Assembly (NCBI GenBank): GCA_002811645.1
Contig: PDIP01000013.1
Span: forward strand, 61,248-125,247
Origin: Corallochytrium limacisporum Hawaii
Taxonomy: Eukaryota > Protista > Pluriformea
DNA: 64,000 nt
Direction: 5' to 3'
Below the pieces are notes generated by a model. That model made no database searches and was not told the DNA's origin. It saw only the letters and a program-made list of their open reading frames with translations. Both the position numbers and the translations under genes were made by a program. Below, in pieces: positions 1 to 64,000 of this stretch. Each line of letters opens with the position of its first letter. Position 1 is the first letter of the stretch.

Positions 1-618
1 CCACTCTGAAAGACTTACCCTTCTCCCTGCTCACACACCCCACGGCCAACCCCCCCCCCCCAACCAAATTCATTTAGCTATTTCGAGGGCTCCAGTTACT
101 TACATCTTTCTTGAAAACCCACTGTGTGTATCGACTTTCTGATGGAATTTATACCTCGATGGTACCACAGAGGGTGATGGCATGACCGGACAGAGACAAA
201 AAAATATTCCATATAAATAGTACTAAGAATGACTCGGAAAGGAAGGAAGAATCGGAAGACATAAGTTAAATGACAAGTCAGTGGCTGACGGGAATGGAAC
301 CGTCCGATGGCTTGCTGTGGTGGCACAAGTACAACGGCGCTGCGAGGGCCGGCAAAGGCTGGGAATCGGTTACGGTGCGCACCCGATCTCTGGGTAAACT
401 AAACCCGGTGCTTGTCTCCTGAGGAGACACCCGACCAGTTCGGTCAGCTGTGAATAACACCATCGCCACGGAGTGCATGACCATGGCTTGGTCATTTCAC
501 TGGGATATGGTGCAAGGATCCATGAAGCTGTTGATCAATCTCCAAGGCTGTGCCCGTCGGGTACTTAAGGGACAGGGATTGAGACCCCTGTTGAGTCGAA
601 TATGTACGTATTATTAAG

Positions 619-1434
619 ATGATGTTTCCTAGGAGCAGATCGTTGTCACGACTAGCGTACCAGTCTCGGAGCTTATACACTAGTGTAAGACACACAATGA
701 AGGTAAACGCAGAGTTTGGAGAAGTTGCCACAGTCAAGTTTGACGAGCAAAAGTACATTCCATCGCCTGCCTTTGGTGTTGATCGGTTTATGCTCGATCG
801 AGTTGGTGGCGAAAAGGCCCGGGCCACTACCATCGTTCGCTACAAGCCGAACAGCAAGTTTCCGGAGCACACGCACATTGGTGGCGAAGAATTCCTCGTA
901 CTTGAGGGCAAGTTTCATGATCAGTTTGGATCCTTCGGTGAAGGTTACTACGTACGCAATCCAATCGACAGTGTTCACGAACCCTGGGTAGAGGGCGATG
1001 GCTGTACCATCTTTGTAAAGTTGCTGCAGATGGCTGACACTGGTGAAGGCACTGATCCTTTGCACATCGACACAAAGAAGGCCAAGGAGGATGCTGTAGA
1101 AGGCCCCTTGGGCAAGACTTCGATGCTCTACACGAACGAAAAGACAGGGGAGAAGGTCGAGATGCATTGGATTGAGCCCAACACAGAGATTCCAGTCGAT
1201 GAAGCTGCAGCAAACGGTGAGGAAGTTCTCGTTGTTGAAGGATCCCTTACAGCAGGTTCTGAATCCGGTGAATACACTAAATGGGGCTGGTTGCGCTTTC
1301 CGGTTGCAAAGGGTGCTCCGGAGGATCGCGAGAAGCTGAACTCAGGCCCAAAGGGCGTCCAGATCTACCGCAAGACCGGTCATCTCACAACGAATGCTAT
1401 GGACATGGAGAAGATCAAAGTCAGTGATGACTAA
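619..1434 (+). CDS. ChrR-like tandem cupin (Cupin_7) protein with putative mitochondrial presequence
   Basis: HTHIGGEEFLVLEG...YVRNP...H.P...GCTIFVKL closely matches bacterial ChrR-like cupins; a second degenerate cupin follows (GEEVLVVEG...WLRFP). The N-terminal ~27 aa are R/S/L-rich with no acidic residues. Confidence 0.8.
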   Translation: MMFPRSRSLSRLAYQSRSLYTSVRHTMKVNAEFGEVATVKFDEQKYIPSPAFGVDRFMLDRVGGEKARATTIVRYKPNSKFPEHTHIGGEEFLVLEGKFHDQFGSFGEGYYVRNPIDSVHEPWVEGDGCTIFVKLLQMADTGEGTDPLHIDTKKAKEDAVEGPLGKTSMLYTNEKTGEKVEMHWIEPNTEIPVDEAAANGEEVLVVEGSLTAGSESGEYTKWGWLRFPVAKGAPEDREKLNSGPKGVQIYRKTGHLTTNAMDMEKIKVSDD

Positions 1435-1855
1435 AACGAAATAATGTTCGTGTGATGAAAGATTCCGGAAATAAAGAAATCCACCCTTGCCCGCTTTACT
1501 TGCGCTGTGGGTCCCTACTGTTGAATTCTTTAGACCACCGCCTCCCCCCTCTCCTTCCAAGCTCGCGGGGTTTGACAGGGGTCTGCCCATTGGGCCCCCC
1601 AACCCCCCCCCTGGGGAGGGGCGGGTCTCACGGTGTTTACGAAATTGTGGGTGCTCGCGCGGTGCGGATTGGGGTGGTGCGAAGAGTCACTAAAGCCTAC
1701 AAACAATATTTTTGCGGCTCAGGTACATTGGACAGGGCTCGGGAGTTGTTCCTGGTGCGACAGACCATCGAAAGTGAACGTTCAAACGTGGATCTTGAGG
1801 AAGGAACTATAGAGCACAGGTCTTCGTGAGGCGTCCCACAGCGGGCTGAAAGACA

Positions 1856-2659
1856 ATGTCCCTAGCACCAAAATTGCGAGTGCGTTTCCTGGGCTGCGTA
1901 AAGTACCATGCAGCTCTTCAATTGCAGATGCGGATGGCCGAAAAATTGGCCACCGATCCAACAGCCGAGAACACAGTACTCCTCCTCGAACACTACCCGG
2001 TTTACACTGGTGGACGGCGGTTGAAAAAGTCTCCCATGCTAGAATCCGAGGAAGCGCGCCTTACAGGCCTTGGCGCGGACTTCGCAATCCTCTCTCGCGG
2101 TGGAGATATGACATTTCATGGTCCTGGGCAATTGGTTGGTTATCCTATTGTCCGTATCGACGATTTCAAGGAAAAAGTACCCAAGCTCAGTGACTACATG
2201 CATGCAATAGAGCACGGCACCGCAAAGACATGCTCAGATCTGGGAATCAAGGAGCCCCTAACGACGGACCATGACGCAGCTGGGGTATGGTTGGACTATG
2301 AAGGAGTTCGAGCACGAAAAATTTGTGCCGTGGGTGTCCATGTTGGAAAGAACAATGTTGCTTCACACGGCTTTGCACTCAACTGCAACACAAACTTAGA
2401 CTGGTTCAACCACATTGTGCCTTGTGGCATTATGAACAAGGGAGTGACATCATTGTCTCAGGAACTGGGATCTAATGTGACAATCATTGATACCCTAGAT
2501 GCAGCCATCAACGGACTTGCGGATGCTCTTGGCGTGTCACCGTCGAACATAACCCGGGAGAATTCCCACAAGGATGTGGAATGGGTGACAGTGCCTGAAC
2601 GCTTCTACCCGAAAACTCCTTCTCTGCGTGCACAGATGGAACACAAGGGATTGAAATGA
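1856..2659 (+). CDS. LIPT2: lipoyl(octanoyl) transferase LipB/LIPT2
   Basis: LLEHYPVYTGG, RGGDMTFHGPGQLVGYPI, KICAVGV, HGFALN and IVPCG motifs. Confidence 0.95.
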   Translation: MSLAPKLRVRFLGCVKYHAALQLQMRMAEKLATDPTAENTVLLLEHYPVYTGGRRLKKSPMLESEEARLTGLGADFAILSRGGDMTFHGPGQLVGYPIVRIDDFKEKVPKLSDYMHAIEHGTAKTCSDLGIKEPLTTDHDAAGVWLDYEGVRARKICAVGVHVGKNNVASHGFALNCNTNLDWFNHIVPCGIMNKGVTSLSQELGSNVTIIDTLDAAINGLADALGVSPSNITRENSHKDVEWVTVPERFYPKTPSLRAQMEHKGLK

Positions 2660-2697
2660 TAATGTACAGAGAAATAGAGATTTAGTAATAGTGTTTT

Positions 2698-3711
2698 CTA
2701 CATAAAGTCCACAATCTGACCGACCTTGTGTTCTTCAGCGGCAGCGAGCACAACGCCAGCAGTCACAACGTCTTGAATGGAAGTGCCTTCACACTCAAAG
2801 AGTGTTGAGGTCAGGCCCTGTGCATAATGCTCATCGCCTATCTGTACCTTTACCTTACCGGACACCACATCTCCAATATTTCCAGCGTACCTGACACTCC
2901 CAGGTGGTACTTTGAGCAGGTCACCGGCTTTGACATCTGCCATTGATAGAGCATCACTTACGACCAAGCAGGTCTCAACGACATCTTGCCCTAGCTCTTG
3001 CATTTCTGGTTTGAAACTACCAACCGCACAGATATGCGACCCTTTCTTCAACTTGCAGTTGCTAAGAACAGGTGAGTAGGCATTCGTGGCGGTAACAATG
3101 ATATCGGCGCTTCGATATGGCTCAGGGTCCCAACTGATTTGAACCTGCAAAGATTGCTCCAGAGACCGCGCTAAGTCTTCACCTTTTTGCTGGTTGCGGG
3201 TCCAAATCTTCACAAGTTTTAATGATTCCCGATACTTTTCAACCAATAGCTCTATGTGAAGCCTAGCCTGTAGACCACCTCCATACACTGCCAGGATCTC
3301 AGGAGGTGGCTGCTCTGTGCGCATCACCTCACAGCTAACGACACTGCCGGCAGCGGTGCGAATGGCGGTCAGGAAGGTTGCATCTAAAAGACCTTCGAGT
3401 ACACCGGTCTCTGAGTTTATCATCTGAATAAATGCGGGTACTATCGGCCTACTGTGTTGCGCATTATCAGGTCTGACACTTGCAGTTTTGGCCCCAAGGT
3501 ATGCAGGGGCCTTCCCTGGGTCCTCAGGAACAAATGCCGGTTTGAACAGCGTTGCCGCGCCGTTGTAGTGTGCAGATAAGTTTAAGACGGTTCTTGGAGG
3601 ACAAAGTCCATCGTTGACCATGCTTTGGAACGCAGTTCTGGATGCAGACACCCAGTCTACTTTGTCCCTGAGTCGGACGACCTCACTGTCCTTTAGGATC
3701 CTAACTGGCAT
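2698..3711 (-). CDS. ornithine cyclodeaminase / mu-crystallin family protein
   Basis: LTAIRTAAGS, GGGLQARLH, ADIIVTAT, HICAVGS and GTSIQD motifs; start set to the ATG at 3711. Confidence 0.9.
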   Translation of the reverse strand: MPVRILKDSEVVRLRDKVDWVSASRTAFQSMVNDGLCPPRTVLNLSAHYNGAATLFKPAFVPEDPGKAPAYLGAKTASVRPDNAQHSRPIVPAFIQMINSETGVLEGLLDATFLTAIRTAAGSVVSCEVMRTEQPPPEILAVYGGGLQARLHIELLVEKYRESLKLVKIWTRNQQKGEDLARSLEQSLQVQISWDPEPYRSADIIVTATNAYSPVLSNCKLKKGSHICAVGSFKPEMQELGQDVVETCLVVSDALSMADVKAGDLLKVPPGSVRYAGNIGDVVSGKVKVQIGDEHYAQGLTSTLFECEGTSIQDVVTAGVVLAAAEEHKVGQIVDFM

Positions 3712-5893
3712 ACTCACAAAGTTCAATATTGGGTCTTCTCTCTGCCTCCCGCTTCAACCGGGACGTGATCCCTGATTGTGCAACCACCTTGGTCTGCATT
3801 CCTCACATACTCACTGACACCTCCGAAAAACCTCTTCCGATGTTGGTCCTTTTGGTGCAATGCCCTTTTTCTATCAACAACCTCGTCATGCGATGTTCTG
3901 CCCGTTTTCCATTTTTGTGCCGCCACTGCAAAACTTTCCATACACAGGCAGACCGGGGACCCCGGGGCCTGATTGTGACGTTAATCCCAATAATTACAGG
4001 GTTTCAGCTATTTTGTTCCGCGCCCTTTTCCACCAGGACTTTCGACCAATCACCACGCGAGACAACCCCAGTTTAGATCTTATTTGCTTCGCTACCTCCG
4101 TCTCTCCCCCTCCCCCATCCTCTGCAACCCATAGCCCGCCGCCCCCTTGACCGAGCGAGTGTATGGAGAATATCACTGATATGTGCAGTATACAGAGAAT
4201 ATCCCATTATTTTACTTTTTCGGTAGACAAAAGAGAATATCACGATCTATCTTCTTTTTTAAGTTTACAGTGTGGCCAAGAAAGGTGGAATATCTCACTT
4301 TTTCCAGGTTTTTTTTTTTCATTTTCTTTGAGCGGCAATCGAAGAATACCGGTGTTATTAGTACCAAAAGTTTCAAAAACGCCCGGAATCGGTGGGAGAG
4401 GAGGAGGCCCCCTTCCCCAGTTATTTTCCGATGACGACCGAGGGGACTATCTGCTGGCCACCCCCCTCCTTTTTTGCCTACTGCCCTTCTGTCTTTTCCT
4501 TATCCTCCACCCCGCCTCACTGACTTAGTCAGTCAGATCGAGCTCTACCTAAAGTGCCGCCTTTATTGTGTTTCTCTTTAGTGTTTTGGGTGATGTGAAA
4601 TTTTCCGAGGTCGGGAAAAAGACACGGAGAGGGACGACGCCCGGCTCCTTCCCCCCTCCCTCCCCCAGGCCCGGCCTCTCTCCTGGACGCCGTACATTCA
4701 CTATGGCTTCTGCCCGCAGCCTTTTTGGTTGGTGTATACACCACCCCACACACCACAAACCGGCCCACTTTGGGGAAACGCGGGGGTGAAACGACGGACG
4801 GACAGGACGACACCCTCCCCCCGGCCCGACTCCCCCGGGGAGGGGGGGGGGAACTGTGCTTCGGGAGGCCCCCAAGAGCCAGCGAGGGAGGGGGCGGCAA
4901 TTAAAAGAAAAAGGTAACAAAAAAGAAATGACCAAAGATATTTGAAAATTAAAAACAAAAACATGGACAACCAACCACTAAGCTGGGGCCCACTATGCCC
5001 CAATTTGCTTTTCTCAGCGCCAGGGGGCGGGGCGAGAGAGAGTGGAGCTGGCTCAGCCCGCGTCCTAACGAAGAGTCGCTTGACTACTGGAATTACACCG
5101 CCGAATTCATGGAACACACGCGCAGATGCTAAAATCCGATGTCTTCGGCGGAGGAATAGGAAGCCGGTTCAATACAAAAGACCCAGAAAACAAAAGCCAA
5201 ATAGGCCTCGTACGGCACGCACCCCTCTTCCCTAAATTTTCCTTTTTCATCCCGACCGCAGTCTCCCCTAACGACGATCATATGTTTTCTATTGAGCGCG
5301 CGAAGAGAGCAAGGAAAGGGGGGGGTTTGGACCTCCAAAATTAGAGGCGAAGCGGGCCCCCGTGGATTCGCCGCTTACTTTTCTTTTGTTATCTTCGTCG
5401 TTGGGAACCAAGGATAATTTAAGGTGCTTTTCAAGCCCCCCTCCCCCCCTTTTTCCGGCTCCCACTTCGCCATCTCTCTCTCTTTTCGTGTGTCTCAGTG
5501 TGTGCGCTTAGGCAAAGAAAAAATTGGGAGAAGCCACCGCTCAACGTCCCCCCCCCGGGGGGCGGGGCCAAGCGAAAGAATAAAAATGCAGAGAAATAAA
5601 GGCACAAGCAGGAAAAAATTGGCAAGGAAAAAGTCCAAGAGACGAGAAGAAGCCCCGATTGAGAGCAAGAAGAACCCAAAAAAAAAAGAAAGAGGCAAAG
5701 TGGGGTGGGGAGCAGGGAGAGGAGGGGGAGCCTCCACGACGGCGGGAGCGAATCCCCTCCCCGCGTTTTTTTTCCCGCAAATTAAGCGAATAGAAAATTC
5801 AAGAGCGGCGGAAAAAAAAAGAGAGAGGGAAAAACTTGCTGCGTCAGAAACTAAGCGTCCCATTCCTCGGAGAGGCCGCCTCCCCCCCGGGGG

Positions 5894-5911
5894 GGGTAGG
5901 GTAGGGTAGGG
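5894..5911 (+). repeat. (GGGTA)3GGG G-quadruplex-forming motif
   Basis: gggtagggtagggtaggg follows a C7G8 palindrome upstream of the Ras gene. Confidence 0.6.
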
Positions 5912-6477
5912 AGACGGGAGGGAAGGCGGCAGAAGGAGGCGGTGGGGGCGGTTGCGCTTTCTTCACGGGAGGTTAGCGACGCTTTTGGTAGAGAATGTAC
6001 CCGCCGCGATGGGGGGAACGGACGTGCGCCCTGCGGTTCCTCCCTGCTCCCAGCCTACCGCCGCCCCCCCCTCCACCATCGGAGCCGGGGAAAAGGGGGA
6101 GGCGGCGTAGGGACCACTGCGCCGGTTCTTGGGCGCAGTATCCGAGGGATTCGCGGAGTGTCGCAATTTGGCAGGGCGTGTGTGTTTATCCGGCGCGTTT
6201 CGGACCCAAGAAATAAACATTTTGTCTGGACTTTGCGTTTGGGCCATGATGGTTACGTGCAATGAGCAACGTTTTGGCCAAATGCGATACCTTTCGTTCT
6301 TTCTATTAACAGATATTTCAAAGTGGGCGTCTAATCAGATTGACTACAATGGAGGGTGTAAAAAGAATCGTTTGCGTTTGCGCGTCCCTTGAGAGCAATA
6401 TTCGCAAGCCCGAGTAAAGATCGCAGAAAGCTGTAATTTAGGCCCAAGGTCTTGGAAAGCTTACTTACAAAGCAAGT

Positions 6478-7110
6478 ATGGCGGCCGTTTCTGACGCCAA
6501 GGAAAACTACAGCATCGTCGTGGTCGGCGAAGGTGGTGTTGGCAAGTCTGCCTGCACACTAAACTTCATTCGGGGACAGTTCATCGAAGAGTACGATCCC
6601 ACGATTGAAGACTCATACTGTAAGTTTTCGGAAGTTGACGGGGTAAAGTCGAGCCTGGAGATTACCGACACTGCTGGTCAGGAAGAATACCGCGGCCTGT
6701 GGGGAGATAAATTTATGCGCAGCGGCGAAGGTTTTCTACTGGTGTACTCAATAACGCAGAAATCATCGTGGGAGAAGGTCAAGGATCTCTACGAACAGAT
6801 TCTGCGTGTCAAGGACACTGACAAATGCCCTGCAGTCATTATCGGAAACAAATGTGACTTGGAGGAGGACCGCGAGGTGTCTACCGAAGAGGGTGCGGAG
6901 CTCAAGGAGAAGCTCGGGGTGGATGCTTTCATGGAGACCAGTGCTAAAACTAGCAAGAATATTGAGGAGGCATTTATTACCATTGCACGGGCCATCCGTG
7001 ACTATCGCAAGGAAAAGGCGGCCCACGCACCACCGCCCGAGCCCGAACCTACCAATGGAACGGCAAAGGCGGAGAATGCCAAGAAGGGGAGATGCTGCCT
7101 GATTCTGTGA
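6478..7110 (+). CDS. Ras-subfamily small GTPase
   Basis: GEGGVGKS, effector loop YDPTIEDSY, DTAGQEE, NKCD, ETSAK and C-terminal CaaX (CCLIL). Confidence 0.95.
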   Translation: MAAVSDAKENYSIVVVGEGGVGKSACTLNFIRGQFIEEYDPTIEDSYCKFSEVDGVKSSLEITDTAGQEEYRGLWGDKFMRSGEGFLLVYSITQKSSWEKVKDLYEQILRVKDTDKCPAVIIGNKCDLEEDREVSTEEGAELKEKLGVDAFMETSAKTSKNIEEAFITIARAIRDYRKEKAAHAPPPEPEPTNGTAKAENAKKGRCCLIL

Positions 7111-7472
7111 GGAGCCAGAGTCATTACTGCTACCCACACTCCACTGTTCAAGGCGCTTCAAGAAAACATTTCCTTTGCATACATAACATGATTCCGGTCA
7201 CCATGGGCAGTGTTGATGGCCCCTCGGAACCTTACTGTTCAACCCAGGTGTGGACCTTTTGTTGGGTTTTGATTCGATACCAGTTCATTGGTAGGTTCAA
7301 ACTTCGGCACTGTCGTCGCCGGAGAGGGTGGATTTGCGGTGATATGGTGATAACAATTGTAAACATGGTCGTTTTGAATAGACTTACCTTTATATTGACA
7401 GAGAGTATGTGCTAAAAGAGACGGTTCCCAGTGCTTGGAGGACAGCCGAGTGGACTTCACCATGAACTTGCC

Positions 7473-8420
7473 TCAGCGAGTGCTGGCCGTCTTCTGGGTC
7501 GCGGGCAGAGGCGGCAAGCCTGCCTTCGTGCTGAACATGGCAATTTCATAACGAAGAGCGGCAATGCTTTGCTTCTGGTGTTTGACTTTTTTTATCAGAG
7601 CACGCCGTTCGGCACCATGGCCACCTGGCGCGGCGGCTTCTGTCATGCTCGTAACGTCTACATTTCTCTGTGCGTCATCCAGGGTGATATGGAGGTCACG
7701 GTTTTGCGTGTGAATATCATCGAAGTCTTCCAGAGCCTTCAAATTCCTGGCACAGGAGAAGCACAGCATTGACACCCAGAAGCAGGGTCCGCTGTACTTC
7801 AATGCCCTCCCTCTGCAGTACCTGAACGGCAGAATCAAACTTACTGGCGAGATGGATGATGGTACTGACAATGCTCTCTATACGATGAATGAACGGCACG
7901 GATGCACTGACACTCGTAAATATCGCGCTTCAATGGGTCCATGTCGCTGATCTTCTCTTCTTCAATGACTGACTCATTCTGGACCTCATCGTCGTCATCC
8001 TCACAGGTTTTCTCATCAACAGTTTCACATTTTGACTTTCCCGTTGTCTCCTGTGGTGTCATCATCATCAGCGTGGAACTTCCCCATTTCCTTGCGAACA
8101 GCAATATCTGTTTCAGACTTTGCCCGCTGCGACTCATCATTTGTGTCAAGGATATTGTGTCTCTTGTTTGGAAACAATGGATGTTCATCCTCGGTGACTT
8201 CATCATCAGTTTTCATGTGGAACTTGAGATCATCTCACTGTTCGACCCGCGCTTGTGCGTCGGCCGGACTTAGTTACCCTGTTTCTGTGAAAGCAAATAT
8301 CCCTTGGAATTTACGGACAAGATCTCTCGCCCTTCCTTATGAGAACCCGAAAGCTCTCTCGTATTTTCTCATTCGTTTTTTTTTCCGGTTGTGCCGCAGT
8401 TACGTCTCGTTCTCATAGTT
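7473..8420 (-). pseudogene. probable degenerate gene for an acidic/coiled-coil protein
   Basis: Protein-like segments lie in successive different frames (8216-8025, ~8030-7900, 7899-7717, 7750-7473), with in-frame stops upstream. It is convergent with Ras, like the other gene pairs. Confidence 0.4.
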
Positions 8421-8774
8421 TTTGGCCTGGATAGTTTTGGATTCTCTTGTGGCAATGAGATTTGGACAACCATTCCTTGCGGGAGGCTACTGAACGTCAC
8501 AGTGTAAGGCACAGGTTCGATTATCGTCTATGGGAGCGGGCCCCGTTGCACTGATGATACTAGTGCGTCATTAGTCTGTTGGGCGTTACATCGTTCTCAG
8601 CCTCACTCCAATTGAACTCACAGCTTCATCGGTAACGAGCAAGCCCTGAGAAGGGTGTTCACGTCGACTATTTGTTGCACATGAGAAAATGTAAGTTGCA
8701 ATCAAGTCTATCGTGGCCTGTATCCATGTTCGTGGTCGGAGTACTGTAGGACCGAACAATCACTGCCATTCACC

Positions 8775-11306
8775 ATGCCTCAATCAGTAACTGACTCCGC
8801 ATATAACGATATTGAGACCGCCAGCTTGGTGTCCTCATACGAAGATGACTTTAAGGCGACCACAGAGGAGGTAATGCGGGAACTCTTCGTTCATGTCCAG
8901 GAGTTATGCAACGACGGGTCTGTGACCTTCGGTGCAATCATGGACGCCCTTCGTCACGAAGGTATCCTCTTCTGGCGTGACCGTCGTTGGGCAAAGAGCC
9001 AGGAACGCTTCGTGGACTTGGCTATCAGGTTGTACCCAAGTCATGGCGACGTGGAAATTAACAAAAAGTGGCTGGCTCGAGTCACCGGGCGAAGGGATCG
9101 AAGTCATCTAACTGAGGAGGAGAAGTGCATTGTTGAAAATTTGCGCAGAGTCCATTTGACATACGAAGATTTTGTCTGGGCTATTTCACCATGTGCATAC
9201 CTGTACATGAAGGCTTTCAGTGGCGAGTTTATTATTTCGGACTGGAATGGATTCTGCCTTGACATAGCCAACTTGTACACACAGTGTATGCGAAATCGCG
9301 AAGGCGCCAATGCAGATTACATCCCGATCTTGAGGGATGCAGAGAGTGAGTATTGGGGTGTGAGTGTATGTAGCGTGGATGGTCAGCGCTTCAACATCGG
9401 TGACACGAACATTCCCTACACAATTCAATCTACCAGCAAACCCGTCACGTATGCGATTGGTCTTTGCCGGGAAGGAGAAAACTTTGTTAGCAGATGGATT
9501 GATGTTGAGCCCGCTGGGCGGCCATTCAACACTCAGGATCTCGACCCGGAAACACAACGACCTTTCAATGCGAGCATCAATGCGGGAGCCATCATGGCAG
9601 CAGGTGTAGTTGCCTCGCACTACATAGACAAGGAGGACCATCACCATCCGAATCCTCGGCCGAGCATTACTCGAACGACCCCCGGTGGTCATGTTGAGAT
9701 TGATAGTAGCATGGCACCTAGTGCTATGCTTGATCTGGACGAGTTAAATCTGGACGACGAGGCTCTATCCACTGTTGATGTGGCACGTGATCATCATGGT
9801 GATGGAGACAGCTTGCATGTTTCCTCGAACCGCTCAGTAAATACGAATCATGGCATGGACATTGGTGCCGATTTTCAAGTGGATGACATTCAACGTATGG
9901 GCAAATATGTCAACTGGCGCAAGGTCGTTCACGATGTTGCCCACGTGTGGGCTGAACTGAGCGGTCATGATAGCAAGATTCGCCTAAGTGAAGAAACTTT
10001 CAAGTCGGAAAGATCCTCAGCTTACAATAACTTTGCAATTGCGTACAATTTGCGCGGACGATGCGGGCTGCCTCGGGACGTTAGTCTACACTCAATGCTC
10101 GATGTGTACCTAGGCTGTTGCTCCCTGGAGATCACTGCGGAGGCCATGAGTGTAGCTGCTGCCACACTGGCTAACGGAGGTGTTTGCCCGATTACGGGCA
10201 TTGAGGTCTTCCCGGCGGCCGTTGTGCGTCACGTTCTCGCAGAGACAATGACCTGTGGTATGTATGATCAGGCTGGTCACTTTGTCGTGGAAGTGGGTCT
10301 TCCAGCTAAATCTGGTGTGAGTGGTGCACTTATGATCATTGCACCAAACGTGTGTGGATTTGCCACCTTCTCACCACGCCTGAATTCTGCAGGCAACAGT
10401 GTACGCGGTGTCGAATTTTGCGAGCGCCTGGTAGGTACATATCGCATGCACATCTTCGAGCCTCTTAACGGAGGCAGCGGCGGATCTAAGATCGACCCAC
10501 GTCAGAATGGCAGCCGTAGCCAACGCCTCACGCACACGAGACTTGCATGGGCCCTCGAGGCGGGCGATGTGTGGGCCACCCGCTTCCGGGACATCCTACT
10601 ACGTCTAATGCTCTGGGTGGGCAGCGATAGTACAGAAGGCCTCAGTCCGCGAGTAGTTGACCGCATTCAGGAGCTGTACAAGAACATCTTCGTGATGCCC
10701 ATATCGGATGATGTCTTGGAAGCAGCAAGGAAAGATATTTGCGCATGCGAAAACAAGATTGAATGCATTCGGGAGCTTCTTCATCGCATCCGACTGCAAG
10801 ATGGCATGAGAAAGATTATCGGCATGATGCTGAGGGAGATTGCACTGATTGATGGCCGCATTGAGGAGGCTGAACGGGACACAATAGTCAGCATCGGAGA
10901 GGTTCTGGGTATCAAGCGAGAGGTAACGATGCTTGAGCTCGACAAGAGTCAGGCCACCCTCGAATTTGACAAAGAATCAGGATGCTCTCAACTTCAGGAA
11001 CTGCAGAACGCTGCCGATGCGCAGTCCCGTGGCATTAGTGGAGCTGTGCACATCAATCCAGAAAATCGGACCTCTCAAGGCAAGGAAGCCCTGTTGACCG
11101 CTATTGAGAATGCCTCGCCACCCATTGCGTTGGACGAGATGATGGCATTGCGCGCTGAGAACTCTCAGCTCAAGAAACGGATCAAACGCATGAATAAGCT
11201 GATGACTGACATGCTCCACTACAACAGCGTTGCGAAGGTGACGCTGGAGAATGCAGGACTGGTCGGCGAGGCCCGAAAGATTAGGATTGCCAGTTACAAG
11301 CCCTAG
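8775..11306 (+). CDS. GLS: glutaminase with an internal acidic insertion and C-terminal TerB-like and coiled-coil extension
   Basis: ADYIPIL, SVDGQR, catalytic IQSTSKP, INAGAI, TLANGG, CGMYD and GLPAKSGVSG motifs. Confidence 0.92.
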   Translation: MPQSVTDSAYNDIETASLVSSYEDDFKATTEEVMRELFVHVQELCNDGSVTFGAIMDALRHEGILFWRDRRWAKSQERFVDLAIRLYPSHGDVEINKKWLARVTGRRDRSHLTEEEKCIVENLRRVHLTYEDFVWAISPCAYLYMKAFSGEFIISDWNGFCLDIANLYTQCMRNREGANADYIPILRDAESEYWGVSVCSVDGQRFNIGDTNIPYTIQSTSKPVTYAIGLCREGENFVSRWIDVEPAGRPFNTQDLDPETQRPFNASINAGAIMAAGVVASHYIDKEDHHHPNPRPSITRTTPGGHVEIDSSMAPSAMLDLDELNLDDEALSTVDVARDHHGDGDSLHVSSNRSVNTNHGMDIGADFQVDDIQRMGKYVNWRKVVHDVAHVWAELSGHDSKIRLSEETFKSERSSAYNNFAIAYNLRGRCGLPRDVSLHSMLDVYLGCCSLEITAEAMSVAAATLANGGVCPITGIEVFPAAVVRHVLAETMTCGMYDQAGHFVVEVGLPAKSGVSGALMIIAPNVCGFATFSPRLNSAGNSVRGVEFCERLVGTYRMHIFEPLNGGSGGSKIDPRQNGSRSQRLTHTRLAWALEAGDVWATRFRDILLRLMLWVGSDSTEGLSPRVVDRIQELYKNIFVMPISDDVLEAARKDICACENKIECIRELLHRIRLQDGMRKIIGMMLREIALIDGRIEEAERDTIVSIGEVLGIKREVTMLELDKSQATLEFDKESGCSQLQELQNAADAQSRGISGAVHINPENRTSQGKEALLTAIENASPPIALDEMMALRAENSQLKKRIKRMNKLMTDMLHYNSVAKVTLENAGLVGEARKIRIASYKP

Positions 11307-11371
11307 ATACCGGTGTATTTATATCGGCAGGGCCATATTCATAAAGACCCGTAGTTTGCTTTATTAGTCAG

Positions 11372-13759
11372 TTAGACCTCCACGTCGTTGTCGCTATTCG
11401 TTGACTTGCTAGCTGCATCTTGCACATGCTCCACCGCATGCTCAACTGCCTGTTCCACGGTGTAACCGATTTCGTTGACCAGTGCTTGCTGTCCCCTTAG
11501 TCTGTCCTGCTGAATGGCTTGCAGCAGCTTCATCTCCGTGGCAGCGACAGCCCGCTCGACGGCCCCCTCGATCAACATCTGCATGTAAGGCGTACTCTGC
11601 ACTTGCTCGTCGATGCTGGATGTGCCTGGTCCATTGATACCCGCAACACCGAATGGATGCATTGCCGGCGACGGCATTCCGAAAACGCTCCGATTCAATC
11701 CCGGATCGAAGGGTAGTTGGCCGCGTGGACCAGTTATGGTCGGGTTCAGCGGATTTGTAGTATGCACAGGAGCTGCAGCAAAGTCGTCGTAGTAGCTCGA
11801 CTCCGAATCCACCTGGACATCATAGGCAGAAGTGACAAATGCCTCAAATGGATTCTTCCTTCCGTCACATTCGCTGCTTGTAGAATCCTCTTCATGTATA
11901 ATTTCTTCATGAATTTGTACACTGTATCCATCTCGCCTCCCAGTCGGATTCAGCGGAAAATCATCGTTACTTGGGGCCTGTTCATCTGGCCGCTTAATCA
12001 TCCGTGCCTGTCCGAGTCCAAACAATGATGCACGCGAGGGAGTCTTTCCCTTGTCCGGAATGCCAGGCTCTGTCCCTGTTGGTGACGTTGGGGACGTTGG
12101 ACCTGGAGTTAGGACCGTCTTCCCTGTCGATTCAAATCGGTTCCCCAAGGCATAGTTATGTACCCGACTAGCGCTTTCAATCGCTGCTGCCCGAGGTAGA
12201 CTTGCCATCTTGCGCCTAACTCCACGGACCACGTTAATTTGCTGTTGAAGTTCTGCCTTTAGGGCTTTCCGAATTACCTTGCGACGCTTCTGATTGGCAT
12301 ATGAATACTTGCCATGCATGCGAAAGCGATAAGTCCGCCAAGCGATTTGAATAATCCGGGCAGAATGATCGCGCAGGCGCTCCATGTGGCCGGAGAAAGT
12401 GCTCCATTCCAGGGCAGACTCCTCAACGGAGTTGGGTCGCAGCCGGTAGTTGAGAAGATTGACCAACAGCGCAAATAGAACAACGCCTAAGAAACATGAA
12501 ACGACTGCTAGGGCCCTGCCTCCCATGGTGACTGGATCATAGACATCGAATGGGTCCCCGGGCCACGCCGTCAACATGCCTACAACAGAGATCATGATGC
12601 CCTCACTGATCCCAAAGAGTTCAGGCTGTACCCTGCGCTCAAATAGATAGATTCCATATCCCGTAACCCCTCCTGCATAGACAATCCAGCCAGTAATCAA
12701 CACGATAGGATGTTTGTAGAAGAGCATTTTCAGAGTCAGCCAGGTGTTAAACTTGAGACTCAGTGCTTGGCTGTATCCTTTCAGTTGACGGATCTTGTTT
12801 CTTATGCGGTACAAATGGCTATAGTTCCGCAGCACCCGCAGCCCGGTGAGCAATCTAAGCAAGATGCACGTTGAACAAAGCAGATCTAGCCACTGGGGCA
12901 GAAAATATTGCGCGCCCGGCAGAGGCATTAAAAGCAGAAGCAGCAGTTCAGGCATAACCTCTTGTTTCATGTTAAAGAACACGGATGCTAGTGTCGGTGC
13001 TTGGTAGCGAAGTCGCGCTGCGATCTCAACAAGCTCAGCAACGCGTTCTGGATTGAGATGCTGCATCGTCTCGTCCGCCAAAGAATCAGAGTCAAAGCTG
13101 TTTCTGCGGTAGGAATTCACCCTACGTCGTACGGAAGGGCCTCCGTTCCCTTCTGGTTCCTTACCCTTGGAATTATCGAATCCAAGCTCCTCCACTTCTA
13201 GCTCATGCTGTCGCTTTAGTTCTCGTTGATGGCGCTGAAACTTGCGCTTTTGTTCCCGTTTAATGTTGAACACAAAGCTCTCGTTCTCACTCCACATTAA
13301 AAAGTAGTGATATTCAACGATAAATGCAGCCGAGAAGAGCGTGATCAGAACAATTGCACCCCTGGCAAGGTAGCTGACCACATCTGATTGGAGGGCTTCT
13401 CCATGTCCTGCCACTCTCCACTGCCACTCCATGTCGAAAACGCTGAGTCCCACACAGATACAGCTGAGGCCGAACAAAATGTTATCCCGTCGTCGAATCT
13501 GCCGATCAATTTTACCGGTCTGTAAAGATGTAGACAGCATATTAAATCCGTTGTTATTACCTTGGTTGGCCTCCGGTCCATGATGAGGCAACAGTGGTAC
13601 ATCGTCAGCTATCTGCTCTGAATGACCAAGGCTTCCGCTATTTGTTCGCCGCAATATCGGCGGTGATAGAGCTGGTTCAGGTAATTTAAGGCCCATTGCA
13701 TTCCCAGACTCATCTTGGCCTTGACTGCGGTGCTGAGAAGCACGTTCGAATCGACCCAT
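11372..13759 (-). CDS. SK/KCNN-like calmodulin-gated cation channel with non-canonical selectivity filter
   Basis: 6-TM layout, S4-like LLRLLTGLRVLR, S5 ending YLFER, P-loop...PVTMGGR, S6, then a CaM-binding/IQ-like segment ARIIQIAWRTYR. Start set to the ATG at 13759. Confidence 0.8.
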   Translation of the reverse strand: MGRFERASQHRSQGQDESGNAMGLKLPEPALSPPILRRTNSGSLGHSEQIADDVPLLPHHGPEANQGNNNGFNMLSTSLQTGKIDRQIRRRDNILFGLSCICVGLSVFDMEWQWRVAGHGEALQSDVVSYLARGAIVLITLFSAAFIVEYHYFLMWSENESFVFNIKREQKRKFQRHQRELKRQHELEVEELGFDNSKGKEPEGNGGPSVRRRVNSYRRNSFDSDSLADETMQHLNPERVAELVEIAARLRYQAPTLASVFFNMKQEVMPELLLLLLMPLPGAQYFLPQWLDLLCSTCILLRLLTGLRVLRNYSHLYRIRNKIRQLKGYSQALSLKFNTWLTLKMLFYKHPIVLITGWIVYAGGVTGYGIYLFERRVQPELFGISEGIMISVVGMLTAWPGDPFDVYDPVTMGGRALAVVSCFLGVVLFALLVNLLNYRLRPNSVEESALEWSTFSGHMERLRDHSARIIQIAWRTYRFRMHGKYSYANQKRRKVIRKALKAELQQQINVVRGVRRKMASLPRAAAIESASRVHNYALGNRFESTGKTVLTPGPTSPTSPTGTEPGIPDKGKTPSRASLFGLGQARMIKRPDEQAPSNDDFPLNPTGRRDGYSVQIHEEIIHEEDSTSSECDGRKNPFEAFVTSAYDVQVDSESSYYDDFAAAPVHTTNPLNPTITGPRGQLPFDPGLNRSVFGMPSPAMHPFGVAGINGPGTSSIDEQVQSTPYMQMLIEGAVERAVAATEMKLLQAIQQDRLRGQQALVNEIGYTVEQAVEHAVEHVQDAASKSTNSDNDVEV

Positions 13760-15211
13760 ACTGTCCTCCAAGTAATCCACTACGACATGGTGTCTCCTAT
13801 TAGTGCCCTGCTCATAAAGCGCGACAGTAGCATCGTCAGAGAATGTCCATAGTTCTACACAAAAACCAGTACTATGTGATTCGCTCAAATTGCCAACGCC
13901 ACTCAAGCCTAAAGTAGCAACACGGTTCACAGCACAGCAATCCAAGTGACCCGAACCGCGGCCCTGTGCCTCTCCGCCGGGACCCGAGACCACACAGCAA
14001 CAGCGGCCCTCCTCTCCAATTTTTATGAGTATATCAAACTAAGACCTCAAGTCACTTATACAACGCATTAGTGTCTCCAAATTTGAAGAATCACTGCAAA
14101 ATATACTGACGCCGTGAAATCTCCTGGCTGAGTTTGTGCACAGTGTGCGAACCCCTGCCCGCTCTCCCTGTGGTTCCAATCCCTTGCAATGCGCAAAACT
14201 TCCCCCCCCCCCCCGCGGGGGGGGGGGGGGGGGCACAAAAGCAGGCAATGGAAACGCGGGTGGGCTGCCGGCTGGTGCCATAGCAAAAGTACCGCCAGCC
14301 ACAAGGTAGGTAGGTGGGAGGGGGGGATGCTGCCACCTCGGTCAGCAGTTCGTGATGGTTGGGGAAGGGGCCGGGAGGGGTCCCGATAAGGACCGTAGAG
14401 TTTAGGGCTTGCCGTTTTGGCCCCGTTCTCTTTATAAACCATGGAGAAAAAATTGGATACATTGAATATAGATATGCCTATCTTCCATGACCATGAGAGG
14501 TGTCCACTAACAAAACAAAACCGGGAAGGGAAAAATTTGCACCCCACTCCCCCACCCTCCTCAACTGCACTACGTGACCTCTCTTGCGTTTGGGGCTGAA
14601 TCTTCCTCATGTTGATTCATCACGCATCTTCAGTACATTCAGTTCGGAGTCTTGAAATATGTCCCACAATGCGGTACATTTTCTATTGGGAGAGCAGGAG
14701 GTCCCCGGGGGGGGGGTGTTGGTAATGCGGGGCCTGGGGCCCGAAACGGAGCCAGGGCGAGGGAGAGAGAGAGCAAGGAAATTTGCGGGAGGTGGCTGTT
14801 TGTTGCCCCTTGGGCTACCCCATGTGGTGTGCCTTAGGGGCCCGTTGGGCGTTCGTGGAGATTCCCCCGGTCGCCTCCTCCTTGCTGGCTGCGTGCGTGA
14901 GTGTGCGCTAGTGTGCGCGACTGGAGCGTTGTCCACTCCTGTGGCTGCAAAAAGGGGTTATTACGACATTTTGATATTCTCTTTGGAAACCGTGAAAGGG
15001 TCTGGCAATTGACAATACAAGGTACGCCACCATAGGGCAAACTGTGTAAGTAGTTTCCCTGCGTCGTAATTTCGTAACCAAAGCTATTTCAACAATCTAT
15101 TCAGTCCGTTTTGCAAAAATTCATAAATGCGAAGCAATTACCTACGACGAATCCCGGGTCGAATTAAGGAAGCGGCACAAGTTTCCGACTTTGAAACAGA
15201 ATAGGGTAATC

Positions 15212-16090
15212 ATGAACGGGTCTGAGAACGACGGTCCCGCCGACACGGCTTTGTACCTAAACGACTCGCAGCTCTACCCCCGGGTCCAGATTCACCCTGT
15301 TGTGCTGAGCAGCATTCTCGATCATTACATTCGCCGCCAGGAAACACAGAACCGCGTTATTGGTACTATTTTGGGCGAGGTGCTTCCTACCGGTGTTGTT
15401 GAGGTCACAAACTGCTTTCCTGTTCCCCACAATGAAACTGCCGAACAGGTCAGCGTTGACCTTGAATTCCACCGTACCATGTTCGATTTGAGCACAAAGA
15501 GCAACCCCAAAGAAGTGATCGTCGGTTGGTACGCCACGGGCATGGACATCACCGAGCACAGTATCCTGATTAACGAATTCTACGAGGCTGAGTGCAACCG
15601 TCCTGTCCACTTGACCGTCGATGTCACTCTCACCAACGACGAAATGGCTATCAAGGCCTACTGTTCGTCGAGCATTGGTACCCCCGACAATTCAACAGGG
15701 ACCATCTTTATTCCCCTCAGCACCTCTCTGATCTGCTACGACGCTGAACGTGTCGCCATCGATACTTTGCAGCGTGGAAAGATGCCCAAGAGCAGCAAGT
15801 TTGACATCATGACAGACATGGACCATCTGGAGAGCTCGCTCATCAGCCTGCGCGACAATGTCATCCAAGCCCAGAAGTACTGCCAGGATGTAGTGGACGG
15901 CAACCAGAAGGGTGATCCCCGGATAGGAAAGCAGCTGCTCGACGTCATGAACGTCGTTCCCAAGCTGGATACCAAGGAGTTTGAGCGCCTCTTCAACGGC
16001 AACCTCCAGGATTTGCTGCTTGTGGTTTACCTCAGCAACCTGTGCCGTCAACAACTCAACCTAGGCGACCGTCTGAAGATGGTCATCTAG
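15212..16090 (+). CDS. EIF3F: translation initiation factor eIF3 subunit F (MPN domain)
   Basis: IHPVVLSSILDHY.RR, RVIGTILG, EVTNCFPVPHNE, VGWYATG and LQDLLLVVYL motifs. Confidence 0.95.
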   Translation: MNGSENDGPADTALYLNDSQLYPRVQIHPVVLSSILDHYIRRQETQNRVIGTILGEVLPTGVVEVTNCFPVPHNETAEQVSVDLEFHRTMFDLSTKSNPKEVIVGWYATGMDITEHSILINEFYEAECNRPVHLTVDVTLTNDEMAIKAYCSSSIGTPDNSTGTIFIPLSTSLICYDAERVAIDTLQRGKMPKSSKFDIMTDMDHLESSLISLRDNVIQAQKYCQDVVDGNQKGDPRIGKQLLDVMNVVPKLDTKEFERLFNGNLQDLLLVVYLSNLCRQQLNLGDRLKMVI

Positions 16091-17505
16091 AGTGGGCTCC
16101 TCCCTTGTTCTTCATTGCATGTGTAAGTATCAAATACAAAGTACATAATCCTCATTCTTTGCATCGTACCACTCCAGCCCATGTCTTTATGTGTCAATAA
16201 CAACACCCGCAATAGTCTGCGGCCATCAGATCGTCTAAGGCCCATTTCTTAGTCTACCCTACCCGTGCACGAATCCGACCCGTACCCAAACTACCGAGGT
16301 GTCCCTCACTCGGTCCAATCGACCAGGCCTTATGCTGGGCATATTCATGGGACACGTACCTCCGGAAAATCAAAATCAAGAATCAGCTCCACTACCCTCC
16401 TGCCAAGGGAGGCGGGGGGACCGGTGGGAGGAGGGGCCCAGTGCTCCTGCCCCTCTTGGCTTGCTGCCTCCTCGGGGGGTGAGCGCTGCTCTTCTCTCTC
16501 CTCTCTTCCGCCCCTGAGACTCTCTCAGTGAGCAGAACCAAAACAAAAACAAAACTCAAAAAGAATTGGAAAAATTGGAAGCAGAACTGGCTTTTTTTAT
16601 ACCCTTCGTTTTGGGATAAACACACGTCTGCTCTTATCCTTTCTTTTTCTTTTTTGTTTTTGCTTTTTTTATTTATTTTCATTCTTCGGGCCTGCACAGG
16701 CTGGCTGTGTTTCCGTTCGGAATGGAACGTCTCTCCCGTCGGGACTCGATCACTCTGTCTCGTGTCCTCGGGCGGCACTTGCCTGGGCTCTCGGTGGGGT
16801 GAGTCAGAGAGACCAAGAGTCTCGTTTGTTTCCTTCGGGCGAGACGGTTTGAAAAGGAGGGGGGGGGTGGGTTCGGTTGGGTGTGTTCTCACGAAACCGG
16901 GCGTAGAGAGGAGCACCCGTGGCTGTTCTGCTCCGCTCTCTCCCCGTTTAACCCACTCACCTCTCTGTGCCTTTTGGTCCCGGGCTGTTGTGCCCGGCGG
17001 ACGGACGACTGTTTTCTTTGGGTGAGTTGGCAGTACCGTGCTCGGAGCGACTGTGTGTTTGGGGGGAAGGGGGTGAGTATTCGGACCGCCGCCAGTGGCT
17101 CGCTTTGGGTACGGCCGGTCGGACCAGCCTTTGTTGAATACATCGCTTCTGACGCAACGCCATCACCCTTTGGGTCTGTCTTTTTTCCGGAGTGGGTTGG
17201 AATCTCTTTGGTGGTTCACAAAGAGTAAAGATATTAGGGAATTTTGAGGGAAACCTGTTCCCAACATGAATGAGAATGATTCATAGAGTTCCAGACCCAT
17301 TTGTTTTGTAAGAAGTATTAAGAGGGGTAACGCTTGCCATCGGTTATCACCGGGGTCATTATTTCTGGACGCATACTTTGTAAACCTGACTTCAAAGGAA
17401 TACGGAATTATTTAACCCGCGGGAGAGTCTAAACGGACGTTTTAGGCTGAATTTCTGTATCATAAACACCTGTACTTTGCCAGACACTATTAGCAAGGCA
17501 ACAAG

Positions 17506-18624
17506 ATGACATCCGTCTCGCCATTTTTCGGGTCCAAGGCCGATGACAACATCATGACATACACCGAGTACGTCTTCAATGAAGACAACGGTTACAGTGA
17601 AGGCGTTGTTCGGGGGCACCGCAGCGAGTTCTTACGTCAGGGAGACTACCACAACCTGACCCAATGCAAGTCTTTGGATGACATCAAGCTGCACCTGGCA
17701 ACCACTGGCTACGGCAATTTCCTGCAGAATGAGCCTTCCCCTCTGGCTGTCACTACGATTTCCGACAAGCTGACTGAGAAACTGGTCAAGGACTTCAATT
17801 ACCTTCGCAACCAAGCCTGTGAGCCCCTGAGCACTTTCATGGATTTCATTACCTACGGATACATGATTGACAACGTCATCCTGCTGATCACAGGCACCCT
17901 GCACGAGCGGGATATTAACGAACTCGTGCCTAAGTGCCACCCTCTGGGTATGTTTGAAAGCATGGCTACTCTTAGCATTGCCTCCACTCCTGAGGAGCTC
18001 TACGATAGTGTTATTGTCGATACTCCTTTGGCTCCGTTCTTCCGCGACTGCATTTCCCAGCAAGATTTGAATGAGCTTAATATCGAGATTATCCGCAACA
18101 GTGTCTACCGTCGCTACCTCGAGGAATTTTTCGCATTCTGCCAGCAGTGCGGTGACATTACCGCGGACGTAATGGGAAGAATCCTATCGTTCGAGGCTGA
18201 CCGTCGCGCCTTTGTGATTACCATCAACTCCTTTGGCACCGAATTGACGAAGGACCAGCGCACTAAGCTCTATCCCCGCTGTGGTCGCCTGTATCCGTTC
18301 GGTCTTGCCAAGTTGGCTCAAGCTGACGACTATGAACAGGTGAAAGCGGTGGCTGATGCGATCCCTGAGTACCGCGGGCTGTTCGAGGGAGTCGGCACTG
18401 GTGCCAACGACAAGACCCTGGAGGACCGATTCTTTGAGTATGAGGTCGCGCTGAACTGCGATGCATTCATGCATCAGTTCCACTATGGAATCTACTACGC
18501 CTTTATCCGTTTGAGGGAGCAGGAAGCACGCAACATTGTCTGGATTAGCGAATGCATTGCCCAGAACCATCGCGCCAAGATTGACAACTACGTTGAATTG
18601 TTCAGCGGTGCTACGTCAAACTAA
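17506..18624 (+). CDS. ATP6V0D1: V-type ATPase V0 subunit d
   Basis: [35 protein letters not shown] and [16 protein letters not shown] motifs. Confidence 0.97.
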
Positions 18625-18851
18625 CGGAAGAATTAGGCGACCACTTCCTCACAAACAACTAACAGAACACAAGATCATCATCATCATCATGACCAAAATC
18701 ATCTCTCGCTAATGGTAAAACGGGAGAATTAAATCAAAAACGAAAGTAAACTTTTCTTACGTGTGTATTTACAGATTACTACCGTGGTAGAAAGGAATTT
18801 GAAAACCAAGGAACCAGGCAGACAGGGAAATCATCCTCTGAATTCTCCCGC

Positions 18852-20675
18852 TCAGTTGTCAGTGACACAGCCACCAGAGGCGTTGCCAACGTTCTTAATG
18901 TATTTCCACAGCGTGCCGCGTCGTACCTTGTACGGAGGCTGGACCCAGTTCTTGCGGCGCTCGGCCATTTCCTCGTCGCTGATCTTCACGTCAATCTGGC
19001 GCGTCTCGGCGTCAATGACGACGGAATCTCCATTCTCGACAAGGGCAATTGGACCCCCTTCAATGGCCTCGGGTGTGACGTGACCGATGATAAAGCCGTG
19101 GGAACCACCGCTGAACCGGCCATCGGTGACCATGGCCACATCGTTACCGAGACCCGCACCCATAATTGCAGAGGTCGGGGTCAGCATCTCGGGCATGCCG
19201 GGACCACCCTTGGGTCCTTCGTAGCGGATAAAGACAACAGACTGCTTGTGGATCTCGTTGCGTTCCAGGGCATGGAGCATGTCCTCCTCGGAATCATAGA
19301 CCAGGGCCTTGCCCTCAAAGCGCAGACCTTCCTTGCCAGTGATCTTAGCCACGGCACCTTCAGGGGCGAGGTTACCACGGAGGATGGTGATGTGTCCGGA
19401 CGGTTTCAGGGGCTTCTCCAGGGGGACAATAATGTCCTGGCCGTCCGTCAAGCCAGGCAAGTCCTTGACATTCTCAGCCAGGGTCTTGCCAGTTACGGTT
19501 AGGCAGTCTCCCTTGAGTAGACCCTTCTCCAGCAGGTACTTCTGGACAGCGGGAATACCGCCAACGCTATGCAGGTCCTCCATGACATACTTGCCGGAGG
19601 GCTTGAGGTCGGCAATGAAGGGTGTCTTGTCAGCAATGCGCTGGAAGTCATCAATAGTAAGGTCTACGTCCACAGCGTGGGCCATGGCGAGCAGGTGCAG
19701 AACAGCGTTAGTGCTGCCACCGAGGGCCATGGTGATGACAATCGCGTTTTCAAACGCATCTTTACTCATGATATCGCGCGGCTTGATATCCTTTTCAATC
19801 AACAGCTTCATGGCCTCGCCGATTCGAGTGGTCTCGCCCTGCTTGCTGGGGTCGGTGGCGGGACTGGACGAAGAGTATGGCAGGCTCATGCCCAGGGTCT
19901 CAATCGCAGTGGCCATGGTGTTGGCCGTGTACATGCCTCCACAGGCACCTGGTCCAGGGCATGCGTGCCGCACAATGTCCTGGCGTTCCTCTTCGGTGAT
20001 GCGACCAGCAATGTACTCACCGTAGCTCTGGAAGGCGCTGACGATGTCGAGCGGCTCCTTCTTCAGCGCACCGCATCCAGCACGGATGGTGCCACCGTAC
20101 AGCATGATGGCGGGGCGGTTTAGGCGTCCCATGGCAATCACACAGCCCGGCATGTTCTTGTCACAACCCGGAATAGCCACCAGACCATCGTACCACTGAC
20201 CACCCATAATGGTCTCAATGGAATCCGCGATGATGTCGCGGGACTGCAGGCTAAAGCTCATCCCTGGAGTGCCCATGGAGATACCATCACTGACACCAAT
20301 GGTGTTGAAGCGCATGCCGACCATGCCCGACTTCTGGACGCCCTCCTTGATCTTTTGGCTCAGGTCCAGCAGGTGCATGTTGCACGGGTTTCCTTCAAAC
20401 CAGACGCTGGCAATACCAATCTGCGGCTTCTGGAAGTCGTCAGACTTCATGCCGGTGGCGTAGAGCATGGCCTGGCTGGCACCCTGGCTCTTAGGCTGGG
20501 TAATCTTGCGTGAGTACCTGTTGGCTGCCCCATCCTTGTCCGCGCCAACCAGATCCTCAATGTCAGTCGTGTAGTGTCTGAACGCACAGCTCATGACTGC
20601 TTTTGTGGTTGTGTGCTTCACTGGACCGTTAACAACGCTGGAGGAACGCAGGATAGCAGCGCTCAATGACCACAT
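18852..20675 (-). CDS. ILV3: dihydroxy-acid dehydratase, mitochondrial
   Basis: [42 protein letters not shown] and TDGRFSGG motifs; presequence-like N-terminus from the ATG at 20675. Confidence 0.97.
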
Positions 20676-22324
20676 TCTTCTATCAATCCGTTTGCTGTCA
20701 GCAGCTACGGAGAACTTCGGATAATACCGTTTCGGTAGATCCGAAGTTTCTTTGAACTCAAGTATGGAAAGGTAGTTTGCAACTGGCAAAACGCACCTAT
20801 AGAAAAAAGGAAACAGAATGGGACATATTTTATCACGGATTCAACCATCATTTCTAAATACCTAACTCCGCCGCTCCATTCCATCATCGCAGTCAGCAAC
20901 CAAGCATATCCATCACCACCCATTCCCCGCTCACCAACCCCCCCCCCTTCTTGCCAAAACCCTGGGTCCCCCTACCTCGACGGGGCTTTCCATTTTTAAA
21001 CACAAGAATAAAACACGGACTGCCAATTACCCAACAATCGAACGAGGAGGAGAGGAGAACCCCCCCCTTCGGGGAGGCCCCGCCCTGACGGGCAAAGGGA
21101 GGGCCGGAGCGCTGGATTCCAAGAAGTGACATTCCTTTCTTCGGGCCGTGAATAAAGTGATGGGCCGAAAAAATGTAAACACAACGGCGCAACACACACA
21201 CGCACACCCCAGCACGGGACTGGAAATGATTTGTTGAGTGGTCATCAGTTGGCATCGCTTGACATACAGTGTCTTGTATATTGGCAGGGTGCCTTCTTCG
21301 GTACCAATGGTCCTGAGTGTCACAATTCCTGCGCTTGATGATGAAAGATCAGTGGTCCGCCGGGAACCGACTCGACTCGACTCGCTCAAGGTTTAAACTC
21401 GCATGCAGCCTTGTCCTTATCCGTTTCCACATGGTATTGGACTAAAACTTCCCTTGCCCCTTGGATTCACCGAGCCATCGGCTAGAGTTTTGTGTGCGAT
21501 AGGCAGGGCCCCCACGCGTACGCAACAACAATAAATAGAAACTAAAGTCTGTACTCGGACCGAGAAAGGACAACAACAGCCGCAGCAGTGGTACTCTATG
21601 GTGGGGTGGTGGGTGGCGAGGACGGCGGGGTTGGAACCTCCTCGGTTCGGAAAGCGACCGACACCGGTGATCAAACAAAAACAAATTTGTGTAAATGCTT
21701 GACAGTCCATAGACCTCCGTCAGCAAAGCGTGAAGAGCAAGTGCCCTAGGATTCCACGGGTGCCCACTCCCTACTCGACATGGCTCTGATGACAAAGAGT
21801 TCCAGCGACCAAGCTGGGATCCAACACAAGAGTCCACAAACGCAAACGTAATACCATGGGTGCCCCACTTGTAGCATATGGCGTTGGTGTGTAGCTGTAG
21901 GAATGGTCTGAAGGAATTGTCCTTGCTACTGCATGCCAGAGGAATCCGAAGATGCCCTGGGCATGTCTAGATCCCCCAACTTCCAATCCGAACGCGCCCA
22001 GAGCTGCTGATGGTGTACCGGTCACTTCACCCAGCGCCTTACATGGCTTTGATCGATTCATCCGTAATCAATACTCATGCGGTGCCAGGAAGTATGGGCA
22101 AGGCTAGGCGGACGGACCGGGTACTGAGTGGGTGCTGTCCAACCAACTCGGAGAGGTCGGTACCCGGAAAAGCATCGCGCGTACAATTAGTACTGGGCAG
22201 GTCCAGGTTGGTCCCGGGTATCTCCCGCGGTGAATGTATGTGGCCCGTCATCCAACCCCCGCCATGTGCGAACCGAGAGCAGCAGCAGCAAAGGAACAAA
22301 AGCGAAACCCCCCCCCCTCGGTCA

Positions 22325-22362
22325 CTCTCTTTCTCTCTCTCTCTCACTCTCTCTCTCTCTCT
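22325..22362 (+). repeat. imperfect (CT)n microsatellite
   Basis: ctctctttctctctctctctcactctctctctctctct tract. Confidence 0.8.
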
Positions 22363-23089
22363 CCCTTGCTCTCCCTCCCCCGGGGGGCTCCCCACACGGC
22401 CAAAGAAAATACCAGCTTTTCTGCCGTTTTTGTCTTGAAACATATTCAATTCAGATCTCACACTGTGTGTGAAGGGGGAGTGTGCTTGGGCTGGCCCGAG
22501 TCAAACCCCTCACAGCCTATAGTGAATCTATGGGCGGGTCTCCCCCATGGAGGGGGCACCTGTGCTCGAGGAAGGCGGTGCGAAGGGCTCGTTTACAATT
22601 TCTTTTGTTACTTTTTTCCGGAGTCGTGTGTTTTCTTGCGCCTGTCTTTCACTACCGGGAAATAAAAAAATGAAAAAGTTAGTATCGCTTTGTTTGACTA
22701 TCACTGGCTGTGCCGGGAAACAACCCCCCCCGGGGGGGGGGCACCGAGAGAAGGATGAGATGGCCGATAGGCCAAAAGGCATAGGTCAAGGCCAGCAGGG
22801 AGCGGATGCGGGAAGAGGGGGGGGGGCGCTCACGGAAAGCCGTGTAAAAATCTTCTGGCAAGTTTGTGGTGTGCTCATGTTGGTTGAGGTATTTTGAAGA
22901 TCTGTGCATGAGTGATTGTACCTGATGTTTCAAGAAGATATCTGAAAGCAGGTAATGGGAAGCAAAATTTGAGTGGCTTTTAATCGAACGTTCGAGGTCG
23001 AGCAATCAAAACGGGAGTTCCTTGTTTCAAGTCAAGGAGTATAATTAAAGAAGTCTATAGACAATAAGATAGATAATACTGCAACAATC

Positions 23090-23479
23090 ATGGCAGACGA
23101 ATTGGGACAGAGCGCATCCGTACGGTATGTTATTCGCCAGGAACCGAAGCTGTACTTTGCTAACGAGCGTACATTTTTGCACTGGCTGAGCACGTCAACC
23201 TTTATGGCCACGATCGCAATGGGACTCATGAACTTTGCGGACAACATCGGTTTCATTACAGGTGCTATTCTTGCTCCTGTCTCCTTTATTTTCATGTCTT
23301 ACGCCATCTTCCTGTTCCGTGCCCGGGTAGAGTCTATGAAAGTGAGCGAAGCCAAGTACGTGGATGGTGTCTTTGTGCTTTTGACTCTGACCCTGATCTT
23401 CTTGGCCATTATGATTGTAAATATTGCCATTCAGATCCGTCGTGAGATCATCTCTGGCGAGACGGAACATCAACAGTAA
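23090..23479 (+). CDS. VTC1: vacuolar transporter chaperone Vtc1 (DUF202; polyphosphate polymerase complex)
   Basis: EPKLYFANERTFLHWL signature followed by three hydrophobic helices. Confidence 0.88.
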   Translation: MADELGQSASVRYVIRQEPKLYFANERTFLHWLSTSTFMATIAMGLMNFADNIGFITGAILAPVSFIFMSYAIFLFRARVESMKVSEAKYVDGVFVLLTLTLIFLAIMIVNIAIQIRREIISGETEHQQ

Positions 23480-23821
23480 GGCATCAAATTGAAAACGGCT
23501 CATGGCCAAAACTTCCTTTGCGCACGCAGATACATCAGCCCATAGCATAACTATCAATAAATTGTATGGACATCCCTAAGGTCTCAAATGTCATTTAGTA
23601 CTGACGATCTAAGACGTCCACTAGTCTTGATCAGCAACGGCTTTCATATGTTCCAACCCTCATGTTCCAAAAAAAATAGTAGACGGAGGTGTGGTGTATT
23701 TGAATGAGCGTGTTTTGGTGTGTGATGATGGATGTTTGGTTGTCATTATAAATGTCAGACAAAGACTTTGAGAATGCATGGGAGAACATAGTGAACGGGT
23801 GTGGTCTGCACAAACATGCGA

Positions 23822-25117
23822 TCAATCGCCCTCCTGACCAAACTCTTCTGTGAACTTCGTGTGCATGTCAATGTCGTCCTGACTCACGGACGGGCGCACG
23901 GCGGCCAAAGCAGCCAGCATGTCCCTCTTGCGCACGGGCTGAACATAGAGTTTGTCTCCGGGAATGTCCATCCAGTTCTTCTCGATGGCCTGGGGATCTC
24001 CAGGAGAGCACGGGGTCCAAAGGTCATTGCACGTTTGCTTAGGGTTTGTAGGGTCCGGACCGCTGACCTGCTTGAAATGGGTGGCTTCCTGCAATGCACG
24101 AACGGGCCGCATCAACGCATCACGCACAATGACACCGACGTCGGCACCTGTCATACCCTCGCTTGTGCGACCGAGTTCCCGGAAATCTTCTGCATTCAGC
24201 TCGTGCGGGGTCGAGCCCAGGTGTAGCTCAAACATGCGACCGCGGGCCTCTTCCTGAGGCAGGGGGATGTAAATACGCTTCTCGAAACGACGACGAATGG
24301 CAGAGTCTAGAGACCAGGGCATGTTGGTAGCACCCAGCACCAGGATCTTATCGTTGTCATTGCCTACACCGTTCATCTGGACGAGGAACTCAGTCTTAAT
24401 ACGCCGGGCTGCTTCAGATTCGCCATCGCCACGGCTACCACACAACGAATCAACCTCGTCAATGAAAATGATAGCCGGTCGTGCCTCACGAGCCATCTGG
24501 AACAGGGAGCGCACCAGGCGTTCGGACTCTCCGAGATACTTGGATGTCAAATCTGAGGAGCTGACACTGAAGAAGGTCGCATCGGCTTCCGTTGCAACAG
24601 CCTTGGCAAGGAAACTCTTACCAGTACCGGGAGGTCCGTAGAGCAAGATACCACGCCACGGGGTACGCTTGCCTGTGAAAAGATGTGGGAAACGGATGGG
24701 CATGATCACAGCCTCCTTCAGTGCACTTTTGGCGCCCTCTAGACCCGCGACGTCGCTCCACTTGACGTTCGGTTTCTCCGTAATAATCGCAGACTCCAGC
24801 GCACTGCGAAGCTTCTTGCTATCGTCATCGTCGTCACCGCCGCCTTTCTTACCTCCAGCGTTGCCCTCCGTTGCGACCTGAGCCTTCTTTGGGTTCTCAA
24901 GGTGTTTCTTTAGCTGCTCCGCACGGTCCAGATACTGACCTACCTTTGCCCGGATCGTCTGCTTGCTACGGTCATTCTTCTCATACTTGAGGGCAGTCAT
25001 GAAATACTCCAGGGCATGCTGGTATTTTGTGTATGCAGCTTCGTAGTTACCCGCACGATCTTCTGTCGTGGCTTCATTGACGAGGTCAATGGCCTTTTGT
25101 AAGAAATTTGCGCTCAT
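23822..25117 (-). CDS. VPS4: AAA ATPase Vps4 (MIT + AAA)
   Basis: N-terminal MIT domain, [37 protein letters not shown] and C-terminal FTEEFGQEG. Confidence 0.98.
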
Positions 25118-27431
25118 CTCTGTACCGTTTGGCGCAACGTTTGTGTGTTATCTTGTGACGTATATGACTCTTTTCCGGCTGTGTTGTGTGTAAAGGTCAC
25201 CTAGTGAAAGCGGGGTTTGCTATTGCATATCGTTTCCGCTCTGCGCCATTTGTAGCAATCTGTACTACTGCACTATACTCCTTTGCCGTTCAACCTTTTT
25301 GTTGATCATGACAAGCAAGTGATCGATAGTGTGGTTGCACTGACCCCTTCTCTTGTACCCGTCCGATCTCACTCAAAACCAAAAACAGCCATACGAGGCT
25401 TCATGACAACAGAAAGATAGTCATCCACTGCATACTATCTGTCGTCTTCTTAGAAACAAAATAAAACAGCAAATACAGTACTTGTGAAGAAATTTCCATT
25501 GTTTTCCAAGGGGGGCTTATCTTCAATCATTTGCGCTGAATGTATGTGTTTCCGCCCGTGCGATGGTGATGAATGATGGGGCGTACAGCGACCTTGGGCA
25601 TCGATTGCTGGTAACGGGCGACGAATTGGGTGTACTGGGAAAAAGCGGGGAGAGCAGTTGGCAGTTGGCAGCGGCAAAAACGGGGAAGGATTGCCTCAGC
25701 GGGAGGGGGTTGCAGTTAATAGTGAATCTATGGATCTCTGCGAATGTTGTGAGGGAAGGGGGACCAGGAGCGTGTTTGTGCTTGGAATTGGGAAAGAAAA
25801 GTTTCGAAAATTTTGCTTCGCGGAGCGGGGAGCAAGCGAGCCCCTTCTGACCCGGGCTCTCAGAAGGCAAAACCCTGCGACAGAGAGGAAAGGGGAGAGC
25901 CGAGCCGGGCACTGTGCAGCAGCAGAAGAGCAGGGGAGGGGGGGGGGCCGGTGTCAAAGCTGTACCACACAAAAAGCACTCGAAATACGGCCGTGTCTCC
26001 CAGAAGGTTCACTGAGGGGGGGGGCAGAGAACAAATAAAATTTCCGTATATATATTCATGCGATACATTCAATTATTACGTATTATAATATCAAGTATTG
26101 ACAAATATTAAACATCCGTATATAAATTCAAAGACTGGCCATTTGTGTACTTGGAATTACGTATTCAGGTGCCGTCCTTTCTCAGCCGCAGCCATTCGGG
26201 CCCCCGAAAACATCACCGATGCGAAATTTTTCTTCAATACTTTCACAATATGCCAGTAAGGCAAGAGTGAAATTAGCCGATGCAGAGAGGGGGGGGGAGG
26301 TCTGCCCGATGGCACCAGACTGCATGCACCACACAATCTTTCCCGAAAGAACTTTGCACAGCTCGGCTGGGCAATGAGGCAATTGGCCCAGGGTTTCCCA
26401 AAACTTTGCCGAAGAGAAAAGATGGGTGAGAAGGGGGCCTCCAGGGGGGTGGGGGGGGAGGAGAGAGGGAGAGGAGACGAAGATTCGGAGGCCAATGTTT
26501 TCGTTCTGAAGAAATTTTCTTCCTTTTTTTTTCTTTTGGGTTTCTAATCGCTATCTCTGCTTCGGTTGATTTTCCTCTCCAACTCAGCTCGGTTGCGTTT
26601 TTTGACAAGTTTCGTTTCCCTATTTTTTTTTTCAAACGGGCCCGTGCCAAAAAGACCTGGCCGCGTTTCGGGCTGACCTCGGTAGTGAGCGCAGGAAGGA
26701 TCTCCAAAGAGGTCGATCTCCCTTTCGTCCGGCACACTTGACTTGGACTGCCGGTCCGGCAAAGACCCGGTAAAATAGACTCCCGTTTGAAATCACAATA
26801 TTTTTGTAAATCCATGTGAAATCACATTGGGAGGGGTGCCTATAATTTTCTTTTCTGACTCCTTCAACCCCTCACCCCCCCCCCTTGCCTTGCAACCGGC
26901 GAACACATTTGGGTTTTGGACGGCCCCCCCCCCCTCACTCCCATCGCTCCCGGTACTTTTATCTGAAACGCCAGCCTGAACGGGGAGAGCCGCACACAGA
27001 CAGAAGGTGGGCGGGGAAGGGGGAGATTGCGAGATTAGCCAGTGAAGACTTATAAATGGGGTCTACCCACACCGCGAGTTCGAAGGATCAGGTAGCGGTG
27101 GCTGTGCGAAGCCTGTCGCCGCGTAGTACGGACTGTGGTTTGATTAGCTGGTTGGCCTTTGCACGGAGCGTGCCACCCCTCCGTTAATTGCTTGTTTGTC
27201 GAAGCCAGATGTGCAAGTGCTGGTAGACAAGACCCGTCTTAAGGCTAACATATGGTGGTGCGATCAGCGTTGGACCAGCTCCTGCGATTGGCTTTGCGGT
27301 TTGACAGTGTATCGGAGGCCAGGGCAAGGTTTAGTAGACAACAAGAACCGGTTTGGAGTCAGAAATTGGGCATTGGAATCGACTCTTAGGTTCCGTAGTT
27401 CTCAGTACTAGTAGGTAAAGAAATTTGTGAT

Positions 27432-28532
27432 ATGGATGTATACAAAGAAGTTCACCGTTCCTTAGCGGACAATGTGGAATACATTTTGTGCTCGAAGAGC
27501 ACTAGTAGTGACCTGGTGCATCTTTGGATCTTTGGCATCGTCCTTTCGATCTGGGGCGCCGTCGTCATGTGCGTGGTTGTGTATATCTACTACAAGGTGA
27601 TATATGGTTCCCCGGGGTGGTTGGCTGGGAAGTCCGTTCTAGTCACAGGGGGAGCGGCGGGCATCGGCCTGGAGATGGTCCATGCCTTCGATCGCTTTGG
27701 CTGTAGTCGAATCCACGTCTGGGACAATAACGAAGAGGCTGTCTTGCGTCTGCAGCGCATGTCACGCTTGCCCAACGGGGCGGAACTCCATGTGAGCATT
27801 GTCGACGTGGGTAACCGGGACGAGGTTGCAAAAGCATCTCAGGATGTGCGGGAGATTGAACGGACACATGCACAGGGATCTTCGTCCTCAACCTCCAAAA
27901 ACAATGATTTTGGCCCGGACGTGATCGTCAACAACGCAGCCATAGCTGTCATTGCACCCTTCCTGGAGCAGACCCCCGAAGCCGTCCGCAAGACGTTCGA
28001 AGTGAATGCGATGGCCCCGTTCTTTGTGCTTCAAGAATTTCTCGGTGCCCTGATCAAGAAGAAGCCGCACGCTGGCGGTGAGGGGTTTATTGTCAACATG
28101 GGATCAGTCCTCGGGTTTATGAGCTTTGCGCGTCTAACCTCGTATAGTGCGACCAAAGCTGCCGTGTGTAACATGCATGAGAGTTTGATGATGGAACTAT
28201 CTGACTATCCTGGAGTTGGGCATCTCTTAGTGGCACCGGCGACTGTGCGGAGTCGAATGTTCCATGGTGCAGCTGACATGCCCTTCTTCCGCAAGATCGA
28301 AGCCCAGGATGTGGCGGAATTAATAGCTTGGCATATAGACCGGCGAGTGAGCGGGACGCTGCCGATACCCCTGATCATGTACACCATACCTATATGGCGA
28401 TCGTTCCCGTGGCATCTGCGTCGTTTTATTGCCAATCTGGTGGGGGCCAACCGTGCTCTGGTACGGGTCAAGGGCAACGTTGGTGCAGAAAACCACGCTG
28501 GCAATGTGCGCCATCATCTGAAGACCAACTAA
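27432..28532 (+). CDS. membrane-anchored short-chain dehydrogenase/reductase (retinol dehydrogenase/17beta-HSD11-like)
   Basis: N-terminal TM helix, TGGAAGIG, NNAA and catalytic YSATK. Confidence 0.9.
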   Translation: MDVYKEVHRSLADNVEYILCSKSTSSDLVHLWIFGIVLSIWGAVVMCVVVYIYYKVIYGSPGWLAGKSVLVTGGAAGIGLEMVHAFDRFGCSRIHVWDNNEEAVLRLQRMSRLPNGAELHVSIVDVGNRDEVAKASQDVREIERTHAQGSSSSTSKNNDFGPDVIVNNAAIAVIAPFLEQTPEAVRKTFEVNAMAPFFVLQEFLGALIKKKPHAGGEGFIVNMGSVLGFMSFARLTSYSATKAAVCNMHESLMMELSDYPGVGHLLVAPATVRSRMFHGAADMPFFRKIEAQDVAELIAWHIDRRVSGTLPIPLIMYTIPIWRSFPWHLRRFIANLVGANRALVRVKGNVGAENHAGNVRHHLKTN

Positions 28533-28699
28533 ACGGAAAGGAATGGAGCACGGGACTGCTCTTCCCAACTATCAAGTTGGCCATTCTGTGTACCAATAGA
28601 ACAATGTATCGAGGTTTAATTGCCGGCATGCTCTTCATTATTAACTTGTTACTACTAAGTTCTCTACGGCGACTTCATCACAGTGTGTCTCATTAACAC

Positions 28700-31042
28700 T
28701 CAATCACTTCCATAGCCACCCTGTGCTTCGACAGCTTCAGCGTCCTCAATATGGCGGATAGCTTGCTTCACTGCGCGGTTCAGGCGCTTTCGATCCTTCT
28801 CGGTGCGGATGCCGGGAATGTTGTCACCAGCTTGGGCTCCCAGGTATTGTCGCATGAAGAGTTTGAGGCCCAGGCGAAGGGTGTCAGTATGTTCACCGGC
28901 CTGCAGTCCCTTTCCAAAGATTTCCTCCTGTTCGCGCAGACCACCGCTGACGTCCTCGACAGTGATGTCCTGGAGTAAGATGGAGGTCAGGCAAATTCGC
29001 AGGAAGAGAGTTTCACGCGCCCTGGTATTAGTCACATCGATGATGCGGACTACGGCCAGGCTGACACCCTTCTTGACCAGGACCAGATGACTTACCAGAC
29101 GGGCCAGGTTACGGATTTGCCGCACATCGCTCTGGTTCAAGACCTTCAGACGATCCCAGAGGGCGTATTGAAATGTGTACTTGAAATCCGTGCTGAGACG
29201 AACAAAACGGGTTAGCAAGACCGCATAATAAGGGTTGAACGATTGCTCCTGTACGCAGCAATCAATGATGACACGAACAATGTCTCTTTGCTGCTCCTTC
29301 TTGAGGCCCATTTTCAGCAATTTCTCAAATGCATCGTTAATGTCATCCGCGCTCATGATGACCGTGAAGATGGCACGACGGATATCAGTCGTCATTCGCT
29401 GTTTCTTTGCAAGTTGCATGATCTTTGCATCGCTTGATGAGCCAGCTTTCTTTTGCTTGCGCATGTCGACTTCATCTTCATCATCGTCGTGGTCATCACC
29501 AACTTGCTTGCCCCTCCATGCGCTACCGACCAGCCACCAACGACCTTTCGCAGGCGCCTCCAGCAGGTCATGCAGCCCCACTGTCATCGGCTCCTGCAGG
29601 TGACCACCAGTACCGCCCTTCTTTTTGGGTCCGCTCGAAGCTAGTTTTCGACGCACTTCCATTACCGTATTTTGAGTTGCACTTGCCTGTTCAAAGATTG
29701 CCGCTTTCTTGGTCCGATTGCGATTGTTCTTGATGTCCTGCAGCAGGTCCATCATGAAGCGAGAACGTGCACTGCTCGTGACATTTTCGTTTGCATCGGC
29801 TACTTTTGTTTGAATTAGCTGTATGATTTCCTTCAGCGCCGCAGGATCGTCCTTACGCAAATTCATACCCACGTTCTGAAGCAGAATGACCACCAATTCG
29901 ATGTCTCGCTCCATCATATTGGACGCAAGTTTTCGTACCACGTCGTAGATCAAATTACAGTTCACCACGTTCAAAATATAAAGGAATGCAAACATAGCCA
30001 CCAGATTACGGCATTTACGTCCGTGGTCGTCCACTTTCTCTTGGTCCTGATCCTCATGGACATGTTGCCATTCTTTCTGAAAGGTATGGGCGAGTGCTTG
30101 AACGAAATGACCCGTGACCTCAAGTCCAATGACATCATGCAACACGGCAAGTGCGCCGGAAAAGTTGAGTAGGAATTTGTCCAGCAAACGACCGGAGTCT
30201 GTGGCCTGACGAAGGATGATATTGGTCAACGCGTGTGACGTGAGAGTCTTGCTGTTGTCGAAGAAGACGGCACAGATTGACTGCATGATGGGTAGCATGT
30301 TCTCATCGCTCAGGCGATTCAACTGACCTCGCAGGAGTTTCTCAAGTCGCAAAATTTCTGCCCGGTCTTTGTCCTCGCCATTCAGTGCAGCCATTCTGCG
30401 ACGCAACGAAGGAGGAACATAACCACCTGTCTTTTCGGGTGGCTGCTTTTTCTCGCTCTTATCCTCGTCTGTGGATTCTTCGCTCTCGTCACTTTCCTCT
30501 CGTATATTTTCCTCTTCAACACCGCTTTCTTGTTCGTCAGACTCCCGACCATCTTCTTCGTCCTCGTCCTCATCATCGTCGCTCTCATTGTTTTTCATTG
30601 CTTCTGCAAACTTTACTTCATGCTTTCTCCGCTTCCATCCCGGCTCCATTGCTTCGTCACTATCGTCTTCATCCTCCATAGAGGATTCAAGGGCGCTTTC
30701 CACGTCACTGAGATCGCTATCCCGATCGTTGTATTCTCCAAGGACCCCCAATATATCGTCCAACCCATCTGCAGTGAACTCCTTCGAGATCTTTTTAGAC
30801 TTAGGATCCAGACCCAATTTTTTGGCTGTTCGATTCAGTACGGCATCGTCCAGCGCATTCTCTCTTGCCAAGGTGGCTTCATCTTTCGCAATGAGATTCT
30901 GATCCTGCAACAGCCGTGAGAAGTTATTGTGCCCCCGCGAGTCGTTGTTGTGATTTCGTTTTCCATGATGGTGCCGTCCATGTCGACGGTCTCGTCCACC
31001 AGATTTTCCGCCAGAGGACGGCCTTTTCCGACCTTTGTACAT
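28700..31042 (-). CDS. NOM1: nucleolar MIF4G/MA3 protein NOM1/Sgd1
   Basis: YVPPSLRRR, GQLNRLSDEN, LRKDDPAAL, KGRWWLVGSAW, MTTDIRRAIF and FNPYY motifs; start set to the ATG at 31042. Confidence 0.93.
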   Translation of the reverse strand: MYKGRKRPSSGGKSGGRDRRHGRHHHGKRNHNNDSRGHNNFSRLLQDQNLIAKDEATLARENALDDAVLNRTAKKLGLDPKSKKISKEFTADGLDDILGVLGEYNDRDSDLSDVESALESSMEDEDDSDEAMEPGWKRRKHEVKFAEAMKNNESDDDEDEDEEDGRESDEQESGVEEENIREESDESEESTDEDKSEKKQPPEKTGGYVPPSLRRRMAALNGEDKDRAEILRLEKLLRGQLNRLSDENMLPIMQSICAVFFDNSKTLTSHALTNIILRQATDSGRLLDKFLLNFSGALAVLHDVIGLEVTGHFVQALAHTFQKEWQHVHEDQDQEKVDDHGRKCRNLVAMFAFLYILNVVNCNLIYDVVRKLASNMMERDIELVVILLQNVGMNLRKDDPAALKEIIQLIQTKVADANENVTSSARSRFMMDLLQDIKNNRNRTKKAAIFEQASATQNTVMEVRRKLASSGPKKKGGTGGHLQEPMTVGLHDLLEAPAKGRWWLVGSAWRGKQVGDDHDDDEDEVDMRKQKKAGSSSDAKIMQLAKKQRMTTDIRRAIFTVIMSADDINDAFEKLLKMGLKKEQQRDIVRVIIDCCVQEQSFNPYYAVLLTRFVRLSTDFKYTFQYALWDRLKVLNQSDVRQIRNLARLVSHLVLVKKGVSLAVVRIIDVTNTRARETLFLRICLTSILLQDITVEDVSGGLREQEEIFGKGLQAGEHTDTLRLGLKLFMRQYLGAQAGDNIPGIRTEKDRKRLNRAVKQAIRHIEDAEAVEAQGGYGSD

Positions 31043-31731
31043 GACTGATCTGCTGGCACGCAACTACATTTCGTTACGAGTTTCTTATTGCCCAGGGTCT
31101 TTCTGGTGCACCAATCGTTCAGGTCCACAGCTCTGGGTCATGTGTGAATACCAACCGATTCCATCCTCAAATAAGATTGCATACGTTCTGGACCTTACAA
31201 TCGTCGAAGGAAACTTATCAAAATGAAAACGTAGCGAAAATTGCCACCTTCGTGTCACCTTCGTCCCCAGAGACCCGCGTGACTGTGCCGGGGAGGGGCC
31301 GACCTACCCGCCCCCCAAACCCCCCCGCGCGGTGATTACCATTGGTAGGGTGGCAGGGATCGGGAGTCCAGTTTCTATCGCATCAAAAACTGCCTCGTTC
31401 TTGCGTAGGGGATTCTGCGCAAGTACGGGAGAGTCGCCGTTGTTTTCCGCCTCCTGTATTCCTGATGTTCCCTGTCAGCGAGCAAGCGCTGCAGTGGGTT
31501 TGGACGGGGGTCCCGGGGGCTCAACGATCCGGTAACAAGAGTCAGTGGTTAGGCGAAGGATAATTTCTTCCCTTCCGTTAGTCTCATGCCAATATGAAGA
31601 TAGGAGATCGATGATGTAACATTTCACTGGCCCATTACTGTTCAAAAAGGTAGAAATGGGTGCCCTACATTGACGTTCTAGTTCATATAAGGCCGGTCCA
31701 TGCCTGGGTAGAAATCGAAGACACGAGAAAG

Positions 31732-33249
31732 ATGGTGGGAACGTACCATTCAGTTGCCATGGCTCTGTGCCTTGCAGCTACTTCTGTGGCTGGACAACAT
31801 GTGGAAAGACACTACGAACAGTGCTCCAAGTCACACTTCACCGAGGCAATTTCAACATCCGTTGCGGCGGCTCCGCTGCACAACAAGGTCGCTATCATTG
31901 GCGCGGGCATGGCGGGATCGTCGGCCCTGTACACACTGACCAAAGATGAACGGTTCCTGAATGCACCATCCGAGGTGCATGTTTTTGAGCGGAATGATCG
32001 TCTTGGAGGCCGTGTAATGGAGTTCGACTTTGAGGGCGTTCAAGTCGAAGCGGGAGCTTCCATTGTAGCGTCGGTCAATGAGCTGTTCGGCAACTACACT
32101 GAGGAGCTTGGACTCAAGAAGGCGCCACCTTTTGGGCCGGACAAAGAACTTTTTGCTGTGTGGGACGGGGCAGACTTTCGTTTTGAGGAGTCTGAGTCTT
32201 CATGGTGGACAGATGCGAAGATTGTTGTGCGATATGGTTTTACACCGCTGTATGTACAGCGGGATGTCCCTAAGGTAGCGACAAAGTTTGCAAAGTTCTA
32301 TGACATGATGCCGATGACCGATGTCATGCAAGCTCTCGATGATGCCGAGCTTACCAGCCTGAGCGACGAATCCATGGAGATGTACCGAAAGGAAAGGAAA
32401 TGGGACTCTCGATTCTTTGACGAGATTGTAGTTGGCATCACGCGAACCAACTACATGCAAGGACTAACCATGAGTGCTCTGGGTGCCATGGTTGCGCTCT
32501 GTGGTTCTGGCAGCGAACTGTACGCTTTAGATGGGGGCAATAGCCAACTGAGCGAACACATGGTCCAGGCTGGCCTGGATGCCCTGAATGATCCGAACAA
32601 CAAGAGTAGTGGTAGTCTCCATCTTAACAGCCACGTAGTTGACATCTCCTTCAACGCCGACCGCAATATCACAGTCCGTTGGACTGATACTACAACAAAT
32701 CAGACCTCATCAAGCACGTTCACCGATGTTGTGATCACTGTGCCCCTGGAGACAGCAGACATCAACATTACGGGTCTGGCTGACCAACAGTTGGCCGACG
32801 ACCTCTTTGCCACGCGGCGCGATTTTGTTTCAATGTACACCACTTTCGTGCGTGGCAATTTGAACCCGAAGTATTTTGGAAAGACCAAGGAGAATGAACT
32901 GCCGTCCAGCTATTTAACAATGGATCTTCCCGGCGAAGATTTCCATTCGCTCAGCCAACTGACCAACAAACGTTCCGATGACAATACGGCCGTCTTCAAA
33001 ATATTCTCTATTGACCATCCCCAGGACTCTGGTCTGCTAGACCGTTTGTTCAGCAAGGTGGTGAACTCTACTGTTGTCGAATGGGAACCTTATCCTTGGC
33101 TGCGGGTCAGTGCACGTGCACCCCCGATCGTGCTCGGCAATGGTCTGTACTACGCCATGGGCTTCGAGACCTTTTTCAGTGCCATGGAAGTGGCTCTGCT
33201 GGAAGGTACAAACATTGCCCATGTCCTCCTGCAAGCAATGTATGGTTGA
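31732..33249 (+). CDS. PCYOX1: prenylcysteine oxidase/lyase
   Basis: Signal peptide, VAIIGAGMAGSS FAD motif, RLGGRV, VEAGASI, GGNSQL and C-terminal FETFFSAMEV. Confidence 0.88.
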   Translation: MVGTYHSVAMALCLAATSVAGQHVERHYEQCSKSHFTEAISTSVAAAPLHNKVAIIGAGMAGSSALYTLTKDERFLNAPSEVHVFERNDRLGGRVMEFDFEGVQVEAGASIVASVNELFGNYTEELGLKKAPPFGPDKELFAVWDGADFRFEESESSWWTDAKIVVRYGFTPLYVQRDVPKVATKFAKFYDMMPMTDVMQALDDAELTSLSDESMEMYRKERKWDSRFFDEIVVGITRTNYMQGLTMSALGAMVALCGSGSELYALDGGNSQLSEHMVQAGLDALNDPNNKSSGSLHLNSHVVDISFNADRNITVRWTDTTTNQTSSSTFTDVVITVPLETADINITGLADQQLADDLFATRRDFVSMYTTFVRGNLNPKYFGKTKENELPSSYLTMDLPGEDFHSLSQLTNKRSDDNTAVFKIFSIDHPQDSGLLDRLFSKVVNSTVVEWEPYPWLRVSARAPPIVLGNGLYYAMGFETFFSAMEVALLEGTNIAHVLLQAMYG

Positions 33250-33353
33250 ATCCAGAATTGTCAGCTGGGTGTTTGTAACGCATCGGACTACATCTATACT
33301 CTATGAAACTTGTACCACAACTCTAGATCAAACAAATTTACTAAACCTCTTGC

Positions 33354-34466
33354 TCAGATCAAGTTAGTTTTCGCGAGATGGAACTTGATCACAATGTCGG
33401 TAGCTGAATCGAGGACCTTCTCCATCACCTTTGTGTCCGTGGCCACCGTGTGGTGAATGTAGAGCTGCTTGTGGCTCGATGCATTCTTCCCAGTGCCACT
33501 GCCTGCAGTGGCAATTTGTTGCAGTGCCTGCTCAATGTATTCCAGCACCGCGGCACTGCCGCGGTTGTCGAGGTCCACAAAGTTTGGAAAATATTTGCTG
33601 AATTTCTTGTTGACCCTATCGATCTTCTCTTCAAGGAGATCAATCTTATTCATGAAGGCAATGACACTGACATTGCTGAGCCAACGATTATCCCAGATGG
33701 TCTTGAAAAGCAGAATGGCATCGCTCAAGCGGTTCTGAGTGGTGTCCTCGGCAAGCATCTGATCGAATTCAGATGTGGCCAGTAGATAGACAATGGCAGT
33801 GACTTCGCCAAAGTAGTGAATCCACTTGCGTCTTGCACTGCGCTGCCCGCCGACATCGATGACCATGAATGGTACATTCTTCACCTCAAAATGCTGCTCT
33901 ACGATGCCGGTGGTCCGTTTACGGATGCGCAGAATTTCCTCATCCGTCAGTATGTGGTCAGGCTTGGAAACGATTTGAATCCGGTCCGCGAAGAACGCAT
34001 ACGCTTCATTAATCTGAAACAGATGTCGATTCTTCCAAATTTGTTGTATGGCCCTGCTCTTCCACAACATCTCAATACAGTCCCACATCTTAGGATCACC
34101 AAACAATTTCTTGTGGTCTTCGTAGTCGGCTACATCGGATATTTCGGCATAGTCAAAATAGTTTGCTGCCATTTCCTCCGGCTCGGAGTCTAGCGGCAGG
34201 TTATGCTCCCTTAAACCTGAAACTAACTTACAAGTTGTGTGAAGCAGGAACACATAAAGTTCTCCTTTGTACGTTTCCCGATCTTCGGCACTGAACCCGG
34301 CCCCATGTAAGAGTTGCATCTGTTTCAGAACCGTGCTCTTTCCACTCTCACCAGGACCGAGCAACAGGAGCTTCCGCTCTCGACGTGCCTCATCGTAGTC
34401 CTTTTTCATTTGCCGGGCAAGGGCCTTGTCCCTTTCTGACATTCGATTAATGCCGCAACAAGCCAT
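33354..34466 (-). CDS. heterotrimeric G protein alpha subunit (Gq/G12-like)
   Basis: GPGESGKST, RKRTTGI, DVGGQRS, NKID and ATDT motifs; the N-terminus MACC has palmitoylation Cys residues and no Gly2, as in Gq. Confidence 0.95.
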   Translation of the reverse strand: MACCGINRMSERDKALARQMKKDYDEARRERKLLLLGPGESGKSTVLKQMQLLHGAGFSAEDRETYKGELYVFLLHTTCKLVSGLREHNLPLDSEPEEMAANYFDYAEISDVADYEDHKKLFGDPKMWDCIEMLWKSRAIQQIWKNRHLFQINEAYAFFADRIQIVSKPDHILTDEEILRIRKRTTGIVEQHFEVKNVPFMVIDVGGQRSARRKWIHYFGEVTAIVYLLATSEFDQMLAEDTTQNRLSDAILLFKTIWDNRWLSNVSVIAFMNKIDLLEEKIDRVNKKFSKYFPNFVDLDNRGSAAVLEYIEQALQQIATAGSGTGKNASSHKQLYIHHTVATDTKVMEKVLDSATDIVIKFHLAKTNLI

Positions 34467-35865
34467 CTTTCTCTGACTTGATGATATGGATTTATGGCAC
34501 TACTTGATCATAATCGGTTTCGTGAGCATAGGGTGATATCATCACGATATTCCTTCTCCAACGCTGATGTGTGTATTGCTGATGTGGATAAGATCGTTGA
34601 TCGCATGACATACCTTAGCGACCACTGAACACATTGTTCAAATCCGGTATCGGCTGCAGGAAACCCCGACTTTATCTTTACACACTTAGGGACAAAACCA
34701 CCGACACCAAGAAAACGCCACGGACTCTCTATTTTCCTTGTTTTGCCTGCGCCCTTGGTCTCCGGTATGTGCTTTGTATTCTTCCGTCCACTGGTCTCCG
34801 TGACCGCCACGGCCCTCACACCCTACCCCGCGTCGCCGAGAGAAAGTTTGGGTAGACAAGGTCGAAATGAGAGAAGGAAGGGGGGCGGACAAAGAATTAG
34901 CGTAGGTCAGGAAGTATGGGGTTGCGCTGGGCGATCTGGGCTCCCCCCCCCCGGCCAGCTTGCCTTTGGTTACCGCGTCCCTACGGCTCGCTCTAGCCGG
35001 ACCGGCGCTCAGCCAAAATCTCACTACTCAGTCTCTCCATGGTTTTTTCATCGATTTTCCGTCTTTGGGCCAACTTTTCCCTTCCTTCCGTTGACTACGG
35101 GAGACCCCCTCCTCCCTCCATTCCAATTTTTCGCTGCACATTCTGTACCAGAGAAGTTCGGGAGGAGGGGGTATCGATGTGCCCGATGGACTTTAGGTCT
35201 CTCCAGATTTTAAGCATGTAGGGTGAATACACCAGCCAGCCAACCCATACTGAAATCATATGGATTGGCTAAACCGTTGATTTCTCTCCCTCTCTATATA
35301 TATGTATTTTTACCCCAAATTGATTCATCAGACACTCCTTTCTTCGACGTTGTGCGGGGGGGGCCTCGGTTCCCCTCGCCCTCGGACAAGGGGGGTGCTC
35401 TGGTATCTTTCAAATTCGAATCAATACTGAGCAAATCAGCGAAATCACTGCGCAAGTTTGATTTCCATTGGGAGAAGCGATTCGTAAACCTTTTTTTTTG
35501 GCCGGCCGGTACCTTTCGGTCCCGTAGCGCCGATTTCTTAATCATGAGCAGATCAATACTCATTCCGCATTCAAAGGGCAGTAGGGGACGTGCGTAGTGT
35601 TTGGGTCTCCCTGCCTTGGTGCTGTACTTTTTTTCTTTTTTTTTTTTCGCCCGCCACGCACCGTGGAACCGCGAAAGGTTTGATAGGGCAGTCTCCTTTC
35701 CGCTTGGCGTGGACATCAGGCGCCAGCCTGGAGAGTGTATTCGACTGATCTGGTAGTTCTAGAGTTGCGTCGTTGGCAAGCAGCTACTGATCTTTAAAAA
35801 TCCATCGAAACGATACAGAGCACAGTTCATCATGATCCGAGGGTTGTCATAGCCATGGTTCCGGG

Positions 35866-38800
35866 ATGGACATCTTGTACAATGATATCCTGCGGGAGAT
35901 TGCCCTGCACGGGCTCCAGGGAATGCGTGTGTCTAGACTAAAGAAATATGTTTCAAACCATTCACTACTTGATGGAGATGAGTCTGCATCGGGACCGCTG
36001 CTCCGGAAACTTACCCCATATCTGAAACGTCATTGTAGGTTCTGCGAAGGAACAAGCGCTCATGATGTAGATGATGACGTAGACCTGGCATCAGCGGTGC
36101 TGGAGCCTTATATCTGTAAGGAACTGGGTGCCGGTGATCTACCATCCGCGCTGAGAACGCGCCGGATACGGAAGTATAGTGACGTTGACGACTTCGTTGC
36201 CCATGACAATTGGGTCGTTGTCGCCATTGAAATGGTGCGCTCTCGCACATACGACCATGAGGGTTCTCGGGGCAATTTGTTGACATGCCGGGAGCAAGTA
36301 CCATATCAAGAGTGCATGGATGGGGAAGAATTACTGACGTTGGAAATGGTAGCTCTTCTGGATCGCTTGGGACGGACTAGGTATCGCGGTCTGAACACAT
36401 CCGAAATCGCCAAAGTGTTACAGGTGCGCGTGCCCACTGTAAAGCAGAATATAGCAGTCTTGAAAAATCGAGGCTTGATCAGAAATCAGCGGCAGGATAA
36501 AAGCACGCCGACATCGCTTGCAATTTTTGAAGCCGATAGTGCCTTCCATACGATAGATCCCGCGCATATACAGGATGCAACAGATTTGATCAAAGCAACA
36601 GTTCAGGAGTACCATCGAGAGTGTCCCACGGAAACGGATTCAAAGCATTGGTGGCCAGCGCTCGCTGACGTTGCTGATCGGGCGCAGCAATTGTTAACTC
36701 CGAGTTGTCCCAACGAAGCTCAGCTCGCCGTGACGTACGCACTGAAGGATTTGAAGGTCTCAGGGCAGTTTCGCGAGCCCGTAGCTGTGCAAAAAGATAA
36801 TCACTACGGGAGAAAGGCTCTCCTGCAACGAGTGCCTTTGGTATATGCAATGCCGGACCAATACGCTGCTGATGGATCATCTACGCTCTGGGTAGCTCCA
36901 ACAAGCAGCATTCTCCATGCCATTATCTACGTCGTGCACTACATGCATCGTCACCTCGGTCAAGAGTATGTCCGAAAGACCGATGTAGCCACCGTTCTGG
37001 GGATTTTCCAACGAAAGCACGAAGCTTTCTTCACACACCACATACAAAGGGGCGTACTTGGTGTGCGTGAAATTCAAGCGGGCAGGAATCTTGAGGCCAT
37101 GCTCTTCGTGACAGAAAAAGGTAGGAAAGAATACGGCCTCGAGGATTGGAATAGATCGGAAGGCAAGCATGCCGATGCGTCCATTTCCAATGGTATAAAG
37201 TTGAAGACGGCCATTGACACAGACGACGGCATTAACGATAAGCCTGATTTGGCTGAAGGCAAAATTGATGCACTCATACAACACATCGTCCAACGTCATG
37301 GAGCCGTGGACGAGTCCAGATTAGTTGCGTACGTACAGGATGTACGCCACAGCACACTGGGGTTTAGTTTGAAAAAGACAGCGGTGTTGTCTGCAATGGA
37401 GCGTCTGATTCGCCATGACCAGATCATGAAACGAGAAGAAATTCTGCATACAAAATCGTATGGGAAGGTGAAAGTAGAGACATTGCGCGATATGACACGC
37501 AGTGCAACAAACCCTATATTTGACGCAAGGGCACAAGCGACAAAGGAACGTGTTGCAGCCAGAGTGAAGCCACCAACGGCAAGTGATCTCCTGGTCGATG
37601 TTTTGCCGTCGTCAATCGATGCTGCGGAATTTCCGACTCTCTTGAACCCTTCTCGCCATCCTTGGGCTGACTCTACGACCTTAGCGGACGGTGGACCCCC
37701 ACGTTGGGAACGAGTGTGTATCGTACACCAGCTTTTGTGGGTCGAGACTCACATGCAACGGGCTGCCATGGGTGTGGAAGGAAGGGGTGAGAAGGTTTGG
37801 ATAGACCTGAAGACCTGGATCACATGCTTGCCTCTACCCGTCCTTCAGCTAATCCTGGGCCATGCAGATGATGAGGTCGCAGAATCGTTGCAGGACTTAC
37901 GCGACCAGGAAAAGGGGTGGAAGATATTGGAAATGGGAATGGGTACACTCACGTCTTCCCTGTTTATTCTCAGAGAGCTTGCACTCATCAACACGGAGCC
38001 CCACCCACACCATGCTGCAGAGCTACCTGTAGCGGTGTCTATGGTCGAGGATGTGGTCATGACCCAGACATACAGAAATGCCTTTGCCCAAGTCAGACCC
38101 CGGCTTCGGGGACATGCACCCTCAGTCGGGCAGAGAACTGGACAATGGCCTAGTAGACTGCTCATGTACAAACAGTCTCACCGAGATGCATACTGGGATG
38201 GGCTTCGCGCTTTATGCTGCTATCGTGGCGAACGAAAAGTGCAGATGATGCGAACTTTGGCACCTGTGAACAAGCCTTGGCTGATATCTCTCCTAGGTGC
38301 GAGAAATGTGGATGGATGCTGGGATCGTTCGCAGGTGGTAGCAGGATTCGGTCAGGTGGATCGTGTCGTTGGCGCTGCCATTCTGTCGGCGTCTGTTGCA
38401 CTCTCCAATGTTCCCGATGGGGCGGGTGAAGACGTGGAAGAAATACGTACAAGCATTCTGGAGCCTCTTCAGGGAGAAAAGGAATATCTCTTGGTCAGTG
38501 GGCTGAGCGAAGAGGCTGTGGACCATCTGATCACCCTCATTCTTGAAATCATTCTCGAAGATCTGCAGGAGCCGGGTAGGAGAAAGAGGCTTGACCAGAA
38601 GCGCGTTCTTCTTCGGGTGCTTACCAAACAGCGACCCCAGCGACCGACATGGCACCGAACTGTGTCTGCGCATGTCGGTGAGACACCGGAAATCGCCTTG
38701 GATCAGGAGGAGGAGGTCGTGTACGAGGGATACGAGGTGGATGAGGACCAGGAGGAGGAAGATGAGGAATCGGAGGAAGTGACTGAGGCGGAGGAGGAGT

Positions 38801-40446
38801 CAGAACCACTGGAGCCGGCACATGCACAAGTGGCAAAAGCCGGTCAAGCCACAGTGCGCTTCATGTCCAGGGCAGATCAAGAACAGATAATGCGGAGTCC
38901 GGAATTGCAGGCCATTACGTACACGGGTTGGTGGCCGGAAGTGTCATCCACGACAGTTGCGATTTTTGTGGTTGATCTTGTGCGCGAGGCTCTGAAACGT
39001 CTTCGGGAATCTGACATAATGAACAAGAGTGATGGTGGTGACTTTGGCATGGTTGATGAGGAAGATTTTGCACTGCACTGCAGTGCTGTTGATAGCCTGT
39101 TGGGTACCATGTACGGAGTCTGCGTGGGAGTCATGGCCTTGTCTGTGGATACCAGAACGAATCGACAGCGCAGGGAGGCACGAAGCCAGGGACGGTCGCA
39201 GCTAGCAAAGAGGATATCAACTACTGCACTAGATGCAGATCTGGTTGAGAAGCTACTGTTTGGTGAAGTCATCGCTCGGGTGCGACGGGTTCTGCTTGAC
39301 CTTGGAGAACGAAATGTTGGGGATCTGGCACTGCTTGACTTTATTGAGCTGCGTGTTGAGTTCTTGCTGGCCAGTCCCGGCAGTGTCCAGCGCTTGACCG
39401 CGAATTCATCGCTGCAGCATATCTTGTGTCAGACTGCTCAAGTTGCATGGATCTACGGGGCGCACTGCACGTCGGACGACCAAACGAGAGTCGACATTTG
39501 TGCGTTATACCAGCGCTGTGTGGGTCAGCGGCCTTGGGACCCCGAGACCTATCTCTCACCACCCACAGGAGGCAATCTGGTGCCCCTGACCGCCCAGGAT
39601 CGCCTCAAGCATGTGCTGGCATGGCATGGGCTTGACCCAGATGACGACCTTGCCACACGTCTATGCGCTGGTTTGGTTCAGGCATGGACCACTGGAGACC
39701 AATCACAGCTGGAAGAGCTGAGTCCAACGGAGCGATCTGCCCTTCTGGCATACGCCTTGGCCTCTGGCCAGTACGGTGCTGTTCTCTCTGAATGGAAAGG
39801 CTCAGTGACAATCGATGATAAACGTATCCGCCCGACTCTGTTGCAACACAGTCATGGCACCAATGAGGCAAGCTCCGAAGCGAAGGCAGCGGCTCTGGCC
39901 CAAAAATACGTGCTGCTCACCCGAGGAGAAGTGGGGAGCAAGTCTCCATTGCCACCTGTAGATGAACTCGCCTTTGCCATGGCCTGCATGGTAGACTATA
40001 GTACAACATCCGTCCCGCAAGAGGTGACTTTGTCTATGACACACAAGGAAATTTCCAGTGACGTGTTGCCCGAGCCGCCACCAGCACTAGGCGCCATGGA
40101 TCATGAGGTCTTCTTGAAACTGTGCAAGCACATTCTTTATCTAGTCGGAGACAGTGATGACACTCACAGTGTGACGGTGCAAACCCTTGCCGATGGGCCC
40201 CTATACGGTGTACTGATGGTCGAACAGGTTGCTGGTGTGGTCCAAGACCTGCGCTCGCGGGATCTGCTGGCGCTAGCTGTACCAGACCGTGACTGGCCGC
40301 CAACTTATGGCTCCCTGGGCGAAGCTCTCCAGGCGCGTGCCGGTGATAGGAGCAAGCGTCGCCGCACAGACAGGAACGATGCCAGTACCATGGAGAAACC
40401 GCTGGTGGTGACGGACATGGGCGTACGGTTCCTCCTGTCACAGTAA
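35866..40446 (+). CDS. GTF3C1: probable TFIIIC B-block-binding subunit (GTF3C1/Tfc3), highly divergent
   Basis: N-terminus MDILYNDILREIALHGLQG resembles GTF3C1 MDALESLLDEVALEGLDG; winged-helix-like segment LLDRLGRTRYRG...LKNRGLI; 1526 aa. Confidence 0.7.
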   Translation: MDILYNDILREIALHGLQGMRVSRLKKYVSNHSLLDGDESASGPLLRKLTPYLKRHCRFCEGTSAHDVDDDVDLASAVLEPYICKELGAGDLPSALRTRRIRKYSDVDDFVAHDNWVVVAIEMVRSRTYDHEGSRGNLLTCREQVPYQECMDGEELLTLEMVALLDRLGRTRYRGLNTSEIAKVLQVRVPTVKQNIAVLKNRGLIRNQRQDKSTPTSLAIFEADSAFHTIDPAHIQDATDLIKATVQEYHRECPTETDSKHWWPALADVADRAQQLLTPSCPNEAQLAVTYALKDLKVSGQFREPVAVQKDNHYGRKALLQRVPLVYAMPDQYAADGSSTLWVAPTSSILHAIIYVVHYMHRHLGQEYVRKTDVATVLGIFQRKHEAFFTHHIQRGVLGVREIQAGRNLEAMLFVTEKGRKEYGLEDWNRSEGKHADASISNGIKLKTAIDTDDGINDKPDLAEGKIDALIQHIVQRHGAVDESRLVAYVQDVRHSTLGFSLKKTAVLSAMERLIRHDQIMKREEILHTKSYGKVKVETLRDMTRSATNPIFDARAQATKERVAARVKPPTASDLLVDVLPSSIDAAEFPTLLNPSRHPWADSTTLADGGPPRWERVCIVHQLLWVETHMQRAAMGVEGRGEKVWIDLKTWITCLPLPVLQLILGHADDEVAESLQDLRDQEKGWKILEMGMGTLTSSLFILRELALINTEPHPHHAAELPVAVSMVEDVVMTQTYRNAFAQVRPRLRGHAPSVGQRTGQWPSRLLMYKQSHRDAYWDGLRALCCYRGERKVQMMRTLAPVNKPWLISLLGARNVDGCWDRSQVVAGFGQVDRVVGAAILSASVALSNVPDGAGEDVEEIRTSILEPLQGEKEYLLVSGLSEEAVDHLITLILEIILEDLQEPGRRKRLDQKRVLLRVLTKQRPQRPTWHRTVSAHVGETPEIALDQEEEVVYEGYEVDEDQEEEDEESEEVTEAEEESEPLEPAHAQVAKAGQATVRFMSRADQEQIMRSPELQAITYTGWWPEVSSTTVAIFVVDLVREALKRLRESDIMNKSDGGDFGMVDEEDFALHCSAVDSLLGTMYGVCVGVMALSVDTRTNRQRREARSQGRSQLAKRISTTALDADLVEKLLFGEVIARVRRVLLDLGERNVGDLALLDFIELRVEFLLASPGSVQRLTANSSLQHILCQTAQVAWIYGAHCTSDDQTRVDICALYQRCVGQRPWDPETYLSPPTGGNLVPLTAQDRLKHVLAWHGLDPDDDLATRLCAGLVQAWTTGDQSQLEELSPTERSALLAYALASGQYGAVLSEWKGSVTIDDKRIRPTLLQHSHGTNEASSEAKAAALAQKYVLLTRGEVGSKSPLPPVDELAFAMACMVDYSTTSVPQEVTLSMTHKEISSDVLPEPPPALGAMDHEVFLKLCKHILYLVGDSDDTHSVTVQTLADGPLYGVLMVEQVAGVVQDLRSRDLLALAVPDRDWPPTYGSLGEALQARAGDRSKRRRTDRNDASTMEKPLVVTDMGVRFLLSQ

Positions 40447-40534
40447 AGAAACACTCGAAATCGTGCCCTTATAACCAAATATTGCTGCTAAATACTAAAT
40501 GTTCTGTCTTTGAAATACATACTAAACTGCACAC

Positions 40535-42073
40535 TCATATATCGTACTTGGCTTTCATCTTCCGACTGTGCGCTGAGATTGCTTTAGCGTCTGCATTGCA
40601 TTCCTTGGAGAAGTCCTTAGGAATGTGACGGGCTAGCATACCCATGAAGTTGTCGAAGCGATAGACGTGCGGCACACCCACTTCAAGAGGTGCGCCGCAA
40701 TCCTTCAGCGGTTTCGGCTCCCCATTGAAGAGGAAGCGAACCGCGAGGTCGCTAGCCTTGGCGGAGCCACTCGATGAGGCGCCTCCGAAGAAACCGCCGA
40801 ACCATGAAGAAGAAGATGATGATGATGACGACGACGATAAAGACACTTGAGAGTTGCCTTCCTTTTGTAGCACCTCTACAGTAATGCTGCACCCAAAGTC
40901 TGGCCACTCATCCGGCAAATTGCCCGTCATAGCCAAAATGGGAATGATGGTGGTGTCGTGCCCCGAATAGATCAAGAACCGAGGCTCCGTATTCTTCAGG
41001 TCAGCTAAATGCTGGGCCATGTCGCCTGCGAAGCGTCCTATAGCCAAACGCGCGATCTCGCTCTGACTGCCGTAGCTCTCGAACCATTGCTTCAACGCAC
41101 CACGGCCGATGGCACGGATCTTCTCCTCTGTCAAACCTTTCGGTAACACGTCTCCCTCAGCCAAACGACACATGAACTCGTCATAGAGTGCATGGATTTG
41201 TGGACAATCCTCGACATCAATGTCTAGTGCCTCTGCCACGTCCCTGCGGTGTTGCAAGTTCTCCTCCTTGACGGCTTGGTACTCCTTAGTGTGCCTCCAC
41301 TGCCGGACCAGCTCCCTCAGGCGCGGACAATGGGCCAGGTTAGGAAACATAGTCTCGTTCGCTTCTTGGATGGTGAAGATGTCAATGATTGGGTGGTCCT
41401 CAGGTCGCTGATTCGGAGGGTACAAGGCTCCCAGTAGATGCTGTACGGACTGAATGGCCCGGGGCACCTCTGTTGACCGTACGTATAGATCTTTGGGATC
41501 GTAGACTTGCGGGACCACGCCAAAGTCGCGTACGTATCGCTGCCGCAAATGCGTACCCATGCGGTGCAACTGCATGGCACCGACGTAGGTGAGTTGCCCA
41601 CTGAAGCAGGCACCCGGCAGGACCTGCTTGCCTTCTATGTATGTGGTCCTGTACATAGCCTCCTGTGGTGAATGGATGGCCTCCTGTTCCGCTCCGAAGG
41701 CGGGGCCCACAGTGATTGCTGTGGTGCGCCCCCCTGGTTGACTGCTCAATAACGGGCTGTGTCCCTCGCACATCCAGTTGAGTTCTGGTAACACTCCCTT
41801 TAGTCTAAATTCAACAGGCGTGCGTGCACCATGTCTGTGAATAAATATTACCCGCGAAACTCGGTAGCCATCGGGAAGCTTTGGGCCGCCGAGGTCCACC
41901 GGCAGAGGTGAAGGTGCAGTGCCCATTTTGGAGGGATCGGCCTGCTTCGTCCTGTCCTCGTAGTCCTTACGGTCCCGCATTCCTTTGGCCTGCACAGCAT
42001 CATTGCTGCTGGACAACCAGGCCACAAGGGCTGTGGATCCCAGGCATGCAGCGGCGTACTTGGCAGCTGACAT
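40535..42073 (-). CDS. ACP6: histidine acid phosphatase (ACP6-like)
   Basis: RHGARTP, GQLT, YVRST..PRAIQS and SGHDTT motifs. Confidence 0.85.
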   Translation of the reverse strand: MSAAKYAAACLGSTALVAWLSSSNDAVQAKGMRDRKDYEDRTKQADPSKMGTAPSPLPVDLGGPKLPDGYRVSRVIFIHRHGARTPVEFRLKGVLPELNWMCEGHSPLLSSQPGGRTTAITVGPAFGAEQEAIHSPQEAMYRTTYIEGKQVLPGACFSGQLTYVGAMQLHRMGTHLRQRYVRDFGVVPQVYDPKDLYVRSTEVPRAIQSVQHLLGALYPPNQRPEDHPIIDIFTIQEANETMFPNLAHCPRLRELVRQWRHTKEYQAVKEENLQHRRDVAEALDIDVEDCPQIHALYDEFMCRLAEGDVLPKGLTEEKIRAIGRGALKQWFESYGSQSEIARLAIGRFAGDMAQHLADLKNTEPRFLIYSGHDTTIIPILAMTGNLPDEWPDFGCSITVEVLQKEGNSQVSLSSSSSSSSSSSWFGGFFGGASSSGSAKASDLAVRFLFNGEPKPLKDCGAPLEVGVPHVYRFDNFMGMLARHIPKDFSKECNADAKAISAHSRKMKAKYDI

Positions 42074-44653
42074 TCCGGGTTGCTATTGTGTATGTTCCGA
42101 ACGGGAATTCCAACCTCCTCAATTTCGGGACGACTAGTAGTGTTGTATACCACTGTCCAGTTGCACAAGCCCGTTTTCTTATATAGATCTCCGTAATTCA
42201 TGTTGTCATACAACAGTAACTTACTAAGCTCATCATGAATCTCACACCATAGATCTACTCCAACAGAGGATGACGGTCAGTGACGTGCTGGCCGCGTCCG
42301 AAGCTCTCTGGTCCGGCCCCGCCCAACCGCTGCGTGGCGTGCGTAGCACGGACGTTGGGAGGATCGATACACTGCACCGGAATATTAGGGGGCCGGCTAA
42401 ACGACTTATATTGAGGAGGCGCTTCGTGCCGGGGGACGTTGGGGGACTAACGGATTGTATGGACTATACTTAGCTCAACAACGAACAAGGAATGCTCTAA
42501 AGTTGGACCCTTCCCGAGGATTCGGACCAGTCGTTCTCTGAATGTCACGTAACCTGCCTTAAGCACACAATCCCAACCCCCTCCGGTTTGGTACCTACAG
42601 ACAGGGGATCACCAGAAGTCCAACCCGAACGAGAGCAATCCGTTGGACTCTCGGCCGTCAGCCAATGCTCACCCGATCCGCTGAATTTGCCGGGGACTGG
42701 CTCTTCTTCGGACGTTTCGGCCCGGGGCCCATTCAAAAAGGGGGAGGCGGGGAGGGGGAGGGAATTTTCGGATCCCTCCTTTCTGCGGCTTCAAAACAAA
42801 AATAGACTCCCAAAATGTAGATTGCAAAGGAGATTCCAGTCTGCCCGGACTGTTCAAAGGGGAGTCTATTTTTTCATCGCAGTGTGGCTGCCGGCATGCT
42901 CGGTCGTCCCGGATTTTTTTTGGGCATTATTTTCGTCTCCCGGGAGTGTGCGCCAGAAGTCCCGTGTATTCTTCTGCAGCGGGGTCAACTTGGACATAGA
43001 CAATGTACGACGCCCAGGGGACAGACGGCCCCGTGGGAAGAATGGCTTTGCTCCCTGGGGGGGGTGCGGTGTTCGGTGGTTTCCTCACTGAATGTACTTA
43101 GTCACTTCAGGTTGACGTTAGCGGTACCTGGTAAGGACCGTCAAACATGAACATGCCACTGCATTCTTCACACACTTGTCACCTTGCTGCAGTCATGTAG
43201 TGGATGCAAACTACATGTTCAACAACCGTACATACACAAGCGATTGTCGATCGCGAAATGCATCATGCGATCATCGCAACCTTAATGCGCCAATAGATCT
43301 AGGACGACATCAAACGGCTGGGAGAGCACGCTTCAGTTCTAGAGCCAATAAGGAGCGATGGGGTGTGTTGATCGCATCTTTCTTCCAGTTCTGTGCCCGT
43401 CCGTGTGTATCACAGTCACTTCAAACTGGACTGCACAAGAACTGTATACAACTAAGACTTAATAATAAACCAGTCCCTTATTTTGATGTCCCAGTGTCCA
43501 CCGCCCCACAGTTGTGCGTGTGTTCGGTGCTTGCTTTGCTCCCATACACAGTTAGTGTCGGTGTTCATGTGCCCATTTTTCCGAGCATCGTCTCGTAGCA
43601 GAAGAAGTGTAACACCCACACAGCGCACAGCGCCTGAGATGCGATGGCCAACAACTCAGCTCCTGCAGATACACACAGATGATGGCTACCACCAAAGAAC
43701 GGAAAAACAGATGCGCAACAAAAATCGAAAACGGCGTCGGTCCGTTTCGGCCGACTCGAGGCGAGAGCGGACCATTCCCACACCCTTTTTCGGTGTACCA
43801 CCCGCCCGACCGGAAGAGAAGGTGCAAAGAACCAAAGCAGGTCAGGGGCCTGTTTACTTCTAGAACCGCTGCTTTTCACACGGAGCGGTACGCGGGGTGT
43901 AAAAGGGCAGGGGGGGGGTTGTCGGCCCCAATCAGGAGGCGGGCGGGCAGGCGGAGGACGACGTGTACAAACCCCCTCCCCCCCCGGGGAGGGGGGGTGC
44001 CGGTAGTCCCCTTGCGTGTCCCGTGTCTTGTGTGTGTGTGTCTCTGTGTCGGTGGGTGTTGTGTTCGGGTAGGTTATTTTTCTTGGTAATTTTCCTCCTC
44101 ATTTTTTATTTATATTTTGGTTTTCTATTTTGGCTGAGCTGGAGTTAGCAGTGATATCGCACTACCCCCCCCCCCAGCGATGATGGCATCTGTGTCATGG
44201 GCTCCCAACTTTCTTTTCTTTTTTAATTGTTCGCTCGTATCTCGTCCAAGCATTTCCGGCGTACGTACGTGCGTACGTACGGGGACGGAGATCCGCACAG
44301 GCTCCCCTTTTCTTTCTTGTCCTTTTAAAACATTCTTTGCACCAAAAATTGCAAAGGGAAATAAAGAAAGGAAGGAAAAGGCCAGCACCCCCCCTCTCCT
44401 CCCGAACGAACGAAGAATTTATTAACGCAGCGGGGGCGGCCAAAACCTTGACCTGACCATCTTCGCCCAAAAAGCCCGTGTCAGGGAATGATTTTTTGCC
44501 AAGCTCAGCAGCCCTACCCGCGCTGACAAGCTTGAATAAAGGGAGCCGCCATCGTTGTTGGCTGATCGTTTACGCTTTGGTGCTTTGCGACTCTTGCGGT
44601 GACACCGGGGATGTCCCCAGTGAAAGCTTTCGCGTGGGCCCCCCGTTTCCGGA

Positions 44654-44677
44654 GTGTGTGTGTGTGTGTGTGTGTGT
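44654..44677 (+). repeat. (GT)12 microsatellite
   Basis: Perfect GT dinucleotide run about 500 bp upstream of PAH. Confidence 0.9.
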
Positions 44678-45172
44678 TGCGGTGTGCGAAATTCCCGTTG
44701 GACCGTGCCCTGGGTTTTGCGCGGAATGTGTGAATGTTTGCCGGTGCCCCCGAAATGGTTTTTGGGGGACTGCAGCCAGCGGGGAGGACCGGCGCGCGTA
44801 GGGGGGAGGGAGGAGAGGGATCCGGAGCAGTATTTTTTTATCGCTGCCTCGGGGTTAACAGCGAAGGGAAGGGAGTGAGGGGGGGGGGGTGCCAACCGAT
44901 CGAAGCAAAGTGTGGGGATGGGTGTAACCGTCTGAGCGCACGATCCATGCGTAGACATGAAGTGGCTGGCTTTCGAACGATTCCTCAACGTGGATGTGTG
45001 TGAAACTGAGATATGAAAATGGAAACCTTTCGAATTCGAAGTGTCAGAAGGGTACTTTCGGGCGGCATTTCGATGCAGGTATGCAACTGTACGAGTTTCA
45101 ACAAGCCATTCATCTGGTATCAAATGTTCGGAGTTAACTTTAGCACGAGTGAAGACACTACAACAAGCAATC

Positions 45173-46480
45173 ATGGACAATGGTAGGGCAGTGAAGAGAA
45201 GCGCCAGCTTCGTCGAGTCCAAACATGACCACAACCGCATCTCTATTATCTTCGCCATCGACGGTGACAGGATCGGTGCTCTTCAGGATGTTCTCACCAT
45301 CTTGAAGGAGTCTAACGTGAATCTGCGCCACATCGAGTCCCGTCCCAGCCGTCAGATTCCGGGTGCCTACGATCTATTGGTGGATGTTGAGTCTGCCCCA
45401 GACACGGTCACCATGGACAAGGTCAGCAAGTCGTGCATTAACGTGCGCACCCTCAACGAGCAGGATGAGGAAAGCCCCTGGTTCCCTCGTCTCATGCGTG
45501 ACATGGACAAATTCGCAACCGAGACACTCGAGTACGGCTCCGATCTCGACGCTGACCACCCGGGATTCAATGACCCCGAATACCGCAAGCGTCGCTTGGA
45601 GATCACCTGGAATGCTAAGAACTACAAGTACGGCCAACCTTTGCCCCGTGTTGAGTACACAGAACAAGAGAAGGCCACATGGCGCGAGGTCTGGACCCAG
45701 CTCACCAAGCTCTACCCGACCCACGCCTGCTCTGAGTACAACCGCATGCTGCCGCTCCTGATCGAGAACTGCGGGTACGGACCGGACGACATTCCCCAGA
45801 TTGCCGACATTGATCAGTTCCTGCACGACACTACGGGATTCCGCCTCCGGCCCGTAGCTGGCCTGCTGAGCAGCCGGGACTTCCTGAATGGGTTGGCTTT
45901 CCGTACCTTCCATTCCACACAGTATATTCGCCATCCATCAAAACCTCTATACACACCGGAGCCGGATGTTTGCCATGAGCTCCTCGGTCACGTCCCTCTC
46001 TTCGCCGATCCTTCGTTTGCGGATTTCAGCCAGGAAATTGGCCTCGCTTCCCTGGGCGCCACCGACGACGAAATCAAGCGCCTCGCCACCGTCTACTGGT
46101 TCACCATTGAGTTTGGCGTGTGCCGCCAGCACGGACAGATCAAGGCCTACGGTGCCGGCCTGCTCTCATCCTTTGGAGAGCTTCAGTACTGCTTGACCGA
46201 CGAGCCCAAGCACAAGCAGTTCGTGCCCGAAGTCACGTCACTGACGGAGTACCCAATCACGAGCTACCAGCCTACCTACTTTGTAGCCGAATCCTTCGAC
46301 GACGCAAAGGAGAAGGTCCGTGCCTACGCTCGAACCCTGAGCCGCAAGTTTGGCGTGCGCTACAACCCTTACACTGAGAGCATCGAGATTCTTGATTCCA
46401 CTCAGCAAGTGTCTCGGGTCATTAGCCACGTGCAGGGTGAGCTGGCCATTCTCAATGATTCGCTGCGTCACATGATGTAA
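45173..46480 (+). CDS. PAH: phenylalanine 4-hydroxylase (ACT + aromatic amino acid hydroxylase)
   Basis: HIESRPS, PWFPR, DADHPGF, YTPEPDVCHELLGHVP and AYGAGLLSSFGEL motifs; start set to the ATG at 45173. Confidence 0.96.
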   Translation: MDNGRAVKRSASFVESKHDHNRISIIFAIDGDRIGALQDVLTILKESNVNLRHIESRPSRQIPGAYDLLVDVESAPDTVTMDKVSKSCINVRTLNEQDEESPWFPRLMRDMDKFATETLEYGSDLDADHPGFNDPEYRKRRLEITWNAKNYKYGQPLPRVEYTEQEKATWREVWTQLTKLYPTHACSEYNRMLPLLIENCGYGPDDIPQIADIDQFLHDTTGFRLRPVAGLLSSRDFLNGLAFRTFHSTQYIRHPSKPLYTPEPDVCHELLGHVPLFADPSFADFSQEIGLASLGATDDEIKRLATVYWFTIEFGVCRQHGQIKAYGAGLLSSFGELQYCLTDEPKHKQFVPEVTSLTEYPITSYQPTYFVAESFDDAKEKVRAYARTLSRKFGVRYNPYTESIEILDSTQQVSRVISHVQGELAILNDSLRHMM

Positions 46481-46583
46481 TTGCCTGGAATGATCGGATT
46501 TTTCTTTGGCTTCCATCGTAATACAAATAGTTTAAGTCCTTTTCAAGAACAGTTTTACTTAGCTTTGGTTGGCATATATGAAT

Positions 46584-49500
46584 TTACGATGATGAACTTG
46601 TGGCTTGACCGCTGATCGAGCTGGTCATGATGGACTCCATCTCACGGGTGTACATTTGGTGCAATTCACGGGCCTCACGTACCTCACGGCGTAGATCCTC
46701 GAGGAAGGCATTAGTGCCGCCGGTTGTAGGTGCCGCAGGACCTGCTGGCGCAGAGCTCGTTGAAGTTCCCAGGTGCACGGGCCCGGATGAGGACACTGGT
46801 GCGCCTATGCCACCCGTTGAGGAGTCTAATCCTTCTGCCTGGCGCTGCGCTGCCCAGTCTCGCTCCATGCGGAAGAGAACACGCGCCTTCTCCCGTTCCT
46901 GCTCCGATAGGGACTCATCGTCCGGACCGCTGGGTTGTTGGGAACCACCCCCGGTGGTACTGTCCACACGCCGAGACAGAATTTCTGCTTCTTCAAAGTA
47001 TTGGCGCCGCCGTTCACGAAGACGGCTGTCAGTCTTTTCGTGCATCTTTTGCTGTTCGACCAGCTTTCGCTGGAGTTCTTCTTCCTTCCGCAGAAGTGCG
47101 TCCTCGAAAGCGGCAGCAGCGCGGCGCTCCTCCTCCATGTGCTTCAGGGCTTCCCGCAGGATCTCTTCCTCCTGCTCCAGATCGGTTTCGTCCTCCAGGG
47201 CCTTTGCGGACAGTTGCTCCACAAACTGACGCTCGCGTTGCATGCTCTCAATTTGTGTGAGACGGTCCGCACGCTGCTCGCGTTCCAGATCCAGGCGACG
47301 TCGCTCATCATCGAGAATCCGCTGACGTTCTTTGCTCTGCTGCTGGCGCCATTCCTTGTGCTGCTGCTGCAGGGTGCGCAAGGACTGTTCTTCCTGTGCG
47401 TTCAGAGCGTCCGCCTCACGCTGCAGAGTGTCCACATCCTGGGAGGTAAGAGCCAGGTCACGCTCCTTAAGTACTTGGATATTGCGTTGACGTTCAACTT
47501 TGAGACGCTCCAGGTCCTCATTGAGCGCAGCCATACGCAAATCATGGTTGACCTTCATGTTGTGACGCTCTTGCTGGCGCACGGTCTGCATGCGGGCCAT
47601 TCGCTCCTCGTGCAAGCGAGTTTCCATCTTGTACTTCTGGTCTTCCGCCTGATGTTTCGCCCGTTGGGTCTGAAGTGCCATGTTCTGCTCCTTGCGATGG
47701 TACGCCATTTTCTCGTCTAGCAAGCGCTGGGCAGTATCGGCCTCAGCGGAAATGGCCTGTTCGAACTCCGCTTTCTTGATCTTGAGCTCAATCTCCCGGA
47801 GTTCCATGTCCTCCAGAGCAGCCGACTGCAATTCCCGACGCTGCTTGGACAGGCGCTCGAGTTCGTCGTCAAGGCGTTGCACACGTTGCTCCTGCAGGCG
47901 ACGCTGCTGGGCCACAAAGGCATTGCGCGACTCCTGCATGATCTGTGCTTGTTTGACACGCTCTTCCCGAGCAGCCATATCCAGACCTTGCTGTACCTCG
48001 TATATGCGATCTTCTTCGACCCTCTGCTGCCTACGACGTTCGTCTTCTGCATCGGCCAGAATGGTCTGTTGGCGACTCCACCGGGCCTGTTCCCGCTCGA
48101 TACGCCTCGATTCTTCGCGCAGGTCGGTAATGAGTTCCATGCGCTTAGTGTTCTCCTCTTCCTCCCGCCGGATGGCCTCCCGAGCGCGGACTTGGTAGTC
48201 AACCACAAAACGAGGGTACTTGTTGAATATAGGGTACTGTCCCTGGCCACCTCCGGCACCGCCAGCACTAAGAGGCGAGAACTGTGGGTACAGACCATTG
48301 CGACGTGGGTCCAGGTCCGCCGGCGTGGAGGCAGCCATGCGATAAGCCATCTGCATCAGCTGTGGTACGCTCAAGCTGCCCTGGATCCTGCCAAAGAAAA
48401 AGGCAAAGTCCTCGCGATTGCGACAGCCCAGTAGGGTGCGGCGGAAGTAGCGCAGGATAGCAGTAACGACAATGAGCAGGAAGCCAGGATGATTTGTGAA
48501 GACGTGGTCCATGACAGCCAACCAGTCATCTTTACCGAGAATCTCGGACAGAAAATTCTGTAGCATGCCCCAGGCGTAGACTTTGGAGGTGACCTCAAAC
48601 TTGACAAAGTGCCGCAGGAGTGTCGTATCGTGGTGGCTCAGGAGATTCTCCACACAGTTCAGTACGGCCACCGGCGGATGCGGATAGTAATCAAACCAGT
48701 TGCTGGCCCAATTTGTGATGATTGTGACAACAACCTCAAACGCGGCAAGAGCGTTCTGCTCGTAAGTTTTGACAAAGGGGAACACCAAGCTCGGCAGATA
48801 CGGAACCTCGCCAAAGATGGGGCTCCAGTGGGCTAGTGCGCTGAGCAGCGTCTCCATGTGAGCCAGTAACTTCGGTGACTTGATTGGGTACTTGGATTGT
48901 AAGGTTTTGTACGCATCGTGTGTTCCCAGTGCAGTTAGATGCCGGTATTCATTCCGATTCTCGGGAATCTGCAACAGGAACCGCCAAATCAGTAAACGGT
49001 ACTTCTCCGGGTATTCACCATACTTGCGGAGAATGCCTATGAGTTTTTGCCGGTTGAATATCTTGGAGTCCTCGTCCAGTGTCAGCGGTTCGATTCTCTG
49101 CTGCTGCTGGTCCTTGAGGGCCTTGAGTGGCTGATGCCCGGTGGCAGGGGGAGTGCTCTGCTCGTCGCCTCCTCGTTCAAATTTGACTTGCTTCTCCGAA
49201 ACCTTGACACGTAGAGGAGGAGGCGGCTGTGCCCTGCCAGCACTGACAGCTGTGTTATTTGGCCGAATGACAAAGAAGGTCGGTTTCGGGGTCTTTTTTG
49301 TCATTGTACGATTTCGCCACAATTCGGTCAGATTCCAGAGTAAGACTCCACCATTGTCAATGACGCTGGCCAGATGCCTGCTGCGTGGTCCTACAGTCAT
49401 TGCCCGGAAAGGATCAGACCAAGGCAGGGTTAACTGTAACTTTCCGTTATCTATATCCACAAAAAGAATGGCCCCTGTGGACGCCAAAATGACAATAATA

Positions 49501-50327
49501 CGCTCATCAAAGAACCTAAGCTGCGCAACAGTGCCCTGTGGCACATCTAGGATGCGGTACAGCGCCTGGTCGCCACCCAAATCCCAGATATAGACACTGT
49601 TGCTGTCCGTTCCGGCTACAGCCACGTACCGACCACTCTGTGTCAGTGCAGAGCACCGTAAACTGAATCCCCCTGCATTGAAGCCTTCCAACCGATAGCG
49701 CTGATCAAAGGTGCCAAAGTCCCAGCCGTAGATAGATCCGTCCTCGAGGAATGTCAGCAGGGTGTCACCGGGCGGTACAAAGCATACAGATGCAAGCTTC
49801 ACCCCACCACCTAGGCTGAGCGTCTTGACCCGATGCATGGAATGGGCGTTCCAAATTACTGCGGCGTCCAGAGACCCGGAGAGAATGAAGCGACCTGTGG
49901 TGTGCAATTCCAGAGAATGCACTGGCGCCCGGTGGCCCCGCAGCGTGTGTGGCACCTTGCCATCGCTCCACAAATGCATGGTACCATCCTGCAGGCCAAC
50001 AACAAACGTCGTCGGATTAATGGCCAGCAGTGCCGAGGCTGGTTTGCCGAAGCGGTGTGCGAATTTCCACCGGTTGCGCTGCAGATCCCATACAAACAAA
50101 GTACCCCGCGAATCGACGGTGCCCATGGCCGTCTCTGTCGAAGTGAAAGCGACTGCCGGACCAAAAGTAATTGCATTTCCTCCCTTCTTCAGTGCTTGAG
50201 CGGCAGTCTGTCTATGACACATGTGTGCAACGAGGCCGGGCGGTTGACTACTCGTGCTGCTTGTCGCTCCCGGCCTTGCGGCCGCGATGGACCCGGCTCG
50301 GTGCGTACTGACATCAATTACATTCAT
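46584..50327 (-). CDS. TBC1D31: TBC1D31/WDR67 (WD40 + TBC + coiled coil; centrosomal)
   Basis: N-terminal WD40 repeats, YGEYPEKYRLLIWRFLLQIPEN, LAHWSPIF, YPIFNKYP.FVVDYQ and a long C-terminal coiled coil. Confidence 0.9.
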   Translation of the reverse strand: MNVIDVSTHRAGSIAAARPGATSSTSSQPPGLVAHMCHRQTAAQALKKGGNAITFGPAVAFTSTETAMGTVDSRGTLFVWDLQRNRWKFAHRFGKPASALLAINPTTFVVGLQDGTMHLWSDGKVPHTLRGHRAPVHSLELHTTGRFILSGSLDAAVIWNAHSMHRVKTLSLGGGVKLASVCFVPPGDTLLTFLEDGSIYGWDFGTFDQRYRLEGFNAGGFSLRCSALTQSGRYVAVAGTDSNSVYIWDLGGDQALYRILDVPQGTVAQLRFFDERIIVILASTGAILFVDIDNGKLQLTLPWSDPFRAMTVGPRSRHLASVIDNGGVLLWNLTELWRNRTMTKKTPKPTFFVIRPNNTAVSAGRAQPPPPLRVKVSEKQVKFERGGDEQSTPPATGHQPLKALKDQQQQRIEPLTLDEDSKIFNRQKLIGILRKYGEYPEKYRLLIWRFLLQIPENRNEYRHLTALGTHDAYKTLQSKYPIKSPKLLAHMETLLSALAHWSPIFGEVPYLPSLVFPFVKTYEQNALAAFEVVVTIITNWASNWFDYYPHPPVAVLNCVENLLSHHDTTLLRHFVKFEVTSKVYAWGMLQNFLSEILGKDDWLAVMDHVFTNHPGFLLIVVTAILRYFRRTLLGCRNREDFAFFFGRIQGSLSVPQLMQMAYRMAASTPADLDPRRNGLYPQFSPLSAGGAGGGQGQYPIFNKYPRFVVDYQVRAREAIRREEEENTKRMELITDLREESRRIEREQARWSRQQTILADAEDERRRQQRVEEDRIYEVQQGLDMAAREERVKQAQIMQESRNAFVAQQRRLQEQRVQRLDDELERLSKQRRELQSAALEDMELREIELKIKKAEFEQAISAEADTAQRLLDEKMAYHRKEQNMALQTQRAKHQAEDQKYKMETRLHEERMARMQTVRQQERHNMKVNHDLRMAALNEDLERLKVERQRNIQVLKERDLALTSQDVDTLQREADALNAQEEQSLRTLQQQHKEWRQQQSKERQRILDDERRRLDLEREQRADRLTQIESMQRERQFVEQLSAKALEDETDLEQEEEILREALKHMEEERRAAAAFEDALLRKEEELQRKLVEQQKMHEKTDSRLRERRRQYFEEAEILSRRVDSTTGGGSQQPSGPDDESLSEQEREKARVLFRMERDWAAQRQAEGLDSSTGGIGAPVSSSGPVHLGTSTSSAPAGPAAPTTGGTNAFLEDLRREVREARELHQMYTREMESIMTSSISGQATSSSS

Positions 50328-51339
50328 CGCTCCGTGTCTGTGTACAACCGTTTTAAGAATAAATCCTTTGATATTGACACTTCCCGTTCCTTACGTTGTC
50401 ATGGACATATTCACCATCGAACAAATCTGCACAGCGACAAGTGGGATTCCGTGTTCACCTTGCCTTATAGGAAGTGGCGCTGTGGTGCTGTTGTGCTGCA
50501 CGATATTTGGGTAGTGTAACTCATTTCATAGGATTCAGAAGTAGCTTTTCGACCGCATGACAGTCGAACCAAATAGAATGATCCGGAGAAACACCCAGCG
50601 TACATCCGTTATTGCCGCACAGCGCTCATCGTCCATGTACTTTGAGACCCGCGGGGCCGGCACTTCGTCCGGACCCAAAGGAAAAGGGAGTCTCAATAAA
50701 ATGTGGCGACCAGGCTACCCAGCCGCCCCGGGGGTCCCGGGGGAGGGGGGTGGTCACAAATGGCTGACCTCGGCCCTGCGCGAGTTGGGATGTAGTGAGA
50801 GACCGGGCAGTTTTTCTTCAGTCCGCCGGGCGATGCGAGACCCTCAAGAAAAAAAGAAAAAAGAATGGGCCTCACGCTATTTGCAGAGACCCACCTTCTC
50901 TCTCATCTGCCCCGGTCCCTCCAAAGCTCTTTCTCGAGCCATGGACCGACAACGCGGAGCGAACAGTTTGAACCGGCCCGTCCCCATCATATACTTTTAT
51001 TACCGACAGATTTTTTCCTTTTCGGAAATATTTCTCAGGTTTACCCCTTCCCCTCCCCTACCGTACCCACCCCCTCCGGCAACTTTCAAACTCCCCGGTG
51101 AAAAGCGCGCCAAAATATTCCCTCGGCCCCCGCGGGAGTTAAGCAAAGGGGAGCAAAAGGGGGTCCGGGAATATGCGAGCCGGTTGGTAACCACTGCACT
51201 GCGCAAGAGAATACGCCGAAGCCTGCCTGAGACCCAAAACCGAAAAAAAAAAAAAAAGAGAGGGGCGACAGGGGAGGGAGAGAACGGCGAGAGAAACTAT
51301 TTCGATAGAGTACAAATGGGCCCAACAAAAAAAAAAGGC

Positions 51340-51347
51340 AAAAAAAA
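51340..51347 (-). terminator. RNA polymerase III oligo-T terminator of tRNA-Cys
   Basis: T8 run on the minus strand 2 nt after the discriminator base, followed by a second T-run. Confidence 0.8.
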
Positions 51348-51349
51348 TG

Positions 51350-51444
51350 AGGAGCCATCGTGAATTTCGCACCGCAACTGCGGTGTTTCGAACACGAGAC
51401 CTGCTGAGCTGCAATCAGCCGCTCTACCGCTGAGCTATAGCTCC
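51350..51444 (-). tRNA. trnC-GCA: tRNA-Cys(GCA) with a 23-nt T-loop (59/60) intron
   Basis: Acceptor GGAGCTA/TGGCTCC, D-arm GCTC-AGCGGTA-GAGC, anticodon arm GCTGA-TTGCAGC-TCAGC, variable loop AGGTC, T-stem TCGTG/CACGA and U73 discriminator (a Cys identity element). The T-loop is 30 nt instead of 7. Confidence 0.93.
51364..51386 (-). other. bulge-helix-bulge (BHB) tRNA intron
   Basis: Intron ACACCGCAGTTGCGGTGCGAAAT; central helix TTCG:CGAA, bulges AAA and ATT, outer helices T-stem and CACCGC:GCGGTG. Confidence 0.85.
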
Positions 51445-52266
51445 TTCGGTTATTTCGCTATAACCGTTTCATTACTGCCAAAAATAAGTATATATACTAT
51501 TGTAGTAACCGCTTTTGGTGGGCAGGTAATATCCGGCGTAGTGTTATTTTGGATACTGTGGAATAGTGAATATACTGGAGCTGTTCGCGCGTGTGTGTTG
51601 GATTCCCTTGCTATAATGGAACTACTGTAGCAACCGACTGCAGCGAACTGTCGATTTCTATACTCCTTCAACCAGCATCCTCGCCAATATTCCGTATATT
51701 AAAATTACCAGTGCTGTATCCCCTCGCACAGAACTGGCGACGGGATAGAAATCAAGCACCGTAGCAAACCTACCAATGGTCTTCTGATGAGAAGCCTTGT
51801 GTCCAAGCCCTTTGTGCCCGATGGAGTAATCAGCATGTCAACCAAATCTCCTCCATAGATCTTCCAGGCCCATTGATCTGAACAGGGGTTCGTCCCGATC
51901 ACGGGGAGGACAAGGGCGTGTGGGTAGATGGGAGCCCTCGGAGGCCCTGAAACCTGGCCAGCCAAAACTACCCCTCACTCTCCCCTCTTTGTGCGCACGT
52001 ACGGGTTTGGCTTGTCTAGGTGCGTGGCTTGTCGTGCTCAGAGGAGGCATGGCTGTGAGGAGATTGTGGGATGCATCGATGCCTTCGAATTAAATACATG
52101 GTCTCACAGAGAATCCGGTCACCTTTGCCGCTGCTTGGTAATGGACAACTCTATTCGATGGCAATGGTACTCAAGACATCCCAACCTGCGCATCGACCCA
52201 TATGATAATACTGAAACATGTACATTACGAATAGATCAAAAACGGACTGGATATGGACAGAACACC

Positions 52267-53451
52267 ATGGCTCCCATACCACAAAAGGCAAAACGTGCCT
52301 GGGCTGATGGCTGCTACGACATGATGCACTTTGGCCACGCCAACAGTCTGCGCCAAGCTAACGAAATGTGCGAGCATTTGGTTGTCGGGGTACATAGTGA
52401 TGCAGAGATAGCAAGACACAAGGGTCCGCCAGTCATGAACGAACAGGAACGGTACCGCATGGTCAGGGCGTGCAAATGGGCAGATGAAGTGGTTGAGGGC
52501 GTACCCTACGTCACATCCGTACACACTCTGAACACCTATGAATGTGAAATCTGCGTCCATGGCGACGACATAACACTGTCTGCGGACGGAAGTGATTCAT
52601 ACGCTGAGGTGAAACAGGCGAACAGATACCGCGAGTGCAAGCGTACCAGTGGTATCAGCTCCACTGATCTCATTGGTCGCATGATGTTACTGACTAAGCG
52701 ACATCACATCATGGCTGACCCGCAAGAGCAGTCCTTACAAGGTTCACCTTGCACATCCACGACCGGCTGCTTGTCCGCAGAAAACGGCCTGGCGCAGTTC
52801 CTGAGCGACCAGCAGCCCCCCAAACCCGGTGACCGTGTGGTTTACATCGGTGCAGGCTTTGATCTTTTCCACGTTGGCCATTTGGACCTGCTGGAGGCGG
52901 CCAAGAACCACGGAGACTACGTTGTAGTCGGTCTGCACGACGACAAAACAATCAATAGTTACATGGGCCTAAATTATCCCATAATGAATATCAATGAACG
53001 TGCCCTGGGTTTGTTGGCCTGCCAATATGCAGACGCGGTCATTATGGGAGCGCCTTTGGAGGTCTCGACGCAAATTTTAGATCAGTTCAACGTTTCAACA
53101 GTCTTGCACGGAACCGGTTGGGAGGACATGAGTCTGGACGCTGGAAAGCGCAGAACGATATACGCTGAAGCCATCAAAAAGGGCATCTACAAGGAAGTCG
53201 ACATGGGGCAGAGTCTGTCCACGCCTCAGGTCCTTGAGCGCATCACACGCCAGTACCAGAGCTACGTCCGGCGCAATCGTCGCAAGCAGACGCGGGAGCG
53301 GGAAGCTTACGAGGCGTTGATGCGCACGGCTGCCAGCACCAATGCAACAAGCACGCGATCGCTGTCATCGTCGTCGTCGTCGGATGCTGGGCAGGAGCAA
53401 GATGAATTGTCTCACCAACCACCCGCCACTGAACTGCAAGGCGCCCTTTGA
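52267..53451 (+). CDS. PCYT2: ethanolamine-phosphate cytidylyltransferase
   Basis: Two cytidylyltransferase domains: DGCYDMMHFGH...RTSGISSTDLIGRM and GFDLFHVGH...YPIMNINER; start set to the ATG at 52267. Confidence 0.95.
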   Translation: MAPIPQKAKRAWADGCYDMMHFGHANSLRQANEMCEHLVVGVHSDAEIARHKGPPVMNEQERYRMVRACKWADEVVEGVPYVTSVHTLNTYECEICVHGDDITLSADGSDSYAEVKQANRYRECKRTSGISSTDLIGRMMLLTKRHHIMADPQEQSLQGSPCTSTTGCLSAENGLAQFLSDQQPPKPGDRVVYIGAGFDLFHVGHLDLLEAAKNHGDYVVVGLHDDKTINSYMGLNYPIMNINERALGLLACQYADAVIMGAPLEVSTQILDQFNVSTVLHGTGWEDMSLDAGKRRTIYAEAIKKGIYKEVDMGQSLSTPQVLERITRQYQSYVRRNRRKQTREREAYEALMRTAASTNATSTRSLSSSSSSDAGQEQDELSHQPPATELQGAL

Positions 53452-53548
53452 GACAGACCCGCAGACTCCTTGCACATTTCAATGATATCAATGCATCATA
53501 GAGTACATATATTGTAGCATAATTAAAGTCTTACTGCAAAGTTCCTAT

Positions 53549-55651
53549 CTACTTTAACTTCGCCTTCACCTTCTTCGCCCGCATGTGGGTGCCCTCCGTA
53601 CGGCCAATCTTGCGCAGCCATTCATCATGCCAGATGAAGAAATTGCATCTAGCGTTCCTATCATTCTTTTCTCCCTTAGGCCGACAGCAAACCCAGAACT
53701 TGCGGTCGTGGTTCTCACCGCCATTCTTCACGACGCGCTCGACACAGGGCTCCTTGTGTCCCGTGCATTTGGGCTTTGGAATTGGTTTGAAAAGGCCCAT
53801 GAAGCTCTTGTCGTTTTCCTGCCTTGGCATTGACGGGAAGGCACCCAGTGGTTCTGTGGCGGACTGGGTAGTCTGTGGCGTCGTCTCTGGTGCAGCTCTT
53901 GGCTGTGATTCCTCCTTCGGCACTAGCTTCTCCGGCTGCGATATACCCTTCATGACCGCAAATAGGGTCGCCTGCTTCTTTTGCCGCTTGGCTGGCGGGG
54001 GTTGTGTTCCCATTGCTGAGGATGACTGAGAAGTCAGTGATGGTACACTCTGCGTCGGAGTCTGCGAATCCGTCTGCGTCGAAATCTGACTGGCAGTAGG
54101 CTCTAGTGTCTGAGTCATAGAGACGTCCACAGAGATTGTAGTGGTGCCCGCTGTTCCGCTGGCAAACAGCTGCCGAATACTACGTTGGCGCGGCGCTGAT
54201 GCCATTTGTAGGCGTGCGCTAAGCTCTGGGATTCTCTCCGTCTCTTCGCTTGAAACATTCAGCTCTGCGTACACTGGGCAATGATCCGAGCCCATTACTT
54301 CTGGCATAATGTCCGCTCCAGTCAACTTGCTTTTCAACCCTTTTGAAATGAGCACAAAGTCAATGCGCGCACCATAGTTTGTCAACCTCGCCGAAGTCAC
54401 GCTGTCCCAGCATGTGTACGCCTTCAGTCGGTTCGGGTGATATATGCGGAAAGAGTCCAGAAACTCAAAAGGGATCTGGCTGTCGTCACTGTCCAAGTGC
54501 CCAGGGAACAGATCCAATCCCATCAGCATAGCTTTCGGTATGTCATTCGTGCTGCCATCAGCCCCCGTTCCGTTCTCCTTGGCCACAGCAATTGCATCAT
54601 CCTCATCATCACTGTCGTCGACATTGATTCGCCTACCCTGGCCGGTGGGAGGTACTTCACAGCGTATGTGCTCCATCCATTTCGCTGAGAGTGCTGATTT
54701 GCCCCGTACCCGCCCGCTATCGCCTCCAGGCGGCGCATAGTCCGGCCGTGCTGCAATGTATTCCTGTGCATCCCACAGAAAGCTACGACCAAGCATTAAT
54801 GACCGCATCCATTGCCGATGGATGTCTGTCGTCCATGACAGTAGATCCGCTTGGGCCATGGCAGTTGCTTCACCACTGCGGTGCTTTTGGTAGGCAGTCA
54901 TGAGTTCGCACGTGTCCAGTGTGAGGTAACAGACGTTCAGATCGCCCGTGATCACCACCTCTCGACCAGCTGCCCGGAACTGCCGAACACGTTCAAGGAG
55001 GCAGGAATGGTATATCATTTTAAAGAGCGTCCGACCAAACGATCCGCCATTTGGCAGGTAACAATTGAACAGTACAAATGCACCATGGTCCGTGATCACG
55101 CACCTGCCTTCATTGTCGACCTTTTCTTGCTCTGCAGGACTTAGCCAATCTTGTATACGGCATCGTTGATTGATGGACAGCGCATGGTGTATATCGCACT
55201 CCTCACCCTGACTACTGTTCGATGTTGCCGGTGGCTTGCTCCATCGACGGCCCGTCAGCCCATCTTCCGCTGCAACCGGTACAGCACCGGGCGAACGACA
55301 CACCGTTGCCACCCCACTGTACCCGACGATCGATTCAGCGAAGGACGGAAAACATTCCCAGCCATGGAGCTGGTCGTCATGGGTTTGGTGGTCAGTCTCA
55401 TCGTAGACGGACCCTTGTCCGGCGAGCCAGGGACTCAGATCTTTGCCACGCACCAGCTTGGTCTCCTGCAAACACACAATGTCTGCGCCTAGGCTATCCA
55501 TCATGGCCCGCATGCTGCCAAACCCAGGTCTCTGCATTGCCCGATCGACCTTGAGCGCTGCAGCGGCCTCCCTGGCACCCTCGCCGCCCTCGCCGCCGGA
55601 CGAGAATAAAATGGGTTTCAGCCCATTCACATTCCAAGAAAGGATCTTCAT
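53549..55651 (-). CDS. APEX2: AP endonuclease 2 (ExoIII family + GRF zinc finger)
   Basis: SWNVNG, CLQETK, GDLNV, RIDF and SDHCP motifs; PIP-like QRSIRQLF/QATLF; C-terminal zf-GRF. Confidence 0.92.
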   Translation of the reverse strand: MKILSWNVNGLKPILFSSGGEGGEGAREAAAALKVDRAMQRPGFGSMRAMMDSLGADIVCLQETKLVRGKDLSPWLAGQGSVYDETDHQTHDDQLHGWECFPSFAESIVGYSGVATVCRSPGAVPVAAEDGLTGRRWSKPPATSNSSQGEECDIHHALSINQRCRIQDWLSPAEQEKVDNEGRCVITDHGAFVLFNCYLPNGGSFGRTLFKMIYHSCLLERVRQFRAAGREVVITGDLNVCYLTLDTCELMTAYQKHRSGEATAMAQADLLSWTTDIHRQWMRSLMLGRSFLWDAQEYIAARPDYAPPGGDSGRVRGKSALSAKWMEHIRCEVPPTGQGRRINVDDSDDEDDAIAVAKENGTGADGSTNDIPKAMLMGLDLFPGHLDSDDSQIPFEFLDSFRIYHPNRLKAYTCWDSVTSARLTNYGARIDFVLISKGLKSKLTGADIMPEVMGSDHCPVYAELNVSSEETERIPELSARLQMASAPRQRSIRQLFASGTAGTTTISVDVSMTQTLEPTASQISTQTDSQTPTQSVPSLTSQSSSAMGTQPPPAKRQKKQATLFAVMKGISQPEKLVPKEESQPRAAPETTPQTTQSATEPLGAFPSMPRQENDKSFMGLFKPIPKPKCTGHKEPCVERVVKNGGENHDRKFWVCCRPKGEKNDRNARCNFFIWHDEWLRKIGRTEGTHMRAKKVKAKLK

Positions 55652-56395
55652 GTCATCATCTGTCCTGTTTTATTTGTGCCAGCCTTCCTTCCGGACACCG
55701 CTTGTCCGAAGTTCGGTTACATTTCCTACACACTTCCAGAACAGGTCACTCTCTCACTTTCACGCCGATTCGTTGGAAAACACACACACACGCATATACG
55801 AGCACCGAAACATGTATGATCGTCACAGGCCCTTGTCAGACTCCGATCTGTTGAAATAGCCCATCTAACATACGGTATGATCACCACTGTTGACTTTATG
55901 AAAGCAACGGGACCTTGCAGGAAGCGGGGCTCTCGGTCCCCGAGAATTGGCTGGCCTCGGCTCCGTAGCTCAGAGCCCGCTTCGCTACTCTCCCCTCCCT
56001 CCAGCACCCTCCGTGCTCGGGCCGCCTCGTTACAGATCTCTTCCCCTCTCCCCCCCGGGGGGGGGGGGCCAGGGGCCCGAGCGTCGGTGAGTGCAGAGCA
56101 CTCTGACCTCGACCCTGTGCTGGTGGAATGTGCCGGTCTTGTGGTACCGTCGGTGGTTTTGTGTAGATTTGGTGTTCGAAAGCAATGCCGAAAATGTGTT
56201 GTCATGCTATGCTGCATACAGGATGTCTTTTCTAGGTCCAAGAAGCTAGAAAAGATGTCGTGGACCATGCTCTTGTGGAAAGATATAGCGCAGTCCTCTG
56301 TCGAAACACGAGGAGGGACACGACATGTGGCAGAGGCCGTTAACTATTGGGGTTGAATCGTCCTTTTAAAGAACTTTATAGATTGTTAGATAGCC

Positions 56396-56641
56396 ATGGT
56401 TTTCCTAAACAGAGCACATCAGTTCCGGGTAGCACCGGCGAACCCCGCAATGGGAGTGGGAGAAATGCTCGTGGCAGGTCTTGCCATTGCATGTGTTGTT
56501 TATGGGCCAAAGAATGTCATCCCCAAGCTCATGCAGACCGCCAAGGACGCCCGCGATGCCGTGCAGGACATCGCAGAGGAAGATCGGAAAAAAGACACTA
56601 CAAATAAGAAGACTACCGACGGTAAAGACTCAGAAAAGTAG
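56396..56641 (+). CDS. TatA/TatB-family (twin-arginine translocase) protein with N-terminal extension
   Basis: MGVGEMLVAGLAIACVVYGPKNVIPKL matches the TatA/B pattern (E, short TMH, GP..P hinge, amphipathic helix, charged tail). The ATG is in a gccATGg context and the ORF is convergent with LST8 across 61 bp. Confidence 0.7.
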   Translation: MVFLNRAHQFRVAPANPAMGVGEMLVAGLAIACVVYGPKNVIPKLMQTAKDARDAVQDIAEEDRKKDTTNKKTTDGKDSEK

Positions 56642-56702
56642 AAAATAAACTCACTGATTTCACAACCATGCGCGTTTCGTAATTTGCCCTAGGTGACTTG
56701 CT

Positions 56703-57953
56703 TTATTCCACTGGTTGGTCAGATAAGGCACAGCAGGTAACAGCCTTTTGGTGCCCACTATAGCAACGCACTGTTTCTCCATTGGTGAGATTCCAGAGCC
56801 TGGCGTGGTGATCACTGCTGGCCGTAAGCAGCCAGGCGGAATCGATGCTAAAAGTAGCGTCCCAGACCCACCGTTGGTGACCACGCAAGGTCATCAGGGG
56901 CTGGATCTCCACCCTGTCCGCCGTGGGACCCTCGTCCACAATCTTCCAGAGTTTCACGCACAAATCTGCCGAAGTAGTAGCGATACGGGATGGGTCTTTG
57001 GCAGGCACAATACGAAGAACGTATGACTCATGCGCATCAACGCTGGCCAGTAAATTCGGACGCTTGTTTTTCGACAGGTGCATGCTGCCAACATTCGGCA
57101 GAGTGCCCTGACTCGCACTAGTTTCGTCTACCTGATTGTTTTCGCTATCTTTCTTGGACCCACTCTCATGCTCAACATTTCCATTCGTCACTGAGGGTTC
57201 TGAATTCTCCCCTGCGGCTTGGGTCGCGTTCGTGGTGCCCACATTGCTCACATTGGGCAATGAGCCGGAGCCACCTTCCTCGTCTACCCAGTCCCACAGG
57301 AAGAGGTTTAGTTTGCCCTTCTCATCGCCGTAGAGCACGTACTGACCCGCCGCGTTGACTGCAATGCATCTTGCGATTGCATCCGCGGGTGTATGCCAGG
57401 TATGCACCAACTTGTCGCCCTTAATGTCATAAACCATGATGCTGCCCTTGTAATCAGCACAAACCAGTTCTGCCTGATTCGGATGCAGGACACAGTCACC
57501 AATTGGGGTTCCATGTTTGAAGATACGGATCGCAATACCTTGCGCACTACCAGGTCTAACCTCCCAAATGCGTAGTGTGCCATCTTCAGAGGCGCTCCAG
57601 ATCCAACGTCCATCATAGCGGTAACCAATGGCTGTGACGTTGCCGGTGTGCCCGTCGCAGTTGGCCACAGGAACCTGGACATTGTTATTGACAGCGTCAT
57701 AGACTCTGATATTTTGAGCCCCTGCAGCCACGAGCCGGGAACCGTCCGGACTGAAGCACAGACGATTCACCTGGGACTCTGCGTACTGCAAAGTCCGATA
57801 GCAGACACCACCACGGACTTCCCAGAATCTGATGGTATGGTCATACCCGGCGGTCGCAAATAGTACCTTGGATTCTTGCTTGCCTGCCTGCCCAGGCTTT
57901 GCCTGCTTTTGTTGCTGTGCATGGTCTGTCACAGGGGCCGAAGCTTCCGGCAT
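56703..57953 (-). CDS. LST8: TOR complex subunit LST8 (WD40)
   Basis: ATAGYDHTIRFW, SQVNRL, HPNQAEL, GHQRWVWD and YSGHQKAV motifs; low-complexity internal insertion. Confidence 0.95.
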   Translation of the reverse strand: MPEASAPVTDHAQQQKQAKPGQAGKQESKVLFATAGYDHTIRFWEVRGGVCYRTLQYAESQVNRLCFSPDGSRLVAAGAQNIRVYDAVNNNVQVPVANCDGHTGNVTAIGYRYDGRWIWSASEDGTLRIWEVRPGSAQGIAIRIFKHGTPIGDCVLHPNQAELVCADYKGSIMVYDIKGDKLVHTWHTPADAIARCIAVNAAGQYVLYGDEKGKLNLFLWDWVDEEGGSGSLPNVSNVGTTNATQAAGENSEPSVTNGNVEHESGSKKDSENNQVDETSASQGTLPNVGSMHLSKNKRPNLLASVDAHESYVLRIVPAKDPSRIATTSADLCVKLWKIVDEGPTADRVEIQPLMTLRGHQRWVWDATFSIDSAWLLTASSDHHARLWNLTNGETVRCYSGHQKAVTCCALSDQPVE

Positions 57954-58577
57954 GGTTTATTGTTGCTGCAGGATGTTTATATGAGGTTGCCAAGTAAAGT
58001 ACTATTTACATGTTTTCACGGTTTGTTCCCTCGAACCGATTGCCGTCAAACCACTTGACAATAGGGTGCTCCTGATTCGAGACCGTATTTCCATCCTAGT
58101 TATTATAAAACGGACGTATTTCTCATATAGCATTGGGAACCAGGCATGCGGCACAAGCTGGCGTCTCGTCGGGGTCCTCCCTTACTCACCAGTTGCCCCG
58201 GTGCGTCCGAACCCCACAACAGTAGCCAGTCTTCTGCCCTCGCAATAAGGAGGGGGCCAAGGAAGAAGTTGATAAGCTGTGGACGGAGGAAGACTAGGCG
58301 CGGCAGGGGAAGGCAAAGCCAACCCGCCCCCTCCCCGGAGCGCCCTCCCTCCAGGGTGGGTTTGGGGAGGGACCGAGGTGGCGGGGAGTCAGAAGATTGA
58401 GCAGTATTTTCAGGTGACTTGACACGTACGCAACTGTATAATGGCCCAAGAAAATCACATAATGAAGATGATCTCATGGACATGGTAATGTAGACTGTAG
58501 TAATGATGATTGATGTTGACTATTATACAAATGGTTTTTGATGTGTTGATGACGGAATGTTTGATGTGTATGGAAAC

Positions 58578-59996
58578 TTAGAACACCTGGATGGGCACGG
58601 CCTGCGGGAAGAGTAAAATGCCACTGTTGCCGATCTCCAGACCACAACCAACGAGTTGCAGAGGGTAGCCAATTTGCGGGAATTGGCGACTGAAGACCTG
58701 GCGTGATTCTCGTGCCCTTCTTTTGGTGTTGGACACCCGACGAAGGACAATGGCATCGTATATGTTCTGGTCCTGACCTTCGGTCATTGCGTGTGCCTTG
58801 ACCTCGGCCAGAGGCATGTGGAACGGAGGACGGCTCAACCACCGACTCAAGGCCTCGGCTTCAGGCAGGTAGCGGAAAGTCAATTGACCCTTGTAGACAT
58901 CGTCACCCACCACTGGCAGATTCAAGGCTCCGTGGCAGACCTTGCGGATGTGGTGCCGTTGACCTCGGGCAAGAGCGGCCTCCATGGGGAACACAGGCAC
59001 CTGCTCCTTCAGATCGCTGGAGTGGGCCTCGCTTAAGGCCTCAAGAGTGGTTTCAATGTCGACATAGAAGCGCACACTTGAGGAAACCCGGTGAGGACCG
59101 CTGGAGTCCGGTACGGTAAGGTCAAACACTAATCCATCCCGGCGGCTGCCGTGGACAACGGACCAGTATTCAGTACGTTCCCAACGCACGGGTTTGTTGT
59201 CGCTGGTAAGGAGGTCATCCTGAACAGATCCACCAGAAATTACGTCCTCCAGCACACGCTCTAAACTGCGTAGGAAACGAGGCCGCCGTCCGTAGACGTC
59301 CCGAGCAGCATTACTGACCAGCACCGCATACCGGGAGCGCACCATCCCGTTGGCTTTGCCATTTTCGATCACATCTCTGTGCTCTTCGGAGAAGAGCAGC
59401 CAACCTCGGGCAGAGTTGTCCAGTCGAGAGGTCAACCCACTTTTGGAGGGTACTAAAGAAGCCCTGATGGCCGGATCGTGGTGCATCATGTGCTCCAAAT
59501 TTGCTTGGTCCACGACACTGATGGCCGCAGTCGGCAGTCCCGCAGACTTGTAGACAAATACTGCCTTCCTGGACAACTCGCTTGCCAGCTCCTGGCTTTC
59601 GTCGGTAGCAATGCTATCGTACAATGGTGGTGTCGTTAGCGGCTTACTTGTATTGTACAGGCTCCACTGCAGTGGACTCGGCCGGACGACCGATCCGTTA
59701 ATCTGAATGTTCACATTGGGATCCTTTCCTTTCTTTAGGCGTCTACGAACCGATCCGTAACCAATCGGGTTTCCTCCATTATCTGTTAAAGTTATGGCCT
59801 TATCGTGTACCAACTGACTGGCTAGAAGGTTGCTCATCGGCGGAACCTGATCTGCGTATGCTGCAACCACAGCGTTCTTTAAGCTACTTACGTTCTGTCC
59901 CGGTAGAGGTCGTGGAGTTCGCAATGTGCGCTCTACTTGCTCCAGGCTAGGTAGCGCCTGCTTGCACCGCGACACACCGTCGACGATCCTCTTCAT
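58578..59996 (-). CDS. divergent RluA-family pseudouridine synthase
   Basis: VYKSAGLPT (motif I), SRLDNSARGWLLF (HRLD-type catalytic Asp) and RGQRHHIR...LPVVGDDVY (motif III); start set to the ATG at 59996. Confidence 0.75.
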   Translation of the reverse strand: MKRIVDGVSRCKQALPSLEQVERTLRTPRPLPGQNVSSLKNAVVAAYADQVPPMSNLLASQLVHDKAITLTDNGGNPIGYGSVRRRLKKGKDPNVNIQINGSVVRPSPLQWSLYNTSKPLTTPPLYDSIATDESQELASELSRKAVFVYKSAGLPTAAISVVDQANLEHMMHHDPAIRASLVPSKSGLTSRLDNSARGWLLFSEEHRDVIENGKANGMVRSRYAVLVSNAARDVYGRRPRFLRSLERVLEDVISGGSVQDDLLTSDNKPVRWERTEYWSVVHGSRRDGLVFDLTVPDSSGPHRVSSSVRFYVDIETTLEALSEAHSSDLKEQVPVFPMEAALARGQRHHIRKVCHGALNLPVVGDDVYKGQLTFRYLPEAEALSRWLSRPPFHMPLAEVKAHAMTEGQDQNIYDAIVLRRVSNTKRRARESRQVFSRQFPQIGYPLQLVGCGLEIGNSGILLFPQAVPIQVF

Positions 59997-60775
59997 CGTT
60001 CGCAGGCCGTTGTACTTGGGCGTGGTATTTCTAACATGTGGCACAAAAGTTTCTTTAAGGCATGGATCAGAACAAAGATCCGAACTATATTTTCCTCCTC
60101 GGTACCCGTGGATCAAAAGCACGTGCGCTCTCTCAAATATGTTCTTACTATAGTCTAAACTGCATGCATTGATTAAACCTGTGCAAGCACTCAATCATTA
60201 GCGCCATCAGCAACCCGTGTCTTCGGTGCCGGGACGGAAACATGATGAGATAGACGGACAGATAGACCGATAGACGAGTTGGTGAGGATGAACCCGTGCG
60301 CACCACCCTTCGGCCGCCACTCGTCTCCCCATGCTTCCCATGCGGTCCCTCTACCATTTTTCCCTGAGGGCGAACTTGGAGGGAAGCATTGAAATCAATT
60401 CCTGGGCCTACGACAACTGTAGAAAATCAGCAGACCGGCAAAAAAAGTGCGCAAAGATGGGGACCGCGGGCAGAAAAGGGGGGGGGGGGAGGGGGAGAGA
60501 CGGATGACGCTTGGGTTGGACCGGGGCCCAAAAGTCACTAAACGTCCGGTAATTGTTGTGTGTTTTGTATTTTGATAATTCGTTTGGGTTTGCTTTTTGT
60601 TTTGGTGTTTCCGTTGTTTCGTTGCATGATGTGGTGATTATGATGTCCTGATCATGGTCCTTACTGTTGCTCCTGATGCTTGGTTTAAATGATGATTAGT
60701 AACGGATGCAGTAATGAGGCCAGAACCAGAGCTTCGAGGTCCAAGGCCAGCTTGGGGGAGCAAGATGTACTCAAC

Positions 60776-61522
60776 TCAAAGCACAAAGTCAGTCACCCGA
60801 CGCGGTTGGTTGGACACAGGCTGGAACAGAGGAGAATGGTCCTCGTCCATCTGGAACTGCGCTTTCGGCTCCACAGTGTCCTCCACCATGTCGTCCATTA
60901 CCCGGCTGTTGTTCACTGATTCATCACTGTGGCAGCGGCAGCTGAAGAACAGCATACGATTCAGTTTCTTGTTGTAGAAAAAGTACGCAAAGCTCCAGAT
61001 GTTACCCTCGTCGACGAATGGGTCGCTGTCGTTGTCCGGAATGTAAGAGTAGACACCACAATCTGCCAGCTCAATCTTTTCGTCAATTGTCTGCCACATT
61101 CTCCGCTTCACGGTCGGTGAGAAGGCCTCGCCCGCTGTCTCCTGGAAAGTGTTATTAATGCTCTCAACAACCAATGAGTAAGGTTCCCGGCTAAATTGTG
61201 TAGCAGGAGAGTTCGTGAAGTCGTAGTCGGGGAAACTTGCGTTCAGAGTGGCAATCAAATGACAGAGAACTTTCCTCGACACCATCTTAGGCACCGCCAG
61301 TTCGGGCGACCCAGAATGGGTAAGGGTTACCGTGAGCGGCGGGCTCAATGCCTCCATATGCCCTTCAGCATCTCCACTGAGCATTTGTGCGTACAATTTC
61401 TTGTCATTCTGTGTCAGTTTTAACGAGTACAGCTCCAGCTGAGTCTCTATTCCGCGGCCGTCAAACATACGACTCAGGTCAGAGGTGACCTGGTCCATTT
61501 TTGCTTCTTCCAAGTATTTCAT
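60776..61522 (-). CDS. MAF1: RNA polymerase III repressor Maf1
   Basis: MKYLE, LELYSLK...DKKLY, LIATLNASFPDYDF and IWSFAYFFYNKKLNRMLFF motifs. Confidence 0.96.
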   Translation of the reverse strand: MKYLEEAKMDQVTSDLSRMFDGRGIETQLELYSLKLTQNDKKLYAQMLSGDAEGHMEALSPPLTVTLTHSGSPELAVPKMVSRKVLCHLIATLNASFPDYDFTNSPATQFSREPYSLVVESINNTFQETAGEAFSPTVKRRMWQTIDEKIELADCGVYSYIPDNDSDPFVDEGNIWSFAYFFYNKKLNRMLFFSCRCHSDESVNNSRVMDDMVEDTVEPKAQFQMDEDHSPLFQPVSNQPRRVTDFVL

Positions 61523-64000
61523 ATCTCTTTTTGTTCAGGAATTCCTTCTACCGATTCCGTTTGTATTATTCCTGATAACGTGTGCTGATTAGAACCGTAT
61601 CCGATAGTCAGATGCCATAGTAAAAAAAACTGTGCCGAATGCTTCCCTGTATACACCGTATCTTGTGTCGCAATTACCTCGTTATAAATCTCTGTTTTCA
61701 GATCGAGGAAAGATTTCGGTGCACACCCTGTTTCAAGTACCATCAATTCGATTATGATACAGTATTAACCAATTCTATTCCCAGACCGCATACCGTTCTG
61801 CAATTGCGTCCAGAAGCGTAGCCGTCCAAATCCTTGCACTGTCCATTCCAAGCTCACTGACAGTGCTACAGTCCTACGCTCTACACCCGAAGCCACAGAA
61901 TCCAACGGTCCCGAACGCAGTTCATTTTGACTTCCTTCGGACACTCATAGAACAACTATGCAAGACTGATATCCTCGACTCCGTCTGTCCCCCGACGGAA
62001 ACTGGTCGAGATGGAAGACGCGACGGACAACCAAGGGTACAGATTTTCTCCGTCTCTGTCCGAAACCCTCCGCATCTCCAGTACTTTCACTACCAACTGC
62101 CGAGGTATTAGACTGTATCGCCCACCTCAAAACCTCAGCGGTGGCCAAATTTAGCGAGATGTACCGAAAAAGGGGAGGGGACCTAATTTCTCCGTTGGAT
62201 ACTGAATGTACCGGAAGAAGCGATGGGGAAGTCAAGGGACGGATGCAGATAGCAAGCGAACAAGCGACCAAAAGAAAAGAAAGGGGAGGGGCACGGAAGC
62301 GCAGGAGAAATATCGGTGACGAGATCAAAAAAAGGGCTCGTAAGACCACTGAACCATCAGTACATAAAATATTCCTCTTGTGCGATCCGGTGTGTGAACC
62401 TCCCCGCCCCCCCATTCTCTGCACATCCCAAGAGGGAGGAGTTGTTGAGAAGAACGCGCTCTTTTCCCTTCGTGCAAGACCACTTTCGGTTGGTTGCGAG
62501 TCCTTTTGTATGGACGGATGGATTAGGGTTAGACGCTCTGGAGTTTTTTTTCTTTTTTTTTTCGTGGGTCAAATGGCCCTCCTCCTGCGGCTGCAGGGAG
62601 GGTCGGTCTGCTGACACGGAGCACAACGATGGATACTCAATGAACCTGTTTTATTTTCTTGCGTACGGTGTTTTGTCCCCGCACTGTTGGAGATTTTTTT
62701 TTTAAATAATCGCGCTTGGGCCTGGTGTCGGCCGCTGGGCGCGTCACAAAAACACACCGCGCCGCGATCAATAAATTCCTCCAAAAGTCCAAGCAGAGAT
62801 GCTGTGTTGAGTCAGCAAACCATAGTAAATCAATGGACTCTCACACCGCCTACTCGAAACTAATAACACAAGGGAAAAATAATGATAGGACCCTTTTGGG
62901 GTTGAGAGGAGGAGGCGGAAGAACATCTCACTCTCCTCCCAGTTACCTCTCGCAATGAAATTCCCCATACTTAATGAATTGATTGAAATTTCATACTTTT
63001 CTGGCCTACGATAAAAAGGAGACCACCGTGGCAAGGGAATTTCGTGGCGAATGATTTTCTTCAGTAAACGTTCGGCAACCGTTGCAGGTGTTTTGGTAGT
63101 AAATGTACTGCTATTGTTGTGGATGTCGTGATTCCTGCTCGGCCCGTTTCGACACACCACTGGGAAAGGGGGACGGTTGGGGCCGCTTCGCTCGCTGGCC
63201 CCTGCCCACCAACCAACCCAACCTCCCTCTCTTCCCCTCCCCCCATCGCCTGTCGGTTCAATACTTTCAGGCCCGAATATGACCAGCGATTGGTCAGAGA
63301 ATGATTCGAGCAAAATACGGGCCTCACCTCCTTTCGCGCCCAGCGCCCAAAAATATGTATTAAAAACAGAAGCGGGAGAAGGGGGGGAGGGTCTAAAAAA
63401 CTCCTGCTGCCCGTACCCAACCCCCCCAGTGCGGCGGGGACCGTACTATCGTCCTCCCCTCCCCCCAAAAAAGACTTTATTTGGAGCCCAAATAAAGGCA
63501 GGTTTTACCGTAAGAACGTGGCACGACACAATCCACGGATCCCATTATATTAGACTCCCTAGCGAACGCAATGGCTGACGCACGGTGGAGGCAAAACGCG
63601 CGCCTTCCGTCGCCCTACTTTTTTTGCCCAAAATCCAAATTCAGGGGCACATCACCCGTTTTTTTTTTCAATTTTGTTTCTTGCGCCTCCCTCCTTGGTG
63701 GTACGTTTCGTGAATGTTGGATTGGGGGGGGGGTACCGAATGATCCTTTGTGGGAGAATCGAGAAGCAATTTTTGTGGTGGTGCATGGGGGGGGGGAGGA
63801 GGGCGAGCGGTAGGGGGTACCACTATTCCCAATTCTTGCACCTTTCACTTTTTTTCTGTGGTTCATAACTGTCCCCCTCACTACAATAATTCTGGAAGGA
63901 CCAACTTTCCCCGGCTGGGCACAAAACTGAACACCTTGTTAGTAAGTTGTACCGTGTTCCCTGGCTGAATGGGCAAGGCACAGTGGGTGGAGGGGGGAGG

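Follow-up and report, generated by a model that had tools for sequence, protein, structure and literature searches.

A predicted archaeal-type intron at position 59/60 of the nuclear tRNA-Cys(GCA) gene of Corallochytrium limacisporum

The window analysed here, a stretch of 64,000 nucleotides of the Corallochytrium limacisporum genome, carries a tRNA-Cys(GCA) gene on its minus strand. Positions 51350-51444 of this strand fold into a full cloverleaf, with 7/7 pairs in the acceptor stem, 4/4 in the D stem, 5/5 in the anticodon stem and 5/5 in the T stem. The GCA anticodon (51412-51410) lies in a contiguous 7-nt anticodon loop, and the discriminator, at 51350, is U73, the identity base of tRNA-Cys. 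From 5' to 3', the features of the locus are the following:

51479-51496, minus strand: upstream TATA and T-tract element, 52 nt 5' of the gene; candidate Pol III promoter element
51387-51444, minus strand: 5' exon (tRNA positions 1-59, 58 nt), comprising acceptor 5' strand, D arm, anticodon arm, variable loop, T-stem 5' strand and T-loop bases 54-59
51427-51437, minus strand: A box (positions 8-19), read from the sequence
51410-51412, minus strand: anticodon GCA (Cys), read from the sequence
51385-51393, minus strand: B box GTTCGAAAC, whose final two bases come from the intron
51364-51386, minus strand: 23-nt intron at 59/60, with splice sites predicted by the bulge-helix-bulge (BHB) rule; in order, one bulge base, a 6-bp hairpin with a 4-nt loop (h'), the CGAA strand and two bulge bases
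51350-51363, minus strand: 3' exon (positions 60-73, 14 nt), comprising U60, T-stem 3' strand, acceptor 3' strand and U73
51327-51347, minus strand: Pol III terminator, T8 (51347-51340) followed by T10 (51336-51327)

The T-loop of this gene is 30 nt long. In the predicted pairing, a 4-bp central helix, TTCG:CGAA (4/4), is framed by two 3-nt bulges on opposite strands, AAA and ATT, and by outer helices, of which the inner one, h', has 6 bp and is closed by AGTT. Splice sites were predicted by the BHB rule, which places the cut after the second base of each bulge. The rule yields a predicted intron of 23 nt (51386-51364) between exons of 58 and 14 nt, and the predicted cuts restore a canonical tRNA-Cys with a 7-nt T-loop (54-59 plus U60) and 12/12 stem pairs. 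The pairing between exons was verified from their genomic coordinates; the next best register for the 3' exon gives 10/12 pairs as compared to 12/12. The intron site is 59/60 and not 37/38, one base 3' of the anticodon, where canonical eukaryotic introns are located. A preliminary description of the locus had reported a tRNA-Cys(GCA) with a strict BHB in the T-loop, from which the rule would remove 23 nt to leave a canonical T-loop, and had noted intact A and B boxes, U73 and an oligo-T terminator; each of these points holds exactly. A self-splicing group I or II intron was ruled out, since the insert has 23 nt and such introns require a catalytic core of hundreds of bases. In an Rfam search of the window, tRNA was the only family matched. 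The idea that the intron always completes the B box was also rejected, as this holds for only 3/7 of the genes with such inserts described below.

Folding calculations are consistent with this architecture. For the isolated T-arm, the minimum free energy (MFE) fold is the complete outer helix-BHB-inner helix motif (hBHBh'), at -16.7 kcal/mol (z -3.2; 0/200 shuffles as good). For the whole precursor, the cloverleaf with BHB lies at -37.9 kcal/mol versus -38.5 kcal/mol for the MFE fold, and pairs of the T, central and inner helices form with probabilities of about 0.8-1.0, except for one terminal T-stem pair at 0.5. A hairpin immediately upstream of the gene (51445-51466) is no more stable than expected by chance (z -0.6).

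Standard searches read the locus differently. ARAGORN and Rfam both place a 72-nt tRNA at 51373-51444, a mis-call in which the intron serves as a decoy 3' end. The gene might then work without any splicing, either with the insert retained or as this shorter tRNA, perhaps after editing. The decoy indeed has a normal-looking T-loop and scores 36.6 bits in Rfam, but it forms only 5/7 acceptor pairs and 4/5 T pairs, and its position 73 is a G where tRNA-Cys has U. In addition, the terminator sits after the distal exon, its T8 run starting 3 nt past position 73, and 5/6 of the other genes with such inserts yield no decoy call. A retained insert, for its part, would pair off bases 54-57, which are needed by the D-loop/T-loop elbow. 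We therefore consider function without splicing very improbable. The earlier expectation that standard scans overlook such genes is borne out for 5 of the 7 genes having 59/60 inserts, which are absent from the Rfam genome list; the tRNA-Cys gene itself is mis-called, not missed. In opisthokont genomes, essential genes can thus be overlooked or mis-called when tRNAs are annotated in eukaryote mode.

The assembly (24.1 Mb, with nearly intron-free protein genes) agrees with what is described for C. limacisporum (PMC5560861), a holozoan, and one protein that it encodes is identical to a 'Clim' entry in EukProt; the preliminary description had taken the host for an animal relative, and so it is. 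A TATA and T-tract element is present at most 110 nt upstream in 33/42 tRNA genes versus 0.5% of control windows, for a pattern defined after the genes were seen. It lies anywhere between -23 and -107 relative to the mature 5' end, which points to Pol III initiation driven by an upstream element and to long leaders. The window also encodes, at 35866-40446 (plus strand), a 1526-aa ORF corresponding to the B-box-binding subunit of TFIIIC (GTF3C1-like; Pfam PF04182, E 5e-4; Atlas 0.93). Neighbours of the tRNA-Cys gene are a WD40 and TBC protein (TBC1D31-like; 46584-50327, minus strand), a two-domain cytidylyltransferase (52267-53451, plus strand) and an exonuclease/endonuclease/phosphatase protein with a GRF zinc finger (APE2-like; 53549-55651, minus strand). 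A look-up for a related contig via a neighbouring gene gave no match.

As for the presence of the insert in sequencing, which was to be checked, the contigs of both DNA runs contain it with no differences; these runs probably share the sample of the assembly and are not independent of it. The contigs of two RNA-like runs skip the tRNA-Cys gene and show no joints. The second of these runs (X4) shows 24 single-base differences in window positions 49500-54500, which are consistent with a second strain.

No second nuclear tRNA-Cys gene was found by a DNA search (one locus), an Rfam scan, an A-box and anticodon pattern or a D-arm pattern, these searches being non-exhaustive. The A-box and anticodon pattern gave 62 matches (20 cut out and rejected, 42 screened by eye only), among which the gene of the window and one gene on a mitochondrial contig are the only tRNA-like ones. 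The latter contig, C286, appears mitochondrial, with about 25 tRNA genes including Trp-TCA (labelled Sec by ARAGORN) and an uninterrupted Cys-GCA, the sole other Cys gene found in the assembly. The search for an intronless copy elsewhere, as proposed with the preliminary description, thus returned none in the nuclear contigs, as far as these searches reach, and one in C286. Likewise, no uninterrupted nuclear gene for Arg-ACG, Leu-CAA, Ser-CGA or any Gly anticodon was found in our non-exhaustive inventory, and the three Gly genes that turned up each carry an insert. In the Rfam genome search, 63/584 candidates were scored and an ordinary Val-CAC gene was missed. Cys and Gly codons represent 1.7% and 6.6%, respectively, of the 8,340 codons counted in the window. 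The tRNA-Cys gene is probably a functional, single-copy nuclear gene, and the Cys and Gly tRNAs of Corallochytrium appear to rely on T-loop splicing.

The tRNA-Cys gene has counterparts. Among the 48 nuclear tRNA genes that we read, 30 are uninterrupted, 11 have 37/38 introns (25-227 nt) and 7 have inserts at 59/60:

Cys-GCA, minus strand, window 51364-51386: 23-nt insert
Arg-ACG, locus L044: 52-nt insert, h' of 1 bp
Leu-CAA, locus L073: 32-nt insert
Gly-GCC, two genes, loci L079 and L081: inserts of 50 and 49 nt
Gly-TCC, locus L080: 45-nt insert, h' displaced
Ser-CGA, locus L116: 36-nt insert

In 7/7 of these genes, 12/12 T and acceptor pairs form across the insert, the central helix is complete (4/4) with two 3-nt bulges, U54 pairs with a purine at intron position -3, and U60 and a downstream T run are present. 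The inner helix is less constant: h' has 4-8 bp in 5/7 genes, but 1 bp in Arg-ACG, and it is displaced in Gly-TCC. The local energy minima of the first Gly-GCC insert and of the Gly-TCC insert are other folds. Except for the Gly-GCC pair, whose introns have diverged while keeping the helix ends, the introns are mutually unrelated in sequence. A shared origin was rejected beyond this pair, the similarity of the second Gly-GCC and Gly-TCC introns (p ~0.01 among 21 comparisons) being unconvincing. Nineteen other matches to the BHB pattern in the genome are not tRNAs.

An insertion or a T-arm duplication could mimic a BHB by chance, via the self-complementary TTCGAA, in a pseudogene whose role is filled by an undetected Cys gene. 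The intron end does resemble a T arm in the Cys and Leu genes, and the tRNA inventory is incomplete. Moreover, the Gly T-loop-intron pattern had a single metagenome match, on contig L201, which proved a false positive: the tRNA-Gly there, of vertebrate type, is intact, and part of its T arm is duplicated downstream. This unrelated contig looks like vertebrate host DNA, possibly human, and presumably bird-like as judged by a repeat end. A Cys pattern had no match in viral contigs. Against a chance mimic, seven genes show the same exact register, with unrelated inserts and perfect stems, promoter and terminator signals are present, and all the Gly genes found are interrupted. The probability that a shuffled intron gives an in-register helix is 0.010, 0.039, 0.030 and 0.033 for the four genes considered, or ~4e-7 jointly; this value covers only genes found without a BHB filter (Arg, Leu and Gly genes, by Rfam or D-arm patterns) and excludes Cys and Ser as ascertained. 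A pseudogene is thus hardly credible. The earlier view of a real intron gains support, as this is the only nuclear Cys gene found and six more genes are alike. The tRNA-Cys intron is very probably a member of a genome-wide 59/60 set, and we hold it highly likely that its insert is a real spliced intron, in a gene that is very probably essential.

The genome encodes exactly two PF01974 proteins, TSEN34 and TSEN2. TSEN34 (E 3e-26 to human) has a Tyr/His/Lys triad and an Arg/Trp tweezer that align with those of the human enzyme, and TSEN2 (E 2e-22 to human) also has an aligned Tyr/His/Lys triad. TSEN54 is present (Pfam PF12928, E 1e-11; PDB, E 4e-13), with a match that starts from human residue ~41 and an N-terminal extension. 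RtcB is encoded as well. Hence, of the machinery that the preliminary description had singled out for inspection, TSEN2, TSEN34, TSEN54 and RtcB are all found, and TSEN15 has a weak candidate. This highly diverged protein, P0001 (L159:964-1593, plus strand), scores below the Pfam cut-off (E 0.022) and has a PDB E of ~1 to human TSEN15, to which both Sen15 hallmark stretches align, in order. Its best three Atlas clusters are Sen15 (0.81-0.82; a lead only), no homologue was detectable in 1.8 billion representatives, and its fold model (pLDDT 38) is unusable. Pfam, PDB and Atlas all point the same way, at a sub-threshold level, and the identification of P0001 as TSEN15 is weak. No further archaeal-type EndA was found in the genome, in which PF01974 matches only these two genes. 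An endonuclease of the EndA/TSEN family and a ligase, both required by BHB introns, are encoded.

Given a real spliced intron, native TSEN is with good probability the enzyme that cuts it. TSEN2 and TSEN34 are the only EndA-family catalytic genes found and their triads are intact, which designates TSEN as the putative cutter. The intron could also be real and be removed by a TSEN2-TSEN34 sub-complex, a three-subunit enzyme like the one proposed for C. merolae, or another nuclease. The below-cut-off score of P0001 leaves room for a smaller enzyme, C. merolae has such introns with no recognisable Sen15 (PMC3728597), and a catalytic dimer was proposed for this alga (PMC3978253). On the other hand, P0001 matches both Sen15 hallmarks and leads to Sen15 clusters, and another nuclease is at odds with the two PF01974 genes and the lack of any extra archaeal-type enzyme. 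Removal by something other than four-subunit TSEN is, in our view, unlikely.

Taken as a whole, a functional single-copy tRNA-Cys(GCA) gene with a protein-spliced 59/60 intron cut by native TSEN is the likely reading of the sequence data. Pol III would transcribe the gene from its intact A and B boxes, probably with help from the TATA element, and stop at the T run. T-loop bases 54-57 are predicted to pair with the intron end, forming in succession a stem, a 3-nt bulge, a 4-bp helix, a 3-nt bulge and a stem. Native TSEN would cut both bulges and RtcB would ligate the exons, giving back the 7-nt T-loop. The 59/60 and 37/38 sites share the same register: in both, a 5-bp stem carries a 7-base loop and the intron follows the 6th base of that loop. 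Position 59/60 is thus probably the T-arm equivalent of 37/38, which would explain why native TSEN cuts there, the T arm imitating an intron-bearing anticodon arm, and the pair between U54 and the purine at intron -3 could play the geometric role of the anticodon-intron (A-I) pair. At 59/60 the enzyme would have no ruler contact with the body of the tRNA and would need a strict helix instead, and since TTCR is nearly invariant, the same site could be used in any tRNA gene. The TTCGAA loop being self-complementary, one may speculate that the introns arose by local duplication.

In vivo splicing of BHB introns located in the T-loop is documented for C. merolae (PMC3728597). As in this red alga, the Corallochytrium genes are nuclear, have a T-loop hBHBh', an upstream TATA-like element and a T terminator, and are missed by standard scans, and TSEN2, TSEN34 and TSEN54 are present. 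However, Corallochytrium belongs to Holozoa and is not an alga, its seven introns are all at 59/60 instead of being scattered over the D and T arms, it has a TSEN15 candidate, and it keeps a B-box core and encodes a TFIIIC B-box-binding subunit, a protein not found in C. merolae. Position 59/60 is a listed site of archaeal non-canonical tRNA introns (PMC4090602). With those of Thermoproteales and Asgard archaea, the Corallochytrium introns share a strict BHB, the same site and recurrence across isoacceptors; in contrast, the Corallochytrium gene is a eukaryotic Pol III gene and archaeal EndA was not found in the genome. The introns of different isoacceptors have no clear sequence similarity, and thus give no sign of recent transposition.

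The geometry of the anticodon-intron pair in canonical introns has been described (PMC8479045). The Corallochytrium T-loop introns resemble these 37/38 introns by their 5-bp stem, the cut after the 6th of 7 bases and the pyrimidine-purine pair at -6/-3, and differ by their location and by a strict instead of relaxed helix. The rest of the canonical four-subunit system is also recognisable, with TSEN2/34/54 orthologues having conserved catalytic and tweezer residues, RtcB, and 11 canonical introns. The four-subunit TSEN of animals, fungi and amoebozoa is held to remove only 37/38 introns (2023 review, PMC10485636), and eukaryotic exceptions to 37/38 are limited to certain unicellular algae (2026 review, PMC13578239). 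In vitro, Xenopus, yeast and human TSEN cleave stem-loop mini substrates (PMC10275265), and S. pombe TSEN cleaved a mini-BHB very poorly (PMC8707768). Such introns in Corallochytrium or any opisthokont are unreported in the literature searched, which largely lay outside subscription journals. The predicted Corallochytrium 59/60 intron has every testable feature of the archaeal/red-algal non-canonical BHB class; it is a known intron class in a lineage and an enzyme context where it is not expected. A cultured holozoan with putative T-loop introns puts the 37/38-only rule for four-subunit TSEN directly to the test. Its precursors could serve as natural substrates in studies of when TSEN can do without the ruler mechanism, and its enzyme lends itself to close comparison with human TSEN, in which mutations lead to pontocerebellar hypoplasia.

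Helix strictness distinguishes the two sites. A full 4/4 central helix is present in 3/9 of the 37/38 introns examined, with the A-I pair in 9/9, as compared to 4/4 helices in 7/7 of the 59/60 introns; these relaxed and strict helices fit two recognition modes, with the ruler operating at 37/38 and a local BHB being recognised at 59/60. The preliminary description had proposed position-independent splicing, which goes beyond the evidence of the tRNA-Cys gene, all seven introns read being at the one site, 59/60. Elsewhere in the genome, at C242:178012-178056 (minus strand), an acceptor 3' end lies 26 nt before an Ala 5' end. This is the sole match of the search (control 0); its bases are consistent with G3-U70, and a rough chance estimate is less than one match. 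The arrangement bears the signature of a circularly permuted tRNA-Ala gene, with modest support, and fits the absence of a contiguous Ala-CGC gene among those found in the genome search. We incline somewhat towards a complete four-subunit, human-type TSEN that would cut a BHB at any position in vivo, in T-loop introns of at least seven genes as well as in permuted and doubly interrupted tRNA genes. If true, a position-free TSEN would undo the coupling that has been proposed between the type of enzyme and the site of the intron, and no such system would have been reported before in animals, fungi or their relatives.

Other unusual tRNA loci were seen in the assembly. The 5' halves of an initiator-like Met-CAT (C22:166528-166557, minus strand) and of a Leu-TAA (C238:23541-23571, plus strand) were both missed by the Rfam genome search. 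Arg-TCT (L162, C278) has a 133-nt 37/38 intron and A at T-loop position 54, and Ile-TAT (L161, C268) has a 227-nt 37/38 intron containing two T5 runs, which Pol III has to pass without terminating.
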